Assembly: GCA_026710945.1 (NCBI GenBank)
Contig: JAPOQA010000031.1
Location: 50,611 to 114,610, forward strand
Length of the DNA stretch: 64,000 bases
DNA from: Chloroflexota bacterium
GTDB lineage: Bacteria; Chloroflexota; UBA11872; VXOZ01
Direction of reading: 5' to 3'
Shown: in pieces, positions 1 through 64,000 of the stretch
Layout of the letters: the number at the start of each line of letters is the position of its first letter
Position numbering within the stretch: the stretch's first letter is position 1
Translations under genes and position numbers: made by a program
Notes under the pieces: generated by a model
Seen by the model: the letters and a program-made list of their open reading frames with translations, nothing else
Database searches by the model: none
Told to the model about the DNA's origin: nothing

Positions 1-62
1 TGTCCACAGATTCACCGGTGTGGTGAGGAATACGATGAATTGGTGTTGAGAGCGTTTATTGG

Positions 63-92
63 TTGACACCCTCCTTAGCCGCCTGCTATCAT
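63..92 (+). promoter_or_regulatory. candidate sigma70-type promoter (TTGACA, 18-nt spacer, TATCAT)
   Basis: TTGACA at 63-68 and TATCAT at 87-92; a transcript would start near 100 and meet the hairpin plus T-run at 265-299. Confidence 0.3.
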
Positions 93-99
93 GCCTCAG

Positions 100-299
100 T
101 ACTTGCGGCGTGCCTAGCACGCTTGGCAGACGACAAAAGGTAATTCGGGTGTTGGTCGCAGTCCACAACTATTATTATCTGTTTACTAAGCCGGAGGGTC
201 CGGCTTAAGCAGGTACGCTTTGTCCCAGTGGACAAAGCGAGGACAGGCGGCACCCTCCGGCGATAGCAGAAAGTGAAAAGCTTTCTGCTTTTTCTTTTA
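100..299 (+). ncRNA. candidate ~200-nt small RNA, or a terminated leader upstream of the DAHP synthase gene
   Basis: No credible ORF (the only listed ORF, 89..391 minus, has no homology features); bounded by promoter-like hexamers and an intrinsic terminator; internal hairpins gccggagggtccggc and ctttgtcccagtggacaaag. Confidence 0.3.
265..299 (+). terminator. intrinsic terminator (9-bp stem agcagaaag/ctttctgct, loop tgaaaag, T-run tttttctttt)
   Basis: GC-containing hairpin immediately followed by a T-rich run on the plus strand. Confidence 0.55.
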
Positions 300-442
300 T
301 TGATAGGAGCGAGTGCCACCGAGAACTCTTCTGATCGTGCACAACCGACAGCTGAATTGGCAAGATCACCGTACAAGAAACGCCGCCTCACTTAACTGAG
401 GCGCAACACACCACAGAGGAAAGGGATCAAGGGTAGAAGGTC

Positions 443-1492
443 ATGATAGTCATAATGCGGACCGACGCCACTCAGGAGCAGATTGACGCCGTGCGACAGC
501 GTATTGAGGATGGCGGCGTGGAGTCGACCATCAGCCAAGGTGTAAACAAGACAGTAATCGGACTCATCGGCAAGCGGCCTCCCGGCATGATGGAGCAGGT
601 GCAAGTGCTGCCGGGTGTCGAAATGGTCATCCCCGTCGACAAGCCGTACAAGTTTGCTGCACGCGGCGAGGGCGGCGGCGATACCCACATTCGCGTCGGC
701 AACGTGACCATCGGCAGCAACGAAATCGGCGTCATCGGCGGTCCCTGCAGCGTGGAGAGCGAGGAGCAGATCATCGCTACCGCGCAGGCCGTGAAAGAAG
801 CAGGCGGACACATTCTGCGCGGCGGCGCCTTCAAACCGCGCACGTCGCCCTACAGCTTCCAGGGCATGGGTGGTGAAGGACTCAAGCTGCTGCGCACTGC
901 CGCAGACGCTACGGGACTGCCTCTTATCACCGAGGTCATGGATCCCCGTCGGGTCTCACTGGTTGCCGAGTACGTCGATATCATGCAGATTGGCGCCCGC
1001 AACATGCAGAACTTCACGCTCTTGCAAGAGGTAGGCAACACCGACAAGCCGGTAATGCTCAAGCGCGGCATGGCGGCAAGCATCGAAGACCTGCTTATGT
1101 CCGCGGAATACATCATGGCCGCCGGCAATATGCGCGTGATCCTGTGCGAGCGGGGCATCCGGACCTTTGAAACGGCTACCCGCAACACGCTCGACCTGAG
1201 CGCAATCCCCGTCCTCAAGGAAGAATCGCACCTGCCCGTCGTCATCGACCCCAGCCACGCCACGGGCAAGTGGGAGTTGGTGAAGCCGATGGCGCTCGCT
1301 GCGGTAGCCGCCGGTGCTGACGGCGTGATGATCGAAGTGCATCCCAATCCTGAACTCGCGCTATCTGACGGTCCGCAGAGCGTCACGCCGGCGCGCTTCT
1401 TCGACATCATGGATGCCATTCGCAAAGTGGCGGCCGCAGTTGGGCGGGAAGTCCCTGCTGCCACAGCCGAGTTGGAAGCCGCCACTACGTAG
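443..1492 (+). CDS. 3-deoxy-7-phosphoheptulonate (DAHP) synthase, type I-beta (KDO8P-synthase-like) with an N-terminal ferredoxin-like regulatory extension
   Basis: 349-aa ORF; TIM-barrel DAHPS/KDOPS motifs ([37 protein letters not shown]); same operon as aroA. Confidence 0.85.
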
Positions 1493-1525
1493 CCAAGACA
1501 TGACTGTTTACATGGGAAGAAATAC

Positions 1526-2074
1526 GTGAATGCCTGGGTGCAGATAATAGCGGAGGACGAGGCGGAGGGTCAGTTACGCGCGGTCTACCAGGAGCTACTC
1601 GGTGAAGGTCGGCGGAGCAGTGTGCCCGATTTCCTGCGCTTGCATAGTCTCGTGCCCCGCGCGATTGTTCCGCTCGCCCAGTTGCACCGGGCCATCGCTT
1701 ACGGGCCAGGCGAGTTGTCGCGGACACAGCGCGAGTTAATTGCCACGGTAGTTTCGGTCATCAACGGCTGCGGCCTTTGCCAAGAGCTGCATAGCCGCCT
1801 GCTGCTCCACCGCACCCGGGATGAAACGCTTGTGAAGCAAGTCCAATGCGATTTCCGCACAGCCCCCCTCACCGCTGTGGACCGCGCGATGCTGGAGTAC
1901 GCAGCGAAACTCACCACCGCTCCTGCTGCCGTTGCGCGTGAGGACATAGAACAATTGCGTCAACTTGGACTGAACGATGCTGCCATCGTCGCAATCGCCA
2001 CGCAAACCGCTCTCTTCAACTATCTGAACCGCGTCATTCAAGGCCTCGGTCTGGGAGAGACCGACGCACTATGA
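1526..2074 (+). CDS. carboxymuconolactone decarboxylase / AhpD-like family protein
   Basis: 182 aa, GTG start; AhpD-core-like CGLCQELH motif; lies between the DAHP synthase gene and aroA; its stop overlaps the aroA start (ATGA). Confidence 0.65.
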   Translation: MNAWVQIIAEDEAEGQLRAVYQELLGEGRRSSVPDFLRLHSLVPRAIVPLAQLHRAIAYGPGELSRTQRELIATVVSVINGCGLCQELHSRLLLHRTRDETLVKQVQCDFRTAPLTAVDRAMLEYAAKLTTAPAAVAREDIEQLRQLGLNDAAIVAIATQTALFNYLNRVIQGLGLGETDAL

Positions 2075-3366
2075 AGCGAATCCAACCCATCAATCACCCC
2101 GTGAACGCCACCGTTACCCTACCGGGATCCAAAAGCTATACCAACCGGGCGCTCATCCTCGCTGCGTTGGCTGACGGCACATCAACGTTACGCCAGGCGC
2201 TGTTTAGTGACGACACCGTGTACATGGCAGATGCGCTCCGGCAGCTTGGAATTCCTGTATGGGCAAACGAATCCGACAGTACGTTCGTGGTCGAAGGGAA
2301 AGGCGGCTCTATTCCCGCCAGCGAAGCGGACCTCTTCGTCGGACTCTCCGGTACGAGCGCGCGCTTTCTAACGGCGTTCGCCGCACTGGGCCACGGCCGT
2401 TACGGTGTGGATGGCGTCCCGCGCATGCGCGAACGCCCTATGCAACCGTTGCTTGACAGTATTCTCCAGCTAGGCGGCAGGATCCGGTCTCAGACCGGGA
2501 ATGGCTGCCTGCCCATCGCCATTGATGGGCGGGGGCTGCGCGGCGGCAGCGCTTCTATGGCCGGCGACCAGAGCAGCCAGTACTTCAGCGCTCTCCTTAT
2601 GGTCGCGCCATACATGGCAGATGGGCTCGACCTCGCCGTGAACGGCCGCCTCGTCCACGGTCAGTATGTCACTATGTCGATGAAGAGCATGGCGGAATTT
2701 GGGGTTGCGGCGACACATGAGGGAGAGCAGCGCTTTCGCGTTGCACCCGGGCAGCACTATCAAGCTCGCACGTACGACATAGAGCCGGACGCCTCCGCCG
2801 CATCCTATTTCTTTGCGGCTGCGGCGCTTTCGGGCGGCACGGTCCGCGTAGAAAATCTCGGCGCCGACTCCGCCCAAGGAGATTTAGACTTCGTTGACGT
2901 GCTCGCTGCCATGGGTTGCGAGGTCGAAAAGAGCGCCGATTACGTGAGCGTCACAGGTCCCAGCAATTTACAGGGCGTTGACGTAGACATGGGTTCCCTG
3001 TCCGACACCTTCATGACTCTGGCCGCCCTTGCGCCATTTGCCGACGGGCCTACCGTCATTCGCGGAATTGCGCACACCCGCTTGCAGGAAACCGACCGTG
3101 TTCACGCCACCGCGCAAGAGTTGCACAAGCTGGGAGTTGCCGTTGAAGAGTTTGACGACGGCTTGCGCATCAAGCCGGGCGCTGTGCACGGCGCCACCAT
3201 AGATCCCCACGACGACCATCGCATTGCGATGAGCTTTGCGCTGGTCGGCCTGCGGCAGCCCGGTGTTATAATCGGCAATCCAGAGTGCGTGGCAAAGACG
3301 TTTCCAGATTATTTCGACTGCCTAGAGGAAGCGGTTCGCCCAGCCCAGCGCTCTGCGCCAATCTGA
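2071..3366 (+). CDS. aroA: 3-phosphoshikimate 1-carboxyvinyltransferase (EPSP synthase)
   Basis: 431 aa; N-terminal LPGSKSYTNRALILAALA, later DHRIAMSFALVGL; ATGA overlap with the upstream gene. Confidence 0.9.
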   Translation: MKRIQPINHPVNATVTLPGSKSYTNRALILAALADGTSTLRQALFSDDTVYMADALRQLGIPVWANESDSTFVVEGKGGSIPASEADLFVGLSGTSARFLTAFAALGHGRYGVDGVPRMRERPMQPLLDSILQLGGRIRSQTGNGCLPIAIDGRGLRGGSASMAGDQSSQYFSALLMVAPYMADGLDLAVNGRLVHGQYVTMSMKSMAEFGVAATHEGEQRFRVAPGQHYQARTYDIEPDASAASYFFAAAALSGGTVRVENLGADSAQGDLDFVDVLAAMGCEVEKSADYVSVTGPSNLQGVDVDMGSLSDTFMTLAALAPFADGPTVIRGIAHTRLQETDRVHATAQELHKLGVAVEEFDDGLRIKPGAVHGATIDPHDDHRIAMSFALVGLRQPGVIIGNPECVAKTFPDYFDCLEEAVRPAQRSAPI

Positions 3367-3740
3367 TCGGCCGCGCCCAGCAATCGCTTGCAGCAAGCCT
3401 GGTTTGCCGCCTATCCCCATCTGGATGGAACGCGAGTGCTCGCTTTCGTTACTATCCCGGCGCCAAAGGCACAGAGTTTGCCCCAAGAATGCTCTACGGC
3501 AAGCTTTGCCCTAGTCCCGGCCAGCCCTTAAGTGGGCTATCGGCCGCAAGGCTCTCATAGATTCCCCGCTCCCGGGTTTCACAGTTGCCTCTCCATGGGG
3601 CTCATCTTGCGTGAGAGCGACACAGCAACGGCATACAGAATCCAACACCGAAAGATTTCACCGCGCCGAGACCATCCAGCCTGCATAGCGGATTCTTGCT
3701 TGGTTGCTACAGCGCTCTACGCCCTGCTACTATCGCTACT

Positions 3741-6017
3741 ATGAGCCGCTTTCTTTCCACCCTTGCGACACCTCTCGCGGGCTTCCAACCGTCCTTGGAA
3801 GACGCACCAAAGCACTCGCCACGCTTGATTGGTGTTATCTTTCTGTTCTTCTTCTTGCTGTACACCCTAACCGGCGGCGGTCATGTTTACAGCGCAGAGG
3901 GGGAACACGCATACGCCATCAGCCACAGCCTCCTCTTGGAGCCGGAACGCGAAGGCCTGCAGCAAGACTATCGCGAACTCGCATCGTGGGAGTTGGGGCT
4001 ACCGGTCTTGATGCAACCCACCTTGCTCCTAGGCGCCATCATCGATCCTTTGCTGCCCCAGAGGGATGCATTTGGGCATCAGGGAGACACATATGTGCTG
4101 GGAGAGTATCCGGTACTTGCACGACGAGGCACGCCCAATACTCGCGATACACTCCATATACCCCTTGAGGACACACGAGCCAAGGCGCTCGTAATCTTTT
4201 CCAATTTGGAATCATCTCAAGAGATCAAGGAAGGTTCGCGTATCGCCACGATTACGTTTGACACCGTCCCCGTAGGTAGATTCTTTGGAGAGGTGAAGGC
4301 CGGGCGAGACACTGCAGAGGCAGCATACGACCTTTCTGTCATTCAAGGAGGAGTGGCGCATGGCAAGGCTGAGACTGTGGCTCGTCGCATCGGCATGCCC
4401 AGGTCCAACATCTACGTCTCAGAGCTGCAGTTTACACAGCGCTTGACCGTTAAGAGCATCACCATCCAGTACCACGCACAAGAAGGCGCGTTGCACATAT
4501 CTTCTCTTAACCTCATAGACGCCGAGACTGACGAACCTATACTGATCGGCTCCACTGGAAGAGTATGGTCCGAGCAGGAAAACAGTGACTATTTCAGGCG
4601 CTTATTTGCGCTCTTTACCAACGCCTGGGTAACCGCCCTCAGTGCGGTGCTCATGTTTCTCATAACGCGACGCCTGGGATACCACAGCCAGGTCGCCCTT
4701 GCCTTGACGTTGCTCTTTGGACTAGCCACGCTTGCGTGGCCGTACGCCAAGTATGACTATACTGAACCGGGAATTGCTCTCGCTCTCTTGGGTACGGTCT
4801 ATTTCCTGCTGCGGGGTGTCCAAGACCGGCAATTGGGTTGGATTCTTGTCAGCGGACTCATCATTGTGTGCGGCATTGCCATTAAGTTTGTTACGGCAAT
4901 CAATCTGGCTGTCCTTGTTCCGCTGCCGGCACTCGTTTCATTCCAGGGCTCCCGCCAATTCCTGCGATCCCTCGCTTGGGCTCTCGTACGCACTCTCGTA
5001 TTCCTGGCCCCGATAGGCCTTGTTGGCCTCGTGGCACTCGTCGCGCTTGTGTCTGCATCGGACCTGGAGTCTTTTGTGCCTACCGACTTGATCGAGAGAC
5101 TTTCCGCCGGGCTCGACCTGCCGACATGGATTGGTCTGTATGGCAACCTGTTAAGTCCGGGGAAGAGCGTCCTGCTCTATGCGCCACCCCTCATTCTTGC
5201 TCTCTTTGGGAGTCTGCCGTTCATATCGCGACACAAGTGGTGGTCGCTTCCATTCGCGTGCATACCCCTGATCTACTTGCTCATCTATAGCAGTGCAGGC
5301 GACTGGTATGGCGGGAGTACCTGGGGACCGCGCTACCTGGTTCCTGCCGTACCTCTGCTGCTGGTGATGGCTGCGCCAATTCTAGAGAAAGCGCTATTTG
5401 ACAATGGCGTGAGAGAATTGCGGGCCGCCGTGGTTCTCGGCGCTGTAGGAATCGGTATGCAACTCCTCGCCGTCGCCAATAACTTCGAGCGGTACTTCAG
5501 CCTGCTGCGTTCCCAGGTCTTGCCGCAGATTCCGGAGAGCGGCGCGTTTCTGGCCGGACGTGTAGGACAAGCATATTACGCCCATCCTGCAAACTTGCCA
5601 GCCGATAAGGAGAGTGTCCTCTATCTTTTTGCGACACCATTTTCGCCCATATTCGCCCACATCTGGATTCTGGCGGCAGACACAGTGGACCTTTTCCTGA
5701 TTTCAAGCCCCGAAATCCTGCGAGCCGTGCTAAGTCGTCCTCCATGGACTTTGCTGGGAGTGGCAATTTGGCCTCAGCACCCCGAAGAGGTGCTGGGTCT
5801 GGACTTCTGGTCGATGACATTGTGGCGGGACTTTACCAACCACGCCATCCTTCTCGCGTTCATCTTAATCTTCGTATTGGCCTGCCAGGCCGCAACCCTC
5901 TACTGCTGGACGTGGCTAAGCCAGCGTTTCGAGCTAAGCATGCGGCTCTATTGGGGTGGAATTATCGGCCTTGCGACGTTCTTTATCCTGTTCGATGTGT
6001 CCCACATTCTTCAATAG
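3741..6017 (+). CDS. large polytopic membrane protein, possible GT-C-type (PMT/ArnT-like) glycosyltransferase
   Basis: ORF 3696..6017; N-terminal TM (VIFLFFFLLYTLTGGG) followed by the acidic AEGEH motif, a ~300-aa loop domain and then >=10 predicted TM helices; start codon uncertain (3696 or 3741). Confidence 0.4.
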   Translation: MSRFLSTLATPLAGFQPSLEDAPKHSPRLIGVIFLFFFLLYTLTGGGHVYSAEGEHAYAISHSLLLEPEREGLQQDYRELASWELGLPVLMQPTLLLGAIIDPLLPQRDAFGHQGDTYVLGEYPVLARRGTPNTRDTLHIPLEDTRAKALVIFSNLESSQEIKEGSRIATITFDTVPVGRFFGEVKAGRDTAEAAYDLSVIQGGVAHGKAETVARRIGMPRSNIYVSELQFTQRLTVKSITIQYHAQEGALHISSLNLIDAETDEPILIGSTGRVWSEQENSDYFRRLFALFTNAWVTALSAVLMFLITRRLGYHSQVALALTLLFGLATLAWPYAKYDYTEPGIALALLGTVYFLLRGVQDRQLGWILVSGLIIVCGIAIKFVTAINLAVLVPLPALVSFQGSRQFLRSLAWALVRTLVFLAPIGLVGLVALVALVSASDLESFVPTDLIERLSAGLDLPTWIGLYGNLLSPGKSVLLYAPPLILALFGSLPFISRHKWWSLPFACIPLIYLLIYSSAGDWYGGSTWGPRYLVPAVPLLLVMAAPILEKALFDNGVRELRAAVVLGAVGIGMQLLAVANNFERYFSLLRSQVLPQIPESGAFLAGRVGQAYYAHPANLPADKESVLYLFATPFSPIFAHIWILAADTVDLFLISSPEILRAVLSRPPWTLLGVAIWPQHPEEVLGLDFWSMTLWRDFTNHAILLAFILIFVLACQAATLYCWTWLSQRFELSMRLYWGGIIGLATFFILFDVSHILQ

Positions 6018-6295
6018 CGCAGCTCGCATGCCGAGAATTCACTTGGTGATTCACGCGGGATTTAGGCGTGCCGCAGGTGTGCCAAAACACGCTACTGCGA
6101 AGCCTGCCGCTTGCCAAAGAAAATACGCAGCTTAGGCACGCCGCGCGCAGGCCTCGAGAACTAGCCTCTTCCCAGATGCCAAGAATCGCAAAGGCTTACT
6201 GGACGTGGGTAAGAAAAGGCCGAGACAACCTGGGTTGAACAAAGTCATCGCCCGGACGGGCAACTCAAGGGAACTGCGTCAACCGAATTGCAGGA

Positions 6296-6700
6296 TTAGG
6301 CGTTGCAGGGTATGACTTGAACAGCCACCGAGCGTCGTGGGCGAGGGCCGTCAAGCTCTACGAAGAAGACGCTCTGCCAGGTTCCCAGGACAAGGCGGCC
6401 TTCATGAACCGGGATCATAAGGTTGCCGCCAATGATACCGGCCGTGAGGTGTGACCGGGCATTATTGTCTACGCAGTCATGCCGATACTGCGCTTGGGGC
6501 AGCAAATCCCGCACGACCGCCTCAAAGTCTCGCTTGAGACCGGGTTCGTTTTCGTTGACAAGCATACATGCGGTTGTATGCAAACAGAAGACGCTGCAGA
6601 CACCTTCTTCAATGCCGGATTCCGTCACGGCATCGTGAAGGTCATTGGTGATATCCAGCAACTCAGTGGGTTGCGCGGACGCAAGAGTTATCGTCTTCAT
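6296..6700 (-). CDS. YjbQ/UPF0047 family protein (secondary thiamine-phosphate synthase-like)
   Basis: ORF 6296..6742; probable start at MKTITL; conserved core SVFCLHTTACMLVNENEPGL...HLTAGIIGG...VFFVELDGPRPR. Confidence 0.7.
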   Translation of the reverse strand: MKTITLASAQPTELLDITNDLHDAVTESGIEEGVCSVFCLHTTACMLVNENEPGLKRDFEAVVRDLLPQAQYRHDCVDNNARSHLTAGIIGGNLMIPVHEGRLVLGTWQSVFFVELDGPRPRRSVAVQVIPCNA

Positions 6701-6986
6701 AGCTTTGATTTCACGATACCACACGACTCTGAAATGAGACAAAGACGCACGGGACAGACAATCTCTGCTTCTCCAGGTCTACAACCACCGGTCTATCGCC
6801 GCCCACTTGCCGTTATTCCACACTTACAAATGCAATCCGGCTGCGCCATTGCTCTACCCACAGAAACGCTACCAACGAGCCTCCACTGCTGTGGTCTTGA
6901 CCTGACCCCTTTTCAAGCGAAAACACACATGTGGCAACTCTTTGGTAACGCTGTGTCACAGCACGCTACGCGTGTGCCCGGCAGAT

Positions 6987-9900
6987 TCAAGGCGGTCCGG
7001 CCCCAGCAGTTTTCAATCCCTCTCCAGAACTCGTGGGTTTCCGGCTAGTAGTGTACACGATGGCGCACAAGGCCGCCGTTAACCAAAACCAGCTCGCCAG
7101 GTCCGGCAAGAAATAGTAATTGTCCAACATGCCGTGGGTTACTGCCGCGAGTTGGCTCCCAGCCAAGCCCACACCAAGAGCGCGTACTTCCTTTTCCCGG
7201 CTGGTATACGCAATGCGATGTGTGAGCATGAAGAAGCGCGCAAGATAGCCAACGATGAAGACGACTCCCACTATCCCGAGGCGCAGCCAGAAGTCAAGGA
7301 AGAGATTGTGCGGGTGCGACAAATTCGGCTCACGCCAGGCAGCCGGGTTCAAGTACTGCGCGTGGACATAGAGGTAGTTATCCAGACCTACACCGGTGAT
7401 CGGGTAGTCCGCGATCATCTGCAGGGATGACTGCCCATTAACGATTCGCATGTGCGTCGTTGTGCCTGGCTCGACACTTAGTACCGACCGCACCCGCTCC
7501 GGGCCAAAGTTGACGCCACCGGCAAACAGCAGCACCGCGACGAGGACTACGCCACCGAAGAAACGTACCCGTAGTCGGCGTTCCGGCAAGAGCACCCAAA
7601 TGAAGAACAGCAGGAGTATAAGCCCGGCTATCCATCCCGCGCGCGAGAAGCTGCCCAGCAACGCCACCGCGAGCACACCTGCGAGCGGCCAAGCCACACG
7701 GGAGGGCCAAAGCTTGAACATGCCGGCAGCGACCACAAACGGCAGCGCCCGTTCGACTATCATCGCAAGGTGATTGGGCGAGGGATAGAATCCCGAGAGC
7801 CGAATCACGCCTTCTGCCTGCACCGCAGCATTGGGGTCGATGATGGGCCCTGCCAGCGCCACTGCCGCCGCCACGGCCGCGCCCGCCACAAACGCCTGTA
7901 TCAACCGCCACGCCTGCTGCCGGTTTTCGAGCAGCCAGCTTGCGACCAAGAACAATAGCACCGGCACAACTATCGTCTGGCGCAACTCGCGCAAACTAAA
8001 GACCCCATAGTGGGAAAACAGGAGCGACACCGCACCGATCACGAGCAAACCGACAGCCCACCAGGTAAAGACGCGCCGTTCAACAACCAAGCGCTGCCTC
8101 ACGAACGTGTGCACCAGCAGCGACCCGACGAGCAGTGCCGCCAGAATCTCATTGACGGGCAGCGCGAGGCGACCGGCGGCGGGTGTCAAAACGGAGAAGG
8201 GCAGTGTTGCTGCCACAACGAACAAGAGTGCACGGGGCCAGACCAGTGCGGCAAGGCCAAGCAGGGCCACGAGCAAATACTGCGCCGCCGCTCCCGGCAC
8301 AATCCACAGCAGACCGGCCACCGGCAGCAACAACCCGAATCGAGCCGTCTCATGCTGCCATATGCCACTGGCAGTCCGTTCCATGATCTTGCCGAGAAGC
8401 TCGCTAAGCTGACGCCGTTGCCGCAGCCATCCGGTAAGAATCCAGCCGATTGCGGCAATGAATCCCGCGTACAGCCCGCCTACAAGTACATAGGGCCACA
8501 AGGGACGTTCCCGCACGACGACTATGGCATCGATGTCTACCCCAATGTCGCTCGACTGTAGGTTGCGCCGGCCTGTGACTTCGATCTCAACAAGGTGCTC
8601 GCGATCCGGGAGTCGATCTGCCAGCAGCACTTCTTCTTGCCAGCGGTCTTCAGGTGCGTAAAGGTCCAGCATGGCCTGACCGCCCGCGTCCTTGTCCAGG
8701 CGGTGGGCAAGAGACTGCGAGCCGTTGATGCGCACCAATGCAATGCCCTTGTCCGGCCCTTTGTGGACTACCAGGGAGACTGCCGTGCCATGAAAGCGAA
8801 AGCGCAGGCGGGCGCCCGCCTGCGGGCTGCCCCGCGCCTGACCCAGCGAGTAGGTTTCATTGGCGATGTCGATCCACTCGCCCTCCCAGGCGAGCGCGGG
8901 ATGGTTCTCCTGATGGTAGCCCGGCCCGAGTACGGGCGGCGCGCCCATCAAATCCCGCATGGCCGCAAGCACCGGGCGCTGTGCGAATTCCTTATCCACA
9001 ATGCCGAAGTATTGCGTGGGGTCATCGGGGTGGGCTTGGGGCCAGTAGAAGTGCCAGAGATTTATCATCGGCAGCCACGGCCACTCGCGTTGCGCGCGCT
9101 GCATGCCCTCCACTGTGTAGCGTGCCTGCGTCGCTTCCGAGACATTGCCCCAAGGCGAAGGACTGCCCTGCCAGTCCGTTGGCAGCGCGACCCACCCGTA
9201 CTCTCCGGCCCAGATGGGTTTGGACGCGTCGCCGTTTCGCACCATCACTTCCCGTACCAACACCGCTCGCGCCATGTTCGTGCGGTGTCGCGCTATGTAG
9301 CGGTCATCCGGGCCGTGCCACAAGCCATAGGACGCCGTGCTGACCACGTCGAAGTACGGCGCGCCGCCGTGCGCATAGATGCCCTCGAGAAAGAGCAGCT
9401 CACTGAGGTTCTTGGGACCGGTCTCAGTCGTCGGCGCCAACACGGCGGCAACGATGATCGCCTTCGGATTCGCCTGCCGGATACGCTGCGAGGCCACTTG
9501 GAGCATCGCCACGTAGGCCGCCGGATCGGGATTGTGCGGCCACCATTCGCCATGGAGATTGGGTTCATTCCAAATTTGGAAGATCTGCACGTCCCCGCGG
9601 TACCGCTGGGCAAACGCATATGCAAAGTCTCCATAGTCCTCAAGCCGTGCCGGTGGGCCCTGTTGACGCCCGTCGTCCGGCGGCTTGTCGTCGGCATACG
9701 CCCAAGGTGGGGGTCGTTCGAGGCGCGCGATGATCGTCAAGTTGTGTTGCTTCGCCAGCGCGACCAGCCGGTCGTACTTCTGCCAGGTACTTTCCTCGGC
9801 AAGGTCGTTCCAGTACCTTCCCTTCCACGGACGCTCGATGTCCTCCCAGGCAAAGACCTGCCGGATGTAGCGAAAGCCTGCTTCTTCCAATAACGCCATG

Positions 9901-10103
9901 CCGCGCTCGATACGATCCCAATCCGGGTCTTGATCGAAGCGCGTATTGATGCCGTAGCGATACACCGCGGCGTGGCGGAGGGGGTGCACGGATTCGCGTC
10001 CGTAGGCGACGCCGGTTTCAAACCAGAAGCGGTAGCCGACCAAGGCCAGCGTCGCGGCGCAGAGCACCAGAAGACAACCAACAAAGAGGAGTAGTCGCAC
10101 CAC
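6987..10103 (-). CDS. fusion membrane protein: N-terminal TM anchor, clan GH-A-like glycoside hydrolase domain, and C-terminal O-antigen-ligase (Wzy_C / WaaL / PglL-like) polytopic domain
   Basis: 1038 aa; the N-terminal 350 aa carry GH5-like motifs (IWNEPNL acid/base, AGEYGW nucleophile); a middle beta-rich domain follows; the C-terminal ~500 aa have >=10 TM helices with Wzy_C hallmarks (FSRAGWIAGLILLLF, SHPHNLFLDFWLRLGIVG). Confidence 0.65.
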   Translation of the reverse strand: MVRLLLFVGCLLVLCAATLALVGYRFWFETGVAYGRESVHPLRHAAVYRYGINTRFDQDPDWDRIERGMALLEEAGFRYIRQVFAWEDIERPWKGRYWNDLAEESTWQKYDRLVALAKQHNLTIIARLERPPPWAYADDKPPDDGRQQGPPARLEDYGDFAYAFAQRYRGDVQIFQIWNEPNLHGEWWPHNPDPAAYVAMLQVASQRIRQANPKAIIVAAVLAPTTETGPKNLSELLFLEGIYAHGGAPYFDVVSTASYGLWHGPDDRYIARHRTNMARAVLVREVMVRNGDASKPIWAGEYGWVALPTDWQGSPSPWGNVSEATQARYTVEGMQRAQREWPWLPMINLWHFYWPQAHPDDPTQYFGIVDKEFAQRPVLAAMRDLMGAPPVLGPGYHQENHPALAWEGEWIDIANETYSLGQARGSPQAGARLRFRFHGTAVSLVVHKGPDKGIALVRINGSQSLAHRLDKDAGGQAMLDLYAPEDRWQEEVLLADRLPDREHLVEIEVTGRRNLQSSDIGVDIDAIVVVRERPLWPYVLVGGLYAGFIAAIGWILTGWLRQRRQLSELLGKIMERTASGIWQHETARFGLLLPVAGLLWIVPGAAAQYLLVALLGLAALVWPRALLFVVAATLPFSVLTPAAGRLALPVNEILAALLVGSLLVHTFVRQRLVVERRVFTWWAVGLLVIGAVSLLFSHYGVFSLRELRQTIVVPVLLFLVASWLLENRQQAWRLIQAFVAGAAVAAAVALAGPIIDPNAAVQAEGVIRLSGFYPSPNHLAMIVERALPFVVAAGMFKLWPSRVAWPLAGVLAVALLGSFSRAGWIAGLILLLFFIWVLLPERRLRVRFFGGVVLVAVLLFAGGVNFGPERVRSVLSVEPGTTTHMRIVNGQSSLQMIADYPITGVGLDNYLYVHAQYLNPAAWREPNLSHPHNLFLDFWLRLGIVGVVFIVGYLARFFMLTHRIAYTSREKEVRALGVGLAGSQLAAVTHGMLDNYYFLPDLASWFWLTAALCAIVYTTSRKPTSSGEGLKTAGAGPP

Positions 10104-10361
10104 TGTAGGAAAAGTCTCTCCAGGGAAGCACTATCTAAGCGCGTGGCGACCAATCGGGATCCCATTTAAGCAGAGTTTAGCAGTAACGCCGCTAACGCGT
10201 ACTCGCTGCCTAGGACTGCCGCAAGTCAGTTGGGACGCTGGGTGGAGTCTCGTGCCCGGGCGGGAAAGCTTCAGGTCAGGCGGAGAAGATGAGGGAGCAG
10301 TTGGCCCGCAGCCGCTTCCAGGCACAAGTCTTGCGGCAGGAAAGTGCCCGAGGGAAGCCTG

Positions 10362-11504
10362 TTACACCACCGCAAGCAGCTCTTCCTGGGCCGGATTGAG
10401 GACACGGTCTATGCGCCCCCCGCCAATCACTTCATCATCTTGATAGAATACCGTCGCCTGGCCGGGAGCAACCGCGCGTATCGGGCGGGCAAACACAACC
10501 TCCGCTGCACCATTACCCGCCGGCTCTACAATTGCTTCCACCTCTTCCATACGGTACCGCGTGCGCACGTTCACACGAATTGGCTCCGTTGGAGGCGAGC
10601 CCGCCACCCAGTGCACGTCAATCGCCTGCAGGGCATGCGCGTAGAGGTCTTCCTCTTCACCGACGAAAACGGTATTTGCCTCCGGGTCCAATGCAATCAC
10701 GTACAACGGGCGCGGCCACGTCAAGCCAAGACCCCGGCGCTGTCCGACCGTATAGTTGACAGTGCCGTCATGTGCGCCTAGTACCTTTCCATCTTTAAAA
10801 CAGATCGGCCCGGAGCGGGCGATGCCTGGCTGCCAAGACTCCAGGAAATCGCGATAGTTGTCGTTGGTCACAAAGCAAATCTCATAGCTATCCGGCTTGT
10901 CCGCCACGTGCAGACCGTACCGCCGCGCCAAGTCGCGAGTCTCTGTCTTTGTCTGGGTCCCCATGGGAAAGAGCGTTCGCGCCAGTTGTTGCTGGCCCAG
11001 CATATAGAGCACGTAGGACTGGTCTTTCTGTGGGTCTAGCGCGCGATGCAGACGATAGCGCCTGGACACGGCATCTCGCTCAATGCGCGCGTAGTGGCCG
11101 GTGGCAAGATAGTCGGCGTCGAGCTCCTGCGCCCGCTTGAGAAAGGCCGCAAATTTGACGAACTGATTGCAGTCGACGCAGGGGTTCGGCGTGCGGCCGC
11201 TGGCGTAAGAAGCGACAAACCGCGCCATGACTTCCTTCGCGAAGATCTCGCGGAAGTTGAGTGAATAGTGCGGGATGCCGATCCGGTCCGCCACGCGCTG
11301 GGCGTCATGGGTGGCGCTCAACGAGCAGCACGCGTGCAGGCGGGTATCCACCATGCCCTTCTGCCAGACATTGAGCGTGATGCCAATCACCTCATGTCCC
11401 TGCTCGGCAAGCATGGCGGCCACCACAGAAGAATCAACGCCGCCGGACATCGCGACGACGATGCGCAGCGGCTCTTTGGTTCGGGAATTCTCGTCAGGAA
11501 ACAT
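10362..11504 (-). CDS. mnmA: tRNA-specific 2-thiouridylase
   Basis: 380 aa; PP-loop RIVVAMSGGVDSSV; conserved cysteines and C-terminal barrel typical of MnmA/TrmU. Confidence 0.9.
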   Translation of the reverse strand: MFPDENSRTKEPLRIVVAMSGGVDSSVVAAMLAEQGHEVIGITLNVWQKGMVDTRLHACCSLSATHDAQRVADRIGIPHYSLNFREIFAKEVMARFVASYASGRTPNPCVDCNQFVKFAAFLKRAQELDADYLATGHYARIERDAVSRRYRLHRALDPQKDQSYVLYMLGQQQLARTLFPMGTQTKTETRDLARRYGLHVADKPDSYEICFVTNDNYRDFLESWQPGIARSGPICFKDGKVLGAHDGTVNYTVGQRRGLGLTWPRPLYVIALDPEANTVFVGEEEDLYAHALQAIDVHWVAGSPPTEPIRVNVRTRYRMEEVEAIVEPAGNGAAEVVFARPIRAVAPGQATVFYQDDEVIGGGRIDRVLNPAQEELLAVV

Positions 11505-11576
11505 AGCCCTCTAAGTTTAGCACAATTCGCTCCCTCCACCTTGGAAATCCCGCAAAATCAGTGCCGCCAAGCAAGG

Positions 11577-11809
11577 GTCTCCCTCTCCCATGGAGACACT
11601 TGCACTACCAAGGCCGACTAGCTAGAGGCCCCCCTCTCCCTAGGAGCTTGTCACAAGAGTTCACTGCTCAAAGTAGACTTACCCTTCGACAAGGCTCAGG
11701 GCGAACGGCAAAGGCAAATCCCGTTCGTGCTGAGCCTGTCGAAGCACAGTTTTGCTTATCGAGTCGACCTATGAGACTGCCTCCTGGGGGAGAGGGTCGG
11801 GGTGAGGGG
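11577..11809. repeat. MITE/REP-like structured element with imperfect terminal inverted repeats (ccctctccc...gggagaggg) and the GGGAGAGGGTCGGGGTGAGGGG end motif
   Basis: Right end tatgagactgcctcctgggggagagggtcggggtgagggg is near-identical to 60137-60171; internal perfect 15-bp stem cttcgacaaggctcag / ctgagcctgtcgaag (11683-11752). Confidence 0.4.
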
Positions 11810-11966
11810 AAGACCACGTCAACCAAGCCTATTGCTAACAGTCAGGCACAGTTGCATAGGGCTCTCATTCGATCGAGGACGGTGTTATTGGTAGCCTGCG
11901 ACGCATACGCTATACTGGGGGCAGCGAGAGCCGCGCACGCATCACACTACTACCAGCACGCAGCGC

Positions 11967-12404
11967 ATGACACTAGACGTCCCGATACGCGTTCGCTATG
12001 CCGAAACCGACGCCATGGGGGTGGCGTACCATGGGCATTATTTCACGTGGTTCGAAGTCGCGAGGGTAGAGCTTATGCGCGCGCTAGGATTGCGCTATCG
12101 AGACCTTGAGGCGGAGGGGATCTACCTGCCGGTTGTGGAATGTCGAGCGCGATTTCTTGCCGCCGCCCGCTACGACGCTCCCTTGCAGGTGCGCACGGCG
12201 CTCATGGCGGCCACGCGCGCCAGGATCGTGTTCGGCTACCTCGTGCGGGAACCGGAAGCGACTGTCCCACTTCTCGCCTGCGGTCAGACTACCCACGCGT
12301 TTACTACGCGCGAGGGCCGCGCCACGCGACTGCCCCAAAGTCATCCGCTGTGGCAAGGCATGCGTAACGTCACTTGTCAGCCTGAATTCGTCTCAATTGC
12401 CTAA
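11967..12404 (+). CDS. acyl-CoA thioesterase, YbgC/4HBT hotdog-fold family
   Basis: 145 aa; RVRYAETDAMGVAYHGHYFTWFEVAR is the typical 4HBT N-terminal signature. Confidence 0.7.
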   Translation: MTLDVPIRVRYAETDAMGVAYHGHYFTWFEVARVELMRALGLRYRDLEAEGIYLPVVECRARFLAAARYDAPLQVRTALMAATRARIVFGYLVREPEATVPLLACGQTTHAFTTREGRATRLPQSHPLWQGMRNVTCQPEFVSIA

Positions 12405-12625
12405 CTGGGAGCTGCAACACCGATGACCAATCGCCCTCAGACGCAAAAACGCTCCGTGTTGCGGCTCGTCCTCTACGCGTTGGTGCTGCTCACGCTCGTC
12501 ATAGCATTCCTCTACGCTTACGAGCTGATTGGCGGACTCGTCGACTCCTTGCTGGAGTTCGTCGGAGACATCATCGGCCAATTCTAGCGTCCCAGTTCGC
12601 GCGCCTCTTCTCCATGCTATGGCCC

Positions 12626-12912
12626 CTGAGAATTGTAAGTGTTGAGTAATTCGTTGACAGAATCCGCTTTCCATTCTGAGGAGTTGACGGTGCATGTCAT
12701 TCCGAGCGGAGCGTCGAACCCTGTTCGCGGAATCTAGGGTCCCTGCTCAACGCACTTTAACGGCTTCAGCACACTAGATTCCGCGCTAAGAGCGACTCTT
12801 CGCTGCGCTTCGTTCGGAATGACATGTGTACTAGTCATGTCTAACACTGCGAAAGGTTGCTTTTGTTCTCAAATCTGTCAACGAATTACCTGACATTTAC
12901 AAGAATGACCGC
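12626..12912 (+). mobile_element. ~290-bp complex palindromic MITE-like element, copy 1
   Basis: Terminal inverted repeats tgttgagtaattcgttgacaga / tctgtcaacgaattacctgaca; long central palindrome gtcattccgagcggagcg...cgcttcgttcggaatgac; near-identical to the reverse complement of 57070-57356. Confidence 0.6.
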
Positions 12913-13050
12913 CGACCGCAGCGCGTCCGGGATTCATTTACTTAAGAACCTGTTGGGGGATTCAAGACATGCTTCGCCCGTCTTCGCCTATTCAGAATTG
13001 CCAAGGTCCGAGCATGTCATTCGCACAAGGCAGCTGAGTGAGAGCCTAGA

Positions 13051-14466
13051 CTACTCCGGCACCGGAGTGGGGGGCGGTTTCGGAGTGAGATACTCCTCGA
13101 TAGCGTCGTGGGCGTTTTGCGCCGCTTCCTCAATGGAAACTTGGCCCCGCGCCACGGGCAGGGTGAGCCGGCTGAAGATCTGCCAACTCAACACGGTTGA
13201 GGTTGCCAGGTGGGAAGGCACACTGTCCACCAGGAGTTCCAGCAATACGTCCCGCGCTATGGGGTCGAGCAGCAAGGACATGTACTTGCCGGCCGGCTTG
13301 TTGATGAATCCCTGCGCTTCCGTAACGGCCGGCACCAAGCGAATCTGGCCGAGGTGATGTCCCAGATGCAGCATGGTCGCGAAGCCCGCGTCGCCATGCT
13401 GGCTGCCGACCGGCATCACCAGCGCCTCCTGCAGGCCGAGTGGTGTCCCGCTGCGGTCTTCTTTGGGTATCACTGCGGGCATGCGGTCCGCCCTCAGCCT
13501 GCCAAAGAATGGATTGAAGACCATCGCTGTCTGCAGGCGCTGGCCGTCAATGGTGCCGCGCAGCGTATTGGAGTCTACATCCGGGCCATGTGGCATAACG
13601 CCATGGATGCGGCCGAGTTCCTGCCAGAAGCGGATGCCGCGCTGCGCCGCCGGTTCGGTGAGCTTGATCTCCCCCGTATCCAAATCTACGGCGTCGCCGC
13701 CCTCTTGGAGCACAAAAGGCAGCCAGCCCGGAATGCTCCACTCCGTATATCCCCAGAAGTCGATCTTCGTATCGCCGTCAACGTCCCGGGTCAGTGACTT
13801 GGCCGCGAAGATGAAGTCCTCGTGGTTCCACGTGTGCGTCGGCGTCGCTACTTTGAATTCCTCAAACTTTGTGCTGTTGTACATCACCATAGCCGGCAGC
13901 ACGGCCAGCGGCACGGCCATGAGCTGGCGCTGGTAGCGCGACAATTGCAGCGCGTTTCCCGCGAAAGACTCAAGCAGGTCGCTGTCCTCCGTCTGGGCGT
14001 AGCGATCCAGCGGCGCGAGGATTTGGTGGGTAAAGGCGCGCGGAAAGTCCAACGCGGAGTGCATCCAGGCGATGTCGAGCGGCGCACCGCTCGCGTCGCG
14101 GGCGACGACGAACTCCCAAAATGCATCACGCCACGACTTACCGCTCGGCCGCAGTATCTCTACGGCTTCTAGCTGAGAGCGCGGCGTGGGGCCGTCAATT
14201 TGCTCCTCGTTCCAGGCGCTGATGGCATTGCTGGCCTCGGTGGGGATGCCGGCGAGGCGCGCCATAAAGGCAAACGTCAGGGTCACCGGCTCGGCTGATT
14301 GGCCGCCGTCGGATGATCGCGGGGCTTCCCGGAATGGCGCATTGCCTTCAAGCTCGGGCCTTGCGCTTGCGCGCCCCGGACCCCCGCCACAGGCCGCGAG
14401 TACTGCAGCACTCCCACACAAAGCAGCCAGCGTCGCCACACACTCTCGTCTCGTCATCTCGTTCAC
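13051..14466 (-). CDS. extracellular solute-binding lipoprotein, ABC-type sugar SBP family 1, with no adjacent permease
   Basis: 471 aa; signal peptide with lipobox LAACGGG; SBP_bac_1-like fold pattern. Confidence 0.7.
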   Translation of the reverse strand: MNEMTRRECVATLAALCGSAAVLAACGGGPGRASARPELEGNAPFREAPRSSDGGQSAEPVTLTFAFMARLAGIPTEASNAISAWNEEQIDGPTPRSQLEAVEILRPSGKSWRDAFWEFVVARDASGAPLDIAWMHSALDFPRAFTHQILAPLDRYAQTEDSDLLESFAGNALQLSRYQRQLMAVPLAVLPAMVMYNSTKFEEFKVATPTHTWNHEDFIFAAKSLTRDVDGDTKIDFWGYTEWSIPGWLPFVLQEGGDAVDLDTGEIKLTEPAAQRGIRFWQELGRIHGVMPHGPDVDSNTLRGTIDGQRLQTAMVFNPFFGRLRADRMPAVIPKEDRSGTPLGLQEALVMPVGSQHGDAGFATMLHLGHHLGQIRLVPAVTEAQGFINKPAGKYMSLLLDPIARDVLLELLVDSVPSHLATSTVLSWQIFSRLTLPVARGQVSIEEAAQNAHDAIEEYLTPKPPPTPVPE

Positions 14467-14505
14467 CCTGATTCGTCAAACGCGTATACTTCTGAATCCT
14501 CGTCA

Positions 14506-15825
14506 CTAACGAGGCGGTGAACCGAGCCATTCACGCACCACGGCGGCACCGTTCTCCAGGGCGGCAGGGGCAGCGAGACTGCCTCTCAGCGCCGGCAAGG
14601 CCATCCGCTCGGTCAAGGTCTTCCCTAATCCACTATACAACGAGAGCGTAGTGCCGACACTATACGAGAGGCTTCGCAAGACCACGTCCGCTCGGTCCAG
14701 CCCCAATGCAAGGTCAGCGTGCATGCGGTTGGGACGACGGATGAACTCAATTGCGTTATTGCGCGGTGGCACCAGCAACTGTGACCCTAGTTGTGCGGCC
14801 AGCGGTTTGGCAACGGCGTAGGCAGCGTCAATATTCGCGCTGTGCGCGGAAACGCCAACCATGTCGGTGACCAACATGGGTAGGGATTGGGACGGCCCGT
14901 TGGGTGTCCCAACAAAGGCGAACGGCAATGAGTAAGGCTCCGTGTTGTGCCAGTTGATGAGTTCGAGGCGCAGCGGCGCTGTGGAAGAACCGTTTCGCCG
15001 CCGCATAACTGCATCCATGGTGACGTGCGGCCCGCCTTCCAGCGCCCGATAGCGGTGTGCAAGTTCCATCCAAAAATGCAGCCCGCGCCGGGCCTCTGAC
15101 TGGTCAAGCGTCGTTCTGCCGGCGCCAAGATCGGCAACCCGCCCGCCTGCGCCAACAATTAGAGGCAACCAAGCGGGAACGGTCGTCGTGCCAAACCCCC
15201 AAACTGTGCCCTTGTCCGCGGTGTGTGTCAGCGCCGCGGCCATCGTGGCAAATTCATCCCACGTCCAACTTGACAGCGGCGACGGCACCTCGCGCGCCGT
15301 GAGAACTTCAGTATCATACCGCACTGAAAGAATGCCCAGCGCCGCCGGGAGCGCCATTTGCTGTCCCCAAAACTCTAGGGCGCGCAATGACTCCGGATGG
15401 TAGCCCTTCAGTGTATTGTTGGTGTCGTTATCGAGAAAAGGGTTTAAGGGACGCAGCAAATCGCCGCGCAAGATCTCCGGGAGGTCATCCTGCAAACTGA
15501 ACCAGACAACGTCAGGAGCCTCGCCTGCCGCAACGCGCTGGCGAATTGCGGTCACAAACGAACGGCCGGGCGTGGCTACGATCCTGTGTACTTCTCTGAT
15601 GGTGGGTATGCCGTCGCGCCCGCCGGGCGCCAACCCGTAGCGCACTGTCGGCAACGCCTTGTCCAATACGGCGTTCACCCGGTCACCGGCTCGCACGGCA
15701 ACGGTGACGGTGACCTCCTCCGGCACTGGCGTCGGCGCATCGGGGGCGCCGCGTTTACCGCAGGCAAGCAACAGACCGCTGCCAAGGCCTGCACTGCCGG
15801 CTCGTAACAATTCTCGTCGCGTCAT
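14506..15825 (-). CDS. extracellular solute-binding lipoprotein, SBP family 1 paralog, with a TAT-like signal
   Basis: ORF 14506..15891; probable start at MTRRELLRAGSAGLGSGLLLACG (TAT-like RR plus lipobox); paralogous to the downstream SBP. Confidence 0.65.
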   Translation of the reverse strand: MTRRELLRAGSAGLGSGLLLACGKRGAPDAPTPVPEEVTVTVAVRAGDRVNAVLDKALPTVRYGLAPGGRDGIPTIREVHRIVATPGRSFVTAIRQRVAAGEAPDVVWFSLQDDLPEILRGDLLRPLNPFLDNDTNNTLKGYHPESLRALEFWGQQMALPAALGILSVRYDTEVLTAREVPSPLSSWTWDEFATMAAALTHTADKGTVWGFGTTTVPAWLPLIVGAGGRVADLGAGRTTLDQSEARRGLHFWMELAHRYRALEGGPHVTMDAVMRRRNGSSTAPLRLELINWHNTEPYSLPFAFVGTPNGPSQSLPMLVTDMVGVSAHSANIDAAYAVAKPLAAQLGSQLLVPPRNNAIEFIRRPNRMHADLALGLDRADVVLRSLSYSVGTTLSLYSGLGKTLTERMALPALRGSLAAPAALENGAAVVREWLGSPPR

Positions 15826-15913
15826 GGGCAAGACCCCCCGCAAAGAACTGTCCTTAGGGTACATACTCCCACTGCGCTTCAAATGTGTCAATCGCCTGGC
15901 GCAATGTTCCGGC

Positions 15914-16576
15914 TCAACTACGGAGCGCGAACTTCACCAGGGTCCACAACGCGTGCGGCCCGTCAATCCAAGGATTGAGCTTGCGCTCTCTGCGTGGCGT
16001 GTAAGATATCGGCACCTCACGAATGCCATAGCCTAGCTTCAGGATTTTCGCCGTGATCTCCGGCTCCAATTCAAAGCCCGAAGACTCGATAGTGAATCGA
16101 TCGACAACCTCCCTGGCCATCATCTTGTAGCACGTCTCCATGTCATGCAGCGAGGCCCGAAACAGGATACGTGTTACGAGGGTAAGGAAAACATTGCCGA
16201 GACGCCGGACGAACTCCTGGTGTTCCAACGATCGCACGCCATAGACCACCTTGGTCTCGCCCCGCGCGATCGGTCCCAGCAACGCCGGAAAGTCCGCCGG
16301 ATCATACTCCAGATCAGCGTCCTGAATGACGATCACGTCTCCCGTCGCCGCCGCCAACGCGGTGCGAATTGCCGCGCCCTTTCCTCTATTCTCCGGGTGA
16401 TAAACTACGTGGTACCGCTCGTCCTGGAGAGACTGTAACACTGCTGTCGTGCCGTCCGATGAGCCATCGTCTACGATGACGATCTCTTTCTCCAAAGAGA
16501 CGTCCGCCACGCGCTCCAGAACTGCGCGCACGGTCTCGCATTCGTTGTAGACCGGAATCAAAACGGAGAGTTTCAT
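15914..16576 (-). CDS. GT2 family glycosyltransferase, polyprenol/dolichol-phosphate mannose (or glucose) synthase-like (DPM1/Ppm1 catalytic domain), no TM segments
   Basis: ORF 15914..16606; start at MKLSVLIPVYNE; motifs VIVDDGSSDGT, QDADLEYDP; ~220 aa soluble domain. Confidence 0.8.
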   Translation of the reverse strand: MKLSVLIPVYNECETVRAVLERVADVSLEKEIVIVDDGSSDGTTAVLQSLQDERYHVVYHPENRGKGAAIRTALAAATGDVIVIQDADLEYDPADFPALLGPIARGETKVVYGVRSLEHQEFVRRLGNVFLTLVTRILFRASLHDMETCYKMMAREVVDRFTIESSGFELEPEITAKILKLGYGIREVPISYTPRRERKLNPWIDGPHALWTLVKFALRS

Positions 16577-16867
16577 AGCAGCTATACCATCGGTTGCAAG
16601 AATCAAACACCCAAACGCACTGGGAGGAGCGAGGCACTCAGGGAATGCCCAACGGGGCTAGGGGTGTCGGCAAATGCGTAGCTCAGAGTAAGTCAGGTCT
16701 AGGTTGGTTTAGGAGCGCCCCTACTATATCATTGGGTCCATAACTGAGTAAACACCTCCCACGATTCGAACTTGCCGGCGCCAAGCTGCACTGCTCTCGA
16801 GACCAGGGCAGGCCGCGACCGCGCTGTGCAGGATCATCTCCCATAATTCAGCGCCAAGGAGCACACA

Positions 16868-18580
16868 ATGGCCACGCCGCCGTACTCCGTACACGTGGAA
16901 CGAAATGTCGCCGTGCCCATGCGGGATGGCGTTGTCTTGCGCGCAGACGTTTACCGACCGGATGCTGCGGGGCCGTTTCCCGTAATCCTCACGCGCACGC
17001 CGTACAACAAGACTGCCTTAGACGGCGGTCCGTCACCTACCTACGAAACCCTGGCTGCGTCAGGGTATCTTATCGTGGCACAAGACGTGCGCGGCCGCTA
17101 TGCCTCGGACGGTGAATTCACGCCGCTCTTTGCCTTTGGCTATCCGGATATCGAAGACGGTTACGATACGGTTGAGTGGTGCGCGCGGCTGCCGGATTCA
17201 ACCGGCGACGTCGGCATCTTCGGCAACTCCTACGGGGGCTTTACTTCGTATTGCGCCGCTTTCAGCCAAGCCCCCAGCCTCCGCTGCGTCTTTGCCGAAG
17301 GTATGACCCAGCGCCTCACGGACTTTGAGCCGCACTTCCGTCCCGGGCGGCGCTTTGCCTGGTCTATGTGCACCATCGCGCCGGACATTCGTCTCAAGCA
17401 GGGCCTCGGTGGGCCGCATCACAAGGAGATTGCCGATCAATTGTGGGAACGTGAACGCCACAAGTGGCTGTGGTTCCTGCCCCGCAAGGACATACCGGAC
17501 GATCACTTTGGCGGGCCTGTGCAGGCCGCCTACTACCGCACGCTCATGACCGAGGCCGGCGTCGACACGTTCCAGTGGCAAGACCGCTACCCGGACGTCC
17601 GCGTACCGGTATTCCACCGCACGGGCTGGTACGACCGCTTCGTGCGCGCGATCGACGGCCATACGCTCATGGCACAGCAGGCCGGCACGCCGGAGGCCCG
17701 CGCCGGGCAGCGCGCCATGATTGGACCCTGGGGACACACAAGCGCCCTTAACGTCTACGAAGGCGAACTGGATTTCGGTCCTGACGGCCTTGTGGAGCAG
17801 ACCGACCTCCTGCTCCGCTGGTTCGATTTCTGGCTCAAAGACCAGGATACCGGCATCATGGACGAGGGGCCGATTAGCCTATATATTCTTGGCGACAATG
17901 CGTGGCGCAACGAGAATGAATGGCCGCTCGCGCGTACACAGTACACCGACTATCACCTACACAGCAACGGCAACGCGCAGACCCCTCACGGCGACGGCGC
18001 CCTTTCGCCAGATCAGTCGGGTGACGAGTCGCCCGACCAGTTTGTCTACGATCCTCGCGATCCGGTGCCCTCTTGCCATCTGATGCACGATCAAGACGGC
18101 GTCTTCGACCAGCGCGTGCTGGATTCTCGCCAGGACGTGCTCGTCTACCAGACCGACACCTTGACTGAGCCATTGGAGGTGACCGGCGAACCGGTCCTGC
18201 ACCTGCATGCCGCTTCCAGCGCCGTTGACACGGACTTCATGGCAAAACTGATCGACGTCCACCCCAATGGCTTTGCGCAAAACCTCAGCTACGGTGTCGT
18301 GCGCGCCCGCTACCGCAATGGCTATGAGTCGTCGCAACTGCTAACGCCCGGACAGGTGTATGAATTCACCATCACGCTCAACCCGATCGCGAATGTCTTT
18401 CAACCCGGCCACCGCCTGCGCCTGGATATCTCCAGCAGCGACTTTCCCAACTGGGACCGCAACCTGAACACCGGCAGCGACGGCTACGCGGATGCCACGA
18501 TGGTCAGCGCCCGCCAGACTGTGCTTCACGATGCCAACCACCCAACGCGCATCACTTTGCCCGTTATTCCGAGAGACTGA
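16868..18580 (+). CDS. CocE/NonD family alpha/beta hydrolase (S15 Xaa-Pro dipeptidyl-peptidase-like)
   Basis: 570 aa; N-terminal VPMRDGVVLRADVYRP...PVILTRTPYNK and nucleophile elbow GNSYGG. Confidence 0.8.
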   Translation: MATPPYSVHVERNVAVPMRDGVVLRADVYRPDAAGPFPVILTRTPYNKTALDGGPSPTYETLAASGYLIVAQDVRGRYASDGEFTPLFAFGYPDIEDGYDTVEWCARLPDSTGDVGIFGNSYGGFTSYCAAFSQAPSLRCVFAEGMTQRLTDFEPHFRPGRRFAWSMCTIAPDIRLKQGLGGPHHKEIADQLWERERHKWLWFLPRKDIPDDHFGGPVQAAYYRTLMTEAGVDTFQWQDRYPDVRVPVFHRTGWYDRFVRAIDGHTLMAQQAGTPEARAGQRAMIGPWGHTSALNVYEGELDFGPDGLVEQTDLLLRWFDFWLKDQDTGIMDEGPISLYILGDNAWRNENEWPLARTQYTDYHLHSNGNAQTPHGDGALSPDQSGDESPDQFVYDPRDPVPSCHLMHDQDGVFDQRVLDSRQDVLVYQTDTLTEPLEVTGEPVLHLHAASSAVDTDFMAKLIDVHPNGFAQNLSYGVVRARYRNGYESSQLLTPGQVYEFTITLNPIANVFQPGHRLRLDISSSDFPNWDRNLNTGSDGYADATMVSARQTVLHDANHPTRITLPVIPRD

Positions 18581-18605
18581 ATCCCGCGGCTGACTGCCTA
18601 AGTGA

Positions 18606-18630
18606 GCACAAGTTTGCAACCTGCGCTACC
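18606..18630. repeat. short palindromic REP-like element (GGTAGCGCAGG-TTTGCAA-CCTGCGCTACC family), half copy
   Basis: caagtttgcaacctgcgctacc lies 26 nt downstream of the hydrolase stop; related copies at 20032, 53600 and 31062. Confidence 0.5.
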
Positions 18631-18712
18631 GTTCGGATGGCGCGTTCGCCGCGCTACTTGGCTTAGGCCGCGTTTCCGTCGGCAAGTCGGCGGGCATTGA
18701 GAGGATCCGGGC

Positions 18713-19996
18713 ATGGCGAGCCAAGCGGTAGGCCTAAGGGAAAAGTTGCTCCTCCTAACTGAAGGCCACCGCCGCCTATATCGCAACTCCTCGTTTGTAT
18801 TGCTCTGGAGCGGTCAGACGGTCTCTGTTTTTGGTGATGCCTTCTTCAATCTCGCCGTCATGTGGGTGGTGTGGTCGGAGACCCAGTCAACCCTGCAGAC
18901 CGCCATCATACAGGCCATCTGGCACCTCCCCGATGTCCTTCTTGCGCCCTTGGCCGGCGTCCTCGCCGACCGCTGGGACCGCAAAGCGATCATGGTAACG
19001 ACCAGCCTCGCCGCGGCAGCAGTGGTGGGAGCGGTGGCCCTGCTGGTGATGCTAATCGGACACCTGCCTCCCATCGTTGCCTTTGTAGCAATCTTCAAGC
19101 TAAACAGCCTGACTACGTTCATGAACCCAGCCCGCGCCTCGGTCATGCCCTCCCTTGTAGGGCGTGACCTGCTGACCACGGCCCAGGGCTTGTTTTCCAC
19201 CGCCAGAGAAACAGCATCTTTGGCTGGCAGCGCGGCTGCCGGGCTGCTGATCGCGGCTGCGAGTGCAGTGTGGGCCTTGGCGGTCGATGCGGCGTCGTTC
19301 CTGTTCGTGGCGCTGTGTATCGCGCTCGCCCGCCTGCCAGGCAGGGCTGCCCCATCCGCCGCCTCGAATGAGGCTCGTCCTCGGCTCTCTCTGGGGTCAG
19401 TCGCCCAAGACCTGCGGGAAGGGTGGCGGACGGCCACCGGGCTGCCGGTGTTGCGGGCGTTGCTGTGGCTCAGCGTCCTTATCAACATCGGCTCCTTCAT
19501 GGGTCCGCTGTGGCCGGCCCTTGTACAGGAGCGTCTTGGCGGCGGGGCGGGCTCTTTCGGCATGCTTTTGGCAGCAGGGACGGCAGGCGGCATGTTTGGC
19601 GGACTTTTGGCCGGGCCGTTAGAACGGCGCCTCGGCGCAGGGCGTGTTCTGGCATCGGGCTGGAGCCTGTCGGGGGCATGCACGTTGGGGATAGCAATCT
19701 CCACCTGGATGACAGCGACCGTGGTCCTGGAGTTCGTAGAGACCGCCTCACTTACCGCCAGCATGGTGGCGAGTGGCGCGATCACGATTACAGCCGTTCC
19801 TGAAGAGTACCGCGGCCGGCTCTTTGGCGTATTCCGCAGCCTGTCCGTCGTCCTCATCCCCGCGAGTGCCCTCGCCGGAGGGTTCATTGCGGAGTTCGTG
19901 GAGATTTGGATCATGTTCGCCGCTGGCGGAGAGATAATCCTCGCCCTCGCGTTGACCGCCTGGGTGAATCCCCACGTTAGAAACGCGCGCATCTGA
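18713..19996 (+). CDS. MFS transporter (EntS/YbdA-like MFS_1)
   Basis: 427 aa; 12 predicted TM helices; motif LAGVLADRWDRK after TM2. Confidence 0.8.
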   Translation: MASQAVGLREKLLLLTEGHRRLYRNSSFVLLWSGQTVSVFGDAFFNLAVMWVVWSETQSTLQTAIIQAIWHLPDVLLAPLAGVLADRWDRKAIMVTTSLAAAAVVGAVALLVMLIGHLPPIVAFVAIFKLNSLTTFMNPARASVMPSLVGRDLLTTAQGLFSTARETASLAGSAAAGLLIAAASAVWALAVDAASFLFVALCIALARLPGRAAPSAASNEARPRLSLGSVAQDLREGWRTATGLPVLRALLWLSVLINIGSFMGPLWPALVQERLGGGAGSFGMLLAAGTAGGMFGGLLAGPLERRLGAGRVLASGWSLSGACTLGIAISTWMTATVVLEFVETASLTASMVASGAITITAVPEEYRGRLFGVFRSLSVVLIPASALAGGFIAEFVEIWIMFAAGGEIILALALTAWVNPHVRNARI

Positions 19997-20031
19997 GAGG
20001 CGCGGGGAGAATTCGAGTCCGGGTAGCGCAG

Positions 20032-20057
20032 GTTTGCAACCTGCGCCGATATGACCA
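20032..20057. repeat. short palindromic REP-like element, same family as 18606 and 53600
   Basis: ggtagcgcaggtttgcaacctgcgcc lies 36 nt downstream of the MFS stop; hairpin stem GCGCAGG/CCTGCGC. Confidence 0.55.
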
Positions 20058-20164
20058 AATTTGATACCCGTGCTACCGCCCGGTCGGGGCGCCGCGACAA
20101 TGCCCACAAACGTCAACCGCCCCGAGCCGCGCGGTAAAGCGGAACCGCACAAACGCTTACTTCT

Positions 20165-20569
20165 TCACGTCGGCACGACTCTGCGAACATCCTCGATCTT
20201 GTCGAAGTCGCTCTCCCAGCTATATATCTCCGTAATCCCACGGGCTTTCATGTGCACAACTGTGTAGGCGTCGGCGAAAGAGATGCGGTGCTGTACAAAC
20301 ACATCGAGCGCTTCCAGGCATAGTCGCTTCTCGGCAAACCGGATTCCAGGCAGGGAGATGATGGCGCCTACCATCGACCCTATCCTCTCTCTGGAAACAC
20401 CGTACGTGCGCTGGAGAGTGAACACGGTTTCGAATACGACCAACGGCGAGGTGACAACCTTTTCCTCCCCCCGCTGAATTATCGCCAGCAGCCGACGCGC
20501 GGATTCTGCCATTTCCAAGTTATCACCCGTGAAGTAGCGTAGAAGGATGTTGGTATCAAGAAAGCGCAT
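20165..20569 (-). CDS. vapC: PIN-domain ribonuclease toxin VapC
   Basis: ORF 20165..20638; start at MRFLDTNILL (first PIN Asp); 14-nt overlap with the upstream antitoxin gene. Confidence 0.8.
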   Translation of the reverse strand: MRFLDTNILLRYFTGDNLEMAESARRLLAIIQRGEEKVVTSPLVVFETVFTLQRTYGVSRERIGSMVGAIISLPGIRFAEKRLCLEALDVFVQHRISFADAYTVVHMKARGITEIYSWESDFDKIEDVRRVVPT

Positions 20570-20837
20570 CGTCTTCACTTTGCCGGTCAGACTCTGCTTC
20601 TTTCGCCACCCCTTCTTCGAACGCAGCGCGTTCTTCACGCCAAGTTAGAGCCTTTTGCGAACTTGCTGCTGCGCCAAAGTAACGATCCACTGGGGACAGG
20701 ACCGGCAGCAGGCGAACTCCGTCTGGTGTCGATTCAAACCGCACGAAGTCCCGCGGCTTGATGCCTAGCTCCTTTCGTATCTCAGCCGGTACCGTTACCT
20801 GGCCCTTCTGCGTTACCCTCGTTTGGTAAACTCGCAC
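20556..20837 (-). CDS. vapB: AbrB/MazE/SpoVT-type antitoxin VapB
   Basis: 93 aa; VTQKGQVTVPAEIRKELGIKPRD swapped-hairpin motif; GTG start preceded by AAGGAG. Confidence 0.75.
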   Translation of the reverse strand: MRVYQTRVTQKGQVTVPAEIRKELGIKPRDFVRFESTPDGVRLLPVLSPVDRYFGAAASSQKALTWREERAAFEEGVAKEAESDRQSEDDALS

Positions 20838-21116
20838 TGTAATACTCCTTAACTTCTTCTCCCTATTTCCTTAAGTAATACTATTCTATAGGTAATACAT
20901 CTGCCAAGGGCACACCAACCTAGAATCTTTCCCGTTACCTGCATTCCCCCACTACCGCACACATGCCTGCCAGGCCTAACACACCCCTTCTCCCTTGACG
21001 GTAAGCGTGATGCTGCAGCCTGCCGAATCTCTCTGCATTCGCTACAATAGATGGTACTACTCGAAATCTACTGCCATTCGGCGAGACCCCTACTGTTTGT
21101 GAGGCAAAGAATTACC

Positions 21117-23774
21117 GTGCGCACTGACGAAATTCGCCAACGCTTTCTCGACTATTTTGCAGAAAAAGAGCATCTTGTCATGCCGGGATCATCGCTCATT
21201 CCACAGAGCGATCCCAGCGTCTTGCTCACCAGTGCCGGCATGCAGCAATTCAAGGACTATTACCTCGGCCTCGCCGATCCGCCGCGGCCGCGCATTGCCA
21301 CCGTCCAGAAGTGCCTGCGCACCGATGATATCGACGAGGTCGGCGACCAGTCGCACCTCACCTTCTTCGAGATGCTGGGGAACTTCGCTTTTGGCGACTA
21401 CTTCAAAGAAGAGGCAATCGCCTTTGCCTGGGAACTCGTGACCGAGCGCTTTCCCTTTGCCAAGGAGCAGGTGTGGGCAACCGTATTCGGCGGTGAAGAT
21501 GACCTCGGCCCCGATGAAGCTGCCGAGCGGGCGTGGCTTGCGGTTGGCGTGCCGCCGGAGCGCATAGTCCGTTACTCAGGCTGGAAAGAGAACTGGTGGG
21601 GCCCTACCGGTGATTCCGGCCCCTGCGGACCGTGTTCGGAGATCCATCTTGAGCTCGCGCCGAATACCGATGGTCACGACTGCCTGGGTCCGGCCTGCCC
21701 CTGCGGCCGCTTTCTTGAAATCTGGAACCTCGTGTTCAATCAGTATTTCTCACGTGCGAGCAACAGCAATCTCAGCGCCGACGCCCTGACACCACTTGAC
21801 AGCGTTGGCGTGGACACAGGGGCCGGTCTGGAACGCTGGGCCGTGGCGCTTCAGGGCGTTGCCACCCCGTACGATACGGACCTCTTCCAGCCGATCGTGC
21901 AGCAGGCGGCGCAGTTGCTCGGCTGCACCTACGGCGACCACACGGAGCAGGACGTCGGCCTCCGCATCATATGCGAGCACGCGCGCGCTGCCGTCTTTCT
22001 GATTGGAGACGGCATCCTGCCGGGCAACGTGGGGCGTAGCTACGTGCTCCGCCGCCTGATCCGGCGCGCCATGCGCCACGCGTACCTGCTGGGCCGTCGG
22101 GAGCCCATGCTGGCCGCACTGTGCCGGACTGTCATCGCGCATATGGGTACAGCGTACCCTGACATACGTGCGCGCGAAGACTTCATTTTGCGCATGATCA
22201 CGCAGGAGGAAGAGCGCTTCTTGCGCAACGTGAACCAGGGTCTGCCAATTCTCTCTGGAATGCTGGAAGACGCGGAGCAAGCAGGCGGCACAATTCTCGG
22301 AGGTGCAGATGCGTTCCTGCTCCATGACTCGTACGGCTTTCCCATTGAGCTCACCCGAGAAGTCGCCGCCAGTCGCGGGATTACGGTGGATGAAGAAGCC
22401 TACCAAGCCGCGCTGCGCGAGCAACAGGAACGCAGCCGCCAGAGCGCGCAATTCGAAATCGTGCAGAACCTGCCAACCGACTTTGCTGGCGTAGACTTCA
22501 CTGGGTACGAAGCAACCACTGATACCGGCACCGTCGTCGGCATACAGCAAGGCGACGAGCGCGCCGGCAGGCTGGAAGCCGGAGAAGAGGGCGTCATTGT
22601 GCTTGACCGCACACCTTTCTATGCGGAAGGCGGCGGCCAGGTGGGTGACACCGGGCGTATTGAGAACACTGACGGTGTCTTCCGCGTGGAAAACACGTAC
22701 TCGCCGCAACCCGGTCTCATCGCTCACCAGGGCCGTGTGACGGAAGGGTCGATCGTGGCTGATCGTTCGGTCACGGCGACCGTCGACCCCGAGAGACGCG
22801 CCAACACGGCGCGCAACCATACGGCGACCCATCTCATGCACGCCGGCCTGCGCAGCGTGCTCGGAGACCACGTCCAGCAATCCGGGTCGCTGGTCGCGCC
22901 GGACCATCTGCGCTTCGACTTTTCCCACCCTGAGGCCCTTTCGCACCAGGAGATTGAGGAAGTCGAGAGACGCGTTAACACCCTCGTACAGTCAAACTTG
23001 CAAACAGAGATCGCACATCTGGAAACGTCGGAGGCGGTGGCCGCCGGTGCGCTGGCGCTCTTTGGCGAGAAATATGGCGAGACCGTGCGCGTTATCACTA
23101 TCGGTGACGTGAGCAAAGAGCTCTGCGGCGGCACCCATGTCCCCGCCACCGGTTCCATTGGACTCTTCGTAATCCAGAGTGAGTCTAGTATTGGCGCGGG
23201 CCTGCGCCGCATTGAGGCGCTTACGGGCCCCGCCGCCGTGCGCCACGTTCAAGAGCAGAATGCTCTACTGCTCGACCTCTCCCACTCCCTCGAAGCACCG
23301 CCGCAAGAGCTCGGCGAGCGCACTGCCGCCTTGCGTGAGGAACTCGCCCAGCAACGGCGAGAGATTGCACGTTTGGAACGCGGGCAGGCAGGCCAACAGG
23401 TGGAGCACCTCATCGCCGCTGCAGAGGTCGTAGATGACATGAAGCTGGTCGTAGGCCGCGTGGACGTTGCCAATGTCGAGAACTTCCGCGAGCTCGGCGA
23501 CAGGGTCAAGGATCGACTCGAGGGCTCCGGGGCATTGCTGCTCGGATCCGTCCTCAACGACCGCCCCCAGTTTCTCATTATGACAACCAAAGGGCTATCC
23601 CAGCGAGGCATCCATGCCGGTAACCTCGTGCGCGCGGTGGGCAAAGTGGCAGGCGGCGGCGGCGGCGGCGGACCCGAAACGGCCCAGGCCGGCGGCCGCG
23701 ACCCTGGAAAACTGGACGAGGCCCTGGCGAGCGGTGCACAGCTCCTCCGGGACGCCATGACCGGCGCTACGTAG
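21117..23774 (+). CDS. alaS: alanine--tRNA ligase
   Basis: ORF 21051..23774; probable GTG start at 21117 (RTDEIRQRFLDYF N-terminus); HxxxH editing motif; C-terminal DHHA1 region with a GGGGGG stretch. Confidence 0.9.
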   Translation: MRTDEIRQRFLDYFAEKEHLVMPGSSLIPQSDPSVLLTSAGMQQFKDYYLGLADPPRPRIATVQKCLRTDDIDEVGDQSHLTFFEMLGNFAFGDYFKEEAIAFAWELVTERFPFAKEQVWATVFGGEDDLGPDEAAERAWLAVGVPPERIVRYSGWKENWWGPTGDSGPCGPCSEIHLELAPNTDGHDCLGPACPCGRFLEIWNLVFNQYFSRASNSNLSADALTPLDSVGVDTGAGLERWAVALQGVATPYDTDLFQPIVQQAAQLLGCTYGDHTEQDVGLRIICEHARAAVFLIGDGILPGNVGRSYVLRRLIRRAMRHAYLLGRREPMLAALCRTVIAHMGTAYPDIRAREDFILRMITQEEERFLRNVNQGLPILSGMLEDAEQAGGTILGGADAFLLHDSYGFPIELTREVAASRGITVDEEAYQAALREQQERSRQSAQFEIVQNLPTDFAGVDFTGYEATTDTGTVVGIQQGDERAGRLEAGEEGVIVLDRTPFYAEGGGQVGDTGRIENTDGVFRVENTYSPQPGLIAHQGRVTEGSIVADRSVTATVDPERRANTARNHTATHLMHAGLRSVLGDHVQQSGSLVAPDHLRFDFSHPEALSHQEIEEVERRVNTLVQSNLQTEIAHLETSEAVAAGALALFGEKYGETVRVITIGDVSKELCGGTHVPATGSIGLFVIQSESSIGAGLRRIEALTGPAAVRHVQEQNALLLDLSHSLEAPPQELGERTAALREELAQQRREIARLERGQAGQQVEHLIAAAEVVDDMKLVVGRVDVANVENFRELGDRVKDRLEGSGALLLGSVLNDRPQFLIMTTKGLSQRGIHAGNLVRAVGKVAGGGGGGGPETAQAGGRDPGKLDEALASGAQLLRDAMTGAT

Positions 23775-23853
23775 CACGGGCTCCATGACGGCGGCAACAC
23801 TCCTTGGCTTTCCCTGCATCAATGGCGGTGCATGTCCATCTTTGTAAAGAACT

Positions 23854-25923
23854 ATGGACTATATCACAAGAAGAGCGCTTGAGTTACTTCGCCTAGGCAC
23901 TGGCATTCCCGCAGCGACTTTTCGCGAGGAGCAGGAAGAAGCCATCCGCCACATTGTCGAAGGCAGAGGCAGGTTGCTTGTTGTCCAGAAAACCGGATGG
24001 GGCAAGAGCAACGTATATTTCATAGCGACCAAGCTGCTCCGTGAGGCCGGGTTTGGCCCAGCCTTGCTCATTTCGCCATTGCTTTCGCTCATGCGCAACC
24101 AGATTGAGGCTGCGGAACGAATGGGTGTGCGGGCGGTAACAATCAATGCAAGCAACAAGGCCGAGTGGGCCAGTGCAGAAGATCAGCTAGAAAACGACGA
24201 CGTGGACATCCTCCTCATTTCCCCCGAGCGGCTTGCCAACGACGACTTTCGCGAACGGATTCTTCCCGACATTGCAGCGCGCTTGGCATTGCTAGTCATA
24301 GATGAGGCCCATTGCATCTCTGACTGGGGACACGATTTCCGTCCCGACTACCGTCGCATCGAAAGAATTGCAAGGACATTGCCAGGGAACATCCGGCTGC
24401 TCGCTACTACCGCTACCGCAAACAACCGTGTAATGGATGACCTAAAGGCGGTGCTCGGCCCCAGTCTGCATGTCTTGCGGGGAGAGCTCAATCGGCCATC
24501 TCTCTTGCTACAAACTATCTCGCTCCCTAGCCGAGAGGAACGGTTAGCCTGGCTTGCCGAACAACTCGCATCCATTCCTGGGTCAGGCATCATCTATGCC
24601 TTGACGATTCGCGACGCTGAGCAGGTAACCTGTTGGCTTCGATCAGAAGGACTGGACGCCCAGTGCTACACAAGCAGATCAAGAAACCGGCAAGAGTTAG
24701 AGCAAGCTCTCTTGAAAAACCGGGTAAAGGCACTAGTCGCCACAACTGCGCTTGGCATGGGCTTCGACAAGCCTGATTTGGCATTTGTCATCCATTACCA
24801 GACTCCAGGCTCGGTTGTGCACTACTATCAGCAAGTCGGACGAGCAGGCCGGGGGTTGGACGCAGCTTACGGCGTGCTGCTCAGCGGCACCGAGGATAAG
24901 GAGATTATCGACTACTTCATAAGAAACGCTTTTCCTACAAAGGATGAGGTCGGCCACGTGCTTGCGGCCTTGGAAAACGAACCGGCTGGCCTCTCCATTC
25001 CGCAGCTTTGTGGGTCGATCAATGTTAGAGAAAACCGCATCAAGCAAACCGTTAAGCTCCTCTCCCTTGAGTCACCGGCGCCTATCGCGCAGCAGGGGTT
25101 CAAGTGGCAGTTGACTGCGGCGCAACTAAGTGACGCATTCTGGGAGCGCGTGGAACGACTCACTGCTTTGCGACGAGAAGAACAGCGCCAGATGCAAGAG
25201 TACGTGACCCTAAAGTCGGGCCATATGAACTTCCTAATTCAAGCACTGGACGGTAAACCGGAAGCAATAGAACCGCCTGACATACCAGCGCTACCCATGA
25301 AGCCACAACAGGAGAAGGTGCGGAGAGTAGTTGAATTCCTGCGTCGTACCTGTCTGCCAATCGAACCACGTAAAAGATGGCCGGATGGTGGCCTACCAAA
25401 GTACGACTTGAGGGGATTCATCCGAAATGAACATCAGGCAGAAACGGGACGGGCGCTTTGCCAATGGGGAGATGCCGGCTGGGGCCGGCTCGTTCGCATT
25501 GGAAAGTACAAACATGAGCGATTTTCAGACGATCTAGTTTCAGACTCTTTCCAACTATTCCTTGAGTGGGACCCACAGCCGACCCCAACTTGGGTAACCT
25601 GCATTCCATCGCGGCGTCAACCCACGCTGGTGAGAGACTTTGCCTCGAGGCTGGCAACTGAATTGGGACTGCCATTTCGGGATGCTCTCGTAAAGGTAGA
25701 CAACCGACCACAGCAAAAGGGCATGGCCAACAGCATTCAACAGGCGCGTAACGTGGATGGCTCACTCGACGTAGTGTCAGATCTCATAATTCCGGGACCC
25801 GCTCTGCTTGTGGATGACATGGTAGACTCGCGGTGGACACTTACGATTGCAACGTGGCTACTACGTACTCATGGTTGCGGGAAAGTATTTCCCTTTGCGC
25901 TTGCTAACACTGCAACGGACTGA
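23854..25923 (+). CDS. RecQ-family SF2 DNA helicase fused to a C-terminal ComFC-like phosphoribosyltransferase-fold domain
   Basis: 689 aa; RecQ motifs TGWGKS, VIDEAHCISDWGHDFRPDY, ATTATA and YYQQVGRAGRG; no RecQ zinc-finger cysteines; the C-terminal ~200 aa have the PRTase signature LLVDDMVDSRWTL, as in ComFC/ComF. Confidence 0.75.
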   Translation: MDYITRRALELLRLGTGIPAATFREEQEEAIRHIVEGRGRLLVVQKTGWGKSNVYFIATKLLREAGFGPALLISPLLSLMRNQIEAAERMGVRAVTINASNKAEWASAEDQLENDDVDILLISPERLANDDFRERILPDIAARLALLVIDEAHCISDWGHDFRPDYRRIERIARTLPGNIRLLATTATANNRVMDDLKAVLGPSLHVLRGELNRPSLLLQTISLPSREERLAWLAEQLASIPGSGIIYALTIRDAEQVTCWLRSEGLDAQCYTSRSRNRQELEQALLKNRVKALVATTALGMGFDKPDLAFVIHYQTPGSVVHYYQQVGRAGRGLDAAYGVLLSGTEDKEIIDYFIRNAFPTKDEVGHVLAALENEPAGLSIPQLCGSINVRENRIKQTVKLLSLESPAPIAQQGFKWQLTAAQLSDAFWERVERLTALRREEQRQMQEYVTLKSGHMNFLIQALDGKPEAIEPPDIPALPMKPQQEKVRRVVEFLRRTCLPIEPRKRWPDGGLPKYDLRGFIRNEHQAETGRALCQWGDAGWGRLVRIGKYKHERFSDDLVSDSFQLFLEWDPQPTPTWVTCIPSRRQPTLVRDFASRLATELGLPFRDALVKVDNRPQQKGMANSIQQARNVDGSLDVVSDLIIPGPALLVDDMVDSRWTLTIATWLLRTHGCGKVFPFALANTATD

Positions 25924-25926
25924 TCT

Positions 25927-27204
25927 ATGATAGATGCAGAGTTATCAGCCAACGCAAAAGCTATACTCTTGTTGACCGCTCCATTGCTTATCGGAAAGAG
26001 CAAGAATTCAGCACGCCCTTTGACCCCATCAGAGTACGACCAACTGGCGCATTGGCTCAGGCAGCACGGCCGCGAGCCGGCCGATTTGCTCGAGCGTCAG
26101 ACAGGGGATGAGTGGGACAAGTCTGAACTCCGACTTGACTACGAACGAATAGGTCAACTAATCCAACGGGGCTTCTTGCTCAGCCAAGCGCTGGAGCACT
26201 GGCAAGCCCGGGCAATTTGGGTGGTTAGCCGAGCGGACCCAGGATATCCAAATCGATTCAAGCGACGGCTCGGCAAGTATGCGCCACCCGTACTGTACGG
26301 CTGCGGAGATGCCGAATTGCTAGACAGCGGTGGTCTGGCCGTGGTGGGATCCCGTGAGGTCCCAAAAGCACTACTAGAATACTCCGAGGGAATTGGTCGG
26401 CTTGCTGCGGCTGCCCGGTGCACCGTTGTCTCCGGTGAGGCGCGGGGAGTTGATCAAGCAGCAATTCAAGGGGCATTGGGGGAAGGCGGAAGAGCCGTTG
26501 GCGTTCTGGCTGGAGGCTTGGAAAACGCTGCGCTGGCCCGCAAGAATCGTGAAGGATTGCTGGATAAGCGGCTTGTCCTAGTTTCCCCGTATGATCCAAG
26601 GGCGCGCTTCAATGTCGGAAACGCCATGCAACGCAATAAGCTAGTGTACGCCTTTGCCGACGCGGGATTGATAGTGGAATCCGATTACAACAAAGGCGGC
26701 ACTTGGACTGGAGCCGTCGAACAACTGAATCGTCTGCGCTTCGTACCAGTTTTTGCTCGCTCCGACGGACAAGCCAGTCAGGGCATCGAGGCTTTGCTAC
26801 GAAAGGGAGTTCACCCATGGCCAAATCCCCAAACGCCCTCAGACTTTCGGCAGGTTCTGGACGGCAGCTTCTTGCCTTCGCAGACTGAGTCTCCAAGACA
26901 AGCGGCGTTGCTGCCAGAAGAAGAGGATGGTATCCCACACAGTGCTGCGGAAGAAGCACAGGAAGTCACGATTCGAGAAGCACAGGCCAAAGACGCCTAC
27001 GTTGCAGCAGAGACCCCTCCCGATCAGCTCTTTACCAAGGTTGAGCAACTACTGACCTCGATCACCACTCCCACGTCAGAATCTGATGTAGCAACATATC
27101 TTCACGTAAACAAGACCCAAGCAAGAGAATGGCTAAAGCGATTAGTCCGTGATGGGAAATACAAGCGGCAGAAGAGGCCAGTTCGCTACGAAAGGATTCT
27201 CTAG
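25927..27204 (+). CDS. DprA/Smf-like (SLOG-fold) DNA-processing protein homolog with a C-terminal winged helix
   Basis: 425 aa; starts 4 nt after the helicase stop; Rossmann core [44 protein letters not shown]...[10 protein letters not shown] matches the DprA consensus (GSR...VSGLAxGID...VLGxGLD) but is divergent; basic C-terminal wHTH. Confidence 0.7.
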
Positions 27205-27345
27205 GAACAACCTTGGTTAAGTCACATTGCCCAATCAATTGAGCCCCGAACCAGCAACACCCACTTTCTTGTCAAAACCTCCCCATTTCAGGCATCGTAG
27301 AGAATGAGTTGAATGAAGAGTACTTGACTTGCAAGGAGTTTCAGC

Positions 27346-28566
27346 ATGTCATTGTCCGCAGAAGAACAAGCGTTATTGAATGGCGAGAAGCGCAACCTGC
27401 CGTTCCTACCGGCGCTGGGCGGCTGGTACAACGAAGAAGAGGTGGAAGCCCTGACCCAAGCGCTCCGCGAGAGCATGGACTGGAGAGTCGGCTTTACCGG
27501 CAACGACATTACGGAGTTTGAACGGGAATTTGCCGAGTATTGCGACGTAAAGTACGCCTATGCTGTGAATTCTTGTGGCACCGGTCTCGATGGGGCGATG
27601 CAGGCACTGAACCTCGGCCCGGAAGATGAAGTGATCGTACCGGCCATTACATACATAGCGACCGCCCAGGCGGCAGTCGGCGTAGGCGCGAAAATCGTGT
27701 TGGCCGAGTGCCACCCGGATACTTTCAACATCGACCCCAACGACGTGGAACGCCGCATGACGGCAAACACCCGCGCCATCATGCCCGTCCACAATAACGG
27801 TCTCTCCGCCGACATGGACGCCCTGGCAGATATTGCCGAACGACATCCCCACCCCACGCACGGCCCGCCCCCCGTGGTCGGCGATGCCGCTCGTGCCGCC
27901 GGCGGCGGCTACAAGGGCACCCGCGTCGGCAAGAAGGGCGCCATGAATATCTTCAGCTTCCAGACCACCAAGAACATGACAACCCTTGGCGAGGGCGGCA
28001 TGGTGACGACGGATGATGACGATTACGCGGCCTACATCAATAGCAGCCGCTCGTTTGGCTGGGGATTGAAGGGCTGGGGTACAAACTACCGCCTCACCAA
28101 GTTGCAGGCCGTCGCCGGTAGAATCCAGCTTGCGCGGCTCGACGAAATGAACGACCTGCGCCGCGACCGTGCGTTGTTACTCTCCGAGTGTCTGGCCGAT
28201 GCGCCCGGTGTCATTATTCCCCAAACCCCAGCAGGTTACGATCACGTGTGGTACGGCTATACGGTCATGCTGGAATCTGAGTGGGCCGGTGAGCCGCGCG
28301 ATAAGGCTTTAGAGCACATGCAGTCCGAATACGGCGTTGGCGGTGGCATTATGAATGCCGCGCTCCCCGATTACGACTCCATTTTGAATAAGATGGGCCA
28401 CAAGCCGGAGGACGTGCCCGTATCGACCGATCTTGGTCGGCGTCTCTTCTGCCCCTCGCTCCATCCGTTGATGAGCGACGACGACGTAGCGTACGTCGCG
28501 GCCTCAATCAAGGCGAGCATGGAGACAGTGGCGGGGACTGTTGGCGCCGCTGCGGTTGCGCGGTAA
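27346..28566 (+). CDS. DegT/DnrJ/EryC1/StrS family PLP-dependent sugar aminotransferase
   Basis: 406 aa; motif FSFQTTKNMTTLGEGGMV (PLP-lysine region). Confidence 0.8.
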   Translation: MSLSAEEQALLNGEKRNLPFLPALGGWYNEEEVEALTQALRESMDWRVGFTGNDITEFEREFAEYCDVKYAYAVNSCGTGLDGAMQALNLGPEDEVIVPAITYIATAQAAVGVGAKIVLAECHPDTFNIDPNDVERRMTANTRAIMPVHNNGLSADMDALADIAERHPHPTHGPPPVVGDAARAAGGGYKGTRVGKKGAMNIFSFQTTKNMTTLGEGGMVTTDDDDYAAYINSSRSFGWGLKGWGTNYRLTKLQAVAGRIQLARLDEMNDLRRDRALLLSECLADAPGVIIPQTPAGYDHVWYGYTVMLESEWAGEPRDKALEHMQSEYGVGGGIMNAALPDYDSILNKMGHKPEDVPVSTDLGRRLFCPSLHPLMSDDDVAYVAASIKASMETVAGTVGAAAVAR

Positions 28567-28860
28567 GGCGCATCTCGTCGCGGTACAAGCAGCGCGTTGA
28601 GAATTAGAACAGAATTGAAGATAGGGAGGGATGAAGATTGCATCGGCGCCCCTCCCTATCTGTTTGCGTGGCACAGAGTGTCGCACGAGACGCCGCACCG
28701 GGCCCGTGCTCTCCGGCGTAGTTGCGTCTGCATACCGATTGCTCTACATTTGGGAAAGAGCCCTTTCCCAAGCCTGTTCACGCGGGTAGCCTTAAAAGCA
28801 ATGCCGGAAACGCCTTGCTCCGCAATCGCAGTATGAAGTGCAAAAGGACGACCTAGCGCA

Positions 28861-29622
28861 GTGATGCTCGTTTTCAATGTCTGGCGCAGAGCGCTGGGCA
28901 TGCACTACTTTGAGTTCTTCACCGTCATCAGAGGCAATATCCTCTGGGCGCTCTTCTGTCTTCCGTACGCGCTCTATAGCTACCTCGCATTCCTGCAGGT
29001 CTCCGCGGACGCCGCGGAAACCGCCCAGGAAACCTCGCCGATCTTTCTGGGTATTTCGTACACTATCGCCTCGCTAGTGCTGCTTGCGCTTGCCGGTCCT
29101 GCTACTGCCGCACTCTACGATTTCGCCGCCAAGTCGCTGGCCGGCGAAACTGTAAACATGCGGATCTACTGGCAGAGCTTCAAGACTCTCTTCGTTAAGG
29201 GCTATCTGTTGGCAGCGATCAATCTCTTGATCCTCGCGGCGCTCGTGCTCAACACCTGGTTTTACCTCACGGCAGACATTCCCCAACTCATGCGTGCTCT
29301 CAGCATCGTCTTCTTCTGGGGCATTGTGTTCTGGGTGGCAATTCAGCCGTACTTGTTCTCGGTAATGATTCGTCTCGAGACCTCAGTGCTGCAGACGTTT
29401 CGCAACGCCGTCTTGTTGGCGCTCGACAACCTCGGCGTCACGATCAGCCTGATCGGTGTGCAAATCGTGATGCTATTCTTTTTCATTCCCCTCTTTGCCA
29501 TTGCGTATCCGGTCCTGGGCGGCTCGATATTTGCCCACACCCACGTGGGAGTCCTGAATGAACTCCTTGACCGGTACGACGCAAAGCAGAGCGGCGGGAA
29601 CGCCGCAAAGAGCGAATCGTGA
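28861..29622 (+). CDS. DUF624/YesL-like integral membrane protein
   Basis: 253 aa; 5-6 TM helices; this family typically sits beside carbohydrate ABC transporter genes. Confidence 0.45.
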   Translation: MMLVFNVWRRALGMHYFEFFTVIRGNILWALFCLPYALYSYLAFLQVSADAAETAQETSPIFLGISYTIASLVLLALAGPATAALYDFAAKSLAGETVNMRIYWQSFKTLFVKGYLLAAINLLILAALVLNTWFYLTADIPQLMRALSIVFFWGIVFWVAIQPYLFSVMIRLETSVLQTFRNAVLLALDNLGVTISLIGVQIVMLFFFIPLFAIAYPVLGGSIFAHTHVGVLNELLDRYDAKQSGGNAAKSES

Positions 29623-29632
29623 GGAGGAAGCA

Positions 29633-30805
29633 ATGTCAAGCCTCACTCTAGAGGGCGCTACCAAGACCTTCAAGCGGCCAAGCCCTTTCTCCTGGAAAGG
29701 CATGATCGGGCGGTTCAGAGGCGGTGAAGCAGACGACGTGGTCCTCCCCGACGCTGATGACACCGAAGACGACCTGATTTACGCGCTCAACGGGATTGAT
29801 CTCCAAATCGACGACGGCGAGTCGCTGAGCGTGCTCGGACCTTCCGGCTGCGGCAAGACGACGCTGCTCCGCGTTTTGGCCGGACTAGATTTGCTGGACG
29901 GCGGCAAGGTGCTCTTCGACGGAGAAGACGTAACCACCGTGGGCCCGCAGGATCGCAACGTTGCCATGGTGTTTCAAGACTACGCCCTGTACCCCCACTG
30001 GCAGTCAGAGGATAACTTGGGCTTCTTCTTTCAAATGCACCAGCGCAAGCACGAGATTCCCGAGCGTATACGCATCACCGCGCGGGTCATGGGACTCGGC
30101 TTCGAAACGCTTCTCAGCCAAAAGCCGCCGAAGCTCTCCGGCGGACAACAGCAACGCGTAGCTATCGCGCGCGCGATCATTCGGGACCCACGGACATTCC
30201 TCTTCGATGAGCCGCTCTCGAACCTGGACGCTACGGTGCGCGCCCGTACCCGCGTCGAGATTCGACGCCTGATACAGCGATTCGGCATAACGTCAGTCTA
30301 CGTTACCCACGACCAATCAGAGGCATTCACGATGGGCGACCGCATTGCTGTAATGCATGAGGGCCGCATCTTGCAGGTTGATACCCGCCACCAACTTATC
30401 GAGCGCCCGCTCAACCTCTTCGTCGCCGACTTCATTACGGTGCCGGCCATGAATCTGCTGCCCGGCGTCGTGTATAGAGAGTACGTGGAGATCCACGACC
30501 GCAAGATTACGCCGCCGCCAATCGTGCTGCAACAATATCAGGCCGAACGGGTCACCATCGGCATTCGGCCAACAGACGTTGTGCTGCGATCCGAAAATGA
30601 GGAGGACACGATTCCGGCCAAGATCGAGACCGTGGAACCGCTCATGAGCGATCGCGCAGTTCTGCTCACGGTGCGGGTGGGGCGGTACACTTACCGCATT
30701 CAACGCCCCCAGACGGAGCATCACGAACCCGATACGCTCATCTTCATGGACGTGCCCCCGCACTGCCAGCACGTCTTCGATAGCAAGGGCCGGCGCGTAA
30801 ACTAG
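29633..30805 (+). CDS. ABC transporter ATP-binding protein, MalK/UgpC/MsmX type with a C-terminal TOBE domain, and no cognate permease
   Basis: ORF 29558..30805; ATG at 29633 preceded by GAGGAGG; Walker [10 protein letters not shown], signature [14 protein letters not shown], Walker [11 protein letters not shown]. Confidence 0.85.
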
Positions 30806-31061
30806 CGTGCCGGGCGGCCAATTCCAGAGCCTATTCCTTCATCGACCCAGCGAATTCCTGGTGCCTACGTCTAACTGAAGCTGGAGCAATCGGTACTCCC
30901 ACCCGACCCCTGGATTCCGGCTTGCGCCGGAATGACGGACTCATTCGATCAACCTTCAGCGGACAAGGCTCATTCTGACTGAGCCAGTCTCAGTAGCTCC
31001 AACCATGGCGTGAATTCACGAGTCTCAGTGGTTCGACACTTTTACATTGATGGGTAGCGCA

Positions 31062-31094
31062 GGGTCGCACGGGACGTGCGCGTAACCTGCGCCA
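31062..31094. repeat. variant REP-like hairpin of the GGTAGCGCAGG...CCTGCGCC family, with an enlarged loop
   Basis: gggtagcgcagggtcgcacgggacgtgcgcgtaacctgcgcc lies just downstream of the convergent dehydrogenase gene. Confidence 0.4.
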
Positions 31095-31146
31095 TCTCCC
31101 CGCGCAGTCGCTTACTCTTACCCATCATTGCAATGCTGTTGGCCAC

Positions 31147-32133
31147 TTAGTCGTATTTCAAGAGGACGCCCAGGAATTCATCCTTGCGGTCGCGCAGGCC
31201 CTCGTAGGCCGTTTGCCCCTCAGTGTACGGCAACACGTGTGTAATGAGGGGCTCCACGTTAATGCGTCCGCTTGCCAGTAGCGACCAGAGAAACGGGATG
31301 TCCTGCTCGCGCGTCGCGGCATCAACCGTGCTGGCATGTGCGCCGATGAGGTGCACGCCCGTGCGATGGATGTCAAAGTAGGGATCGAGTTCCAGCTTAT
31401 CCCGTGGACTCCCTAGCAGCACGACGCGCCCGTGGTTTGCTGCAGCTTTGATTGCTAAGTCGATAGTCGGCCCACTCCCCACGGCTTCTACCACAAAATT
31501 CGCACCACGCGGGCCAAGTTCCGGCAGCCAATCGGCAAGCGGCTTTTCACTCAAGTTGAATGCCAAGTCCACGCCGCACGCCTGCGCTTGCCCCAGGCGA
31601 GACGCCGCAAGGTCCGCGGCGGCGACCTGACCGGCTCCCGCCAACCCGCAAAGCTGCGCACAGAGATTGCCCACCAGACCCATACCGATCACAAGTACGT
31701 TTTCACCAAAGTAGACCGGTGCCTGCCGTATCGCCGACAAAGCAATTTGCAGCATAGATAAGAAGGGCGCGTGAGAATCGTGCACTCCTTCCGGCACGGG
31801 CAGCACGGCATCATGACTGAGAAGCGCGTGCGTGGCGTGGCGGCCCCGATGAAAGACGCGTGCCCCGGGGGCGGGATCGGACACGCCATCGCCTACCGCC
31901 AGCACTTCGCCCACAGCGGCGTAACCCGGCCGAAACGGGTACTTGGCATAAGCAAAATCAGGCTCAGCGAAGCCCCGGTGCGTCTCCGTGAACATGGCGA
32001 GCTCCGTGCCCGCGCTAATCAGCGAGAACCGGTTACGTACCAAGACCTCACTGGTGCCTGGTTCGTCCGGGATGGCCAGAGTCTCTGCGACGCAGGTATC
32101 TCTGCTTGGAAAGACTAGCACCTGAGTTTCCAT
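31147..32133 (-). CDS. zinc-binding medium-chain dehydrogenase/reductase (MDR family)
   Basis: 328 aa; GroES-like N-terminal domain, Rossmann fold GMGLVGNLCAQL. Confidence 0.7.
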   Translation of the reverse strand: METQVLVFPSRDTCVAETLAIPDEPGTSEVLVRNRFSLISAGTELAMFTETHRGFAEPDFAYAKYPFRPGYAAVGEVLAVGDGVSDPAPGARVFHRGRHATHALLSHDAVLPVPEGVHDSHAPFLSMLQIALSAIRQAPVYFGENVLVIGMGLVGNLCAQLCGLAGAGQVAAADLAASRLGQAQACGVDLAFNLSEKPLADWLPELGPRGANFVVEAVGSGPTIDLAIKAAANHGRVVLLGSPRDKLELDPYFDIHRTGVHLIGAHASTVDAATREQDIPFLWSLLASGRINVEPLITHVLPYTEGQTAYEGLRDRKDEFLGVLLKYD

Positions 32134-32343
32134 GTGCGCTCCTTTATTGCTCTTGCCTCATTTTGGATGAAACCACGGTCGGCCCCTCGCGCCAGGTGTC
32201 GAAACACAGACTATGCGGTCGTGATGCCGGCCCGGCCCCGTATAACTCAAGCGTTACCTCATTGCGGTACCCACTTGGCCAAACCGCACGATACTCCGTT
32301 GCCACTGGGATTCGTAGCGCGCATCCTGCATTGCGGCAACAGT

Positions 32344-32673
32344 CTAATGGGCGCGCTCTATGAGCCGTGTGAGATTGGCAAGGTGCTCATGGAGCTTGGC
32401 GCGACCTCGCGCACTCAGAGAATACCAAGTTACCGGCCGGCGGTCGCGGAAGGTCTTCTCGACTGCAACATAGCCACCATCTTCCAGCTTGCGCAGATGC
32501 GTCCCAAGGTTGCCGTCCGTTTCGGCGAGAACTTGCTTGAGACGGCTGAATGACATGAATTCATGCTTAGAGAGCAAAACACAGACTGCGAGTCGCACCC
32601 GATGCTCAAGCAGACCGCCAAGTGACGCCAATTCTTCAAGACTGGCGATGTCTGGATCAGCTCGTCTGGTCAC
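32344..32673 (-). CDS. winged-helix transcriptional regulator
   Basis: 109 aa; wHTH pattern SFSRLKQVL...GNLGTHLRKLEDGGYV...WYSLSARGR. Confidence 0.5.
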   Translation of the reverse strand: MTRRADPDIASLEELASLGGLLEHRVRLAVCVLLSKHEFMSFSRLKQVLAETDGNLGTHLRKLEDGGYVAVEKTFRDRRPVTWYSLSARGRAKLHEHLANLTRLIERAH

Positions 32674-33226
32674 GGGGTGTCACTTCAAGATAGCCCAGCG
32701 TCAATAGCGCCACAGCAAACAAGACCCCGGTAATCGTCCACCCATAGTCAGGTACGAACAGGGTGATGACATAGCCTACCCCCGCCACCAGGCCTACTCC
32801 CAGCAAACGACGGTCCAGGTGCAAACCGGCGAGAGAGTACGTTAATGCCAGCAACAGCAGCCAGATTGAACTATAGCCGGACCACGTTAGCTGTTCCGTT
32901 GCAACCAATACGCTACAAAGCAGACCAACACCTAGAAAAGACAGCCAATGCAGGCCCCACCGGATGCCTTCCCAGCTATCCGTCTGGCCGACACTCCGGC
33001 TATGGCGTATGCCCAACCATGCCGATATGACAACACCAAGCGGCGCCGCTACTGTCCAGTACCATCCAATCCAGCGAGGGTCACTGGCGAAATCTACCAG
33101 GGCAAAACCAATGAGCGCAACGGCCGCCCAAAAGACAAAGGTAGCCGTAGGCTGACCGGGCCCAGATCGCTGTGCCACGGCGCGAACGTACGCTACGTCC
33201 TCTCTAAGCTTATCTGTGTCCGACAT
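32657..33226 (-). CDS. hypothetical polytopic membrane protein, co-transcribed with the wHTH regulator
   Basis: ORF 32657..33289; ATG at 33226 preceded by AAGGAGG; 5-6 TM helices; 17-nt overlap with the downstream regulator. Confidence 0.5.
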   Translation of the reverse strand: MSDTDKLREDVAYVRAVAQRSGPGQPTATFVFWAAVALIGFALVDFASDPRWIGWYWTVAAPLGVVISAWLGIRHSRSVGQTDSWEGIRWGLHWLSFLGVGLLCSVLVATEQLTWSGYSSIWLLLLALTYSLAGLHLDRRLLGVGLVAGVGYVITLFVPDYGWTITGVLFAVALLTLGYLEVTPRDQTS

Positions 33227-33359
33227 GACAACCTCCTTTGAATCAAATATTACTCCTATATACCTTGTACTCTGTGTTATAGAGTACATAGCTCAACGAG
33301 TCAAGGGTGAGTCCGATCCGTGTGCTATGAAATGGGGTATCTATACCCGTGAAAAGCGC

Positions 33360-35165
33360 CTAGTGTTCGACGCTTTCCACGTATTCCAACGACTGGTGCC
33401 GGAAGTAGGTGTCGTAGAGTCCGGCGTAGTGGCCGCCGGCGGCTAAGAGTGTTTGGTGGGTGCCTTCTTCCAATATGCGGCCGCTGTCCAAGACGAGGAT
33501 GCGGTCGGCGTGCTGCACCGTGTACAGGCGGTGCGCAATGACGATGGACGTGCGGTCGCGCATGATAGCCTCTATGCCGTCTTGGATCTGGACTTCGGTA
33601 AATGGGTCCACGCTTGCCGTGGCCTCATCCAAAATGAAGACTGCCGGATCGTGCAGCATGACGCGCGCCAGCGCTACAAGTTGGCGCTGGCCCATGGAAA
33701 GGCGCCCGCCGCGCTCGCCGACGTCCGATTCCAGCCCGTTCGGCAAGTCGGCAAGCCAGTCTCCTCCCGCAATGTGCTCCACCGCGCGCAGCACGTCCGC
33801 CTCATTGGCATCCGGCTTGCCATAGCGGACATTCTCCCCCACGGTACCGCTAAAGAGAAAGGGGGATTGCGGCACGATGCCGATCTGCCGACGATAGGAT
33901 GGCAGGTTGAACGTGCGGATGTCACGCCCGTCAACCAGCAGTTGGCCCTCCTGAAACTCATAGAAACGCGCCACCAGCCGCACAATGCTCGTCTTGCCGG
34001 AGCCGGTGTGACCGACCAAAGCAAGGGACTCGCCCGCGTGTATCGTTAGATTGAAGTCGGGGAGTACAGTCTCAGTTGGCAAGTAACTGAAGTTCACGTT
34101 CCTAAACTCAAACCCGCCCTGCACGTTTTCAGCGGAAATGTCGTCGGTCTGCACCACTCGTGATTCTGCGTCTATCAACCCGAATACTCGCTCACTGGCA
34201 GAAAGCCCATTCTGGAATTGGCTCCAGAACGAAGCGATTTGCGTAAGGGGAAACCAGAAGAACATGAGCGCTTGGATAAAAAGGTACCAATCGCCCACGC
34301 TCATAGTGCCGGAGGCCGTGTTCAAACCGCCGAAGTAGACGATGACTGCTGTGCCGATGCCGGCGGTGGCGTTAAAGACGGGAAAAAAGGTATTCAGCAC
34401 AATTCCCTGACGAAAGTTTACGCGATACGCTTGTTCGTTGATGCGGACAAAGTCATCGTGCACGGCCTTCTCTTGGCGAAAGACCTTAGCAACGGCAATA
34501 CCGCTAATAGACTCCTCGATGTGCGCGTTCACCCGCGCCATAATGCGCCGCGAGTGCAGCGACGTTTCGCGGGCAATGCGCCGGAATAGGAGCGAAATGG
34601 CTGCCACGAACGGCGCCATCGCCAAAGTAATTAACCCCAGCTGAAAGTTGATGAACAGCAGCACACCCCCCATAAGCAACACCAGCATGGCTTGGCTGAT
34701 GAGATTCATCGTCAGGGAGACCGTTTCCGCAAAGCCGTCGGTATCGGATGAAACGCGGCTTACCAGCTTGCCGGTCGGCTGGTCGTCAAAGAATGAGAGA
34801 TCGTGCCCCATGGTTGCATTGAAAGCATCCTCTCGAATCTTGAGCGTCACGTTCCCAATTGCCGTGGCGCCAAGCCACTGCCGGAGGAAATTCAAACCCC
34901 ATGAGACGCTGCTCAAGAGCAGAATGGAAGTGATGAGAAGCACCATTACCTGCGTGGCGGGATTGGCAATGACAAGGTCGATCCCGCGTGAAATGAGGAT
35001 CGGTACCGCGGTATCGGTAAGCGAGCCCACGAATACCGCGAGCGCAACAATCAGCATGGGGCGTGTTTGCGGGCGAAAGTAGTTGATGATGCGGCGCAGC
35101 AGCGCGCGATCGCTATACTCGCGATCGTACGCGTCCGCGTCCAGGCCGTCCATCACAAAGCCCAT
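33360..35165 (-). CDS. ABC exporter, fused permease-ATPase (MdlB/MsbA-like), heterodimer partner
   Basis: 601 aa; 6-TM domain plus NBD with GHTGSGKTS, LSMGQRQLVALARV, ILDEATASVD. Confidence 0.85.
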   Translation of the reverse strand: MGFVMDGLDADAYDREYSDRALLRRIINYFRPQTRPMLIVALAVFVGSLTDTAVPILISRGIDLVIANPATQVMVLLITSILLLSSVSWGLNFLRQWLGATAIGNVTLKIREDAFNATMGHDLSFFDDQPTGKLVSRVSSDTDGFAETVSLTMNLISQAMLVLLMGGVLLFINFQLGLITLAMAPFVAAISLLFRRIARETSLHSRRIMARVNAHIEESISGIAVAKVFRQEKAVHDDFVRINEQAYRVNFRQGIVLNTFFPVFNATAGIGTAVIVYFGGLNTASGTMSVGDWYLFIQALMFFWFPLTQIASFWSQFQNGLSASERVFGLIDAESRVVQTDDISAENVQGGFEFRNVNFSYLPTETVLPDFNLTIHAGESLALVGHTGSGKTSIVRLVARFYEFQEGQLLVDGRDIRTFNLPSYRRQIGIVPQSPFLFSGTVGENVRYGKPDANEADVLRAVEHIAGGDWLADLPNGLESDVGERGGRLSMGQRQLVALARVMLHDPAVFILDEATASVDPFTEVQIQDGIEAIMRDRTSIVIAHRLYTVQHADRILVLDSGRILEEGTHQTLLAAGGHYAGLYDTYFRHQSLEYVESVEH

Positions 35166-35214
35166 TGGCTCATCCTCATCGGAAGTGCGGAATTGAAAGT
35201 GTCAGCGGTCTCAG

Positions 35215-35645
35215 GCTTAGGGTAGCGCGGGGGCTTGTCCCCCGCTCCGGGCGCAACCACGCGAGGAGACGCGGATGGATTCCCGTTTTCGCGGGAATGA
35301 CGGATCGGGGATACACCCTCTCTCATCGCCAAGACGTGTTCGATGCGGCTAAACTTCGCCTTTCCTGTGCGGGACACCCCGGCACGTAGCGCGGGGGCTT
35401 GTCCCCCGCTCTTTGAGTTTCGCACTTGGCTCAGAGTAGATGGATTCCCGCTTTCGCGGGAATGACGGATCGGGGGTGTTCCCTCTCTCATCACCAAGAT
35501 GTGTTCGATGTAGCTAAACTTCGCCTTATCTGTGCGGGACACTCCGGCACGTAGCGCGGGGGCTTGTCCCCCGCTCTTGGCACATCGCACATATCGAAGA
35601 TCGGATAGTTTCCCGTTTTCGCGGGATTGACGGCAATTGGAACGG
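35215..35645. repeat. tandem array (~165-bp unit, ~2.7 copies) built from two hairpin families with variable ~27-bp inter-hairpin segments; not CRISPR
   Basis: Units start at 35221, 35384 and 35553 with ggtagcgcgggggcttgtcccccgctc; second hairpin ggattcccgytttcgcgggaatgacgg at 35275, 35443 and 35608; the conserved ~90-bp tail is absent from the last unit. Confidence 0.7.
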
Positions 35646-35695
35646 CTTCCCTGAGCTACAATGCCGTCACCTTGTGCCGCGATTCTACTCATCTA

Positions 35696-37495
35696 CTAGT
35701 CTCCACTGACTGTGGCAGGCATTGCGGCGACATAGCGCTCGTCCCGATGCGCAAAGATGTCGCGGTACGCGGGACTGCGCGCAATGAGTTCCTCATGCGT
35801 GCCTTGGTCCTCCAATTCTCCGCCCCGCAGCACCAGAATGCGGTCGGCCCACCGGATCTGCGAGAGTCGGTGCGTGATGAGAAACGTCGTCCGCCCGTGC
35901 AGAATATTGCGCAGCGCACGCTGAATCTGATCTTCGGTCGCACTGTCGATCGCGCTCGTCGAGTCATCGAGCACCAGTATGCGCGGGTCGGCCAAGAACG
36001 CGCGAGCAATAGCGATGCGTTGCCGCTGTCCGCCGGAGAGCGTCACGCCGCGCTCGCCCACCACCGTGTCGTATCCATCCGTAAAGCCCATGATAAAATC
36101 ATGCGCCTGAGCCTGTTTCGCCACCGCTTCAATCTCCGCACGGCTAACCGGACGCCGCACGCCAAAGGCAATGTTCTCGGCCAGTGTACGTGAAAAGAGA
36201 AAGACATCCTGGTCGATTGTCGCAATCTGCGAGCGTAGTGATTCCATCGACCACACGCGTACGTCGACGCCGTCAATCATCACTTGTCCATCCGAAACCT
36301 CGTAGATACGATTGATGAGCCGGGTGAGGGTGGACTTGCCGGACCCCGTCTGCCCGACGATTGCAACCGTCTCGCCCGGCTTGGCTTTGAAGCTAATGCC
36401 TTTGAGCATATTGGAATCGTGGTATGAGAATGAGACATTGTTGAACACCACCTCGCCTTCCATCTGCCTCTCGATTCCTGCGCGATTCTCGTCTATCTCC
36501 GTCTCCGCATTCAGGATGGCGAGAATGCGGTCCGCCCCGGCCGTGCCGAGCTTGACGAGAGAGAACGCAAAAATGGAAACAAACGTTGGGAATCGAAGCA
36601 TGCCTAGAAAACCCATGAATGTAATGACCTGGCCGAGAGTCAATCCGCCGTTGCTGTAGAGATAGAGTGCGTGGGCAAGGCCGAGCGCTAACGCAAAAGA
36701 AAACATGAGCAGCGGCAGGTAGAGCGCCTGAATCTTGCCCTGTTTTATGAAGAGATCACGGTAGTTTGCCGCCTTGACCCGAAAACGGTTGAATTCCTGC
36801 TGCTCCTGCGCGTTCGACTTAACGACTTCAATGCCCGCAATCGATTCGGTCAGGTTGGCGTTGAGCACGCCGAATTGCGCGCGGAGCGCTCCTGCTACCG
36901 GGCCCAATCGACGCAAGTATCCCCGCAATGCAATGAGAAAGCCGATGAGGAAAAGCACCGGTATCGGCAGCAGCGCCGCATTCAAGAACGCAATGGCGAT
37001 GATGGGTGCCACCATGTTGACGAGCCACTCCGAGAGCAGCAGCAAGCCGGGGTTGACCATGTAGTTGAGCTGCTTTACGTCATTGGTGGCACGCGCCATG
37101 ATGTCGCCAACGCGTTGCTGACCGTGATAAGTCTGGCTCTTACCTAGCAGATTTACGTAAAGTTCGTCGCGCACGTCGCGCTCCATGCGCAGCGCCACAA
37201 TCTCAGCCGTGTAGTTCGCGAGAAGCTGCATTACGCCTCTGAGCACGCTTATGCCGAGAATTGCCAGAGCAAAACCCAGGAGCACGGACACCACGGCGTT
37301 TGCATCTTCGACGGCGTCAAAGGCATCCCCCAGTATCCTCGGTACTTGCACCGCGGCCACCACGACACCGGCTCGAAAGAGGGTGCCAACCACCACGTGG
37401 ACCGGGTAGCGCATCGCATGACTGACCAGCCACCGCGTGACGGAAGAGCGATCATACGTATGTTCGATATCCGGCGTAAACTCGCGGTTTCTCAA
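35696..37495 (-). CDS. ABC exporter, fused permease-ATPase (MdlA-like), heterodimer partner
   Basis: 599 aa; NBD motifs GQTGSGKST, LSGGQRQRIAIARA, LVLDDSTSAID. Confidence 0.85.
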   Translation of the reverse strand: MRNREFTPDIEHTYDRSSVTRWLVSHAMRYPVHVVVGTLFRAGVVVAAVQVPRILGDAFDAVEDANAVVSVLLGFALAILGISVLRGVMQLLANYTAEIVALRMERDVRDELYVNLLGKSQTYHGQQRVGDIMARATNDVKQLNYMVNPGLLLLSEWLVNMVAPIIAIAFLNAALLPIPVLFLIGFLIALRGYLRRLGPVAGALRAQFGVLNANLTESIAGIEVVKSNAQEQQEFNRFRVKAANYRDLFIKQGKIQALYLPLLMFSFALALGLAHALYLYSNGGLTLGQVITFMGFLGMLRFPTFVSIFAFSLVKLGTAGADRILAILNAETEIDENRAGIERQMEGEVVFNNVSFSYHDSNMLKGISFKAKPGETVAIVGQTGSGKSTLTRLINRIYEVSDGQVMIDGVDVRVWSMESLRSQIATIDQDVFLFSRTLAENIAFGVRRPVSRAEIEAVAKQAQAHDFIMGFTDGYDTVVGERGVTLSGGQRQRIAIARAFLADPRILVLDDSTSAIDSATEDQIQRALRNILHGRTTFLITHRLSQIRWADRILVLRGGELEDQGTHEELIARSPAYRDIFAHRDERYVAAMPATVSGD

Positions 37496-37703
37496 CGGAG
37501 TCTCCAGGAAGCATGAACCGTTGCCATCAATTCACTATAACATCCTACAAAAGCTATAAAATCTCCTCAGCTACCGAAATACTCTGCACCGCCCATGCAG
37601 AAGAGCGGCGTCTAAAGGTGAATTGAAGCTTGGCGGCACTTGTTCATTTGCACAGATACTAGGTACATTAGAATGAAGAGCCAGGAGACCTCAGTTATTA
37701 AGA

Positions 37704-38291
37704 GTGGAGCGTGATGTGAAGAGTTTGGACGCGCAACGCCATTGGTGGCAGGTTGGGCGGGTAGTTCTGGGCGTGATGGCGTTTGCCATTTTGCTGGGTG
37801 GTTGTATTGCACAGCCCCAGGGCGTTGTCATCAATACCAAACCTACGCCCACACCGACGCCAGTTGTAGGCAACCCCAATAACGCAACGATCATCGAAGT
37901 CACGGTTGTGGACAACACGGTGCCGCCATCAGGCGTCGGCATTATCTGGATCAATCGCAGCGTAGGCTGGGCACCGTACGAGAGTCCCGGCGACGGTAGG
38001 TTGCCTCCCGATGAGTACGGCGTGCTGGTGTACATAGATGAAGAGCGCATCGGTGTCGTCTGGCCCGACGAAACCGGCGGAATGGGGCCGCGCCCCCTTG
38101 CAATTCCACAGAACGTATGGGGATTTGAGCTCGGCCAGCACACGCTCAAATTCGTCCAGCAAGGTCCTGAGGTGTGGCGAGAGTCTGCACCGATCATACT
38201 TGTGGTAACGGAAGACTTTAAGCCTACCCCCACAGTCCCGCCCAGTCCCACGCCGAAGCCAGTGCCGACACCGTCGCCGAGGCCGTCGTAG
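37704..38291 (+). CDS. secreted lipoprotein with Pro/Thr-rich linkers (hypothetical)
   Basis: 195 aa; GTG start; signal peptide with lipobox LLGGC; PTPTPTP and PSPTPKPVPTPSPRPS linkers flank a ~130-aa domain. Confidence 0.5.
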   Translation: MERDVKSLDAQRHWWQVGRVVLGVMAFAILLGGCIAQPQGVVINTKPTPTPTPVVGNPNNATIIEVTVVDNTVPPSGVGIIWINRSVGWAPYESPGDGRLPPDEYGVLVYIDEERIGVVWPDETGGMGPRPLAIPQNVWGFELGQHTLKFVQQGPEVWRESAPIILVVTEDFKPTPTVPPSPTPKPVPTPSPRPS

Positions 38292-38294
38292 TTA

Positions 38295-39551
38295 ATGTCT
38301 GAATCTCCTAATGGCGGTGTCGGCATCGTGCTGTTGGCCGCGGGGGAGTCCCAGCGGATGGCGGCCTCGTCAACGTCGTCATTGCCGAAAGCGCTGTTGC
38401 CCTGGTTCCGCAGACCGCTGATCCAGTACCAGCTTGAGCAAATTGCAGCGGTCGCCCCGGCGCACGTCGTTGTCGTTACCGGGTTTCATGCCGAGCGCTT
38501 AGCGCCCTACGTTGACGCTGTGGCGGGCATCCATGTAGTGAAAAACCCGAATCCGGAGCGGGGCAGAGCTTCCTCCATTGTGCACGGAGTGCGGGCGCTG
38601 CCCGAGACTCTGTCTGCCATCGCAGCAATCAACGTAGACCAGCCTTGTGCTGCGCCAATTCTCGCAAAACTCATTGCCGCAAGGGCCACAGGCAACCATC
38701 TCATTGCGATCCCGCGGTATCAGGGCGTGCGAGGACATCCTCCACTCTTCGCCAACGCTTTGCGCAGTGAATTGCTGCAGGTTCACGAGAATTCCCAGGG
38801 CCTGAAAGCGGTCACCCGGTCCCATCGCGCAGCAACGGCGTTTGTAGACATCGATGATCCCAGCGTGGTGTGGAATCTCAATACACCGGCTGACTATTAT
38901 CAAGCGCAGCAACAACACATTCTGCTTGCTACAACGAATAGCGCCAAGACCGAGCACCTCGCATGGCTGCTCGAAGGTGTGCCGCTTCGGCGCGTTACGT
39001 TGGCAGAGGCGGGACTACAAAGTGAGTCGCCCCCTTCGGAAGACCAACCAACACTACAAGCAATTGCCGCAAGCAAAGCGATTGCGTGGTCGCGGTCATT
39101 TGGCGGATTGGCGCTTGCATCAGACGGCGGCATTTCTATACCAGCGTTAGGCGACTCTTGGGAAGAGCGCTTAACGGCCCGCTTTGCAGGCAGCCAAGCC
39201 ACAGACAAGCAGCGCGTAGAAGCGCTGTTGGCACTGCTTCGACCCTACCGCTCAGAGGAACGGCTCGCGTACTTTCGTGAGTGCGTAGCACTTGCGAACA
39301 ACGGAACCCTCTTGCAGTCGTGGAGCGCCGAGAGTGCGCCCGGCTTGATCGCCGAGACCTATCGCCCGGACCAGCTCGTCTCCGGTTTTTGGCTGCTGAC
39401 ACTGTGGTGCGACCCGCAATCCGGCAAGCGTCTCGGCGTATTCACACCTGATGACCCTGCGTATCCGGACGGGGCTTGGGCAAGCCTAAAACCCAGCGTG
39501 CGGCAGTTCTTGCTGGGCTATCTTGAGCGCTACCTCAATCCGGCAACGTAA
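38295..39551 (+). CDS. fusion protein: MobA-like nucleotidyltransferase N-terminal domain plus Ham1/RdgB-like (non-canonical NTP pyrophosphatase) C-terminal domain
   Basis: 418 aa; the N-terminus (VLLAAGESQRM...KALLP) matches MobA/MocA-type NTP transferases; the C-terminus has Ham1 motifs (ILLATTNSAKTEHL resembles ATGNxGKxxE; ALASDGGISIPALGD; GFWLL resembles GFGYDPIF). Confidence 0.55.
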   Translation: MSESPNGGVGIVLLAAGESQRMAASSTSSLPKALLPWFRRPLIQYQLEQIAAVAPAHVVVVTGFHAERLAPYVDAVAGIHVVKNPNPERGRASSIVHGVRALPETLSAIAAINVDQPCAAPILAKLIAARATGNHLIAIPRYQGVRGHPPLFANALRSELLQVHENSQGLKAVTRSHRAATAFVDIDDPSVVWNLNTPADYYQAQQQHILLATTNSAKTEHLAWLLEGVPLRRVTLAEAGLQSESPPSEDQPTLQAIAASKAIAWSRSFGGLALASDGGISIPALGDSWEERLTARFAGSQATDKQRVEALLALLRPYRSEERLAYFRECVALANNGTLLQSWSAESAPGLIAETYRPDQLVSGFWLLTLWCDPQSGKRLGVFTPDDPAYPDGAWASLKPSVRQFLLGYLERYLNPAT

Positions 39552-40548
39552 GCGTTGCTTCGGATTGCTTGTCCCGGTCTCCTTCTATCACCACCAACCC
39601 ATCGCCCTCCAGGTCTTGTGCCAGCTCCCACAACCAAGCCGCCTGCGGCCTTACAGGGCCTAGTTCGTGGAGGTGACTTACTATTGCAGCAAAGTTGAGC
39701 GTGTTGCCCGGCGAGCAATCGCGCAGAGCAGCAATGATTCGCCCCCGATAATAACGCCGCGAGCCCGCAAATGTTCCCTGGCTCTTAGGGCGCAGTGAAG
39801 GTAGGTCATAAGTATCTGTCGTCCGCCACGCCTGGCACCACATGGCGAGAGGACAGTGCGGGCAGTCCGGCTTGCGCGACGTGCAGACCGTCGAACCAAG
39901 GTCCATGAGCGCCTGGTTCCAGCGCGCAGATTGTCTCTTGGGTACGAGGCTATCCGCCAAGGCCTGAAGCTGCCGCTCCGTTGGACCTGCGACCCCAAGT
40001 AACTTCTGGAGATCGCCACGCAATACCCTGCCCAGCACGCGCCGCACATTGGTATCCACTACCGCTACCTGTGTGTTACCTAGAAAGCTTAGCAGCGCTC
40101 GTGCGGTATACGGCCCGATTCCGGGCAGACGCAAGAGCGACTGCAAACACATGGGGAATTTGCCGTCATGCTCCTGAACGACAGCCTGTGCCGCGCGATG
40201 AAGATGCACGGCGCGGCGGTTGTAGCCAAGCCCAGCCCACAGGCGAATGACTTCTGCCGTCGGTGCAGCCGCTAGCCGTCGCATGGTCGGGAATCGTTCG
40301 ATGAAGGCATTGTACTTCGGTATCACGCGCTCGACTTGGGTCTGTTGCAGCATCATTTCAGCCAGGAATTTGCGATACGGACTCTTCGTTTGTCGCCAGG
40401 GCAATTCCCTGCGATTAAGGCGGTACCAGCCTAACAACGCGTCCTGGAAGTGCCGCACGACTTCAGCCCGCGTCAACTGCAGCGTGCCGTTGGTCGTCAG
40501 CGAACAATACTCGCCCCTGTCGTGCTTTCTTTCACGTTTGGTTAGCAT
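39535..40548 (-). CDS. mutY: A/G-specific adenine DNA glycosylase
   Basis: ORF 39535..40674; probable start at MLTKRE (40548); HhH-GPD motif (LPGIGPYTARALLSF), 4Fe-4S cluster loop CTSRKPDCPHCPLAMWC, and C-terminal NUDIX-like domain. Confidence 0.8.
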   Translation of the reverse strand: MLTKRERKHDRGEYCSLTTNGTLQLTRAEVVRHFQDALLGWYRLNRRELPWRQTKSPYRKFLAEMMLQQTQVERVIPKYNAFIERFPTMRRLAAAPTAEVIRLWAGLGYNRRAVHLHRAAQAVVQEHDGKFPMCLQSLLRLPGIGPYTARALLSFLGNTQVAVVDTNVRRVLGRVLRGDLQKLLGVAGPTERQLQALADSLVPKRQSARWNQALMDLGSTVCTSRKPDCPHCPLAMWCQAWRTTDTYDLPSLRPKSQGTFAGSRRYYRGRIIAALRDCSPGNTLNFAAIVSHLHELGPVRPQAAWLWELAQDLEGDGLVVIEGDRDKQSEATLTLPD

Positions 40549-40667
40549 GCGCCGAATGAATTCTTCTCTTGTATAAGTACTTTCACGTACGGAGACTGAC
40601 TCGACGTTGCCGCTCCTCAACAAGCCCTCTATGGAATTGAAGAGGTGGCGGATCACTAGGAACGAGT

Positions 40668-41564
40668 ATGCCACAGGCGCTCTACGAAGAAGTGCAGTGC
40701 AAGACTGCGCTCACGCGCGTACGAGGCATGGCTTTCGGCTGGAGTCTCAATCCCTACCGGGGATGTACCCATGGCTGCCACTACTGCTTCGCTCGCAGCA
40801 CACACTTTTTCTATGATCTCAATGCTGATGAAGAGTTTTCTTCAATAGTCTTCGTCAAAGCGAATATAGCGGATGTGCTGCGCCTGGAACTCTCCGCACC
40901 AAGCTGGCGGCGTCACCGCGTCGTTATCGGTACGGCTACTGATCCGTACCAGCCGATCGAAGGCAAGTACCGGTTGACTCACGACGCATTGGAAGCCTTC
41001 CTCGCCTTCCGCACGCCGGTGTCCATCATTACTAAGTCCTCGCTTGTCGTCCGTGACGCGGATATTCTCGCTGAATTAGCGATGAGTCTGGGGTGTACGG
41101 TGAATTTCAGCATTACGACATTGGAGCGGACACTGTGGCGAGAACTTGAACCCGGCACGGCGCCGCCGGAACAGCGGCTACGTGCAATGCAGCGGCTCGC
41201 GGCACTCGGTGTCCACACCGGCGTTCTGCTTGCCCCCATCATACCGGGCCTCACAGCAACAAAAGAGAACCTGGAGTCCGTTGCCCGCGCGGCCGCAGAA
41301 CACAACGCCTGCTTTCTGGCGGCGAACGTGCTCAACCTAGGTGTCGGCGTCAAGGAGCACTTCTTGCAGTATCTTCGGACCGAACACCCGGGGCTCCTCG
41401 GCACCTATCGACAGCTCTATCCCGGTCGCTATGCGGCTGATCGCTATACCGAACCGCTATACGATTATGTCACCCTACTGCAACAGCGCTACGCGCTAGA
41501 CAAGCGAGAACTCACCCACTCTCCAAGACCGGAACCTGAGCAGTTACCCCTCGGCATAATGTAA
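40668..41564 (+). CDS. radical SAM protein, spore-photoproduct-lyase-like / Rv2578c-type 'DNA repair photolyase' family
   Basis: 298 aa; CxxxCxxC motif NPYRGCTHGCHYCFA near the N-terminus; divergent from mutY. Confidence 0.7.
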   Translation: MPQALYEEVQCKTALTRVRGMAFGWSLNPYRGCTHGCHYCFARSTHFFYDLNADEEFSSIVFVKANIADVLRLELSAPSWRRHRVVIGTATDPYQPIEGKYRLTHDALEAFLAFRTPVSIITKSSLVVRDADILAELAMSLGCTVNFSITTLERTLWRELEPGTAPPEQRLRAMQRLAALGVHTGVLLAPIIPGLTATKENLESVARAAAEHNACFLAANVLNLGVGVKEHFLQYLRTEHPGLLGTYRQLYPGRYAADRYTEPLYDYVTLLQQRYALDKRELTHSPRPEPEQLPLGIM

Positions 41565-42167
41565 GCTCTTCGCGATAGTCGATCGCACTCGGCTAGTCAA
41601 GTGTTGCATTCTGGAGTAGCAATTGCCGGTTTAGAGACTTAAGAGTCTTGTGCACGCAAACATCCTTCGCCGGCCTTGCTCTTTTCTTTGAAAACCCAGT
41701 GAAGCCTGCACCGGAGCTAGTGCTGGTGAATTCGGTATCGGATAGTCGTCAATCCTAATACTGACAACTCGGCACATACGGCGCCATCTAGGTTCATGAT
41801 TTGTGTGCAAACAGTTTACGCAGTTTGGAGGCGCTAACATGAGTTAGCATGGCGATCTTGACAATCACGCAAGCCAACTGAATCCGAACAACGACGCCTA
41901 CAGGGATCAGCGCGCGTGGCTCGACCATCTAGACGGTTGGGAACATCAGCTAGAAAACGAATTCACACGTTTGGATGCAGATGATGTAAGCAATAGGAGC
42001 AGCCTCAGCAGCTATCGAGGGCCAATCAAAGCTTGTACCACTTGGCCGGAACTGATATAATTCTTCTATCCTTCCCTTTGTACTCTTGTTCCCTCATACG
42101 TTCGATCTGAGACCTTTGATTCCTGTTTTCCGTCCCTCAGACCCAATGATGAAAGAAGCATCCATCC

Positions 42168-43130
42168 TTGAAAGGTCGAGACCTCCTTACGCTCGCTGAC
42201 CTCTCAGCATCTGAAATTCACCAGATACTTGACACCGCAAAGTCTCTGAAGTCTGCCAAGCACGCGCAGGCGGGCTCCGTACCCGCAGCCGACGATCGTC
42301 CGCTCGTGGGACATACGCTCGCCATGATCTTTGAAAAACCCTCCCTGCGCACACGCGCCACCTTTGCCATTGGTATGCAGCAGTTGGGTGGACAAGTAGT
42401 GGACCTGGCCGCCGAGCATCTGCAAATGGGCGTGCGCGAGACCGTTCCGGACGTTGCCCAGAATTTGGAACGCTGGGTAGACGTCATCATGGCGCGGGTA
42501 TTTGCGCATTCCACGCTGGAGGTCCTGGCAGAGCATGCCAGCATCCCTATTATCAACGGTCTTTCCGATTACACACACCCCTGCCAGATACTGGCTGATG
42601 TCCTCACGATGCAAGAGCACAAAGGGGAACTTTCCTCACGCAAGATCGCCTATATTGGCGACGGCTACAATGTTGCCAACTCCCTTCTCTTCGGCGCCGG
42701 CAAACTTGGCTATCACCTTGCGGTCGGATGCCCGGAGGGCTATTTGCCTCCAGACGACATCATTGCGCGAGCTCACGGCCTTGCCAAACAGTCGGGCGCG
42801 ACACTGGAACTCTGTTCTGATCCGATAGCTGCGGTAAGAGACGCTGACGTTCTCTACACAGATTCCTGGGTGAGCATGGGATTGGAGGCGGAGGCAGCCG
42901 AGCGCGAACGTGTCTTTCCACCATTTCAGGTGAACACAGAACTGCTTAGTTATGCACGATCGGACGCAATCGTAATGCACTGCCTTCCAGCGCACCGCGG
43001 CATGGAAATCACTGATGAAGTGATGGACGGGCCCCAATCGGTGGTGTTCGATCAGGCAGAGAATCGGCTCCACGCCCAGAAGGCGGTGTTACTGGAGCTC
43101 TTAGTCGGTGGGGTCCCTCAGTCTCACTGA
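42168..43130 (+). CDS. argF: ornithine carbamoyltransferase
   Basis: 320 aa; TTG start in the ORF track; carbamoyl-phosphate motif SLRTR, HPCQ, HCLP. Confidence 0.85.
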   Translation: MKGRDLLTLADLSASEIHQILDTAKSLKSAKHAQAGSVPAADDRPLVGHTLAMIFEKPSLRTRATFAIGMQQLGGQVVDLAAEHLQMGVRETVPDVAQNLERWVDVIMARVFAHSTLEVLAEHASIPIINGLSDYTHPCQILADVLTMQEHKGELSSRKIAYIGDGYNVANSLLFGAGKLGYHLAVGCPEGYLPPDDIIARAHGLAKQSGATLELCSDPIAAVRDADVLYTDSWVSMGLEAEAAERERVFPPFQVNTELLSYARSDAIVMHCLPAHRGMEITDEVMDGPQSVVFDQAENRLHAQKAVLLELLVGGVPQSH

Positions 43131-43216
43131 GTGCCGTCTCCAGGCACCGCGGCCGACACTACTCCCAAGGGGCAGAGGGATCACATAAGATAGAGGCCCA
43201 GTCTTAGAGGTGACGC

Positions 43217-44074
43217 GTGGTAGAAGACCTTCTTTGGCTCCAATCTCGCTTAGACATTAGTGCGGCGTTCGACATCCTTCTCGTCGCCGTCATCATTCAC
43301 ATCGTCTTTACGATCGTTCGCGGGACAATCGCGGACCAGTTGGTGCGCGGAATCGTCGTTCTGCTCGTCATTGCCTTCATCATAGGCAATATCCTACAAC
43401 TGCTGGTATTCGATTGGCTCTTGCGAAGCATGTTATCCGCACTTGTCATAGCGATTCCCATCATTTTTCAGCCGGAGCTCCGCCGATTCTTGGAGCGAGT
43501 CGGTCGACGAGGCACCCACCCGCTCGCTCGCTACATTCCCAATAGTGAAGACGTCTCCACCGCCCTCGACGTGCTTTCTCGTGTAGCAGGTCGGCTCTCT
43601 GAGAAGCGCTGGGGCGGCCTCATCGCGATTGAACGCGATACCGGCTTGGAGGACCTGGTAGAGACAGGCCACCGCATCGAAGGCGAGGTAAGCGAAGATC
43701 TGTTGTTGACGATTTTCTATCCGAACTCGGCACTGCACGACAAAGCCGTCATCATTCGCGGCGATCGCATTGTGGCGGCATCTTGCATGCTGCCTCTCTC
43801 AGAGAACGTGCCGCAAGGAGAAGGGCTAGGCACACGCCATGCGGCAGCTATTGGCGTAAGCGAAGTGACCGACGCCATCGCCATTGCCGTCTCAGAGGAG
43901 AGCGGCGTAATTTCGGTGGCCCACGGCGGCACGCTCCTGCGGAACTTAGACGAGGAAAAGCTGCAAACATACCTCCAAGGTCTCTTTCGCGAGGAGCGAA
44001 GTGCGACGACACTGCCATGGCTGCCGTTCCGCTCCCTGTCGCGAAGCCAACGCGAGCGCAAAGTCCTAAAGTAA
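43217..44074 (+). CDS. cdaA: diadenylate cyclase (c-di-AMP synthase) CdaA, with N-terminal TM helices and a DAC domain
   Basis: 285 aa; GTG start; three N-terminal TM helices; DAC motifs GALI (GGLIAIER), DGA-like, RHRAA-like (GTRHAAAIG). Confidence 0.85.
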   Translation: MVEDLLWLQSRLDISAAFDILLVAVIIHIVFTIVRGTIADQLVRGIVVLLVIAFIIGNILQLLVFDWLLRSMLSALVIAIPIIFQPELRRFLERVGRRGTHPLARYIPNSEDVSTALDVLSRVAGRLSEKRWGGLIAIERDTGLEDLVETGHRIEGEVSEDLLLTIFYPNSALHDKAVIIRGDRIVAASCMLPLSENVPQGEGLGTRHAAAIGVSEVTDAIAIAVSEESGVISVAHGGTLLRNLDEEKLQTYLQGLFREERSATTLPWLPFRSLSRSQRERKVLK

Positions 44075-44083
44075 CCATTACGC

Positions 44084-45427
44084 ATGACCAGAATACGCTC
44101 TCTCTTGCCCCTCCTAGTTCGCTTCACTACCCACACTCTAGGTGTGCGGTTTCTGCTTGCCTTGGCGATCTCAATTACATTGTGGATCTTGTTCACCGGA
44201 GAGCAGAATCCCGTGCGTGAGGGCTTCTTTAGCGCGGAGATCCCAGTTGAAACAAGCCGCCTAGGCGATGGCTTGGTAGTGAGCCGTACCGCGCCGAGCA
44301 CGGTACGCTTGCGCATAGCAGCCCCGCGTGACATTTGGGAGTCCCTGACCGCCGACAAGTTCAGCGCCGTGGTGGATCTCTTTGCGGTTGGTGTCGGCCT
44401 GCACGAGATACCTATCGAAGTTGCTAGTTCTGACGGACGCATTAGCATCATCGCAACTGACCCGGAGACCATAACGGTTTCATTAGAGGAGCGAAGAGAA
44501 AAAGAGGTGCCGGTGCGCGTAGACCTCGTGGGTGACCCACCGGAGGGCTACAGATTTCAACTCCCAGAGTTGCTGCCAGACCTCGTTAGCATAATAGGAC
44601 CGTCCTCTCGGGTGGACTTAGTCGATGCGGTTTGGGTCAGTGTGGAGATGGATGAAGTGCGCAGTACCGTCAATCTCACAAAGCGAGCAATACCGCGCGA
44701 CGCCCAAGGAGAAGACGTAACCGGAGTGCAGCTTGATCCACCTGTGGTTCAGGTGACGGTACCGGTAGAGCTAGCAATAACAAACAAAGACGTCCCCGTT
44801 CGTGTCAATATTGTGGGCCAGCCTGCGCCAGGCTACTTGCTCTCACGCTATCTCACCACACCGGCCACGGCGACACTCATTGGCTCGCCTGAAGTGCTTA
44901 ATGGCCTGCTCTATCTGTCTACCGAGACCATTAGCGTCGAGGGAGCCACAGGAACGGTTACACAAACACTTGAGTTGGTGCAACCGCCGGGTGTAGCAGT
45001 CGCAGGCTCCAATGAAGTAGTGGTCACCATATATGTTGTGCCTATTGTGGCAAGCGTGCAGACCCAGGTCGCCGTAACCGCCTTGAATCTGCGGCCAGGT
45101 TTGGAAATAGAGGTGTTCCCTCCCACTGCGTCGGTAACGCTCGGCGGTCTGGCGCCCTTGCTCCGAGAACTTCAGCACGGCAGCGTGATCGTGTCTTTGA
45201 ACCTCAGTGGTCTGGGCCCCGGCTCCTACGCGTTGTCGCCTGACACGAACGCGCCCACCGATGTGAAGGTTGAGAGTATCAATCCATCGCAATTTATCGT
45301 GGTCGTGCGTGACCAGACGACGTCTGCACCAGCCCCAGTGCCTGCTGAATCTCCAACTCCGACAGAAGAGCCGCCGCCTGCTACGCCGACACCGGCCCCT
45401 GATGCGTCCGCCACTTTGCGCCGCTGA
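44084..45427 (+). CDS. cdaR: CdaA regulatory protein CdaR (YbbR-like repeat protein)
   Basis: 447 aa; N-terminal TM helix followed by four YbbR-like repeats; Pro-rich C-terminal tail; 9 nt downstream of cdaA. Confidence 0.8.
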   Translation: MTRIRSLLPLLVRFTTHTLGVRFLLALAISITLWILFTGEQNPVREGFFSAEIPVETSRLGDGLVVSRTAPSTVRLRIAAPRDIWESLTADKFSAVVDLFAVGVGLHEIPIEVASSDGRISIIATDPETITVSLEERREKEVPVRVDLVGDPPEGYRFQLPELLPDLVSIIGPSSRVDLVDAVWVSVEMDEVRSTVNLTKRAIPRDAQGEDVTGVQLDPPVVQVTVPVELAITNKDVPVRVNIVGQPAPGYLLSRYLTTPATATLIGSPEVLNGLLYLSTETISVEGATGTVTQTLELVQPPGVAVAGSNEVVVTIYVVPIVASVQTQVAVTALNLRPGLEIEVFPPTASVTLGGLAPLLRELQHGSVIVSLNLSGLGPGSYALSPDTNAPTDVKVESINPSQFIVVVRDQTTSAPAPVPAESPTPTEEPPPATPTPAPDASATLRR

Positions 45428-45724
45428 CGTTGGGATGCCGGCCCACACTGCGCATCACGATGCGCGGACTCTTCGCAAGACAGAGCGCTTGTCACACGTC
45501 GCGACACGTTTTTCTCTCTTGGTCGTTTCCTGCTATAGGGCAGTCTATCGTCTCCATTTCGAGGCTTGAATCCCTCGGGCCATCTTTGGGTGAGTGCCGC
45601 AGGATGCTATACTGAACGGACGCTTGGAGAGAGGCAAGACGGTTGTTTCTTGCGCCCCTCCTTGTATGGTTTTCCATGGCTTCCCCTGCCTGAACTACGT
45701 ACCTTAGAGAGATAAGCCGACATC

Positions 45725-47200
45725 GTGGTCAAGTGGTCGTACACGCCCCGCGTGCAAATTGTCGGGCGGGCGGCAAGAAGCCCTGAAGCTATCACGGCCG
45801 GCATGGCGCGCATCAGTCGTGACCCGACGCCTGTGCCCCAACTCATCAAAGAAGCGCGCGACAACACAGCCATGGCCCGTCTGCGCAACCAGCGAGTTGT
45901 GTACGAATACGGGCACAATAGCGTCGCGGAACATGGTTGTTTCAGCGCCGCCATTTGGGACATCCCCCGTCTGCTTTCGCTGGAAATCGTGCAGCACCGG
46001 CTGGCGGCGTACACGCAGCACAGCGGACGGTATATCCCCTTTGAGGAAGTGCCGCGCCAATTCTATTTGCCTAGGGAATACCGTCGCGGCAAGTCGCGGC
46101 GCCTCTTCGAACAGGCAGTAGCCCAGAGCTACACAGCCTATCGCAAGCTCTATGCCGGCTGCACCGCCTATCTTCTGGAAAAGTATCCCCGCATGCGCGC
46201 TTCCTCGGCTGAACGCCGTGCCACGGAGGACGCGCGCTACGTCTTGCCCCTGGCGCAGACAACCCAAGTGGGGGTAACGACGAACGCGCGTGAATTCGCC
46301 CTTATGATCACGCGGCTGCTCTCATCACCGCTCCCTGAATTCCGTGAAACCGGTGAGAAGCTCTTTGCCAGCCTCCATCCGATTGCACCCTCGCTCTTTC
46401 CGGAAAAGTATATCCGTGCACTGCCTTACCCTCAGAGTGGACGCGATGCCATTCGGAAAGCGGCAGCGGCGCTTGGCATTGCCCCGGCGCCGAATGTCCG
46501 CAATTCTCCCAGGGCCGACCGGCCCGCACAACCGACAGCCAAAGACCCGGTGCGGCTCGTAGGCTATGATCCGGACGGTGAGCGGCACGTAGCCGCGGCG
46601 CTGTTGTTTCACAATTCACAAACGACTCTTGCCGACGCGCAGCAGGCGATAGCACGCCTTGATGCCGACCAAGTGGGCCAATTCATCCGGTCTGCCTACC
46701 GCGGACTGCATGCCCACGACACTGTGCTACGCGAATTCGAATTCCTTCGCTACCAGTTTGAATTGGTGATGTCGGAAGCCGCGTATCACCAGTTCATTCG
46801 CCACCGCATGAAAACTGAGATCTCTCAGTCCCACAGCCCCACGCATGGGCGCACGCTTCCGCCGCTTATTCGGAATGCCGGCTTTGCAGACGAGTACAAT
46901 CGCACGCTCGATCTCTTGGAAGAGACGTACCACGCTCTTGGCGCCGACAAGCGTGCTGAAATCGTACTTGCCAACGGGCACAACCTCCGCATCCTGGCAG
47001 ACCTCAACGCGCGCGAAGTCGTGGAAATATCCCGTATTCGCAGCGACCGCCACGCGCAGTGGGACATTCGCAACATCTCCGATGCGATTGCCGCCGCCGT
47101 GTCGCGCGTTCATCCGCACGTGGGATTGGCTTGCGGCGGGCGTGACTCATTCAAGGACGGTACTGCCGCCGTACTGCCGGATACTTCCATCTTGACGTAG
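45725..47200 (+). CDS. tandem-duplicated flavin-dependent thymidylate synthase (ThyX-ThyX fusion) with complementary motif degeneration
   Basis: 491 aa; GTG start; the N-half has EYGHNSVAEHGCFSAAIWDIP...QHRLAAYTQHSGRY...ARYVLPLAQTT; the C-half has FEFLRY...IRHRMKTEISQS...RSDRHAQWDI; each half aligns to a full-length canonical ThyX. Confidence 0.65.
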   Translation: MVKWSYTPRVQIVGRAARSPEAITAGMARISRDPTPVPQLIKEARDNTAMARLRNQRVVYEYGHNSVAEHGCFSAAIWDIPRLLSLEIVQHRLAAYTQHSGRYIPFEEVPRQFYLPREYRRGKSRRLFEQAVAQSYTAYRKLYAGCTAYLLEKYPRMRASSAERRATEDARYVLPLAQTTQVGVTTNAREFALMITRLLSSPLPEFRETGEKLFASLHPIAPSLFPEKYIRALPYPQSGRDAIRKAAAALGIAPAPNVRNSPRADRPAQPTAKDPVRLVGYDPDGERHVAAALLFHNSQTTLADAQQAIARLDADQVGQFIRSAYRGLHAHDTVLREFEFLRYQFELVMSEAAYHQFIRHRMKTEISQSHSPTHGRTLPPLIRNAGFADEYNRTLDLLEETYHALGADKRAEIVLANGHNLRILADLNAREVVEISRIRSDRHAQWDIRNISDAIAAAVSRVHPHVGLACGGRDSFKDGTAAVLPDTSILT

Positions 47201-47289
47201 GAATTGCGCCAACCTCGAAGTCAGCGTGCCCGCTTTCAAGCCTGAAGGCTAACCGGCCTTCCGCGCGTGCTCTTCGTTCCTTCCAATTG

Positions 47290-47319
47290 GGCTTCACTAC
47301 GGAAATTGCCTATAATGGA
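47290..47319 (+). promoter_or_regulatory. candidate recA promoter (TTGGGC, 18-nt spacer, TATAAT)
   Basis: A perfect -10 hexamer TATAAT lies ~70 nt upstream of the recA ATG; AAGGAG RBS 14 nt upstream of the start. Confidence 0.35.
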
Positions 47320-47387
47320 GAATGCTGAATTTAACTTACACGATAGAATAATCGGAATCCCACAGATCAAGGAGTGGGTGCATTACC

Positions 47388-48473
47388 ATGGCTAGGCGAA
47401 CGAAGACTACTGAAGAAAATGGCGTGGAGGGACGTACCCAGGCTCTGCAGGCCGCGATCAGCCAGATTGAGCGTCGTTACGGCAAAGGCTCGATCATGCG
47501 CATGGGCGAAGAGGCAGGTGTGCCTGTTGCTGTCGTTCCTACCGGCTCACTATCGCTGGACCTGGCGCTGGGAGTAGGCGGCTTGCCCCGGGGCCGCGTC
47601 GTCGAGATTTACGGCAATGAGGGCAGCGGCAAGACTACCCTGGCCCAGCACGTCGTGGCTGAAGCGCAGAAACTCGGTGGCACTGCTGCTTTTGTGGATG
47701 CCGAGCACGCGTTCGATCCCACCTATGCCGCTAAGTGCGGCGTTGGCATTGAAGAGCTACTTGTTTCCCAGCCGGACAATGGCGAACAAGCTTTGGAAAT
47801 CGCCGAGATGCTGGTGCGCAGCAATGCCGTCGATGTAATAGTGGTCGACTCTGTAGCGGCCTTGGTACCGAAAGCCGAAATAGAAGGCGAAATGGGCGAC
47901 GCCCACATGGGCTTGCAAGCGCGGCTGATGTCCCAGGCGCTCCGCAAGCTTACGGCCGCAATCAGCCGTTCGCGCACAGTGGTCATCTTCATCAATCAAG
48001 TGCGCGAGAAGATCGGCGTGATGTTCGGCAACCCGGAGACCACGCCGGGAGGGCGCGCGCTCCGCTTCTACTCGTCGGTGCGCGTAGACGTTCGTCGTGT
48101 TGACTACGTGAAGAGCGGACAGGAGCAGGTAGGCATCCGCGTGCGCGCCAAGGTCGTGAAAAACAAGGTGGCGCCGCCGTTCCGAACGTGCGAATTCGAC
48201 ATTTTGTTCGACGAAGGGATTTCCAAGCTGGGCGATCTCATCGACCTCTCGACCGAGTATGGCATCGTGCGCAAGGCAGGGGCGCACTACTCGCATGGTG
48301 ACACGCGCCTCGGCCTCGGGCGTGAAAACGTCCGCAATTTCCTCAAAGAGAATACCGACATCGCAGAAGCAATTGAACTGGCAGTGCGCACACAAGCACA
48401 GGCATCCCTCGCCGACACTCCCGCGGACGAGGTTGTCGAGGCGATGGCAGACACCGAGACTGCAGCGCAATGA
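47388..48473 (+). CDS. recA: recombinase RecA
   Basis: 361 aa; Walker [10 protein letters not shown]; L1/L2 loops; typical RecA N-terminus ([22 protein letters not shown]). Confidence 0.95.
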
Positions 48474-49855
48474 ACCGACGCTTTTACATTACCCTGGCAT
48501 TCATTGTCGTATTCGTCTCGCTGGCAAGCTATGTCAATTGGCCCGGCAATCCAGGTCTCAACCTCGGTATCGGCAATTCGCGCCTTGTGCGCGACCTCCG
48601 CTATCACTTAGGCCTCGACCTGCAGGGCGGTCTCCATGTAGTGTTGCGAGCCACTCCCGCGGAAGATCAGAACATCACGTCCGACCACATGGAAGCCACA
48701 CGGGGTATCATTGCCGAACGCGTGAATGCCTTGGGTGTCTCGGAGCCCATCGTGCAATTGGAGGGCACCGACCGCATCATCGTCGAACTACCCGGCGTAG
48801 CTAACCCGGATGAAGCCATCGCACTCTTCCGCGAAACCGGCGAACTTGCCTTCGTTGACCTTGGCAGAAGTTCAGTCCCACCCATTCAGGTAGGCGGGCT
48901 CGTTGAAGGTGAGCAGTATCGGAGGCTCTTCACCGGGGCTATGGTTGAGTCTGCGGAAGTCGGCTTCGATGAGCGCAGCCTGCCGCAGATCAACTTTGAA
49001 CTCAAAGATGAAGGCGCGGTAATCTTCGAAGAGTTTACGTCTCAAAACGTCTGTGTACGCTCAGGCGGCTCACCGTGCACCTGGCTGGGCATTACGCTCG
49101 ACAACTACCTAATCTCTGCTGCTACGATCTCGAGTACCATCTCAAACCGCGGTCGCATTACGGGGAACTTCACCCTGGAAGAAGCGCGTGATATTGTCAT
49201 CAAACTGAAGTACGGCGCCCTGCCGGTACCGCTGGAAATAGCACAGAACCGAACCGTTGGCCCTACGTTGGGCCAAGACTCGGTTGACCGCAGCCTCCGG
49301 GCCGGAATTATCGGCTTGGCGCTTGTTGCCACCTTCATGTTGATCTACTATCGTATGCCCGGCCTGGTAGCAGTTGTCGCCCTGCTGATCTACGCGCTCT
49401 TAGTGCTTGGTATCTTCCGGCTGTGGCCGGTCGTGCTCACGCTCGCAGGTATCGCCGGATTCATCCTCTCCGTTGGTATGGCTGTGGATGCCAATATCCT
49501 GATTTTCGAGCGTCTGAAGGAAGAGCTGCGCCGGGGCAGATCCTTGCGCTCCGCCCTTGACGTCGGCTTCGATCGTGCTTGGACGTCGATCCGAGACTCC
49601 AATATTTCCACGTTGATTACGTGCGCCGTGCTCTTCTATTTTGGTACGGGCATCGTGCGTGGTTTCGCCGTCACACTTGCGATCGGCGTAATCATAAGCA
49701 TGTTTACGGCGATTACGATAACGCGCACGTTTCTTTACGTCGTGGTACGCCTCCCGCAACTGCGCGACCATCCGTGGCTCTATGGTGTTGGTCAGGAAGA
49801 AGAGCCATCTCCCGAGCCTCGCCAAACACCGCCGCAGCAAGCAACGGAACCATAA
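48470..49855 (+). CDS. secD: protein translocase subunit SecD
   Basis: 461 aa; GLDLQGG motif; periplasmic domain followed by a 6-TM RND-like C-terminus; ATGA overlap with recA. Confidence 0.9.
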
Positions 49856-49869
49856 GTAGTGAATCCTCG

Positions 49870-51357
49870 ATGTCGCTAGAATCTCGCCCCATAGACTCTG
49901 TTCGTGGGATGCTGGACCTCGACTCCCAGCAGACCCACGTGCAAGCTCAACTGCGGCAATCTCTGCTCGATGCCTTCCAACTCGCAAGCTATGTCCCCAT
50001 CGAAGTGCCGCTGGTGGAGCAGGCTGATCTCTACTTGCGCAAGTCCGGCGCCGAGACAATCTCCAAGATGTACACCTTTGAAGACTTCGGCGGACGTCGC
50101 TTGGCGTTGCGCCCGGAACTCACCGCCTCAATCGTTCGCTACTACCTGGGAAACGATCAGAACTCCACTTTCCCGCTGCGATATGCCTACTCTGGGCCGG
50201 TGTTCCGCTACGAAAAACCGCAACGCGGGCGTTTTCGCCAGTTCTCGATGGCAGGCGTAGAGCTACTTGGTAGTGACGGGCCGTCCGCCGATGCCGAGGT
50301 GATAGCGTTAGCGTGTTGGACGCTCAAAAGACTTGGCATCGCACAATACCGGCTCGTTATCGGTCACGTTGGCATTCTCTTGGAATTACTTGGCAGCTTG
50401 GGACTTTCGACCCGTTTGCGGCACTTTCTCCTCGACAGCATGGAAGACGTGGGGAGGCCCGGGCGGGGCCTGGGCTACGTGCGCAAGCGCCTGGAAGAGA
50501 TCCACCCTAACCGGCGGGCCGCAGCAACGACACAAGAGTCCTTTACCGGCTCCGAGGAGCAGGCACAAGCCACGCTGCGCGCATCGTTGCAGGAGATGGG
50601 AATCGAGCTCGACGGCAGCCGACCGGCAGAGGCAATACTCGGCCGGATGTTTCGCAAACAACGCGCTTCCGATGAAGATGAGCGGCTGGAACGCGCATTT
50701 GAGTTTATCCAAGGCTTGCACGACCTTTCGGGAGCACCAGGGGAAGTGCTGGAACGCGCACGAAAGTTTCTGGAGTCATTTGGCTTAGGCGACCAGCCCC
50801 TTAGCCGCCTTACTGATGTGGTGGCGGCGCTCCATGCCTATGGCATTGAGGATTCTCACGTGCAAGTGCAACTCGCTCTCGGGCGCGGCCTCCATTACTA
50901 CACCGATGTGGTGTTCGAGCTGTACGACTCAACAGGCCAGAGCCAGTTGTGTGGCGGCGGCCGCTACAACGAACTTGTGCAATCCCTTGGCGGGCGCAAG
51001 TCCGTTCCGGCGGTGGGATTCGCGTTTGGCCTGGAGCGCCTCCGGCTGGCTTTGGACGAGCAAGGCGCTGCGCCGCCGGCTCCGCCGCCAACGCAGGTGC
51101 TTGTGGCTGCAGCCAGCACAGGCGCCACACACGCCAGCATGCAAACAGCGCAGCGGCTCCGGGAACAGGGCATCAGCGCGGAACACGACCTGCGGCAACG
51201 CGCCGAGCGTGCGCGCATTGGCTACGCCAATCGGAGGGGAATCCCTTTTGTCCTCTTAGTAGAGGACAAAAATGACACCGCAATCCTGCGTAATCTATCC
51301 GAAGCCACCGAACAAGCGCTTTCATTGGGTGAAGTGGTGCAGGTGCTCAATGGCTGA
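49870..51357 (+). CDS. histidine--tRNA ligase family protein (HisS, or HisZ-type regulatory paralog)
   Basis: ORF 49579..51357; start at ATG 49870 after the secD stop; class-II aaRS motif 2 (LRPELTASIVRYY, FRYEKPQRGRFRQF) and motif 3 (CGGGRYNELV); C-terminal anticodon-binding-like domain; stop overlaps the hisG start. Confidence 0.7.
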   Translation: MSLESRPIDSVRGMLDLDSQQTHVQAQLRQSLLDAFQLASYVPIEVPLVEQADLYLRKSGAETISKMYTFEDFGGRRLALRPELTASIVRYYLGNDQNSTFPLRYAYSGPVFRYEKPQRGRFRQFSMAGVELLGSDGPSADAEVIALACWTLKRLGIAQYRLVIGHVGILLELLGSLGLSTRLRHFLLDSMEDVGRPGRGLGYVRKRLEEIHPNRRAAATTQESFTGSEEQAQATLRASLQEMGIELDGSRPAEAILGRMFRKQRASDEDERLERAFEFIQGLHDLSGAPGEVLERARKFLESFGLGDQPLSRLTDVVAALHAYGIEDSHVQVQLALGRGLHYYTDVVFELYDSTGQSQLCGGGRYNELVQSLGGRKSVPAVGFAFGLERLRLALDEQGAAPPAPPPTQVLVAAASTGATHASMQTAQRLREQGISAEHDLRQRAERARIGYANRRGIPFVLLVEDKNDTAILRNLSEATEQALSLGEVVQVLNG

Positions 51358-52366
51358 AGCGCTGCGTCTGCTCGTGCCAAGCAAGGGCCGCATTGGGGAG
51401 CAAACACTGGATTTCTTCGCCAGGTGCGGCCTTGACGTCGTGCGTCCAAATTCGCGCGCATATGAAGCGACGTTCCCGACAGTTCCCAACGTGGCGATCC
51501 TCTTTCAGCGCGCGTGGCAAATGGTCGAGCAAATTCGCAACGGTGACGCCGACGCCGGCATTACCGGCTTTGACATTCTGTCTGAAATGCGGCAAGAAGG
51601 CGACAATCTCGTGGTCGTCGCGGAAGACCTGGGGTACTCCCAGGGGAGACTCGCCATTGCGGTACCGGAGGAATGGATAGACGTTCGTACCTTGACCGAC
51701 CTTGCCGAAGTGGCGCTAGAGTTTCGCGAAAGAGGCCGGGTACTGCGCATTGCCACGACCTTTCCTTCCCAGACTCGCCAGTTTCTCTTCCAGCAGGGCA
51801 TCACGTACTTCCAGGTTGTGCAGGCCGAGGGCGGTCTGGAGGCGGCGCCGACTCTCGGCTATGCCGATATCATCGTTGACTTGGTTTCCACGGGCGCAAC
51901 GCTCAAAGACAACCGGCTCAAGATGATCGAACATGGGGTCATTTTGGAAACGCAGGCATGTCTTGTCGGAAATCGAGAACGACTGCGCGCGAGCGCTGCC
52001 AAGCGGGAGGCGCTGCGGCAGATCCTGGAACACATAGAAGCTTCGCAAAGCGCCGAACCATACTCGACGCTTACCGCAAACATGCAAGGAGACTCTGCAG
52101 AGGCAATCGCGGCCAAGCTAGCGGCATTTCCGGAAGTCGGCGGTCTGCTCGGCCCAACAATTGCTCGAGTATTTGCCAGAGATGAGCAGGACGATTCGTG
52201 GTTCGCGGTAACCGTCCAGGTAAAGTCCAAGGACTTGCTCTCTGCTGTGGCAAGCTTGCGGCAAGCGGATTGTATGAGCGTCTCCGTTACCTCTCCGCAC
52301 TACATCTTTGCGCGGGAGAGTTCCCTTTACCGCGGCCTTCTCCAGACACTGAAATTGGAAGAATGA
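51350..52366 (+). CDS. hisG: ATP phosphoribosyltransferase, long form with C-terminal regulatory domain
   Basis: ORF 51272..52366; start at MAEALRLLVPSKGR; motifs DAGITGFD and DLVSTGATLKDN; C-terminal HisG_C-like ~90 aa. Confidence 0.85.
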   Translation: MAEALRLLVPSKGRIGEQTLDFFARCGLDVVRPNSRAYEATFPTVPNVAILFQRAWQMVEQIRNGDADAGITGFDILSEMRQEGDNLVVVAEDLGYSQGRLAIAVPEEWIDVRTLTDLAEVALEFRERGRVLRIATTFPSQTRQFLFQQGITYFQVVQAEGGLEAAPTLGYADIIVDLVSTGATLKDNRLKMIEHGVILETQACLVGNRERLRASAAKREALRQILEHIEASQSAEPYSTLTANMQGDSAEAIAAKLAAFPEVGGLLGPTIARVFARDEQDDSWFAVTVQVKSKDLLSAVASLRQADCMSVSVTSPHYIFARESSLYRGLLQTLKLEE

Positions 52367-52510
52367 GCAGCAGCGCTATCGCTGCGGGAAACGTCCGTGA
52401 GCATAAGGCCGAATTGGACAAGAGCCGTGGCTGTGAAACAAGCAGTAATCAAGCGTCGCAGATTTGGGATATAGTGTACGGTATTGCAATGAAGATGCGT
52501 AAAACGCAAA

Positions 52511-52540
52511 CCGTCATTCCCGCTTCCGCGGGAATCCATC
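52511..52540. repeat. REP-like hairpin (gtcattcccgcttccgcgggaatcc family), inverted relative to the copies in the 35.2-35.6 kb array
   Basis: ccgtcattcccgcttccgcgggaatccatc; it generates the spurious '...VIPASAGIH...' reading frame of ORF 52198..52680. Confidence 0.5.
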
Positions 52541-52672
52541 GTGTCTCTTTGCAAGACACTAGTCCCGCTGGAGCGATGGCGACAAACCAATCAACCTCTC
52601 TGGCCGTTGCAAACCGGCCGGCGCGGGACAGACCTAAAACCACGCACATGAAAGACAGGGTAGCTGCATCAA

Positions 52673-53566
52673 ATGTTTGACATTGTCGGCCGCAGGAAGT
52701 GGGCTTACGTTGTATCAGCGGTAATAATCGTTCCGAGTATTCTTTCGCTCATCTTCTTCCGCTTGCAACCAGGTATCGACTTTTCTGGCGGTACTATCTA
52801 TGAACTACGCTTCGACGCCACACCAACTACCGAGGAAATCAAGCGCGTCTACCTGAGCCTCAATCTTGGCGAGCCACTTGTGCAGGCGACAGGTGAGGGC
52901 ACGGTCATTATCCGTTCAAAGGAACTTGGGCTGGAGGATAAGCAAGCCGTGCGCGGCGCTCTGGAAGAGGTAAACGGCCAAGCTGAGGAGCTGCGCTTCG
53001 AAGCTGTGGGACCCGTGATCGCCCGGGAACTCACCCAGAGAGCCATTCTCGCGGTGCTGGTAGCATCAGTGGGTATTCTTGTGTACATCACGTGGGCGTT
53101 TCGCCACGTACCCCAACCTTTCCGCTATGGCGTCTGCGCGATCTGCGCGCTTGTCCACGATGTATTGATCGTGTTGGGCGTATTCTCCGTGCTGGGTTTC
53201 CTGGTCAATAAAGAGATCGACTCTATGTTCATTACGGCCATTCTCACCGCCATCGGCTATTCGGTGCACGATACGATCGTGGTCTTCGACCGTGTGCGTG
53301 AGAATCGCTCCAAATATGCCTATGCGCCCCTTCCCACCGTCGTGAACTTCAGTGTCAATCAGACGATCGACCGCTCGTTGAACACGTCCATCACGTTGCT
53401 CATTACACTCTTTGCGCTTTACCTCTTTGGGGGTCTGGCCATCAAGGACTTCGTCCTGGCGCTCCTGATCGGCACGGCAACAGGTACCTATTCCTCGATC
53501 TTCATTGCCGCGAGCCTGCTGGTGGATTGGGACGTCTTCTCTCGGCGTCAGGTTGAGGCGTCGTAG
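52673..53566 (+). CDS. secF: protein translocase subunit SecF
   Basis: 297 aa; GIDFSGGT motif followed by a 6-TM domain. Confidence 0.9.
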   Translation: MFDIVGRRKWAYVVSAVIIVPSILSLIFFRLQPGIDFSGGTIYELRFDATPTTEEIKRVYLSLNLGEPLVQATGEGTVIIRSKELGLEDKQAVRGALEEVNGQAEELRFEAVGPVIARELTQRAILAVLVASVGILVYITWAFRHVPQPFRYGVCAICALVHDVLIVLGVFSVLGFLVNKEIDSMFITAILTAIGYSVHDTIVVFDRVRENRSKYAYAPLPTVVNFSVNQTIDRSLNTSITLLITLFALYLFGGLAIKDFVLALLIGTATGTYSSIFIAASLLVDWDVFSRRQVEAS

Positions 53567-53599
53567 ACCGCTTAGTGGTTCTACAACATTGCAACCACC

Positions 53600-53625
53600 G
53601 GTAGCGCAGGTTTGCAACCTGCGCC
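53600..53625. repeat. short palindromic REP-like element, same family as 18606 and 20032
   Basis: ggtagcgcaggtttgcaacctgcgcc lies 34 nt downstream of the secF stop. Confidence 0.55.
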
Positions 53626-53691
53626 GTTGCCCCGCGTTATCGGACAACAGCACCATGCGCAACTGCTCGCCAATACGACATTCTTGTTCTA

Positions 53692-54840
53692 CTAAGGCAC
53701 TGCAATGCGCGGCAGAGCCGGGTTGATGCGACTCACAATCTCGTAGTTGATCGTCCCAACGTGTGTCGCAATGTGTTCTGCCGGGATCTCCGTCCCCAGC
53801 AGCGTTACCTCATCGCCAACCTGGACCCCTGGAATGTCGGTTACGTCAATGAGTGTCATGTTCATCATGACGCGACCGACAACGGCTGCGAGCCTGCGGC
53901 GCACGGCAACTTTTCCCACATTCGACAGCTTGCGGTCATAGCCGTCAGAGTATCCCACAGGGATGACTGCTATGTTTGAATCGCGCCGCGTGCGATACGT
54001 GCGCCCATACCCCACGGTCTCGCCACGCGCCACGTTCTGTATGTGCACGATACGCGTCTTCCATTGCATGACGGGACGTAGCGTCAGGGGTTGCGCAGAG
54101 CGCTCTGTCATAGCGATCTTCGTGTCCAGCGACGGCCACAAGCCGTAGAGACCAATGCCGATGCGCGCCAACCTGCCGTGCGCGGCCGGCGCCACCACTG
54201 TCGCCGCCGTTGCCGCCATGTGCTGATATGTTACGCCCATCCCGGCGCGTGCCAAGGCCGCCTGCGCCTCCGCAAAACGGCTGATCTGCAATTGGAGATA
54301 GGAGTCATCAGCCGTATCTTCCGCCGTCGCAAAGTGGGTGTAGATGCCCTCGACCGTGAGATGAGGCAAGGACTGCAACTGCCGCAGAAACGGGAGCGCC
54401 TCCTGGAACCCAACGCCCAGCCGGTACGTGCCCGTCTCGATCTTCACGTGCACGGCGGCGGTCACGTTCTGCGCCACCGCGGCCTGTGCCAGACACGCGG
54501 CGGCGGCTTGATCGAAGACAACCTGCCGAAACCCGAGCCGCACGACCTCCGCGGCGCGGCTATGGGGGGTAAAGCCCATGATCAAGACCCGCAGCGGCCC
54601 GGCTCCGTGGCGCGTCGTAATCCCGTCGTTGTGCAACGCCAACGCTTCATCAAGTGTATTGACGCCGAGCCAATCGACATGAGCGGCGATGCTCCGAGCC
54701 ACAACGCGCAGTCCGTGGCCGTAGGCGTTGGCCTTGACAACAGCCAACAGAGAAGCCCCTGGGCTTAGCCGTTGTCTGAACGCGGTGATATTGTGCCACA
54801 GCGCGCCGCGGCTGATCTCTATCCAGGTAAGGGGTTCCAT
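53692..54840 (-). CDS. alr: alanine racemase
   Basis: 382 aa; PLP-lysine motif AVVKANAYGHG; C-terminal beta domain. Confidence 0.85.
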   Translation of the reverse strand: MEPLTWIEISRGALWHNITAFRQRLSPGASLLAVVKANAYGHGLRVVARSIAAHVDWLGVNTLDEALALHNDGITTRHGAGPLRVLIMGFTPHSRAAEVVRLGFRQVVFDQAAAACLAQAAVAQNVTAAVHVKIETGTYRLGVGFQEALPFLRQLQSLPHLTVEGIYTHFATAEDTADDSYLQLQISRFAEAQAALARAGMGVTYQHMAATAATVVAPAAHGRLARIGIGLYGLWPSLDTKIAMTERSAQPLTLRPVMQWKTRIVHIQNVARGETVGYGRTYRTRRDSNIAVIPVGYSDGYDRKLSNVGKVAVRRRLAAVVGRVMMNMTLIDVTDIPGVQVGDEVTLLGTEIPAEHIATHVGTINYEIVSRINPALPRIAVP

Positions 54841-54904
54841 AGTCTAAGCATCCAGACTCGGTTGATGTACTCTTGCCAGTGCCGGCTCAAGCCTCGCCAA
54901 CAAG

Positions 54905-54945
54905 CTGTAGCGCGGGGACTTGTCCCCCGCTTCTTGGCGCATAAG
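54905..54945. repeat. solitary copy of the array hairpin, gtagcgcggggacttgtcccccgcttcttggcgcat
   Basis: Matches the first ~40 bp of the repeat unit at 35553 (gtagcgcgggggcttgtcccccgctcttggcacat); located between alr and the methyltransferase gene. Confidence 0.5.
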
Positions 54946-54987
54946 GTAAGGGCTGCCTCGGGCAAGGGGATTAGGGGAGACGCGATC

Positions 54988-55776
54988 CTAGGCTCTCACG
55001 CCGCTGAGGACGATCTCGTGTCGAGTCAAGAGAAGGTCTTCACCAACGCGCTGTGGCGAGAGACCAGCCAGGTCACCTTCCAGCCCGTCCCAGAGCATTT
55101 TCCTCGCAATTTCGCGGTTCTCATCAGTGGTGTTGGCGGTCTCGAACCATTCACTGGCCAGCATTTCCCGCTTCAGCAGGCGCGCGTCTCGCACCGGGCA
55201 GCCAACGTCCGCCATCATCCGGCTCAATTGACTCTCGCTGAACGCCTGTACGTGGGAGTGCCCACGCAAGCGCTCCATGCGGTTGAAGTACGCCGCTTTC
55301 TGCGGGTCTTCCGGCATGCCGAACTCGCCAATAACCAGCCGGCCTCCCGGCGCGAGCACACGCGCCATTTCTTGCATAGCCGGTATGGCATGCGTAAAGT
55401 GATGAACGCTAAAGCGGCATGTCACAACGCTGAACATCCCATCGGCAAACGGTAAGCGCGTCGCATCAGCCGCCGCAAAAGATATTTGCCCGTCACTTGC
55501 CACCGCGCCGTCCGTCTCTTGTTGCTCCGCGGCGCGGGCAAGCATGGCGGCCGTGAAGTCCACGCCAATGACTGAGCCGCTTCCCGTGATTTCCGCGGCA
55601 AGCGCAAACGCGACCAAGCCAGTGCCGGTTGCCACGTCAAGCGCGGTCGTGTCGGCTCCGGGCGTGGCCAAGGCGACCATCACCTCCACCGTGTCGCCCT
55701 GCCCGCCCGTATAGGATGCCGCCCGCTCCGTAAAGTGCTGTCGTACGTCCTGATCCGATGGTGCCTGTTCGCTCAT
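54988..55776 (-). CDS. class I SAM-dependent methyltransferase (UbiE/COQ5-like, type 11)
   Basis: 262 aa; motif I LDVATGTGLVAFALA; acidic loop and motif II/III in order. Confidence 0.7.
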   Translation of the reverse strand: MSEQAPSDQDVRQHFTERAASYTGGQGDTVEVMVALATPGADTTALDVATGTGLVAFALAAEITGSGSVIGVDFTAAMLARAAEQQETDGAVASDGQISFAAADATRLPFADGMFSVVTCRFSVHHFTHAIPAMQEMARVLAPGGRLVIGEFGMPEDPQKAAYFNRMERLRGHSHVQAFSESQLSRMMADVGCPVRDARLLKREMLASEWFETANTTDENREIARKMLWDGLEGDLAGLSPQRVGEDLLLTRHEIVLSGVRA

Positions 55777-56001
55777 GTGCGATCTCCCAGATTCTATCGT
55801 TATGTCAACAGCAGTGGCGCGGCAATTTGCTTCGGCTCACCTACCTCGCAACAACTGCCACCTCACCGCCGCAAGGACGCCGAAATCTTGCCGGAGACTT
55901 CCACTGCTGGCTCTAGCCTATCACGGCTCCACAGTCACGTCAGCTGACCCATTTTGTTCCCAACAAACCACTATGCAGCGCACGACGCAGGAACGGATTG
56001 G

Positions 56002-56880
56002 TTACGGCGCCTCAGCGAGTTTCCTCTGCTCATCGGCAAGAAACGGCGGTTCGGCTGCGCCCACGTTTGCCTCAAGTTCCTCCGTGTTCATCATGCCGGT
56101 GATGCACGCCGCCACGTGCGGATAGGAGAGCACGAACTTGATCGCGGCTGCGTGCAGGGACTCAACCGGCGGCTTGACGAGCGCCGCCGTCAGGCGTTCC
56201 ACAGTTGCCGCGTCCTGAAAAAGCCGCCCGGAAGCAAAAGGCGACCGCGCCAACACGCCAACCCCTTTCTCCGCGCAGAGCGGAAAGAGCTCTGCCGCCG
56301 CCTCTTGCAGCGCCACGCTATACGAGACCTCAACCACGTCTGCGTAGCCCTGCCGCACGGCCTCCAGGCAGGCCGCTACGGAAGACGAAAGCCCAATGCT
56401 GCGCACCTTGCCGGCCTGTTTCAGTTCGCGCAGCGTCTCCCAGGGTTCTTCGCGTTTGACTACGTCCACCGGCGGATCGTGCAGGAGATACGCGTCAATG
56501 TAGTCGGTCTGCAAGCGGCGCAGGCTCAGTTCACATTCGTGGCGAATGTACCACGGCTCATAGCATTGCGGCTGGGGCACGCCCCGCTGTTGAAAGAGCG
56601 CCTGCGCTCCATCTATGCCCACCAGGTAGCCCGCCTTCGTGATGAGCACCGTGTCTGCGCGCCGCCCGCGCAATGCTTCGCCCAGAATTACTTCCGAGCG
56701 ACCGTTGCCGTAAGCGTCGGAGGCGTCATAGGTGGTGACACCGAGATCCAGGGCGCGATGCAGGATTTCGACGCTATCTTCGGCATCTATCGGTCCCCAC
56801 CAGAGCCCGCCGAGTTCCCAGGTTCCCAACGCGAAGGCTGAGACATCGATGCCGGTTGTGCCTAGTTTGCGCGTTTCCAT
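56002..56880 (-). CDS. aldo/keto reductase
   Basis: 292 aa; LGTWELGG, DASDAYGNGRSEVILGEAL, IGLSS AKR signatures. Confidence 0.8.
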   Translation of the reverse strand: METRKLGTTGIDVSAFALGTWELGGLWWGPIDAEDSVEILHRALDLGVTTYDASDAYGNGRSEVILGEALRGRRADTVLITKAGYLVGIDGAQALFQQRGVPQPQCYEPWYIRHECELSLRRLQTDYIDAYLLHDPPVDVVKREEPWETLRELKQAGKVRSIGLSSSVAACLEAVRQGYADVVEVSYSVALQEAAAELFPLCAEKGVGVLARSPFASGRLFQDAATVERLTAALVKPPVESLHAAAIKFVLSYPHVAACITGMMNTEELEANVGAAEPPFLADEQRKLAEAP

Positions 56881-57069
56881 TGGCGCTCTCCTCTATTCCA
56901 TTAGGAGCCAACCTACGACTAGCCATTGCCACCTCACTGCGAGTAGTATACGCGAGACCACCAACAAGAGTGTCCAATCCCAAACTCACCGCTTCTTAAA
57001 TTCCTATGAGTAGACTTGAGCCTGGAATATAGAGATATGATTGTCAACCATGCAAGGCTATTCCCGGCA

Positions 57070-57356
57070 TGTCATTCTTGTAAATGTCAGGTAATTCGTT
57101 GACAGATTTGGCACAAGAAACATGGGAGTAGAACTCTGTGCTCACCTACACACATGTCATTCCGAACGGAGCGTAGCGGAGTGTCGCTCTTAGCGCGGAA
57201 TCTAGAGTGCTGAGGCCGTGAAAGTGTGTTGAGCAGGGACCCTAGATTCCGCGAACCCTGTTCGACGCTACGCTCGGAATGACAAGGCCTTGTAGCGCTT
57301 TCTTCGGGAAAGCAAATTCTGTCAACGAATTACTCAACACTTACAATTCTGAGGAG
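57070..57356 (-). mobile_element. ~290-bp complex palindromic MITE-like element, copy 2 (inverted relative to copy 1)
   Basis: The reverse complement aligns end-to-end with 12626-12912, including TIRs and the central gtcattccg...cggaatgac palindrome; located in the divergent AKR/GMC intergenic region. Confidence 0.6.
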
Positions 57357-57628
57357 CGCAGCGACGAAGAATTTCGTGTGCGGGATGCTTAGATTCCACG
57401 AACCCAGTTTGAAGCTGCGTTTGGAATAACTAGAGATGCGGCCCAGCGGGGATATCAAATCCTTATCTACTCATTCCGACCGCAGAGACCATTTCTTAGT
57501 TCTATGGATTCTGTTACACTTGCACCACTTGTGGTACGAGACGGGACTGATAGTTTGGTTTTATGCCCGATAGTTAAGGCAAGACACCAGCCTCAATCTA
57601 AGCGCACAATCTGCAAAGGAACGCTCGC

Positions 57629-59245
57629 GTGGCGCAATCGCATGACGTTGCAGATGTCCTAATCATCGGTGCCGGCGCGTCCGGCGCGGCGGCAGCGTGG
57701 TCATTGGCGTCGGGTGGACTTGACGTGGTCTGCCTGGAGCAAGGCGACTGGGTCGATCCTGCGGACTACCCTCATAGCAGTGTCGATTGGGAATTGCACC
57801 GGCAGACTGACTTCGCCAAAGATCCCAACGCGCGGCAGCGTCCGGAGGACTACCCCCTCAACAACGATGACACCCCCATTACGCCGCTCATGTTCAATGC
57901 CGTTGGCGGCAGCACCATCCACTGGAGCGGTCACTTTCCGCGCTTCCGGCCCTCTGATTTCCGCGTAAAGACGCTGGACGGCGTTGCCGACGACTGGCCT
58001 GTGACGTATGGGGACCTCGCGCCGTATTACGAGCAGAACGATGCCAACATCGGCGTTTCGGGTCTGAACGGTGACCCCGCCAATCCGGAGCGCACGCCCC
58101 GCCAAACGCCGCCACTCGGTCTCGATGCCGCTACCAAGGCTTATGTTCGCGGCTTGGAAAAGCTGGGCTGGCACTGGTGGCCGACTGACAACGCCCTCAT
58201 TACTGCGCCCTTTGGCGAAGGGCGGCAGGAGTGCAATTACTGCGGGCCGTGCGACATGGGGTGTCCGCGCGGCGCCATGTCCAGTGCCCACGTGACGTAC
58301 TGGCCGATGGCTCTGGCGAAGGGAGTGCGCCTCATCACTCGCGCGCGGGTGCGGGAGATCACCGTGGACCGGCGTGGCCGTGCCAGCGGCGCCGTGTACT
58401 ACACGGCAGATGGCGGCATTGCTCAACAACGCGCGCGGGTCGTCATCGTCGCGTGCAACGGGGTGGGCACGCCGCGGCTGCTGCTCAACTCAGTGTCCAG
58501 TCTCTTCCCACACGGCCTCGCCAACTCAAGCGGTCTCGTCGGCACGCACCTCATGTTCCATCCCGTGACATTTGTGACTGGCGTTTTTGCCGAACCGTTG
58601 AACGGTTACGTGGGCCCACTCGGCATGGTTCTTCACTGTCAGGAATTCTATGAGACTGATACAAGCAGAGGCTATGTGCGTGGATTTCAACTCCAGATGG
58701 GTCGAGAGAGCGGCCCTCTCTCCACAGCTCTTGGCAACTTTCCCGGTGAAAAGATCCCGTGGGGCTCGGAACACCATCGCGTACAACGCGAGCGCAGCGC
58801 TCACACGCTTACGATCGGCGTCATGATCGAAGACCTGCCCGAGGCGCAAAATCGTGTTGAAATTGATGCCACCCTGACGGACAGCAATGGCATTCCGGCA
58901 CCGAGGATTGTGTACAAAGTGAGTGAGAACAGCAGAAGGAGTCTGGATTACGCCATTGCGCGGGCGCGGGACCTTGTGGACGCCGCGGGCGCCACACAGG
59001 TATTGAACCAACCGCTTACGCGGGAAACGGGGTGGCACTTGATGGGCACCGCGCGCATGGGCAATGATCCCGCCAATTCGGTTGTAGACCGATACGGACG
59101 CGCCCACGACGTGCCCAATCTCTTCATCGTGGACGGGAGTCTTTTTGTCACGTCCGCTGCGGTCAACCCGACCAGTACAATCCAGGCCCTGGCGCTCCAC
59201 GTCTCCGACTGGTTGAAGCATAACTTCCGGGAAGTGGCATCATGA
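57629..59245 (+). CDS. GMC-family FAD-dependent oxidoreductase (large subunit of gluconate/sorbitol 2-dehydrogenase type)
   Basis: 538 aa; GTG start; N-terminal FAD motif VLIIGAGASGAAAAWSLA; C-terminal GMC_oxred_C-like region. Confidence 0.8.
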   Translation: MAQSHDVADVLIIGAGASGAAAAWSLASGGLDVVCLEQGDWVDPADYPHSSVDWELHRQTDFAKDPNARQRPEDYPLNNDDTPITPLMFNAVGGSTIHWSGHFPRFRPSDFRVKTLDGVADDWPVTYGDLAPYYEQNDANIGVSGLNGDPANPERTPRQTPPLGLDAATKAYVRGLEKLGWHWWPTDNALITAPFGEGRQECNYCGPCDMGCPRGAMSSAHVTYWPMALAKGVRLITRARVREITVDRRGRASGAVYYTADGGIAQQRARVVIVACNGVGTPRLLLNSVSSLFPHGLANSSGLVGTHLMFHPVTFVTGVFAEPLNGYVGPLGMVLHCQEFYETDTSRGYVRGFQLQMGRESGPLSTALGNFPGEKIPWGSEHHRVQRERSAHTLTIGVMIEDLPEAQNRVEIDATLTDSNGIPAPRIVYKVSENSRRSLDYAIARARDLVDAAGATQVLNQPLTRETGWHLMGTARMGNDPANSVVDRYGRAHDVPNLFIVDGSLFVTSAAVNPTSTIQALALHVSDWLKHNFREVAS

Positions 59246-59745
59246 GCAAACAACACGTTGATGGTGAGATTCTCACTAAGGAACAGCTAGCGCTCCTGGC
59301 AGCGATTCAAAACCGGTTGATACCCGCGCAGGACGAGATGCCGGGGGCAGGCGACGCAGGATGCGCCAGCATGCTCGATCGCTTTCTCAGCGAGCGCGCT
59401 GCACTGCGCCGTCCCATACTTGCCGCGCTGAACGCTATCGAGGCGGCAGCCGGCGAGCGACGGCAGGCATCCGCTGTAGACGATGCCGCATCCACGTATG
59501 TTGCATTCCTAGCGCTTTCCAATGCTGAACGTGACGAGGTGCTCCGTGCCGTTGAATTGGCGCACGAGGACCTCTTTTCTACCTTGTTGAATCAAACGTA
59601 CACCGCCTACTACACAAATCCCGCCGTGCTGCTCGTTCTCGGCTGGAATCCACCGCAGCCGGAAGGGTTTCCCACCCCACCGCCCTTCGACGAAGCGCTC
59701 CTGGCCAACGTGAAGCAACGCGGCAAGATTTGGCGGGACGCGTGA
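59242..59745 (+). CDS. gluconate 2-dehydrogenase subunit 3-family small subunit
   Basis: 167 aa; ATGA overlap with the GMC gene; the small partner typical of this GMC subfamily; no TAT motif seen. Confidence 0.55.
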   Translation: MSKQHVDGEILTKEQLALLAAIQNRLIPAQDEMPGAGDAGCASMLDRFLSERAALRRPILAALNAIEAAAGERRQASAVDDAASTYVAFLALSNAERDEVLRAVELAHEDLFSTLLNQTYTAYYTNPAVLLVLGWNPPQPEGFPTPPPFDEALLANVKQRGKIWRDA

Positions 59746-59920
59746 CGGCACATCTGGTTGGGAAGACCGCGGACCATGCCGTCAACACGACCGCACTTGG
59801 GCAGTACTCGGCGACCAAACGTAGTCTATTCGTGCTGGCGCCGCGACCTTCGATTGGGACCAGCCTCTATAGATTCGGCCCCAGGCTTTAGGAGAGTCGG
59901 CCACAGGCTTTAGATTTACT

Positions 59921-60171
59921 CCCTCTCCTTGGGAGGCCGTCTCATAATTCCGCTACAGAGCACGGTAGGTAAAATGAGGAACGCAACCAAGTGGCGGATC
60001 GTATTGACAGAGTGGTAACAGTGATGGAACCGGTAGCTTGAAAGCTTGATGCGACGCCCAGAAAGCAACAAACGTCTATCTCAAGACCTCGCTTAGCCTC
60101 TCTGCACGGCAGGATACTTCGGTAAGGCCAATTATGAGACAGCCTCTTGGGGAGAGGGTCGGGGTGAGGGG
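59921..60171. repeat. MITE/REP-like element, second member of the GGGAGAGGGTCGGGGTGAGGGG-ended family
   Basis: Left end ccctctccttgggaggccgtctcataatt is the imperfect inverted repeat of the right end aattatgagacagcctcttggggagaggg; the right 40 bp are ~95% identical to 11771-11809. Confidence 0.45.
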
Positions 60172-60315
60172 TTCCCGGCCTTTCCAGTCTTCCATGCCCG
60201 GCAATGGATACGTAAGTACTCCCAGATGGATATTCCTGTGGAGAGAGCCCCAAGAAGTGGCCGGCTTCTGCCCGCTCTGCATGGCACCCGCCAACTGTCT
60301 TCGCCGCCACCAACT

Positions 60316-62022
60316 TTAAGGGCCTTCCCAATGCCGGTAGAAGGCGGAGCGACGCTCACCGACAAGCTGCTCCAGTTCCTCTCCATGTATCTCGAACTTC
60401 TGAAAGACGTGCTGGATCACTTCAACGCCAGCCTCGAACTCCGGCTGCACTACGTCTGAGGCTCCGGCTTCACGCAATCTTTGGATTGCCTCCCGGCTGC
60501 TCGCCCGGGCAATAATGTCGAGCCCCGGGTTCAGAATGCGCGCGTGGCGCACGGCAACTTCCGCCGCCACGTCATCGTGAACGAGCACTGCCAAGAGTGA
60601 CGCGTCTTCTAGCTTGGCGTGCGCAAGGACCGCAGGACTGCCCGCGTCGCCAAACACCACCGGCACGCCCTTGTCGCGGAGTTCGCTTACCGTCAGCGGA
60701 TTGTATTCCACAATTACGTAGTGGATGTTCTGTAAGTCAAGCGCCTCGGCGAGCTCCCGCCCGACCCGTCCGAAACCGCAGATCACCGCATGGCCGCGGA
60801 ACAGGCCCTCCCAATAGGGCGCGATATCCGGTTCCGCAAACCTCCCGCCAATGACCGGTAAAGCCCGCAGCAAGCGAAGAAGCGGCGGCTCGAGCAGCAA
60901 GAGAAACGGCGTCAAGAAAATGCTAATGAGCGCCGTGCTGATGACAAGGTTGAAGATGCCGCTGGGCAACGCTCCCGCTCCAACACTGATCTGTGCCAAC
61001 ACAAAGGAAAACTCGCCAACCTGCCCCAAGCTCAGCGCGGCGCAAACGGCAGCATGCGCCGGTACGCGCAGCAGAAGGAGCAGTATCATCAAGATAACCA
61101 CTTTGCCCAGAACGGCTCCGGCAACCGTAAGACCGACCGCTCCCAAATTGCCGATGAGCCACACAGGGTCAAACAGCATTCCAATTGAAACGAAGAAGAG
61201 CGACGCGAATAGATCCCGCAGCGGTACAATCTCAGCCACTACTTGGGTGCGAAATTCTGATTCCGCGACGACAAGCCCGGCCAGGAAAGCGCCGAATGCC
61301 AGCGAAAGACCGACGAATTGAGCTAAGAACGCCGTGCCAAGCGCGATCGCCACAACGGAGAGGATGAGGAGCTCACGCGACTCGCCGTGGGCAATGTGGG
61401 TGAGCAGCCAATGTGCCACGCGCGCGCCGATGAAGTACGCCCCAATGCAGACTGCGGCCGCCTTGCCGGCAAGTAAGAGCAAGTCAAAGACCACGTCCTC
61501 GCCACCCGCTGCAAATGCCGGGAGAATTACGACCATTGGTACAACCGCAATGTCTTGAAGAATGAGAATGCCAAGCGCAATGCGGCCGTGAAGCGATTGC
61601 AACTCCCCGCGGGTCATGAGAACTTTGATGACTACCACGGTGCTGGAGAGGGCGACAAGGGCGCCCAACAGAATTCCCTGCGCAAGAGTAAGACCAAGAA
61701 AGCTTCCGACAAAGGGTCCAATGGCCATCGTCAGAGCAATCTGCCCAATGCCCCCAAGCACAACAATGCGTCCCAGGTGGCGCAGCTCACGCAGCGAGAA
61801 CTCCGCGCCGACAGCAAAGAGGAGGAACATCACGCCTATCTCTGCCAGCACCTGGACGTCGTGCTGATCGGCATGCAGTACAGGGTTAAACGGCCCAATG
61901 GCGATCCCCGCAACCAAGTACCCCAAAATTACGGGCAACCCCATACGCTGCGCGACGAGACCCAGCAAGAAGGCCGCGAGCACGGCGAGGGAAAGACTCA
62001 ATACTAATGAAACGTCAGGCAC
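60316..62022 (-). CDS. Kef-type monovalent cation:proton antiporter (CPA2) with a C-terminal RCK/TrkA-N domain
   Basis: 568 aa; ~12 TM helices; C-terminal Rossmann motif ICGFGRVGRELAEAL. Confidence 0.85.
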   Translation of the reverse strand: MPDVSLVLSLSLAVLAAFLLGLVAQRMGLPVILGYLVAGIAIGPFNPVLHADQHDVQVLAEIGVMFLLFAVGAEFSLRELRHLGRIVVLGGIGQIALTMAIGPFVGSFLGLTLAQGILLGALVALSSTVVVIKVLMTRGELQSLHGRIALGILILQDIAVVPMVVILPAFAAGGEDVVFDLLLLAGKAAAVCIGAYFIGARVAHWLLTHIAHGESRELLILSVVAIALGTAFLAQFVGLSLAFGAFLAGLVVAESEFRTQVVAEIVPLRDLFASLFFVSIGMLFDPVWLIGNLGAVGLTVAGAVLGKVVILMILLLLLRVPAHAAVCAALSLGQVGEFSFVLAQISVGAGALPSGIFNLVISTALISIFLTPFLLLLEPPLLRLLRALPVIGGRFAEPDIAPYWEGLFRGHAVICGFGRVGRELAEALDLQNIHYVIVEYNPLTVSELRDKGVPVVFGDAGSPAVLAHAKLEDASLLAVLVHDDVAAEVAVRHARILNPGLDIIARASSREAIQRLREAGASDVVQPEFEAGVEVIQHVFQKFEIHGEELEQLVGERRSAFYRHWEGP

Positions 62023-62247
62023 GGCAGTGCTCCTGCACTACTCAAAGACTGTGCTCGCTCTCAGCACAATTCAGAGCCGTTGCTTAGGGAGAATTGCGGC
62101 AGAGCACACGATGCGGTTCCTCGTCATCATGGTACCAGACGGTCACTCTCACCAATGGCTCGCGGCGCGTCACTCGCATATACTCTTCGGTCTCCACCGA
62201 TTGACGCATTGGGGGATGGTCAGTGCTTTATTGCTGATCGGCAAACC

Positions 62248-62279
62248 AGCATTGCCAACCCAATGAGAAGCTGCTATAC
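62248..62279 (+). promoter_or_regulatory. candidate promoter of the LysM gene (TTGCCA, 17-nt spacer, TATACT)
   Basis: Hexamers sit 60-90 nt upstream of the ATG at 62338. Confidence 0.35.
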
Positions 62280-62337
62280 TCTCTTGCGGAAGTTGAAGTC
62301 TGGGGCTAGGCATTCTCAGCAAAGATTGGAGTGAGCG

Positions 62338-62562
62338 ATGGGCTTCCTGGATGCGTTGTTTGGCAAGAAGAAGTCTGGTGGCGGGGTCCGCACGACAATC
62401 AAAGTCGGCCCGGGGGAATCCCTTCAAGACATCGCACAACGCGAGTACGGCGATGCCGCCAAGTGGGACGTGATTTTCCAAAAGAATAAGTGGCGCTTCG
62501 ATGGCGAAGACCCGAAAACTATCTATCCCGGCATGGATCTAGACATTCCCGAGATTGACTAG
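62338..62562 (+). CDS. small LysM-domain protein
   Basis: 74 aa; LysM core IKVGPGESLQDIAQREYGDAAKWDVIFQKN; followed by a strong intrinsic terminator. Confidence 0.6.
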   Translation: MGFLDALFGKKKSGGGVRTTIKVGPGESLQDIAQREYGDAAKWDVIFQKNKWRFDGEDPKTIYPGMDLDIPEID

Positions 62563-62598
62563 GATCAGCCGCTCACAATTCGTATAAACTTAGCTTTA

Positions 62599-62637
62599 GG
62601 AAGGGCATTGGCGTTGCGCCAATGCCCTTCCTTTTTT
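62599..62637. terminator. bidirectional intrinsic terminator (15-bp stem ggaagggcattggcg/cgccaatgcccttcc plus T6)
   Basis: Perfect GC-rich hairpin followed by tttttt on the plus strand; an A/T-rich tract flanks it on the other side (the minus-strand CDS stop lies at 62636-62638). Confidence 0.7.
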
Positions 62638-63484
62638 ACGCGCTCGCCGCCGTCAGCATCTCCCGCAACGCCTTGGCAGATTCTATTGCCGCTGCTTCCG
62701 GCGGCCCGCCTGCCACTTGATAGTGCATCTCCAACGTGTAGACGCCGTCGTAGCCGTCCTTTGCCAGCGCGCGGAACTGGCCTTCGTAGTCGGTCTCGCC
62801 CTTGCCCACCCGGCAGGCCTCTATCTCGCCGTTTACCCAACGAGCATCCTTCACGTGCATGTGTGCCAGATGGGGCTGTATTGCCGCGTAATGCTTGGGA
62901 TACGGGTCTTCCTCCGCCCAAAGGCAGTTTCCCGGATCCCAGATTGCCTTCAAATGTGGCGAACCGACTGCCTCGATTAGCCGCTGCGACTCTTCGCCCA
63001 CACCCGCGTAGCACGTCGGCTCATTCTCCATGCACAGGTCGAACCCATGCTTGGCGGCCATGTCGAGCGCCGGCCCAAACCGCTCCACAACCTTGGGGAA
63101 TACCTCCTCCGGATCCTCGTCTCGCCAGAAAGAGAAGCAGCGTACCACACGCGTACCGAAGCGCTCGGCCAGCGCAAAGCAGTGCGGCAAGAGCGCCAGA
63201 TGCTCTTCATACGTCATTTCCTGCGCGCCGAAGGTATCACCTTCAATCTTGCGCTCCCGGCCCTCCAACGGGCACTTGAATATCGGTGTACCGAGTGCGC
63301 TGACCTGGATGCCATTCTGCTTCAGGAGGCGTTGCACGTCATCCAGTCCATCCGGTGAAAGGTCCATCAGGTTCGTGCCGTTGATCGTGCGCAGTTCCGC
63401 ATACATGATGCCGTGCTCGCGCATCACGCCCAGCCCAGTGGCAAAGTCCGGATGCACCTCGTCAGTGAATATCCCAATTTTCAT
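62636..63484 (-). CDS. sugar phosphate isomerase/epimerase (xylose isomerase-like TIM barrel)
   Basis: 282 aa; AP_endonuc_2/XylA-like TIM-barrel pattern with conserved metal-binding E/D/H positions (ENEP, HMHVKD, EMH). Confidence 0.8.
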   Translation of the reverse strand: MKIGIFTDEVHPDFATGLGVMREHGIMYAELRTINGTNLMDLSPDGLDDVQRLLKQNGIQVSALGTPIFKCPLEGRERKIEGDTFGAQEMTYEEHLALLPHCFALAERFGTRVVRCFSFWRDEDPEEVFPKVVERFGPALDMAAKHGFDLCMENEPTCYAGVGEESQRLIEAVGSPHLKAIWDPGNCLWAEEDPYPKHYAAIQPHLAHMHVKDARWVNGEIEACRVGKGETDYEGQFRALAKDGYDGVYTLEMHYQVAGGPPEAAAIESAKALREMLTAASA

Positions 63485-63686
63485 CGTCGTACCCTTCTCT
63501 AATTAGTCAAATTATCCCTGCGTATTATACAAGAAGCTATTGTCCCACGGCGCGGACGATCCAGGAGGTTGCCCTTGCACATATGTGCCGCGCTCATTGC
63601 TACAGGGAATCTTGCCCGTGAGCTCGGTCGGCCTTCCGCCGCTACGCGCTTTCCGCATCAGGCGTCACTACCGTCTTGGCGTGCTC

Positions 63687-64000
63687 CTAGAGAGGCCGGG
63701 CGAATCGACGAAGCGCAGCTATTGCGAGGATGATTGAAGCAAGCGCAACCACCCCGGCCACGCCAAATAGGGCCTCGAAGGACACGAGATCAGCAAGAAG
63801 TCCTCCCACCGGAGTGAGGAACAACAAGATGCCGACCAGGGTATTCGTGAAACCCAAGTAGATGATGCGATCTTCCACAGGGGAAACCTCTATTGCCAAA
63901 ACGGAGAATGTGACTTCCTGCCCACCTGTTGTAGTGCCGAGGAAGACAAAGAGGACAAGAAAGAGCCAACCTATCAGAGTAGTCGAGACATGAGCATCGG
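63687..64000 (-). CDS. MFS transporter, C-terminal fragment (truncated by the window edge)
   Basis: The reading frame is open to position 64000; the ORF track shows only the internal TTG-started tail; hydrophobic TM segments (LIGWLFLVLFVFLG..., LVGILLFLTPVGGLLADL). Confidence 0.5.
   Translation of the reverse strand, partial: DAHVSTTLIGWLFLVLFVFLGTTTGGQEVTFSVLAIEVSPVEDRIIYLGFTNTLVGILLFLTPVGGLLADLVSFEALFGVAGVVALASIILAIAALRRFARPL

Follow-up and report, generated by a model that had tools for sequence, protein, structure and literature searches.

The BIMEs of E. coli, such as BIME-2, are mosaics of REP sequences, and the REPs of malE–malF lie between ABC-transporter genes. REPs within E. coli operons, those of malE–malF among them, stabilise the upstream mRNA, and BIMEs can attenuate transcription. 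GTAG-tagged REPs and REPINs have been tied to RAYT transposases (Nunvar 2010, PMC2817692; Bertels & Rainey 2011, PMC3116915; Di Nocera 2013, PMC3733652), and GTAG REPs have previously been recorded in Chloroflexi (Di Nocera 2013, PMC3733652). The CGTC-1 family corresponds to dRS3, and the 2013 list of phyla with CGTC repeats has five entries, Chloroflexota not among them (Di Nocera 2013, PMC3733652). NTS is the orientation-specific single-stranded DNA (ssDNA) target of the GIY-YIG nuclease Ssn, and SRM-rich genomes are enriched among host-associated bacteria (Chenal 2025, PMC11893778). In NIME arrays, repeated segments of 50–150 bp lie between 20-bp inverted repeats of the dRS3 type; the arrays are syntenic, the number of repeats differs between genomes, and the paper states that no NIMEs had been seen outside Neisseria (PMC1797815).

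The locus described here lies in a 64-kb stretch of Chloroflexota DNA (the window), where a 530-nt gap separates two ABC half-transporter genes on the minus strand. The upstream gene (35696..37495, minus strand; 599 aa as listed) matches Pfam ABC_membrane at 3.8e-29 and ABC_tran at 2.3e-32, and the downstream gene (33360..35165, minus strand; 601 aa), whose exact product is also encoded by ENA contig L001, matches them at 4.4e-41 and 3.2e-29, respectively. Tandem Repeats Finder gives a period of 165 with 2.5 copies, 81% matches and a score of 552 over 35222–35633. An earlier note on this DNA had correctly described the anatomy as hairpin A, a variable segment, hairpin B and a tail, placed between ABC genes, and Tandem Repeats Finder, exact matches and Pfam agree on it. 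The array is very probably an ordinary REP cluster in the manner of BIMEs and NIMEs, made up of two known but mutually unrelated families of selfish DNA hairpins dispersed genome-wide, and no dedicated operon switch. Its hairpins, with an 8-bp stem and 4-nt loop or a 7-bp stem and 5-nt loop, fold at −9 to −11 kcal/mol as DNA.

Hairpin A, GTAGCGCGGGGGCTTGTCCCCCGC, is by its sequence a GTAG-tagged REP: as in the known GTAG REPs and REPINs, a GTAG tag is left unpaired on the 5′ side of a short, GC-rich stem-loop (7-bp stem, 5-nt loop). The pattern GTAGCGCGGGGGCTTGTCCCCCGCT matches exactly at copy 1 (35222..35246), copy 2 (35386..35410) and copy 3 (35551..35575, supported also by its fold), all with the GTAG tag on the plus strand, and with 1 mismatch at a solitary plus-strand copy between two minus-strand ORFs (54907..54931); none of 100 shuffles contained any match. 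Copy 1 is the nearest to the downstream gene, and most close relatives have an A hairpin at the orthologous position, about 40–60 nt ahead of the ATG. An identical hairpin A 24-mer is found in at least 120 metagenome contigs with GC contents of 0.34–0.72, often in inverted pairs or tandem sets. Identical A hairpins are associated with RAYT genes at other loci: on two metagenome contigs, Y1_Tnp ORFs (L120:360-905, Pfam 2.8e-10; L173:4293-4880, Pfam 9.4e-10) have A-type dimers on both sides. Hairpin A resembles GTAG REPs and REPINs in being extragenic and multi-copy, in forming inverted pairs and tandem sets, and in occurring beside Y1_Tnp genes, but differs from them in that the A copies of the array all run head-to-tail, each partnered with a CGTC repeat and not with an inverted A. 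A probe search of the 64-kb window and of the relatives' 22-kb loci detected no RAYT gene; the RAYT and GIY-YIG probes did detect true Y1_Tnp and GIY-YIG ORFs at other loci.

Hairpin B, CGTCATTCCCGCGAAAGCGGGAATCCA, has the features by which CGTC-1 REPs, and so dRS3/NTS, are defined (PMC3733652): a CGTC tag, a stem of 8 bp whose first bases are AT, a loop of 4 nt and a CCA tail. Its sequence identifies it as a CGTC-1 REP of the same family as Neisseria dRS3/NTS. With NTS and SRM defined according to PMC11893778 and dRS3 according to PMC1797815, copy 2 (35440..35468, minus strand, CGTCATTCCCGCGAAAGCGGGAATCCAT) fits the dRS3 and SRM patterns as regular expressions and NTS with 1 mismatch, 27 of 28 positions of 35440–35467 agreeing with NTS, CGTCATTCCCGCGMAVGCGGGAATCYRG. 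Copy 1 (35275..35303, minus strand) has 2 mismatches to NTS and fits SRM and dRS3, and copy 3 (35607..35633, minus strand, CCGTCAATCCCGCGAAAACGGGAAACT), the nearest to the upstream gene, is a degenerate CGTC-1/NTS repeat with 3 mismatches. A solitary B between convergent ORFs (30910..30938, minus strand, CGTCATTCCGGCGCAAGCCGGAATCCAG) fits SRM with a compensatory change in its stem and has an orthologous copy at L002:14229, and another, inverted and with its loop flipped, lies at 52511..52537 (plus strand, CGTCATTCCCGCTTCCGCGGGAATCC). The pattern GGATTCCCGYTTTCGCGGGAATGACGG has exact matches at 35277 and 35442, matches that differ at 3 positions at 35607 and 30912, and an inverted match at 52511; the SRM pattern fits three B copies in the window. 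The single occurrences elsewhere that had been proposed for both hairpins are thus confirmed, for A at 54907 and for B at 30910 and, inverted, at 52511. Elsewhere in the clade, further copies of the hairpins occupy inter-ORF gaps, several of them where gene ends converge, and both orientations are seen. Compensatory changes affect 4 of the 8 stem pairs among 26 clade copies of B, and the observed values were reached in none of 500 shuffles. A 25-nt stretch of hairpin B is identical to a sequence near N. gonorrhoeae pilE, and B-like copies are present in Azospirillum, sphingomonad, Legionella, Neisseria and Photobacterium records. Departures from the described family are the host phylum, Chloroflexota being outside the five phyla of 2013, and a modest density far below that of pathogenic Neisseria, on the order of 100 copies per genome by extrapolation from some 390 kb of sequence, most of it orthologous.

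These likenesses raise the possibility that the array acts on DNA in the manner of Neisseria NIME/NTS, with a resident Ssn cutting the B copies on incoming or exposed ssDNA and thereby modulating recombination or transformation near the exporter genes. Hairpin B conforms to the NTS, SRM and dRS3 definitions, and the layout is that of NIMEs, with dRS3-type repeats around repeated segments of about 138 nt in a copy number that varies between genomes. In agreement with the enrichment of SRM-rich genomes in host-associated bacteria (PMC11893778), the clade includes MAGs of sponge and coral origin by record name, and a B–A doublet occurs on a sponge-metagenome contig. However, no GIY-YIG/Ssn gene was found by probe search in the 64-kb window or in the relatives' 22-kb loci, there is a single cluster in the 64 kb, and the B copies decay in L002, so that such a function seems unlikely.

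The array resembles the BIMEs of E. coli in having two REP types in opposite orientation, two kinds of linker and variable reiteration inside an operon between ABC-transporter genes. It pairs different superfamilies (GTAG and CGTC), whereas BIMEs pair the Y and Z variants of one REP, and its unit of 165 bp is much longer; the array is known here from sequence, while BIMEs are known also for gyrase, IHF and Pol I binding and for mRNA effects. With NIME arrays it shares dRS3-type repeats around repeated segments at a syntenic site where the unit number varies between genomes, but it is one short array with one type of RS-like segment, which itself contains a GTAG REP, and its neighbours are not surface-antigen genes.

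Between the hairpins, spacer variant 1 (35247..35276, 30 nt) is the variant of the single unit of L015, variant 2 (35411..35441, 31 nt) is 86% identical to the corresponding spacer of L002 and about 50–55% identical to the other variants, and variant 3 (35576..35606, 31 nt) is the variant of every unit of L004 and L013, with identities of 0.79–0.89 in the spacer identity matrix. The segment that had been called non-conserved and about 27 bp long does differ between units, but it is 30–31 nt long, and all three variants of it show conservation in other species. The tail, present as copy 1 (35304..35385) and copy 2 (35469..35550), is conserved as had been claimed, but measures 82 nt rather than about 90; the two copies are 87% identical by sequence comparison, copy 2 is 58–70% identical to the tails of L004 and L013, and the length stays at 81–82 nt across the copies of the window, L004 and L013. 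Short palindromic repeats with A–B segments of about 30 nt that differ between units could recall a CRISPR-like or other spacer-acquiring array. The architecture refutes this, since two different repeats alternate at intervals of 30 and 82 nt, the longer of which is itself a repeated segment, the three "spacers" are conserved at the same positions in other species, and both repeats are dispersed singly at other loci; the chance of such an array is negligible, and the earlier judgement that it is not CRISPR-like stands.

Both half-transporter genes are retained and adjoin one another in 16 of 16 related Chloroflexota genomes, with gaps of 178–750 nt. The comparison of copy number that had been suggested reveals variation, from 0 to 4 B–spacer–A units per gap among these 16 relatives and 1 in most; there are 3 in the window genome, L002 and L004, 4 in L013 and 0 in L025. 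Over 10 species, hairpins A and B are 93% and 88% identical, values somewhat inflated because copies were picked by pattern matching with up to 5–6 mismatches, compared with 50–56% for spacers and flanks and 61% for third codon positions. The unique flanks are a 62-nt segment from the upstream stop codon to the first B hairpin (35634..35695, minus strand), only about 56% identical across species, and a 56-nt segment with a GAGGA Shine-Dalgarno-like motif ahead of the downstream ATG (35166..35221, minus strand), both by direct reading. Among 58 relatives at a greater distance, the gap has a median of 8.5 nt and 1-nt TGATG overlaps are frequent. Since the two genes overlap or lie a few nucleotides apart there, the elements are best seen as insertions into what had been a tight junction.

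The array could instead have been selected as an RNA element dedicated in cis to the ABC operon, serving to attenuate or terminate transcription or to stabilise the mRNA. This would be consistent with the position and orientation of B–spacer–A kept in most of the 16 relatives, with stable hairpins in the sense RNA (−13.6 and −17.3 kcal/mol; folding z = −2.8 for the whole gap), and with the E. coli precedents of mRNA stabilisation by REPs and attenuation by BIMEs. Against it, the same hairpins are found in very different organisms and, in both orientations, at loci with no relation to this one, no U-tract follows either hairpin in the sense orientation across the gap, and the only terminator-like match of the gap, TCTTTGAGTT after hairpin A copy 2 on the plus strand, is antisense to the genes. 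Rfam has no match to the gap. The operon stays intact with 0–4 copies; hairpin A is half-deleted in L010, L014, L012 and L071 each have a decayed or interrupted hairpin B, and the B copies of L002 are already decaying. Between the window and L002, the closest pair, gap identity is 90.5% versus 91.5–93.7% at third codon positions, so that the gap as a whole diverges about like synonymous sites. An RNA element of this kind is thus improbable, and the attenuator, terminator or stability element proposed earlier is not supported as the primary nature of the array, given dispersed REP families tied to DNA-acting enzymes, the missing sense U-tract and the synonymous-like divergence. L025, in which the gene pair is intact and neither hairpin is present, argues against a required regulatory role by the earlier note's own reasoning.

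A stop-free frame of 179 codons spans the entire gap (35153..35692, minus strand; ORF list and translation) and might encode a small protein or serve as a "relay" frame carrying ribosomes between the half-transporter genes. The frame continuing from the upstream stop has 0–1 stops in the window genome, L004, L013, L007, L014 and L005, compared with 3–8 in the other five frames, and in long gaps a stop-free frame 0 arises in just 0.3–1.5% of shuffles. An ATG lies 3–6 nt past the upstream stop, the end of the frame overlaps or abuts the downstream ATG, the period of 165 equals 55 codons, gap lengths differ by 96, 144 and 147 nt, all divisible by 3, and the outgroup genes overlap. However, substitutions are spread evenly over codon positions ([32,29,30], [46,40,43] and [54,51,68]) with no third-position excess, the frame has no Pfam match, its Arg/Gly/Ala-rich product is typical of non-coding GC-rich DNA, and the frame is broken in L002 (by a frameshift), L015, L008, L011, L010, L003, L071, L006 and L009. 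Moreover, the hairpins are stop-free in every sense frame, and the repeats are non-independent samples. Translation of the gap is therefore quite improbable, and the frame is probably no protein gene.

The preferred reading, a REP cluster, suggests a plausible order of events. A B–30 nt–A pair, its CGTC and GTAG tags facing outwards, would have entered the junction of the two tightly coupled half-transporter genes in the clade ancestor. The 165-bp segment comprising the pair and flanking DNA may then have multiplied head-to-tail, either through unequal recombination or through replication slippage between the repeats, as has been described for REP clusters, BIMEs and NIMEs, and the unit number would subsequently have risen and fallen between 0 and 4 among species. 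Hairpin A belongs to a kind of REP that RAYT (IS200-like Y1) transposases mobilise and maintain by acting on single-stranded DNA, and the enzymes cognate to the two hairpin families may be active in this genome. Protein recognition, homogenisation or both may keep the hairpins near-invariant as a family-level constraint, while the linkers drift at roughly the neutral rate. Against a selfish cluster, the A copies and the B copies of the array are uniformly oriented with respect to the genes, and in most species the pair has the same position, which would also fit a selected local function; moreover, for DNA that drifts neutrally, the 82-nt tail length and the 165-nt period show unusually few indels. 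For the operon, a secondary effect on mRNA decay or polarity is plausible by analogy with E. coli. The most probable by-product of the cluster would be that the two stable stem-loops which each unit forms in the sense transcript either slow 3′–5′ decay of the upstream mRNA or uncouple the downstream gene and attenuate it, as known for the malE–malF REPs.

The array in the junction of the ABC operon consists of tandem copies of a heterodimer that pairs a GTAG REP (hairpin A) with a CGTC-1/NTS repeat (hairpin B), both known kinds of element, and it is neither a CRISPR array nor a known riboswitch or terminator. It lies, as the earlier note described, in the gap between two ABC half-transporter genes. 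These are on the minus strand (35696-37495 and 33360-35165) with 530 nt between them, and their products both have ABC_membrane and ABC_tran domains and share 28% identity. Tandem Repeats Finder places the array at 35222-35633, with a period of 165, 2.5 copies and 81% matches. Pattern matching locates hairpin A (GTAGCGCGGGGGCTTGTCCCCCGCT) exactly at 35222, 35386 and 35551 and with one mismatch at 54907, and hairpin B (GGATTCCCGYTTTCGCGGGAATGACGG) exactly at 35277 and 35442, in degenerate form at 35607 and as a variant at 30912; an inverted copy of hairpin B is present at 52511. Shuffled sequence gives no match to either pattern. In the sense of the genes, the stop codon is followed by 62 nt, B, 31 nt and A, then twice by an 82-nt tail, B, 30-31 nt and A, and finally by 56 nt and the ATG of the next gene. 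A 22-nt tandem repeat of about 2.5 copies at 59860-59913 (CCAGCCTCTAGGAGAGTCGGCC) bears no relation to either hairpin.

GTAG REPs have an unpaired GTAG at one end, followed by an imperfect palindrome of 20-40 bp. Hairpin A, which belongs to a different REP superfamily from hairpin B, is of this form, GTAG-CGCGGGGG-CTTGT-CCCCCGC, with a 7-bp stem, a 5-nt loop and a stability of -9.4 to -10.9 kcal/mol as DNA. There are four copies in the window and 14 beyond the ABC gap in ~390 kb of clade sequence, and every copy lies between long ORFs or within spurious ORFs made by the repeats themselves, as is characteristic of a dispersed, extragenic element. At least 120 metagenome stretches, very different in GC content, contain the exact 24-mer, and the copies there frequently form inverted pairs or tandem sets; a scan of viral contigs gave no match. 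ORFs with the Pfam domain Y1_Tnp adjoin the identical 24-mer in four metagenome loci (L120, L173, L092 and L171), and A-type dimers lie on both sides of the transposase gene in L120 and L173. REP dimers bracketing a transposase gene are the classic REP/RAYT arrangement, and hairpin A thus flanks RAYT-type genes in these metagenome contigs. Phmmer probes that did find true Y1_Tnp ORFs in metagenome loci revealed no ORF resembling Y1_Tnp, either in the window or across loci L002-L081. The array is not a REPIN, in which inverted REPs of one family make a single long hairpin, because its A copies are all direct repeats; inverted pairs of hairpin A are present at other loci. In two relatives, hairpin A by itself forms short head-to-tail arrays (L006:9314-9413; L009:1641-1811 and 4356-4457), whose periods are 38, 49 and 39 nt and in which some copies end after the loop (…GTCCCCAAT…). 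In the metagenome contig Ga0315289_10006768 (L120:1-960), the RAYT-like Y1_Tnp ORF lies between heterodimers of two REP variants (…GGGGCCTTGTGCCCC…, …GGGGGCTTGTCCCCC…), which on one flank are reiterated three times with a 124-nt period. In another metagenome contig, Ga0080006_1190713 (L093:1432-1800), an inverted pair of hairpin A directly adjoins a 94-aa GIY-YIG ORF (Pfam 4.8e-18).

By published definition, CGTC-1 REPs carry a CGTC tag and a CCA tail on either side of a hairpin whose 8-bp stem begins with AT and whose loop is 4 nt, and the authors of this definition equate the family with the dRS3 repeat of Neisseria (PMC3733652). On the gene-sense strand, hairpin B reads CGTC-ATTCCCGC-GAAA-GCGGGAAT-CCA and so belongs to this family. 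The dRS3 pattern, ATTCCC-N8-GGGAAT, has 18 matches in the clade loci versus none in 918 kb of outgroup loci. Hairpin B was also compared with the 28-nt Neisseria Transformation Sequence (NTS; CGTCATTCCCGCGMAVGCGGGAATCYRG), allowing at most one mismatch or a fit to the degenerate pattern of the Ssn-related motif (SRM). The copy at 35440-35467 on the minus strand differs from the NTS at one position and those at 35275-35302 and 30910-30937 on the same strand at two, and all three fit the SRM. A 25-nt stretch of hairpin B is identical to the sequence upstream of N. gonorrhoeae pilE, and B-like copies are also found in Azospirillum, sphingomonad, Legionella, Neisseria, Photobacterium and other records. 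SsnA is a 94-aa GIY-YIG nuclease that binds and cuts the NTS only as single-stranded DNA and only in one orientation, and Ssn genes are usually flanked by their own motif (Chenal et al., PMC11893778). A phmmer probe that found the GIY-YIG ORFs of the metagenome contigs L093 and L095 detected none in the window or in the ~22-kb loci of the relatives. Each hairpin family would number in the order of 100 copies per genome, as extrapolated from ~390 kb of mostly orthologous sequence.

Among 26 distinct clade copies of hairpin B, compensatory changes occur at four of the eight stem pairs, with both sides changed in 11 cells. Ninety-three per cent of cells are paired, a value equalled in none of 500 shuffles, and slid controls are only 16-50% paired. 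The compensatory changes keep the stem of hairpin B, as expected of a structure under selection. Since hairpin A is almost invariant, it is uninformative in the same test. In the gap of L071 (9859-9900) and the orthologous gap of L012, both from relatives, the loop and right arm of hairpin B are interrupted by a different GC palindrome (TCGCCCCCGTGCGGGGGCG), as if a hairpin of a third type had inserted into it.

The arrangement resembles two known kinds of array. Like a BIME, or REP cluster, it has regularly spaced REPs in alternating orientation with linkers and variable reiteration: a forward GTAG hairpin, 30 nt, a reverse CGTC hairpin and 82 nt are repeated, with one to four units among the species bearing units. 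Since the Y and Z sequences of E. coli BIMEs are absent from the array, it is an analogue of BIMEs and not an enterobacterial BIME. Like NIME arrays, in which dRS3 repeats flank repeated segments of 50-150 bp that vary between genomes, it has B copies that recur every 165 nt on either side of a repeated segment of ~138 nt, and their number varies; the likeness is one of layout. The view of the earlier note that the array is not CRISPR-like holds, since there are two different repeats separated by uneven intervals of 30 and 82 nt, and these intervals are kept between units and between species. The segments between A and B are not hypervariable CRISPR-like inserts either, nor are they non-conserved as the earlier note had it, because each of the three variants is kept in other species: one is of the type of all units in L004 and L013, another is that of the single unit of L015, and the third is shared with L002.

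Relatives were found by scanning genome contigs with the downstream ABC protein, and ~22 kb was examined in each. The scan yielded Chloroflexota MAGs, of which L002 has 99% amino acid identity and fifteen others 81-95%; some bear sponge- or coral-type names, and the sponge metagenome MKWU, from Aplysina aerophoba, contains a related contig. An exact downstream protein is present only on the 2.9-kb contig L001 (ENA ERZ27241798 k141_187839), a short-read contig that breaks off within the array and has only 85 nt ahead of the gene (position 1-85), and no exact copy of the upstream protein is on record in assemblies. The two ABC genes are adjacent in all 16 relatives, with a gap of 178-750 nt. Comparison of the gaps by blastn shows that the commonest state is a single B-spacer-A unit at the same position (L015, L008, L011, L005, L003, L007 and L071). 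There are three units in the window genome, L002 and L004, and four in L013. Half of hairpin A is lost in L010, hairpin B has decayed in L014, and the other GC palindrome interrupts hairpin B in L012 and L071. The copy-number comparison proposed earlier thus reveals a variation from zero to four units with the gene pair always kept. The gap of L025 has neither hairpin next to an intact gene pair, which speaks against a required regulatory role of the array. Among 58 more distant relatives that also have the gene pair, the gap has a median of 8.5 nt, and in many of them the genes overlap by 1 nt as TGATG. These tight outgroup junctions and the varying unit counts indicate that the hairpins are additions to an originally tight junction and that their copy number is labile. 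The junction is also expanded, to 470-1260 nt, in some Anaerolineae at ~60% identity (L023, L016, L018 and L032), and L023:9500-10010 contains unrelated repeats (TTAGAGGTTGGAGGTTAGAAG and a 28-nt inverted repeat). Neither hairpin was found in the long ABC-ABC gaps of the more distant Anaerolineae. The ABC-ABC junction may be a recurrent landing site.

The offsets of the B copies from the stop codon, 65, 230 and 395 nt, do not differ between the window genome, L004 and L013, and the tail is 81-82 nt long in all eight copies. Tail identity is 71-89% for copies of one lineage, whether from one species or from the window genome and its close relative L002, and only 58-70% for copies of different lineages. 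By eye, the tail starts like the DNA downstream of the last A and ends like that upstream of the first B, the pattern expected of a head-to-tail duplication of nearly the whole ancestral gap. In an Aplysina aerophoba contig (MKWU01031955.1; L188:2407-2496), B and A are found 30 nt apart in the same orientation and spacing, with a different spacer and at a locus unrelated to ABC genes, and L009 has a similar pair. There are hints that the B-30 nt-A pair may behave as a composite unit.

Across ten species, hairpins A and B are 93% and 88% identical, and the spacer and both flanks are 50-56% identical, which is near what the aligner gives for shuffled sequence; the adjacent gene has 61% identity at its third codon positions. 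When the window genome is compared with L002, identity is 90.5% over the whole gap and 91.5-93.7% at third codon positions, and two B copies of L002 carry stem-breaking changes. Since the hairpins are conserved, the L002 gap diverges about as much as third codon positions and B stems are broken, the hairpins are held by a factor acting on the whole family, through enzyme recognition, homogenisation or re-insertion, rather than as finely tuned local RNA.

In the sense RNA, each unit is predicted to form two stable stem-loops of -13.6 and -17.3 kcal/mol. A promoter and terminator scan found no intrinsic terminator on the minus (sense) strand of the gap, and neither hairpin is followed by a U-tract; the single terminator-like site in the gap (35391-35409) is on the plus strand, antisense to the genes. 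The suggestion of a terminator in the earlier note is thus not borne out. The Rfam 15 covariance models gave no match at E <= 1 in 30000-40000 of the window. By analogy with E. coli REPs, we infer that the likeliest by-product would be that the upstream mRNA is shielded from 3'-5' decay or that the downstream gene is partly uncoupled or attenuated.

A sense frame of 179 codons (35153-35692, minus strand) continues from the upstream stop codon and spans the gap with no stops or nearly none (0-1) in six genomes: the window genome, L004, L013, L007, L014 and L005; the other five frames of these gaps have 3-8 stops each. Mononucleotide shuffles of the long gaps leave this frame stop-free in only 0.3-1.5% of trials. 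The upstream stop is closely followed by an ATG, and the frame runs up to or into the downstream ATG. Gap lengths differ between species by multiples of three, and the 165-nt unit corresponds to 55 codons. Substitutions are spread evenly over codon positions without codon-position bias, the ORF has no match in Pfam, the frame is shifted in the closest relative L002 and it is missing in nine species. We take this to mean that no conserved protein is encoded, a candidate that was rejected on the codon-position counts. By default, the open frame is attributed to chance, aided by the stop-free hairpins and the non-independence of the repeats. Very improbably, it is a "relay ORF", which selection keeps open and in phase, with its sequence unconstrained, after REPs had wedged apart genes that overlap in outgroups. 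If this were true, ribosomes would cross the gap, melting the hairpins, preventing polarity of the Rho type and keeping synthesis of the heterodimer coupled at 1:1, the product itself being irrelevant.

The 179-aa ORF and similar "hypothetical proteins" across these MAGs are REP arrays read as protein, and short-read assemblies break at the array, as in L001. The presence of CGTC-1/NTS hairpins in Chloroflexota, almost letter for letter, takes their range past the phyla of the 2013 list (PMC3733652). The occurrence in Chloroflexota that are in some cases derived from sponges or corals fits the enrichment in host-associated bacteria reported by Chenal et al. (PMC11893778). The junction of the heterodimeric ABC exporter offers a natural series of zero to four units for studying the effect of a REP array on operon expression. 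Species whose synonymous sites are nearly saturated share, at one syntenic site, a fixed heterodimer of a GTAG REP and a CGTC REP, and this persistence bears on the view of REP populations as long-lived genome residents that are passed on vertically.

Follow-up and report, generated by a model that had tools for sequence, protein, structure and literature searches.

The window, a 64-kb stretch of Chloroflexota DNA, encodes a protein that genuinely joins a MocA-like nucleotidyltransferase to a Ham1-like pyrophosphatase in one reading frame. By alignment and gene context, the Ham1-like half belongs to what reads as a distinct, previously uncharacterised subfamily, usually stand-alone and placed tail-to-tail with a MutY-like gene. 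ITPase and Ham1 proteins are textbook house-cleaning enzymes defined by their SHR pocket; our comparisons suggest a sizeable Ham1-like lineage that retains the chemistry with the SHR pocket discarded and that has an atypical MutY-like glycosylase as its stable partner. This lineage marks a candidate nucleotide-sanitation specificity in Chloroflexota and Patescibacteria. The Ham1 variant beside a MutY-like gene is the more general finding, while the fusion itself is a one-off in one Chloroflexota group. Coordinates of the features discussed below are collected in Table 1.

Table 1. Features of the fusion gene and its two neighbours (positions in the window; residues numbered in the fusion protein)
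Feature	Position	Strand	Basis or remark
Lipoprotein-like gene, 195 aa	37704..38291	+	lipobox-like LLGGC, Pro/Thr-rich linkers
Whole fusion gene	38295..39551	+	single ORF, 418 aa plus stop, ATG start
MobA/MocA-like nucleotidyltransferase domain, residues 1-203	38295..38903	+	PF12804, TIGR03310, Foldseek, unfused relatives
Nucleotide-binding loop LLAAGESQRM, residues 13-22	38331..38360	+	AAG type, resembling MocA
Low-complexity Ser/Thr/Ala insert AASSTSSL, residues 23-30	38361..38384	+	alignments; splits the canonical RMGxxK loop
Ham1-like domain, residues 208-418, assigned to a distinct subfamily	38916..39548	+	PF01725, profile against PDB, subfamily alignment
D277 codon, counterpart of RdgB D69	39123..39125	+	wild-type and complex chains aligned to the subfamily profile
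W395 codon, position of the Arg in the ITPase SHR signature	39477..39479	+	alignments
MutY-like adenine-glycosylase gene	39535..40674	-	convergent, 17-nt overlap with the fusion gene at its 3' end

A MocA-like and a Ham1-like domain are joined in one reading frame

An earlier sequence-only reading of this DNA had placed a MobA/MocA-type domain at the N terminus and a Ham1 domain at the C terminus, and profile and structure comparisons bore out both assignments. All of the motifs that it quoted are present in the translation, as LLAAGESQRM, PKALLPW, ATTNSAKTEHL, ALASDGGIS and GFWLL, and both Pfam matches exceed their gathering cut-offs. PF12804 (NTP_transf_3) matches residues 12-178 at 102 bits against a cut-off of 27 (E ~1e-29 to 5e-29, profile positions 2-158 of 160), and PF01725 (Ham1p_like) matches residues 209-354 at 52.3 bits against a cut-off of 22.5 (E 8.7e-14), spanning profile positions 1-139 of 186 only. 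An AlphaFold2 model of the two-domain protein (pLDDT 88, pTM 0.85) was compared with solved structures using Foldseek, which matched the N-terminal half to 3d5n, Rv0371c (2we9, 2wee, 2yes) and MobA (1e5k, 1hjj) with target TM scores of 0.75-0.87. RdgB/Ham1 structures were matched with target TM scores of 0.72-0.83, among them 3tqu (E 1.1e-12), 1k7k (E 3e-12) and 2q16 (target TM 0.83).

The same fusion recurs in relatives, as one unbroken reading frame at 16 loci from independent genomes or metagenomes (L001-L016), and the architecture was also seen in a further locus (L141). Closed chromosomes such as OZ244775.1, OZ242329.1 and OZ244814.1 are among the sequences with the fusion. In total it comprises ~29 protein clusters at 50-97% identity, all from metagenome-assembled genomes of one Chloroflexota clade, in keeping with the earlier view that such a fusion is uncommon. 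We could rule out an assembly or frameshift artefact, since the fusion recurs uninterrupted in many independent assemblies. Three shorter proteins carrying Ham1 only (P0026-P0028, 267-297 aa) were considered as natural truncations and set aside; they start inside the N-terminal domain, which most likely reflects incomplete or wrongly started gene calls. Within the fusion clade, dN/dS values of 0.09-0.2 in each half place both halves under purifying selection. Neither the fusion nor the Ham1-MutY pairing was described in the literature that we searched, a body of work with most subscription journals outside its scope.

The N-terminal half resembles MocA

Family profiles and the gene context of unfused relatives lead us to class the N-terminal half as MocA-type. 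Among characterised families, TIGR03310 (MocA) matches best, covering the half almost end to end (profile positions 2-187 of 188) at 102.4 bits, below its equivalog cut-off of 186.45. The best-scoring NCBIfam model is NF045665 (DVU_1551-family NTP transferase; 112 bits), but only profile positions 4-207 of 359 are matched, its cut-off lies at 315 bits, and its C-terminal part is unrelated to Ham1. The nucleotide-binding loop of these enzymes reportedly follows the pattern xAAGxSxRMG..K, with AAG in MocA and AGG in MobA, as described by Neumann et al. in 2011. MocA enzymes also carry an Asp-containing DxP metal motif. In the fusion clade, invariant positions comprise the loop LAAGxSxRM...PK, K32, D115-Q-P, R146-G-H-P-P and N194-L-N196-T-P, together with the motifs RGHPPLF and NLNTPxDY. 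With gene starts corrected, LLAAGES(Q/R)RM is kept in every fusion member; the apparent loss of this loop in P0024 and P0029 was dismissed as a gene-start calling error (P0025 had looked the same).

In most members, an insert of variable length, 8-35 aa, takes the place of the Gly after RM. Insert length reaches ~35 residues and falls to two (GE) in the basal member L016, in which RMGEPK is uninterrupted, and in the model of the window protein residues 21-30 have low pLDDT.

The nearest unfused relatives of this half share 40-46% identity with it and are named molybdenum cofactor cytidylyltransferase (MocA). Of the three examined, two have XdhC or xanthine-oxidase/CODH-type neighbours, one starting 2 nt after an XdhC_CoxI gene and another lying directly after FAD_binding_5/Fer2/Ald_Xan_dh_C-MoCoBD genes (CoxMSL-type). 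These neighbourhoods mirror the pucA-pucB and xdhC-mocA gene arrangements described previously (PMC2997495), and we therefore read the N-terminal half as probably MocA-type. It shares with E. coli MocA (YgfJ) and B. subtilis PucB (TIGR03310, TIGR03202) the AAG loop and the DQP, RGHP and NxNTP motifs, and differs from them in scoring below the family cut-off, in a loop split by an insert, in carrying a second enzyme at its C terminus, and in lacking nearby Moco or XDH genes (the 64-kb window contains no Moco, XdhC, XDH/CODH or MOSC gene). The sub-cut-off TIGR03310 score, the insert in the nucleotide-binding loop and the Moco-, XdhC- and XDH/CODH-free window count against the MocA part of the function proposed below.

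The Ham1-like half keeps its predicted catalytic residues and has altered base-pocket motifs

The C-terminal half has the same fold as RdgB, Ham1 and ITPA, and in a profile search of PDB its subfamily aligned end-to-end with RdgB and Coxiella Ham1 (E 5e-28), that search returning no solved structure from within the subfamily. Models of the characterised enzymes score far below their cut-offs (TIGR00042, 30.9-33 bits against 145; NF011397, 52-54 bits against 234; the PRK14822 cut-off is likewise far from reached), and this half is not a canonical RdgB/ITPase.

Residues kept in this half are T213, N215, K218, E249, K261, D277 and R296, and the T-x-N-x-x-K motif, the E..KA segment, the catalytic Asp and the S/T-A-R-F segment are shared with RdgB, Ham1 and ITPA. 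N215, K218, E249, K261 and D277, which correspond to RdgB N10, K13, E41, K53 and D69, do not vary in either the fusion clade or the wider subfamily. With these residues retained and the Ham1 match significant, neither of the findings that the sequence-only reading had named as fatal to its Ham1 call was made. D277 was paired with RdgB D69 by aligning solved chains to the subfamily profile: wild-type 1k7k reads ADDSGL, whereas 2q16 and 2pyu, solved as complexes with ITP and IMP, read ADASGL, their D69 having been changed to Ala. In RdgB, mutation of K13 abolishes activity and N10A leaves 30% (PMC8893687). Because N215 and K218 match these two residues, and because E249, K261 and D277 are invariant, the C-terminal half is probably catalytic, with its predicted catalytic, phosphate and metal residues all in place.

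RdgB D68 is replaced by S276 (ASDGG in the window, with Ser for the first acid) and by Ser or Thr throughout the subfamily; the base-pocket motif GFGYDP has become GFW366LL (GFWLLT in the window), in which G-F alone is retained; and SHR has given way to GAW395 here and to (H)W across the subfamily, in which W395 is invariant. A Glu at position 329 is newly invariant in the subfamily. In previous work, ITPase specificity was traced to the SHR signature, whose Arg (Arg178) is essential and contacts the hypoxanthine base (PMC5075207). The replacements at SHR, GFGYDP and D68 thus suggest an altered specificity. Given the replaced D68 and PF01725 coverage of 139 of 186 positions, a reduced or different chemistry is also conceivable. 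Beyond these residues, the half differs from RdgB, Ham1 and ITPA in being fused to a second enzyme here and linked to a MutY-like gene.

Loss of D68, SHR and GYDP and the partial Pfam coverage might also be expected if the Ham1-like half were a non-catalytic nucleotide-binding or regulatory module that tunes the transferase, and the variable low-complexity insert in the N-terminal loop might be expected if it were the transferase half that is degenerating. We regard such a pseudo-enzyme as quite improbable, considering that a subfamily whose members share as little as ~30% identity has kept the catalytic Asp and all known triphosphate- and metal-contact residues without exception, and that stand-alone ancestors have no partner domain to regulate. 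Degeneration of the transferase half also sits poorly with the invariance of its loop, K32, the DQP Asp and NxNTP, with dN/dS of ~0.1-0.2, and with the tracing of the P0024 loop loss to gene-start calling.

The Ham1-like subfamily is usually stand-alone and often faces a MutY-like gene

A deep profile search of a library clustered at 50% identity returned 83 representatives of the Ham1-like subfamily at E<=1e-30, almost all stand-alone and ~210 aa long, and in a further search all 120 matches listed were single-domain. Members come from Chloroflexota and Patescibacteria, with those of Patescibacteria found in housekeeping contexts. For gene neighbourhoods, stand-alone loci were sampled using the degenerate pattern ASDGGxxIPALG, which favours members with the exact motif. 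For 29 of the 51 stand-alone clusters left after de-replication, a convergent MutY-like gene lies within 1.5 kb, mostly at -117 to +20 nt; wherever found, it is downstream of and convergent to the Ham1-like gene, and usually overlaps it. MutL is encoded upstream on the same strand in 12 loci. A MobA-like ORF was absent from all of the stand-alone loci sampled (>100). In one derived stand-alone clade, the neighbours are sulfite-oxidase-type Mo enzymes and MoxR/VWA genes, which gives the subfamily a second link to Mo, independent of the fusion.

In the window, the product of the convergent gene shows the motifs of a MutY-type HhH-GPD catalytic domain, among them the Glu and Asp of MutY and an FeS loop, with the EndoIII Lys absent, matching the E. 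coli MutY catalytic domain at E 2e-50 and TIGR01084 (mutY) at 244 bits, below the cut-off of 286.5. A Nudix-like C-terminal domain was not detected in this protein, whose tail shows a weak winged-helix hint and carries an R[YF][YF]RGRI motif common to the MutY-like partners. As the MutY-like and Ham1-like genes are convergent, they are not co-transcribed.

This arrangement recalls the MutT/MutY "GO system", in which a (d)NTP pyrophosphohydrolase gene is likewise paired with a MutY-type glycosylase gene, a pairing that suggests a split of labour between pool cleaning and excision of mispaired bases. The differences are that the hydrolase here has a Ham1 fold, compared with the Nudix fold of MutT, that the MutY-like partner ends in the short R[YF][YF]RGRI tail where MutY has its Nudix-like 8-oxoG-recognition domain, and that the two genes are convergent. 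A bolder version of the comparison would make the Ham1-like subfamily a fold-switched MutT analogue specific for an oxidised or differently modified purine dNTP, forming an anti-mutator pair with a Nudix-less MutY-like glycosylase in Chloroflexota, to which an MCD arm was added in the sponge-/coral-associated clade. The released aberrant purine would then be destroyed by a molybdo-hydroxylase, giving a three-armed purine-damage disposal module. We consider this version unlikely.

Neighbour-joining groups the fusion proteins as one monophyletic clade that branches from within MutY-linked stand-alone lineages, and we take this to indicate that the fusion arose once, in one lineage of Chloroflexota. 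An origin from adjacent mocA and ham1 genes conserved as a pair was ruled out, the pair being absent from every stand-alone locus sampled.

The linker between the halves also varies, from almost none in the window clade to ~40 aa of low-complexity sequence in the basal member L016. The sequence-only reading had suggested that the reactions of the two halves are coupled, with an unusual (d)NTP or a cofactor precursor as substrate, and this proposal found no comparative support. In its most direct form, the Ham1-like half would cleave mis-made or surplus MCD, MGD or MPT-AMP (that is, a pterin or cytidine pyrophosphate compound), or would proofread the NTP of the transferase. Such a protein would agree with the near-absence of a linker in the window clade, with the confidence of the two-domain model (pTM 0.85), with a remodelled, Trp-rich base pocket that could take a bulkier aromatic group, and with the one stand-alone clade in a Mo-enzyme/MoxR/VWA context. 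However, outside the fusion clade the subfamily is overwhelmingly stand-alone, with more than 100 loci free of MobA-like neighbours and with members in housekeeping contexts of Patescibacteria, which in general are not known to have Moco metabolism; its conserved partner is MutY-like or MutL and no Moco gene; and the linker of L016 fits independent domains. We do not favour direct chemical coupling, and hold it to be very unlikely.

Proposed function

The reading that we prefer, and to which we give somewhat better than even odds, is that of a bifunctional protein in which MocA-type MCD synthesis and non-ITP nucleotide-pool sanitation proceed side by side, joined in a single event. The N-terminal half would act as a CTP:molybdopterin cytidylyltransferase (Mo-MPT + CTP -> MCD + PPi), with its product supplying xanthine-oxidase/CODH-family enzymes encoded elsewhere in the genome. 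The C-terminal half would act as a Mg2+-dependent pyrophosphatase (NTP -> NMP + PPi), with a base pocket rebuilt around conserved tryptophans such that the preferred substrate is probably other than ITP or XTP, and more likely another aberrant purine (d)NTP, possibly oxidised or N-modified. We infer that the ancestral and general role of the subfamily may be pool sanitation alongside DNA repair (the MutY-like glycosylase and MutL), and that the fused halves would be linked at most at the pathway level, in joint disposal of aberrant purines, with no channelled intermediate.

Some observations sit uneasily with the preferred reading, namely the loss of D68, the partial Pfam coverage and the second Mo association in a stand-alone clade. 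Retention of the fusion over ~50% divergence hints at a benefit of joining, which the side-by-side reading leaves unexplained.

A rival reading couples the halves at the pathway level. Damaged purine (d)NTPs, with N-hydroxylated, deaminated or oxidised forms as candidate substrates, would be hydrolysed by the Ham1-like half; the bases set free would be broken down by an MCD-dependent hydroxylase whose maturation the MocA half secures; damage that still enters DNA would be removed by the MutY-like glycosylase; and the fusion would serve to co-regulate these arms. There is precedent in E. coli, which draws on RdgB, on EndoV and on a Moco-dependent system in its defence against 6-hydroxylaminopurine (HAP; PMC1173102), the Moco-dependent activities being YcbX and YiiM (PMC3831636, PMC5818509). 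Growth on hypoxanthine or guanosine suffers when pucA and pucB, which are XdhC and MocA homologues, are knocked out (PMC2997495). ITP and XTP carry hypoxanthine and xanthine as their bases, and the purifying selection on both halves and the separate Ham1-like clade among Mo enzymes point the same way. The E. coli Moco-dependent HAP system, according to what Kozmin and Schaaper are said to have found, uses MOSC enzymes with Mo-MPT and needs no dinucleotide formation, and we counted this against the pathway-level coupling. The same applies to the window, which holds no MOSC, XDH or Moco gene, to the confinement of the fusion to one clade while stand-alone members have no MobA-like neighbour, and to a subfamily without the SHR motif that recognises hypoxanthine and xanthine. 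Overall we think it improbable that the halves are coupled in this way.

The fusion to a MocA-type enzyme is a natural Rosetta-stone hint, echoing the genetic overlap of Moco with RdgB/Ham1 in base-analogue protection, and it offers a concrete protein for probing that link. If the halves are independent, the value lies in annotation, where names such as dITP/XTP pyrophosphatase or MocA should not be applied by transfer alone.

An upstream lipoprotein-like gene is specific to the fusion clade

As the sequence-only reading had noted, the fusion gene follows a gene for a lipoprotein with Pro/Thr linkers at a distance of 3 nt. The stop codon of this gene ends 3 nt before the fusion ATG with no terminator-like site between them, and the two genes are probably co-transcribed. 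Its product has no Pfam or NCBIfam match, and among the loci compared the gene is present in L001-L016 only, making it specific to the fusion clade.

The fusion gene and its conservation

The sequence-only reading described a MobA-like nucleotidyltransferase fused to a Ham1/RdgB-like pyrophosphatase, and all the motifs that it quoted are present in the translation of a single ORF. Both Pfam families that it proposed were matched above their cut-offs: residues 12-178 hit PF12804 (MobA-like NTP transferase; 102 bits vs. 27, E = 4.7e-29) and residues 209-354 hit PF01725 (Ham1 family; 52 bits vs. 22.5, E = 8.7e-14), and scanning the N- and C-halves one by one gave the same results. The Ham1 match ends at profile position 139 of 186, early evidence of an atypical C-terminal third. 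An AlphaFold2 model built from 27 homologues is confident (pLDDT 88, pTM 0.85), and Foldseek searches of the PDB with it returned RdgB/Ham1 structures (3tqu, 1k7k, 2q16, 4bnq) as well as MobA/MocA-related ones (3d5n, Rv0371c 2we9/2wee/2yes, MobA 1e5k), at target-normalised TM-scores of 0.72-0.87 across both sets.

Features of the window discussed in the text
Feature	Position	Strand	Remarks
GH5/Wzy_C ORF	6987-10103	-	1038 aa
Spurious ORF	35153-35692	-	179 aa; reads through the 165-nt repeats
Tandem repeats	35222-35633		~2.5-3 copies of a 165-nt unit, 85% identity
Lipoprotein-like ORF	37704-38291	+	upstream neighbour of fusion gene; lipobox-like LLGGC, Pro/Thr linkers
Fusion gene	38295-39551	+	one ORF, 418 aa, ATG start
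Hypervariable insert	38361-38384		inside MocA-like nucleotide-binding loop
MutY-like glycosylase gene	39535-40674	-	17-nt overlap with fusion gene
Radical SAM gene	40668-41564	+	Rv2578c/PA0069 family (SplB-like "DNA repair photolyase")
ThyX ORF	45725-47200	+	491 aa; two Thy1 (PF02511) stretches
RecA	47388-48473		immediately after ThyX ORF

The same fusion, which the earlier reading had suggested seeking in relatives, was recovered in ~29 clusters (50-97% identity) from a search of 5.8 billion proteins, and at 15 loci in a scan of one genome per species, every one labelled a Chloroflexota MAG and several coming, by isolate names only, from sponge- or coral-type projects. Pairwise dN/dS is 0.09-0.2 for each half, values that are rough because dS is near saturation; this roughness notwithstanding, selection maintains both halves. 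The protein carries two intact enzyme domains under selection. The apparent lack of the nucleotide-binding loop in two members (P0029 and P0024) was rejected on reading the DNA, as gene callers had picked internal starts: the true N-terminus at L016:1444, in the basal fusion member, is MPQLGVIVLAAGASQRMGEPK..., and that in L141 is ...IVLLAAGESRRM followed by 31 aa and PKALLPW. Members P0026-P0028, which begin inside the N-domain, are most likely partial calls.

As noted from the sequence, a lipoprotein-like gene lies just upstream, its TAG ending 3 nt before the fusion ATG, and no terminator-like site was found in the intergenic spacer. Its product has no family match in Pfam or NCBIfam. The gene occurs only with the fusion clade, and the fusion event also brought it in.

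A putative MocA-type N-half

Neither of the best characterised-family matches of the N-half, the MocA/YgfJ model TIGR03310 (102 bits, profile positions 2-187 of 188) and the DVU_1551 family (112 bits over the N-part only), reaches its equivalog cut-off. Invariant in this half are the loop LLAAGES(Q/R)RM, K32, D115-Q-P, R146-G-H-P-P and N194-L-N196-T-P, which we take to be the NTP loop, metal-binding Asp and molybdopterin-side motifs of MobA and MocA. The N-domain profile retrieves stand-alone ~200-aa proteins (40-46% identity) from Dehalococcoidia, SAR202 and other Chloroflexota, many of them carrying the NCBI/JGI name "molybdenum cofactor cytidylyltransferase". Among three contexts of unfused relatives, one gene is separated by 2 nt from a preceding XdhC_CoxI chaperone gene, a second directly follows a CoxM/CoxS/CoxL-type operon (FAD_binding_5, Fer2/Fer2_2, Ald_Xan_dh_C + MoCoBD), and the third neighbourhood is uninformative. 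These XdhC and Cox-type neighbours match the gene orders long known for MocA, pucA-pucB and xdhC-mocA (review: PMC2997495), and it is on this basis that we read the N-half as a putative MocA-type enzyme. Two points qualify this reading: in all fusion members but the basal L016, 8 to ~35 low-complexity Ser/Thr/Ala/Pro residues (low pLDDT in the AlphaFold2 model) interrupt the canonical RMGxxK loop, and the 64-kb window holds no Moco-biosynthesis, XdhC or xanthine-oxidase-family genes. The ancestry of this first domain is MocA-type. The insert is hypervariable at equivalent positions in L001-L015 and L141, and some copies contain short repeats (e.g., TKAASE in L009).

A remodelled Ham1 domain in the C-half

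Of the two halves, the C-half is the less ordinary one. When its residues are aligned with E. coli RdgB, every kept residue (T213, N215, K218, E249, K261, D277 and the R296 segment) is invariant.

Residues of the C-half aligned with E. coli RdgB
RdgB	C-half	State
T8 / N10 / K13	T213 / N215 / K218	kept
E41	E249	kept
K53	K261	kept
D69	D277	kept
S-A-R87	T-A-R296	kept
D68	S276; Ser/Thr across subfamily	changed
GFGYDP, base-stacking motif	GFW366LLT	changed
SHR signature	G-A-W395; (H)W across subfamily	changed
	E329, new invariant Glu	gained

In RdgB, ITP hydrolysis needs K13 and the N10A variant keeps 30% activity (PMC8893687, citing Savchenko 2007). In the RdgB complexes with ITP and IMP (2q16, 2pyu), the chains have ADASGL in place of the ADDSGL of wild type (1k7k). 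D69 had therefore been mutated away so that the ligand would be trapped, which identifies it as a catalytic residue; it aligns with D277 of the fusion protein. SHR is a conserved specificity pocket whose essential Arg contacts the base (PMC5075207). Judged by these residues, the chemistry-bearing half of the site appears intact and the base-recognition half appears rebuilt around tryptophans; a pseudo-enzyme role is less likely. The earlier assignment to Ham1/RdgB holds at family level: neither of its refuting outcomes, a missing Ham1 match or replacement of every catalytic residue, was seen. The protein nonetheless does not show the features that define a canonical ITP/XTP pyrophosphatase, and it scores 31-54 bits where the models require 145-234.

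An exhaustive C-domain profile search over 1.84 billion representatives gave 2831 matches at E <= 1e-3 (83 at E <= 1e-30), with the fusion architecture in just 3 of the best 150; nearly all the others among these stand alone, are 200-220 aa long and align with the whole profile, its atypical C-terminal part included. A further search yielded at least 120 single-domain members, some of those listed carrying NCBI names such as "dITP/XTP pyrophosphatase [Candidatus Berkelbacteria]". Alignment of the proteins from the exhaustive search gives the signature TTNPAK ... E.G.S..NA..KA ... A(S/T)DGG..IPALG..W....T.RFAG ... R...W.EAVA ... GFW ... (H)W, and comparison with the PDB found no solved structure belonging to this subfamily. 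A few members have other long C-terminal extensions, such as P0129 (559 aa), with a weak Mom-like (DNA-modification) match (E = 6e-4), and P0114 (785 aa), with ~580 residues lacking a Pfam match.

Pairing with MutY-like glycosylases

In the first contexts of stand-alone Ham1-like genes, an HhH-GPD gene follows in convergent orientation and overlaps them, as in the window, and one early-examined locus had MutS and MutL just upstream. Scanning a metagenome collection with the degenerate pattern ASDGGxxIPALG, which biases the sample to members with that exact motif, gave 119 loci for analysis with home-built HMMs. Nearly all held a confirmed subfamily ORF; none outside the fusion clade had a MobA-like ORF, fused or nearby. 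Each MutY-like ORF found was encoded downstream in the opposite orientation (mostly at -117 to +20 nt), with a partner in 29 of 51 evaluable stand-alone clusters (de-replicated at 70% identity), a count over lineages that are not independent. The paired genes, being convergent, are not co-transcribed. Twelve loci had MutL on the same strand, upstream. Another context that recurs places a cyclase, MFS transporter, cupin and sulfite-oxidase-type Mo enzymes upstream and a MoxR AAA plus VWA_CoxE-like gene downstream.

In a neighbour-joining tree (a rough distance tree, short of a rigorous phylogeny), MutY pairing is scattered across many deep branches, the Mo-enzyme context is limited to one derived clade, and all members with the MobA fusion group as one clade that branches among the MutY-paired lineages. 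The fusion is a single event restricted to one clade, and its second domain descends from a stand-alone, MutY-paired Ham1 lineage with a remodelled pocket. The Mo-enzyme block, a second, independent Mo-enzyme association, is conserved and comprises in L017, L029, L039, L091, L099 and related loci an MFS transporter, sulfite-oxidase-type Mo enzymes, cupin, PF04199 cyclase, Ham1-like gene, MoxR AAA, (HepT/MNT pair) and VWA_CoxE-like gene. Two Patescibacteria-type members have housekeeping contexts without MutY; in one Patescibacteria genome (L147/L148, 4405-5627), the Ham1-like gene overlaps an upstream same-strand AAA_17 (nucleotide-kinase-like) gene by 4 nt, suggesting a small nucleotide-metabolism operon.

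The window's glycosylase matches the E. coli MutY catalytic core (E = 2e-50) and scores 244 bits against TIGR01084 mutY (cut-off 286.5). Across loci (the window, L020, L021, L024, L030, L038 and others), partners retain the Glu and Asp motifs typical of MutY together with the FeS loop, never carry the EndoIII Lys, and gave no detectable Nudix-like 8-oxoG-recognition domain. They end in a ~100-aa tail with motif R[YF][YF]RG[RK]I (22 of 25 stand-alone partners), a weak winged-helix match being the sole hint of its fold. This Nudix-less partner looks like a MutY subfamily of its own. The radical SAM gene, divergent from the MutY-like gene and overlapping its annotated start with its own, is conserved next to it in L001-L015 and L141/L142, and CdaA, ThyX and RecA follow within 9 kb; the flavour of the neighbourhood is nucleic-acid maintenance rather than Moco. 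The ThyX ORF resembles a flavin-dependent thymidylate synthase that is either tandem-duplicated or fused.

Proposed function

We propose that the N-half would make MCD, the MocA dinucleotide product, while the C-half would convert a non-canonical (d)NTP to NMP + PPi via the RdgB mechanism, preferring a base other than hypoxanthine or xanthine. The two activities would run in parallel, direct substrate channelling between the halves being less likely. A pathway-level link between the Moco and Ham1-like sides is plausible, because E. coli defends itself against N-hydroxylated purines with RdgB, EndoV and a Moco-dependent system (PMC1173102; PMC3831636, PMC5818509), and because the bases whose triphosphates Ham1 enzymes remove are catabolised by MCD-dependent XDH-type enzymes (PMC2997495). 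Against it, the hypoxanthine-reading motif is lost in the subfamily and no comparative signal joins stand-alone members with MobA-like genes. The E. coli system, moreover, relies on MOSC enzymes, which need no dinucleotide.

Because both superfamilies are well known from textbooks, there is no categorical novelty here, and the finding overturns nothing. In the searchable literature, the joining of a MocA-like to a Ham1-like domain, the Ham1 subfamily with a Trp pocket and no SHR, and the conserved tail-to-tail arrangement of that subfamily's genes with those for a MutY-like glycosylase devoid of Nudix appear undescribed, making a clean, testable lead to an unexplored nucleotide-sanitation specificity and a Moco-Ham1 connection.

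Elsewhere in the window, the tandem 165-nt units sit in the spacer between two ABC-exporter genes, each unit with two GC-rich hairpin-like cores, GCGGGGGCTTGTCCCCCGC and TTCCCGTTTTCGCGGGAA, and a separate long ORF joins a GH5 cellulase-like N-terminal region to a Wzy_C (O-antigen ligase-like) membrane domain.

Follow-up and report, generated by a model that had tools for sequence, protein, structure and literature searches.

A double-length thyX gene of a Chloroflexota bacterium encodes two fused, divergent ThyX domains that probably divide the active-site roles between them

Flavin-dependent thymidylate synthase (ThyX) is essential in many bacteria and is a drug target. The thyX gene analyzed here, present on a 64,000-nucleotide stretch of DNA of a Chloroflexota bacterium (the window), has double length, and this raises the question of what a thymidylate synthase built from two fused ThyX domains does when neither domain holds the full set of canonical active-site residues. 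The gene and its parts are arranged as follows:

45725..47200, + strand: tandem (double-length) thyX, an uninterrupted ORF with a GTG start, 491 aa plus stop codon
45779..46393, + strand: N-half Thy1 domain, aa 19-223, a near-canonical ThyX according to Pfam, the N-half profile against M. tuberculosis (Mtb) ThyX and dN/dS
46394..46552, + strand: linker between the two domains, aa 224-276, containing a single helix (aa 237-249) and a stretch of disorder
46553..47119, + strand: C-half Thy1 domain, aa 277-465, a specialised ThyX domain according to Pfam, the profile against T. maritima (Tm) ThyX and dN/dS

In the gene product, two strongly diverged copies of the ThyX domain are fused. The whole protein matches the Pfam family Thy1 (PF02511) in two stretches (E=8e-52, 176 bits, cut-off 24.8), and each half exceeds this cut-off when scanned alone, the N-half with 104 bits over profile positions 8-191 of 191 and the C-half with 82 bits over positions 1-191 of 191. 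Thus, the original prediction of a covalent ThyX-ThyX tandem, both halves of which align with ThyX at full length, is borne out. The score against the thyX equivalog model TIGR02170 (119.5 bits) also lies above the cut-off (87.9), and the passing of both family-model cut-offs points to membership in the ThyX family (EC 2.1.1.148). Within this family, the protein belongs to the duplicated (tandem) subfamily, which has two Thy1 domains in about 460-530 aa. No mutual match was obtained when the N-half was compared with the C-half by BLASTP; an hhalign comparison of their family profiles gave a probability of 96.7% (E=4e-10, 188 columns, 18% identity). The N-half profile matches Mtb ThyX at E=4e-26, and the C-half profile matches Tm ThyX at E=4e-12.

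In the AF2 single-chain model (pLDDT 93.6, pTM 0.91) the two domains are packed together, and the order of the secondary-structure elements is mirrored between the N-half and the C-half. The predicted fold is that of ThyX: Foldseek retrieved the Mtb and Tm ThyX chains with a probability of 1.00 and a TM-score of about 0.74, normalised per target chain. A tandem ThyX was not found in the PDB, where the best query-normalised TM-score in the Foldseek search was 0.38 and all targets had 246 residues or fewer. The linker has no conserved columns, and at aa 258-270 its pLDDT falls below 50.

Strong purifying selection acts on the two halves. Their dN/dS is 0.03-0.05 (N-half) and 0.055-0.097 (C-half), compared with about 0.35 in the linker; neither half is decaying. 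In addition, two homologues contain inteins inside N-half motifs (between RLC and S, and between GH and ..SVAEH), which is consistent with these motifs being functionally critical.

The active-site residues were compared with those of canonical ThyX, and their conservation was counted over 194 members of the tandem ThyX family. Four segments of the N-half are relevant here:

45911..45934, + strand: GHNSVAEH, aligned to Mtb GHFSVLEH
45992..46033, + strand: QHRLAAYTQHSGRY (aa 90-103), in which Gln replaces the first Arg of RHR and S100, R102 and Y103 are intact
46226..46240, + strand: EDARY, in which R171 corresponds to Tm R147, aligned to Mtb and Tm ThyX
46310..46342, + strand: TRLLSSPLPEF, without the His, Gln and Trp of the HAQW segment

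Residues H64, S66 and E69, which correspond to Mtb H69, Mtb S71 and Tm E58, are each present in 194/194 members, as are R82, R92, S100, R102 and Y103, and E168, D169, R171 and Y172; the dUMP-contacting residues are all invariant in this half. Position 90 is K in 95 members, R in 45, S in 19, A in 16, H in 11 and Q in 4, and position 91 is F in 113 and H in 74; the resulting triplet reads KFR in 93 of the 194 members, RHR in 32, SHR in 18, AHR in 15 and QHR in 3. The replacement of RHR by QHR that had been noted is therefore real in this sequence, but it is lineage-specific (3/194), and the closest relatives (83-89% identical) have RHR and the full ThyX signature in the N-half. Likewise, the absence of an R-x-D-x-HAQWE segment from the N-half holds for the His, Gln and Trp, but had been overstated, since R197 (Mtb R199, Tm R174) and E205 (Tm E182) are kept in 189/194 and 194/194 members, respectively. 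Position 201 is H in 79, S in 47 and L in 35 of the 194, and position 203 is L in 179. It should be noted that the canonical ThyX of M. tuberculosis likewise has HADVE, not HAQWE.

Two segments of the C-half are relevant:

46799..46849, + strand: RHRMKTEISQSHSPTHG (aa 359-375), with RHR intact; the substrate loop after it is degenerate, lacking Ser and Arg and shortened by two residues
47039..47068, + strand: RSDRHAQWDI (aa 439-448), in which R439 and H443 are the equivalents of Tm R174 and Tm H178, aligned to Tm LRADSHAQWEIQ

The strings quoted in the original prediction, QHRLAAYTQHSGRY, RHRMKTEISQSHSPTHG and RSDRHAQWDI, are all found in the protein, and the C-half indeed keeps RHR and RSDRHAQWDI. 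Q356, R359, H360 and R361 are each present in 194/194 members, R439, Q445 and W446 each in 193/194 and H443 in 171/194; overall, Q..RHR and R.R.D.HAQW are kept in 190-194/194 relatives. The loss of SGRY from this half was also correctly recognized: in the profile alignments the C-half reads RHRMKTEISQSHS, in which the loop Arg and Tyr are missing and two residues are deleted, and the residues at 367 and 369, which align with Tm S88 and R90, vary. Q368 is kept in 190/194 members, and position 370 is Y in 124, H in 39 and R in 28 of the 194. Misalignment does not account for these losses, because two independent profile alignments, the C-half profile against Tm ThyX and hhalign against the N-half, place the residues alike. 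The residue at the position of Mtb R87 is A, E or S, and that at the position of Tm R147 is P, E, A or S (n=194). Besides these losses, the C-half has invariant residues without a canonical counterpart, namely R336, S350, N417, H419, R422 and R437.

Taken per domain, the signature RHRxxSxxxxSxR(Y) is complete in neither half, the N-half QHRLAAYTQHSGRY lacking the first Arg, and in this protein the full ThyX signature exists only as a composite of both. The extended active-site set (Mtb H69, S71, R87, R190 and R199; Tm R147 and Q75) is present as well, carried by H64, S66, R82, R189, R197 and R171 of the N-half together with Q356, R430 and R439 of the C-half, which are conserved in 189-194/194 members. 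Each half also has signatures of its own, all of which are present here and vary little or not at all across 95-194 relatives: ARISR, GH.S.AE, RL..YT..S.RY and EDARY in the N-half, and D..LRE.E, Q..RHR, N.H..R and R.R.D.HAQW in the C-half. The proposed complementarity of the motif losses is thus correct in that the two halves of this protein miss different canonical residues, but the losses are uneven: those of the C-half (the dUMP-loop Ser and Arg, the equivalents of Mtb Arg87 and Tm Arg147 as two more arginines for dUMP, and the His53/Thr55 equivalents next to FAD) are universal, and the near-canonical N-half retains all of these and is relaxed only in its RHR-type residues.

In the canonical ThyX homotetramer, each active site takes residues of three subunits (PMC6514825). 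For the Mtb site, these are RHR 95-97 and Arg199 of subunit A, Ser71 and Arg190 of subunit B, and Arg87, Ser105, Arg107 and Tyr108 of subunit C (review PMC6514825). Our assignment of roles follows this review, which describes the structures of the Mtb and H. pylori enzymes and does not give the subunit of Tm R147. Sorted by role, the residues of subunit A are invariant in the C-half, with RHR at 194/194 and R439 at 193/194, and relaxed in the N-half (K/R/S/A/H/Q, then F/H); those of subunit C do not vary in the N-half, and in the C-half they are either missing or variable; and the Ser of subunit B, together with a His close to it, is invariant in the N-half (S66, H64) and replaced in the C-half (R336 and V/A/L). 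Hence, every loss falls in the same two of four pockets.

We consider it probable that the tandem ThyX is the housekeeping flavin-dependent thymidylate synthase of this organism, in a fused two-domain form in which the site roles are divided between the halves. The oligomeric state, the three-dimensional role of each domain and the enzyme activity are what we infer from the sequence. The enzyme would convert dUMP to dTMP using FAD, NADPH and CH2H4folate, and two 491-aa chains would form a pseudo-tetramer of four ThyX domains (two N-halves and two C-halves) that mimics the canonical homotetramer. The C-half would fill the role of the "RHR subunit" with Q356 and R359-H360-R361, R439, and H443-A-Q-W; Q356 and R359-H360-R361 would serve the FAD phosphates, ribityl and isoalloxazine as well as the dUMP phosphate, and R439 would be the dUMP-activating Arg174/Arg199. 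One N-half would give the dUMP loop and lid (R82, S100, R102, Y103 and R171), and the other N-half the residues on the FAD/folate side (H64, S66, E69 and R189). Sites would be complete only where they are composed of a C-half, an N-half and an N'-half. With the C-half in the RHR/Arg199 role and the N-halves in the other two, the dimer should hold two complete and two degenerate sites, which would yield two catalytic sites per dimer, so that each 491-aa chain would account for one FAD site and one dUMP site. The reciprocal pockets, with the N-half in the RHR role and C-halves in the other two, would be unable to methylate dUMP because every dUMP-loop residue is missing there. Fewer, asymmetric composite active sites, as had been proposed, are thus the likely result when the residue roles are mapped on the three-subunit Mtb site.

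Some subunit-A residues are still invariant in the N-half (R92 194/194, R197 189/194), and some subunit-B residues are still invariant in the C-half (R430, E339), which is not what a completely dead second pocket predicts. With a small probability, the degenerate pockets may represent a rebuilt ligand site, lined by residues that are invariant without having a role in the complete sites. Its lining may comprise R92, T97 and R197 of the N-half and R336, Q368, N417, H419, R422, R430 and R437 of the C-half. Such a basic pocket might bind NADPH, as a site of its own for the reductive half-reaction, or a regulatory nucleotide. If so, this would be a mechanistically distinct ThyX, with reduction or regulation spatially apart from methyl transfer.

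It might be argued that the N-halves catalyse alone, four chains bringing together four N-halves in a canonical tetramer with four ordinary sites, and that the C-halves are a scaffold or regulatory module. The near-canonical N-half, in which H64, S66, E69, R82, R92, S100, R102, Y103, R171, R189, R197 and E205 are invariant or nearly so, would fit this arrangement, as would the E-value of its profile against Mtb ThyX (4e-26) and the full RHR that is present even in the N-half of the closest relatives. However, the first two RHR positions of the N-half are free to vary, with KFR being commonest and QHR present in this protein, and a passive scaffold leaves unexplained why RHR, Q356, R439 and HAQW of the C-half are essentially invariant. 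Furthermore, the dN/dS of the C-half is <0.1, and the packing of the N-half with the C-half in the AF2 model (pTM 0.91) is as expected of a pseudo-dimer. We therefore regard catalysis by the N-halves alone as rather unlikely.

Distinctly unlikely, in our view, is that the protein is a ThyX paralogue with another activity or substrate (a PolB-like UMP or dCMP methylase, or a hydroxymethylase) and not the thymidylate synthase of the cell. Either half of this protein has an incomplete ThyX signature, the C-half has invariant residues of its own without an assigned role, and the PolB structure 4P5B is among the fold matches of the model, at rank 29. On the other hand, the suggestion of a different nucleotide substrate finds no support, because no dUMP-contacting residue of the N-half varies and the score lies above the equivalog cut-off of TIGR02170. 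In addition, the match of the N-half profile to PolB (4P5A, E=3.4e-9) is far weaker than that to Mtb ThyX (4.4e-26), the neighbours are housekeeping genes (cdaA, ybbR, recA, and also secD) and no nucleoside-antibiotic cluster, and in surveys the tandem form is the only thymidylate synthase in most Chloroflexi (PMC5954106, PMC3224940). A PolB-type UMP/dUMP C5-methylase was rejected on account of the weaker PolB score and the lack of a biosynthetic cluster.

A search of the 64-kb window and of 81 related loci turned up neither thyA nor a second thyX. In a COG survey of Chloroflexi genomes, ThyX was present in 9/9 and ThyA in 2/9 (PMC5954106), and the duplicated ThyX has been described as the only form in Chloroflexi except Dehalococcoides (Valas and Bourne 2009, PMC3224940); these surveys favour a housekeeping role of the enzyme, as do the housekeeping genes cdaA, ybbR and recA next to its gene. 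The gene belongs to an uncultured Chloroflexota lineage, its nearest loci being L001-L005. A protein 97% identical to the tandem ThyX (P0001) is encoded on a metagenome contig of 6.7 Mb, where the gene neighbours are the same; a look-up of the exact sequence of the window protein returned no record. The gene order cdaA-ybbR-thyX-recA-secD is kept only within a close Chloroflexota clade and not in other phyla, and a functional linkage through gene order was rejected for this reason. Rfam gave no match across the whole window, and no promoter-like or terminator-like sites were found in 45350-47450.

The tandem form is widespread. At least 368 species-level genomes encode a homologue of 460-530 aa, and matches to the C-half type with E<=1e-30 fall into 447 clusters at 50% identity. 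The form is found in Chloroflexota, Syntrophales, Omnitrophota, Planctomycetia, Acidobacteriota, Calditrichia and several archaea. Among the tandem representatives of 525-539 aa, one is from a Nanoarchaeota MAG. An assembly or frameshift artefact that fused two separate canonical thyX genes can be dismissed, because hundreds of homologues from many phyla have this length of 460-530 aa, the reading frame is continuous, and the same architecture and length are found with identical synteny in five related complete or draft Chloroflexota genomes and also in hundreds of other genomes, and nothing speaks in favour of it beyond one apparently stand-alone C-type protein, P0208 (218 aa), which itself results from a stretch of N within the linker and has its N-half directly upstream at the same locus. 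Split two-gene N-type and C-type forms were also considered: short C-type matches exist, and P0208, the one examined, is this assembly-gap artefact, so that there is no evidence of genuine split forms.

The gene is a correctly annotated housekeeping enzyme gene, and there is nothing exotic about it; current annotation does not tell the tandem ThyX apart from ordinary ThyX. In large uncultured groups (Chloroflexota, Syntrophales, Omnitrophota and some archaea), the principal thymidylate synthase, or the only one, appears to be the tandem ThyX. To our knowledge, structural and mechanistic work on ThyX has all been done on symmetric homotetramers, in which each mutation affects all four three-subunit sites together. 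In a natural fused ThyX, each part of the site would come from a fixed domain. Such an enzyme could serve as an asymmetric system in which the RHR/Arg174 side and the Ser-Arg-Tyr loop side can be mutated separately, and it could show whether all four sites are needed and what the spare pockets do.

The tandem architecture is neither rare nor new, and has been on record since 2009, when Valas and Bourne noted a ThyX domain duplication, as uncharacterised, in Chloroflexi (PMC3224940). Their "duplicated ThyX" is the same thing, with the domain duplication that is present here, and it was the only description found in a literature search for tandem, duplicated or fused ThyX or for the chlamydial enzyme. 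New with respect to that report are the wide spread of the form, shown here, and the apparent division of active-site roles between the halves.

The ThyX of C. trachomatis, which presumably has about 529 aa, may belong to the tandem type, and is reportedly the enzyme characterised by Griffin et al. in 2005 (JBC 280:5456). Chlamydial ThyX was omitted from early phylogenies because of its strong divergence (PMC6171736), and NADPH-oxidase assays have shown the enzyme to be active (PMC3498832). Should it prove to be a tandem ThyX, a biochemically active example of this architecture would already exist, and the novelty would be reduced further.

Several atypical members of the family share the fold and are among the matches, namely T. 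thermophilus Thy1, which has an extra C-terminal domain (6J61), C. glutamicum ThyX (3FNN, 3GE9) and the UMP/dUMP methylase PolB (4P5A, 4P5B). Unlike the tandem protein, all of these have a single ThyX domain per chain, and their additions are never a second ThyX domain. The canonical homotetrameric ThyX/FDTS (T. maritima TM0449, 1O26, 4GT9; M. tuberculosis Rv2754c, 2AF6, 3GWC) has the same fold and belongs to the same Pfam/TIGRFAM family, and the tandem halves together hold all of RHR...S.RY as well as the equivalents of Mtb H69, S71, R87, R190 and R199 and of Tm R147. The tandem ThyX differs from it in having two non-identical domains per polypeptide, with no single domain carrying the full signature, and in its predicted two, instead of four, complete sites per four domains. 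A parallel exists outside the family. The herpesvirus monomeric dUTPase is a duplicated and fused version of the trimeric dUTPase fold, whose copies have complementary motif losses and which has fewer composite sites. In this analogy, an oligomeric enzyme of nucleotide metabolism, with site motifs from multiple subunits, underwent duplication, fusion and complementary losses; the folds and chemistry of the two enzymes are unrelated, and the herpesvirus enzyme is a monomer with one site, whereas the tandem ThyX is predicted to be a dimer with two.

The analysis centred on one gene encoding two Thy1 domains:

45725-47200, plus strand: tandem thyX ORF, GTG start, uninterrupted to the stop, 491 aa
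aa 19-223, plus strand: N-half Thy1 domain, 104 bits when scanned alone, whole 191-position profile matched
aa 277-465, plus strand: C-half Thy1 domain, 82 bits when scanned alone, whole 191-position profile matched

These scans bear out the original prediction of a ThyX-ThyX fusion, and the intact reading frame, together with numerous homologues of 460-530 aa sharing the two-domain layout, shows that this is one gene and not two. The whole protein matches Pfam Thy1 (PF02511) in two stretches (E=8e-52) and reaches 119.5 bits against the NCBIfam equivalog TIGR02170 (thyX; curated cut-off 87.9). BLASTP found no mutual match between the N-half and the C-half, and only their profiles, built from 114 family members, could be aligned by hhalign (probability 96.7%, E=4e-10, 188 columns, 18% identity), which argues that the underlying duplication or fusion is old. 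In an AlphaFold2 model based on a 95-sequence alignment (mean pLDDT 93.6, pTM 0.91) the same order of strands and helices occurs twice, and the linker is disordered at aa 258-270. A PDB fold search with this model returned single-domain ThyX chains only (M. tuberculosis, C. glutamicum and T. maritima; probability 1.00, TM-score ~0.74 per target and <=0.38 per query), with no solved tandem ThyX among the matches.

To assign residues, the N-half was mapped on M. tuberculosis (Mtb) ThyX, whose chain numbering is native (H69 and R95-R97 are found at these positions), the C-half on T. maritima (Tm) ThyX, whose chain numbering is native + 12, and the halves on each other by hhalign; residue counts come from 194 non-identical members of the family, aligned by HMM. 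Eleven N-half residues are invariant (194/194): H64 (Mtb H69/Tm H53), S66 (Mtb S71/Tm T55), E69 (Tm E58), R82 (Mtb R87), R92 (Mtb R97), S100 (Mtb S105/Tm S88), R102 (Mtb R107/Tm R90), Y103 (Mtb Y108/Tm Y91), R171 (Tm R147), R189 (Mtb R190) and E205; R197 (Mtb R199/Tm R174) is kept in 189. The N-half RHR motif, on the other hand, varies at its first (K 95, R 45, S 19, A 16, H 11, Q 4) and second position (F 113, H 74), as do the positions of Tm Q75 (E/D) and Tm H178 (H 79, S 47, L 35), while that of Tm Q180 is L in 179. In the C-half, Q356 (Tm Q75), R359, H360 and R361 are invariant, R430, R439 (Tm R174), Q445 and W446 are each found in 193 members and H443 in 171, whereas the positions of Tm S88 (A/S/V and others) and Tm R90 (D/A/P/E and others) are variable and directly preceded by a two-residue deletion. 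Mtb R87 is replaced by A/E/S, Tm R147 by P/E/A/S, Tm H53 by V/A/L and Tm T55 by an invariant Arg (R336). Across the family, the RHR-type residues are under relaxed constraint in the N-half and absolute constraint in the C-half.

All the motif strings on which the original prediction rested are present in the protein, and the apparent losses are not due to misalignment. Two equal, complementary losses, however, are not quite what the alignments show: judged by profile matches (N-half against Mtb ThyX, E=4e-26; best match of the C-half, E=4e-12), the C-half is a strongly specialised domain and the N-half a near-canonical ThyX. QHR in place of RHR in the N-half is real but local (3/194); relatives at 83-89% identity have RHR. 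Likewise, the N-half does not lack the R-x-D-x-HAQWE segment altogether: its His and Gln positions vary, but its Arg and Glu are kept, and canonical Mtb ThyX itself reads HADVE there. The observation is confirmed and its interpretation partly supported.

Each of the four sites of a canonical ThyX draws on three subunits (PMC5954106). In the Mtb enzyme, subunit A provides RHR 95-97 (FAD phosphates, ribityl, isoalloxazine) and Arg199 (dUMP), subunit B provides Ser71 and Arg190 (FAD), and subunit C provides Arg87, Ser105, Arg107 and the Tyr108 lid (dUMP) (reviewed in PMC6514825); in Tm, Arg174 activates dUMP, and Ser88, Arg90 and Tyr91 are kinetically important (PMC8316439). When the Mtb scheme is overlaid, all residues invariant solely in the C-half have role A, and all those lost from the C-half have role B or C and are invariant in the N-half. 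The sequences show clearly that the two halves have divided the active-site roles among themselves. If two N and two C domains assembled in a D2-like manner, the true two-fold axis could be placed in three ways, and only the placement that swaps A for D and B for C would yield complete sites. There, A and D would be C-halves and B and C N-halves, giving two complete sites (C-half, N-half, N'-half) and two incomplete ones (N-half, C-half, C'-half) without the whole dUMP loop, Arg87, Arg147 and His/Ser. In the other two placements the invariant C-half RHR would face dead loops and the variable N-half RHR would be needed for catalysis, contrary to the conservation pattern. Based on this pattern and the single workable placement, with the geometry taken from conservation and published structures, we predict that the protein forms a dimer in which two sites are active and each chain binds one FAD. 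Such a division of roles yields sharp, testable predictions.

Some residues are invariant although assigned to the incomplete pockets (R92 and, at 189/194, R197 in the N-half; R430 and E339 in the C-half), and the C-half has invariant residues without a canonical counterpart (R336, S350, N417, H419, R422 and R437). These leftover residues may be structural; that the second pair of pockets has gained another ligand seems improbable.

Both domains are maintained: dN/dS (Nei-Gojobori, against five relatives) is 0.03-0.05 in the N-half and 0.055-0.097 in the C-half compared with ~0.35 in the linker, values that are approximate because dS is near saturation. In the 64-kb window, neither ThyA nor a further ThyX domain is encoded. 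Chloroflexi except Dehalococcoides have ThyX only, in duplicated form (Valas and Bourne, PMC3224940), and a COG survey of Chloroflexi genomes found ThyX in 9/9 and ThyA in 2/9 (PMC5954106). The most economical reading is that this protein serves the cell as its thymidylate synthase.

When one genome per species was scanned with a degenerate pattern, at least 368 relatives were confirmed, in Chloroflexota, Syntrophales/Smithella, Omnitrophota, Planctomycetia, Acidobacteriota/Aminicenantia, Calditrichia, Krumholzibacteriota, Gemmatimonadota, Margulisiibacteriota and one Methanosarcinales MAG. A C-half-only profile matched 447 of 1.84 billion cluster representatives at E<=1e-30, in nearly all cases in the C-terminal half of a ~500-aa protein; one representative is annotated as nanoarchaeal. 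Short "stand-alone" C-type matches look like fragments. One of them, P0208 (218 aa; L081:1913-3657), is a gene-calling artefact: its linker contains a run of N that breaks up a normal tandem gene, the N-half ORF of which lies just upstream (1913-2905). Archaeal MAGs (Nanoarchaeota, Methanosarcinales, Thermoproteota; P0180, L049, P0113) carry tandem ThyX ~31-36% identical to bacterial ones, suggesting transfer between the domains. Two homologues, P0259 (797 aa; WHRLC / ... HN / CSFTEKSQRY) and P0266 (795 aa; GH / ACYD ... CGN / SVAEH), have intein-like insertions with HNH/LAGLIDADG-like stretches in conserved N-half motifs; the one in P0259 interrupts the ThyX motif.

The order carbamoyltransferase-cdaA-ybbR-thyX-recA-secD is common to the window and the five closest genomes (Chloroflexota MAGs, 80-85% identity) and absent from the loci of other phyla examined; the context is therefore housekeeping and uninformative on specific function. 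In the 297-bp intergenic region preceding thyX (45428-45724), neither a promoter-like nor a terminator-like site nor an Rfam match was found, only a weak purine-rich stretch ahead of the GTG; the whole 64 kb has no Rfam family at gathering score (no tRNA, rRNA or riboswitch). secD (48470-49855) and secF (52673-53566) are neither adjacent nor fused, lying ~2.8 kb apart with an ORF (49579-51357) and hisG (51272-52366) in the gap. A 418-aa protein (38295-39551, plus strand) combines MobA-like NTP-transferase (aa 12-178) and Ham1/ITPase-like (aa 209-354) domains, a pairing that looked unusual.

Taken together, the gene encodes an ordinary, correctly annotated housekeeping enzyme of a widespread, uncharacterised tandem variant. 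The duplicated ThyX of Chloroflexi was noted as uncharacterised in 2009 (Valas and Bourne, PMC3224940), in the only paper linking ThyX to domain duplication in the open-access literature searched, where we found no description of a division of active-site roles between ThyX halves. Family models and fold alike identify the protein as a ThyX, but the RHRxxSxxxxSxR signature, which a textbook ThyX carries in full within one domain, is incomplete in either domain of this protein and complete only as a composite of both. Chlamydial ThyX, at ~529 aa, may be of the tandem type. It is highly divergent (PMC6171736) and active in assays (PMC3498832). If it is a tandem ThyX, the activity of this architecture has been known since 2005. 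In the monomeric dUTPase of herpesviruses, a subunit with subunit-spanning sites was duplicated and fused, and complementary motif loss followed; to this enzyme tandem ThyX may be likened as a good analogy.
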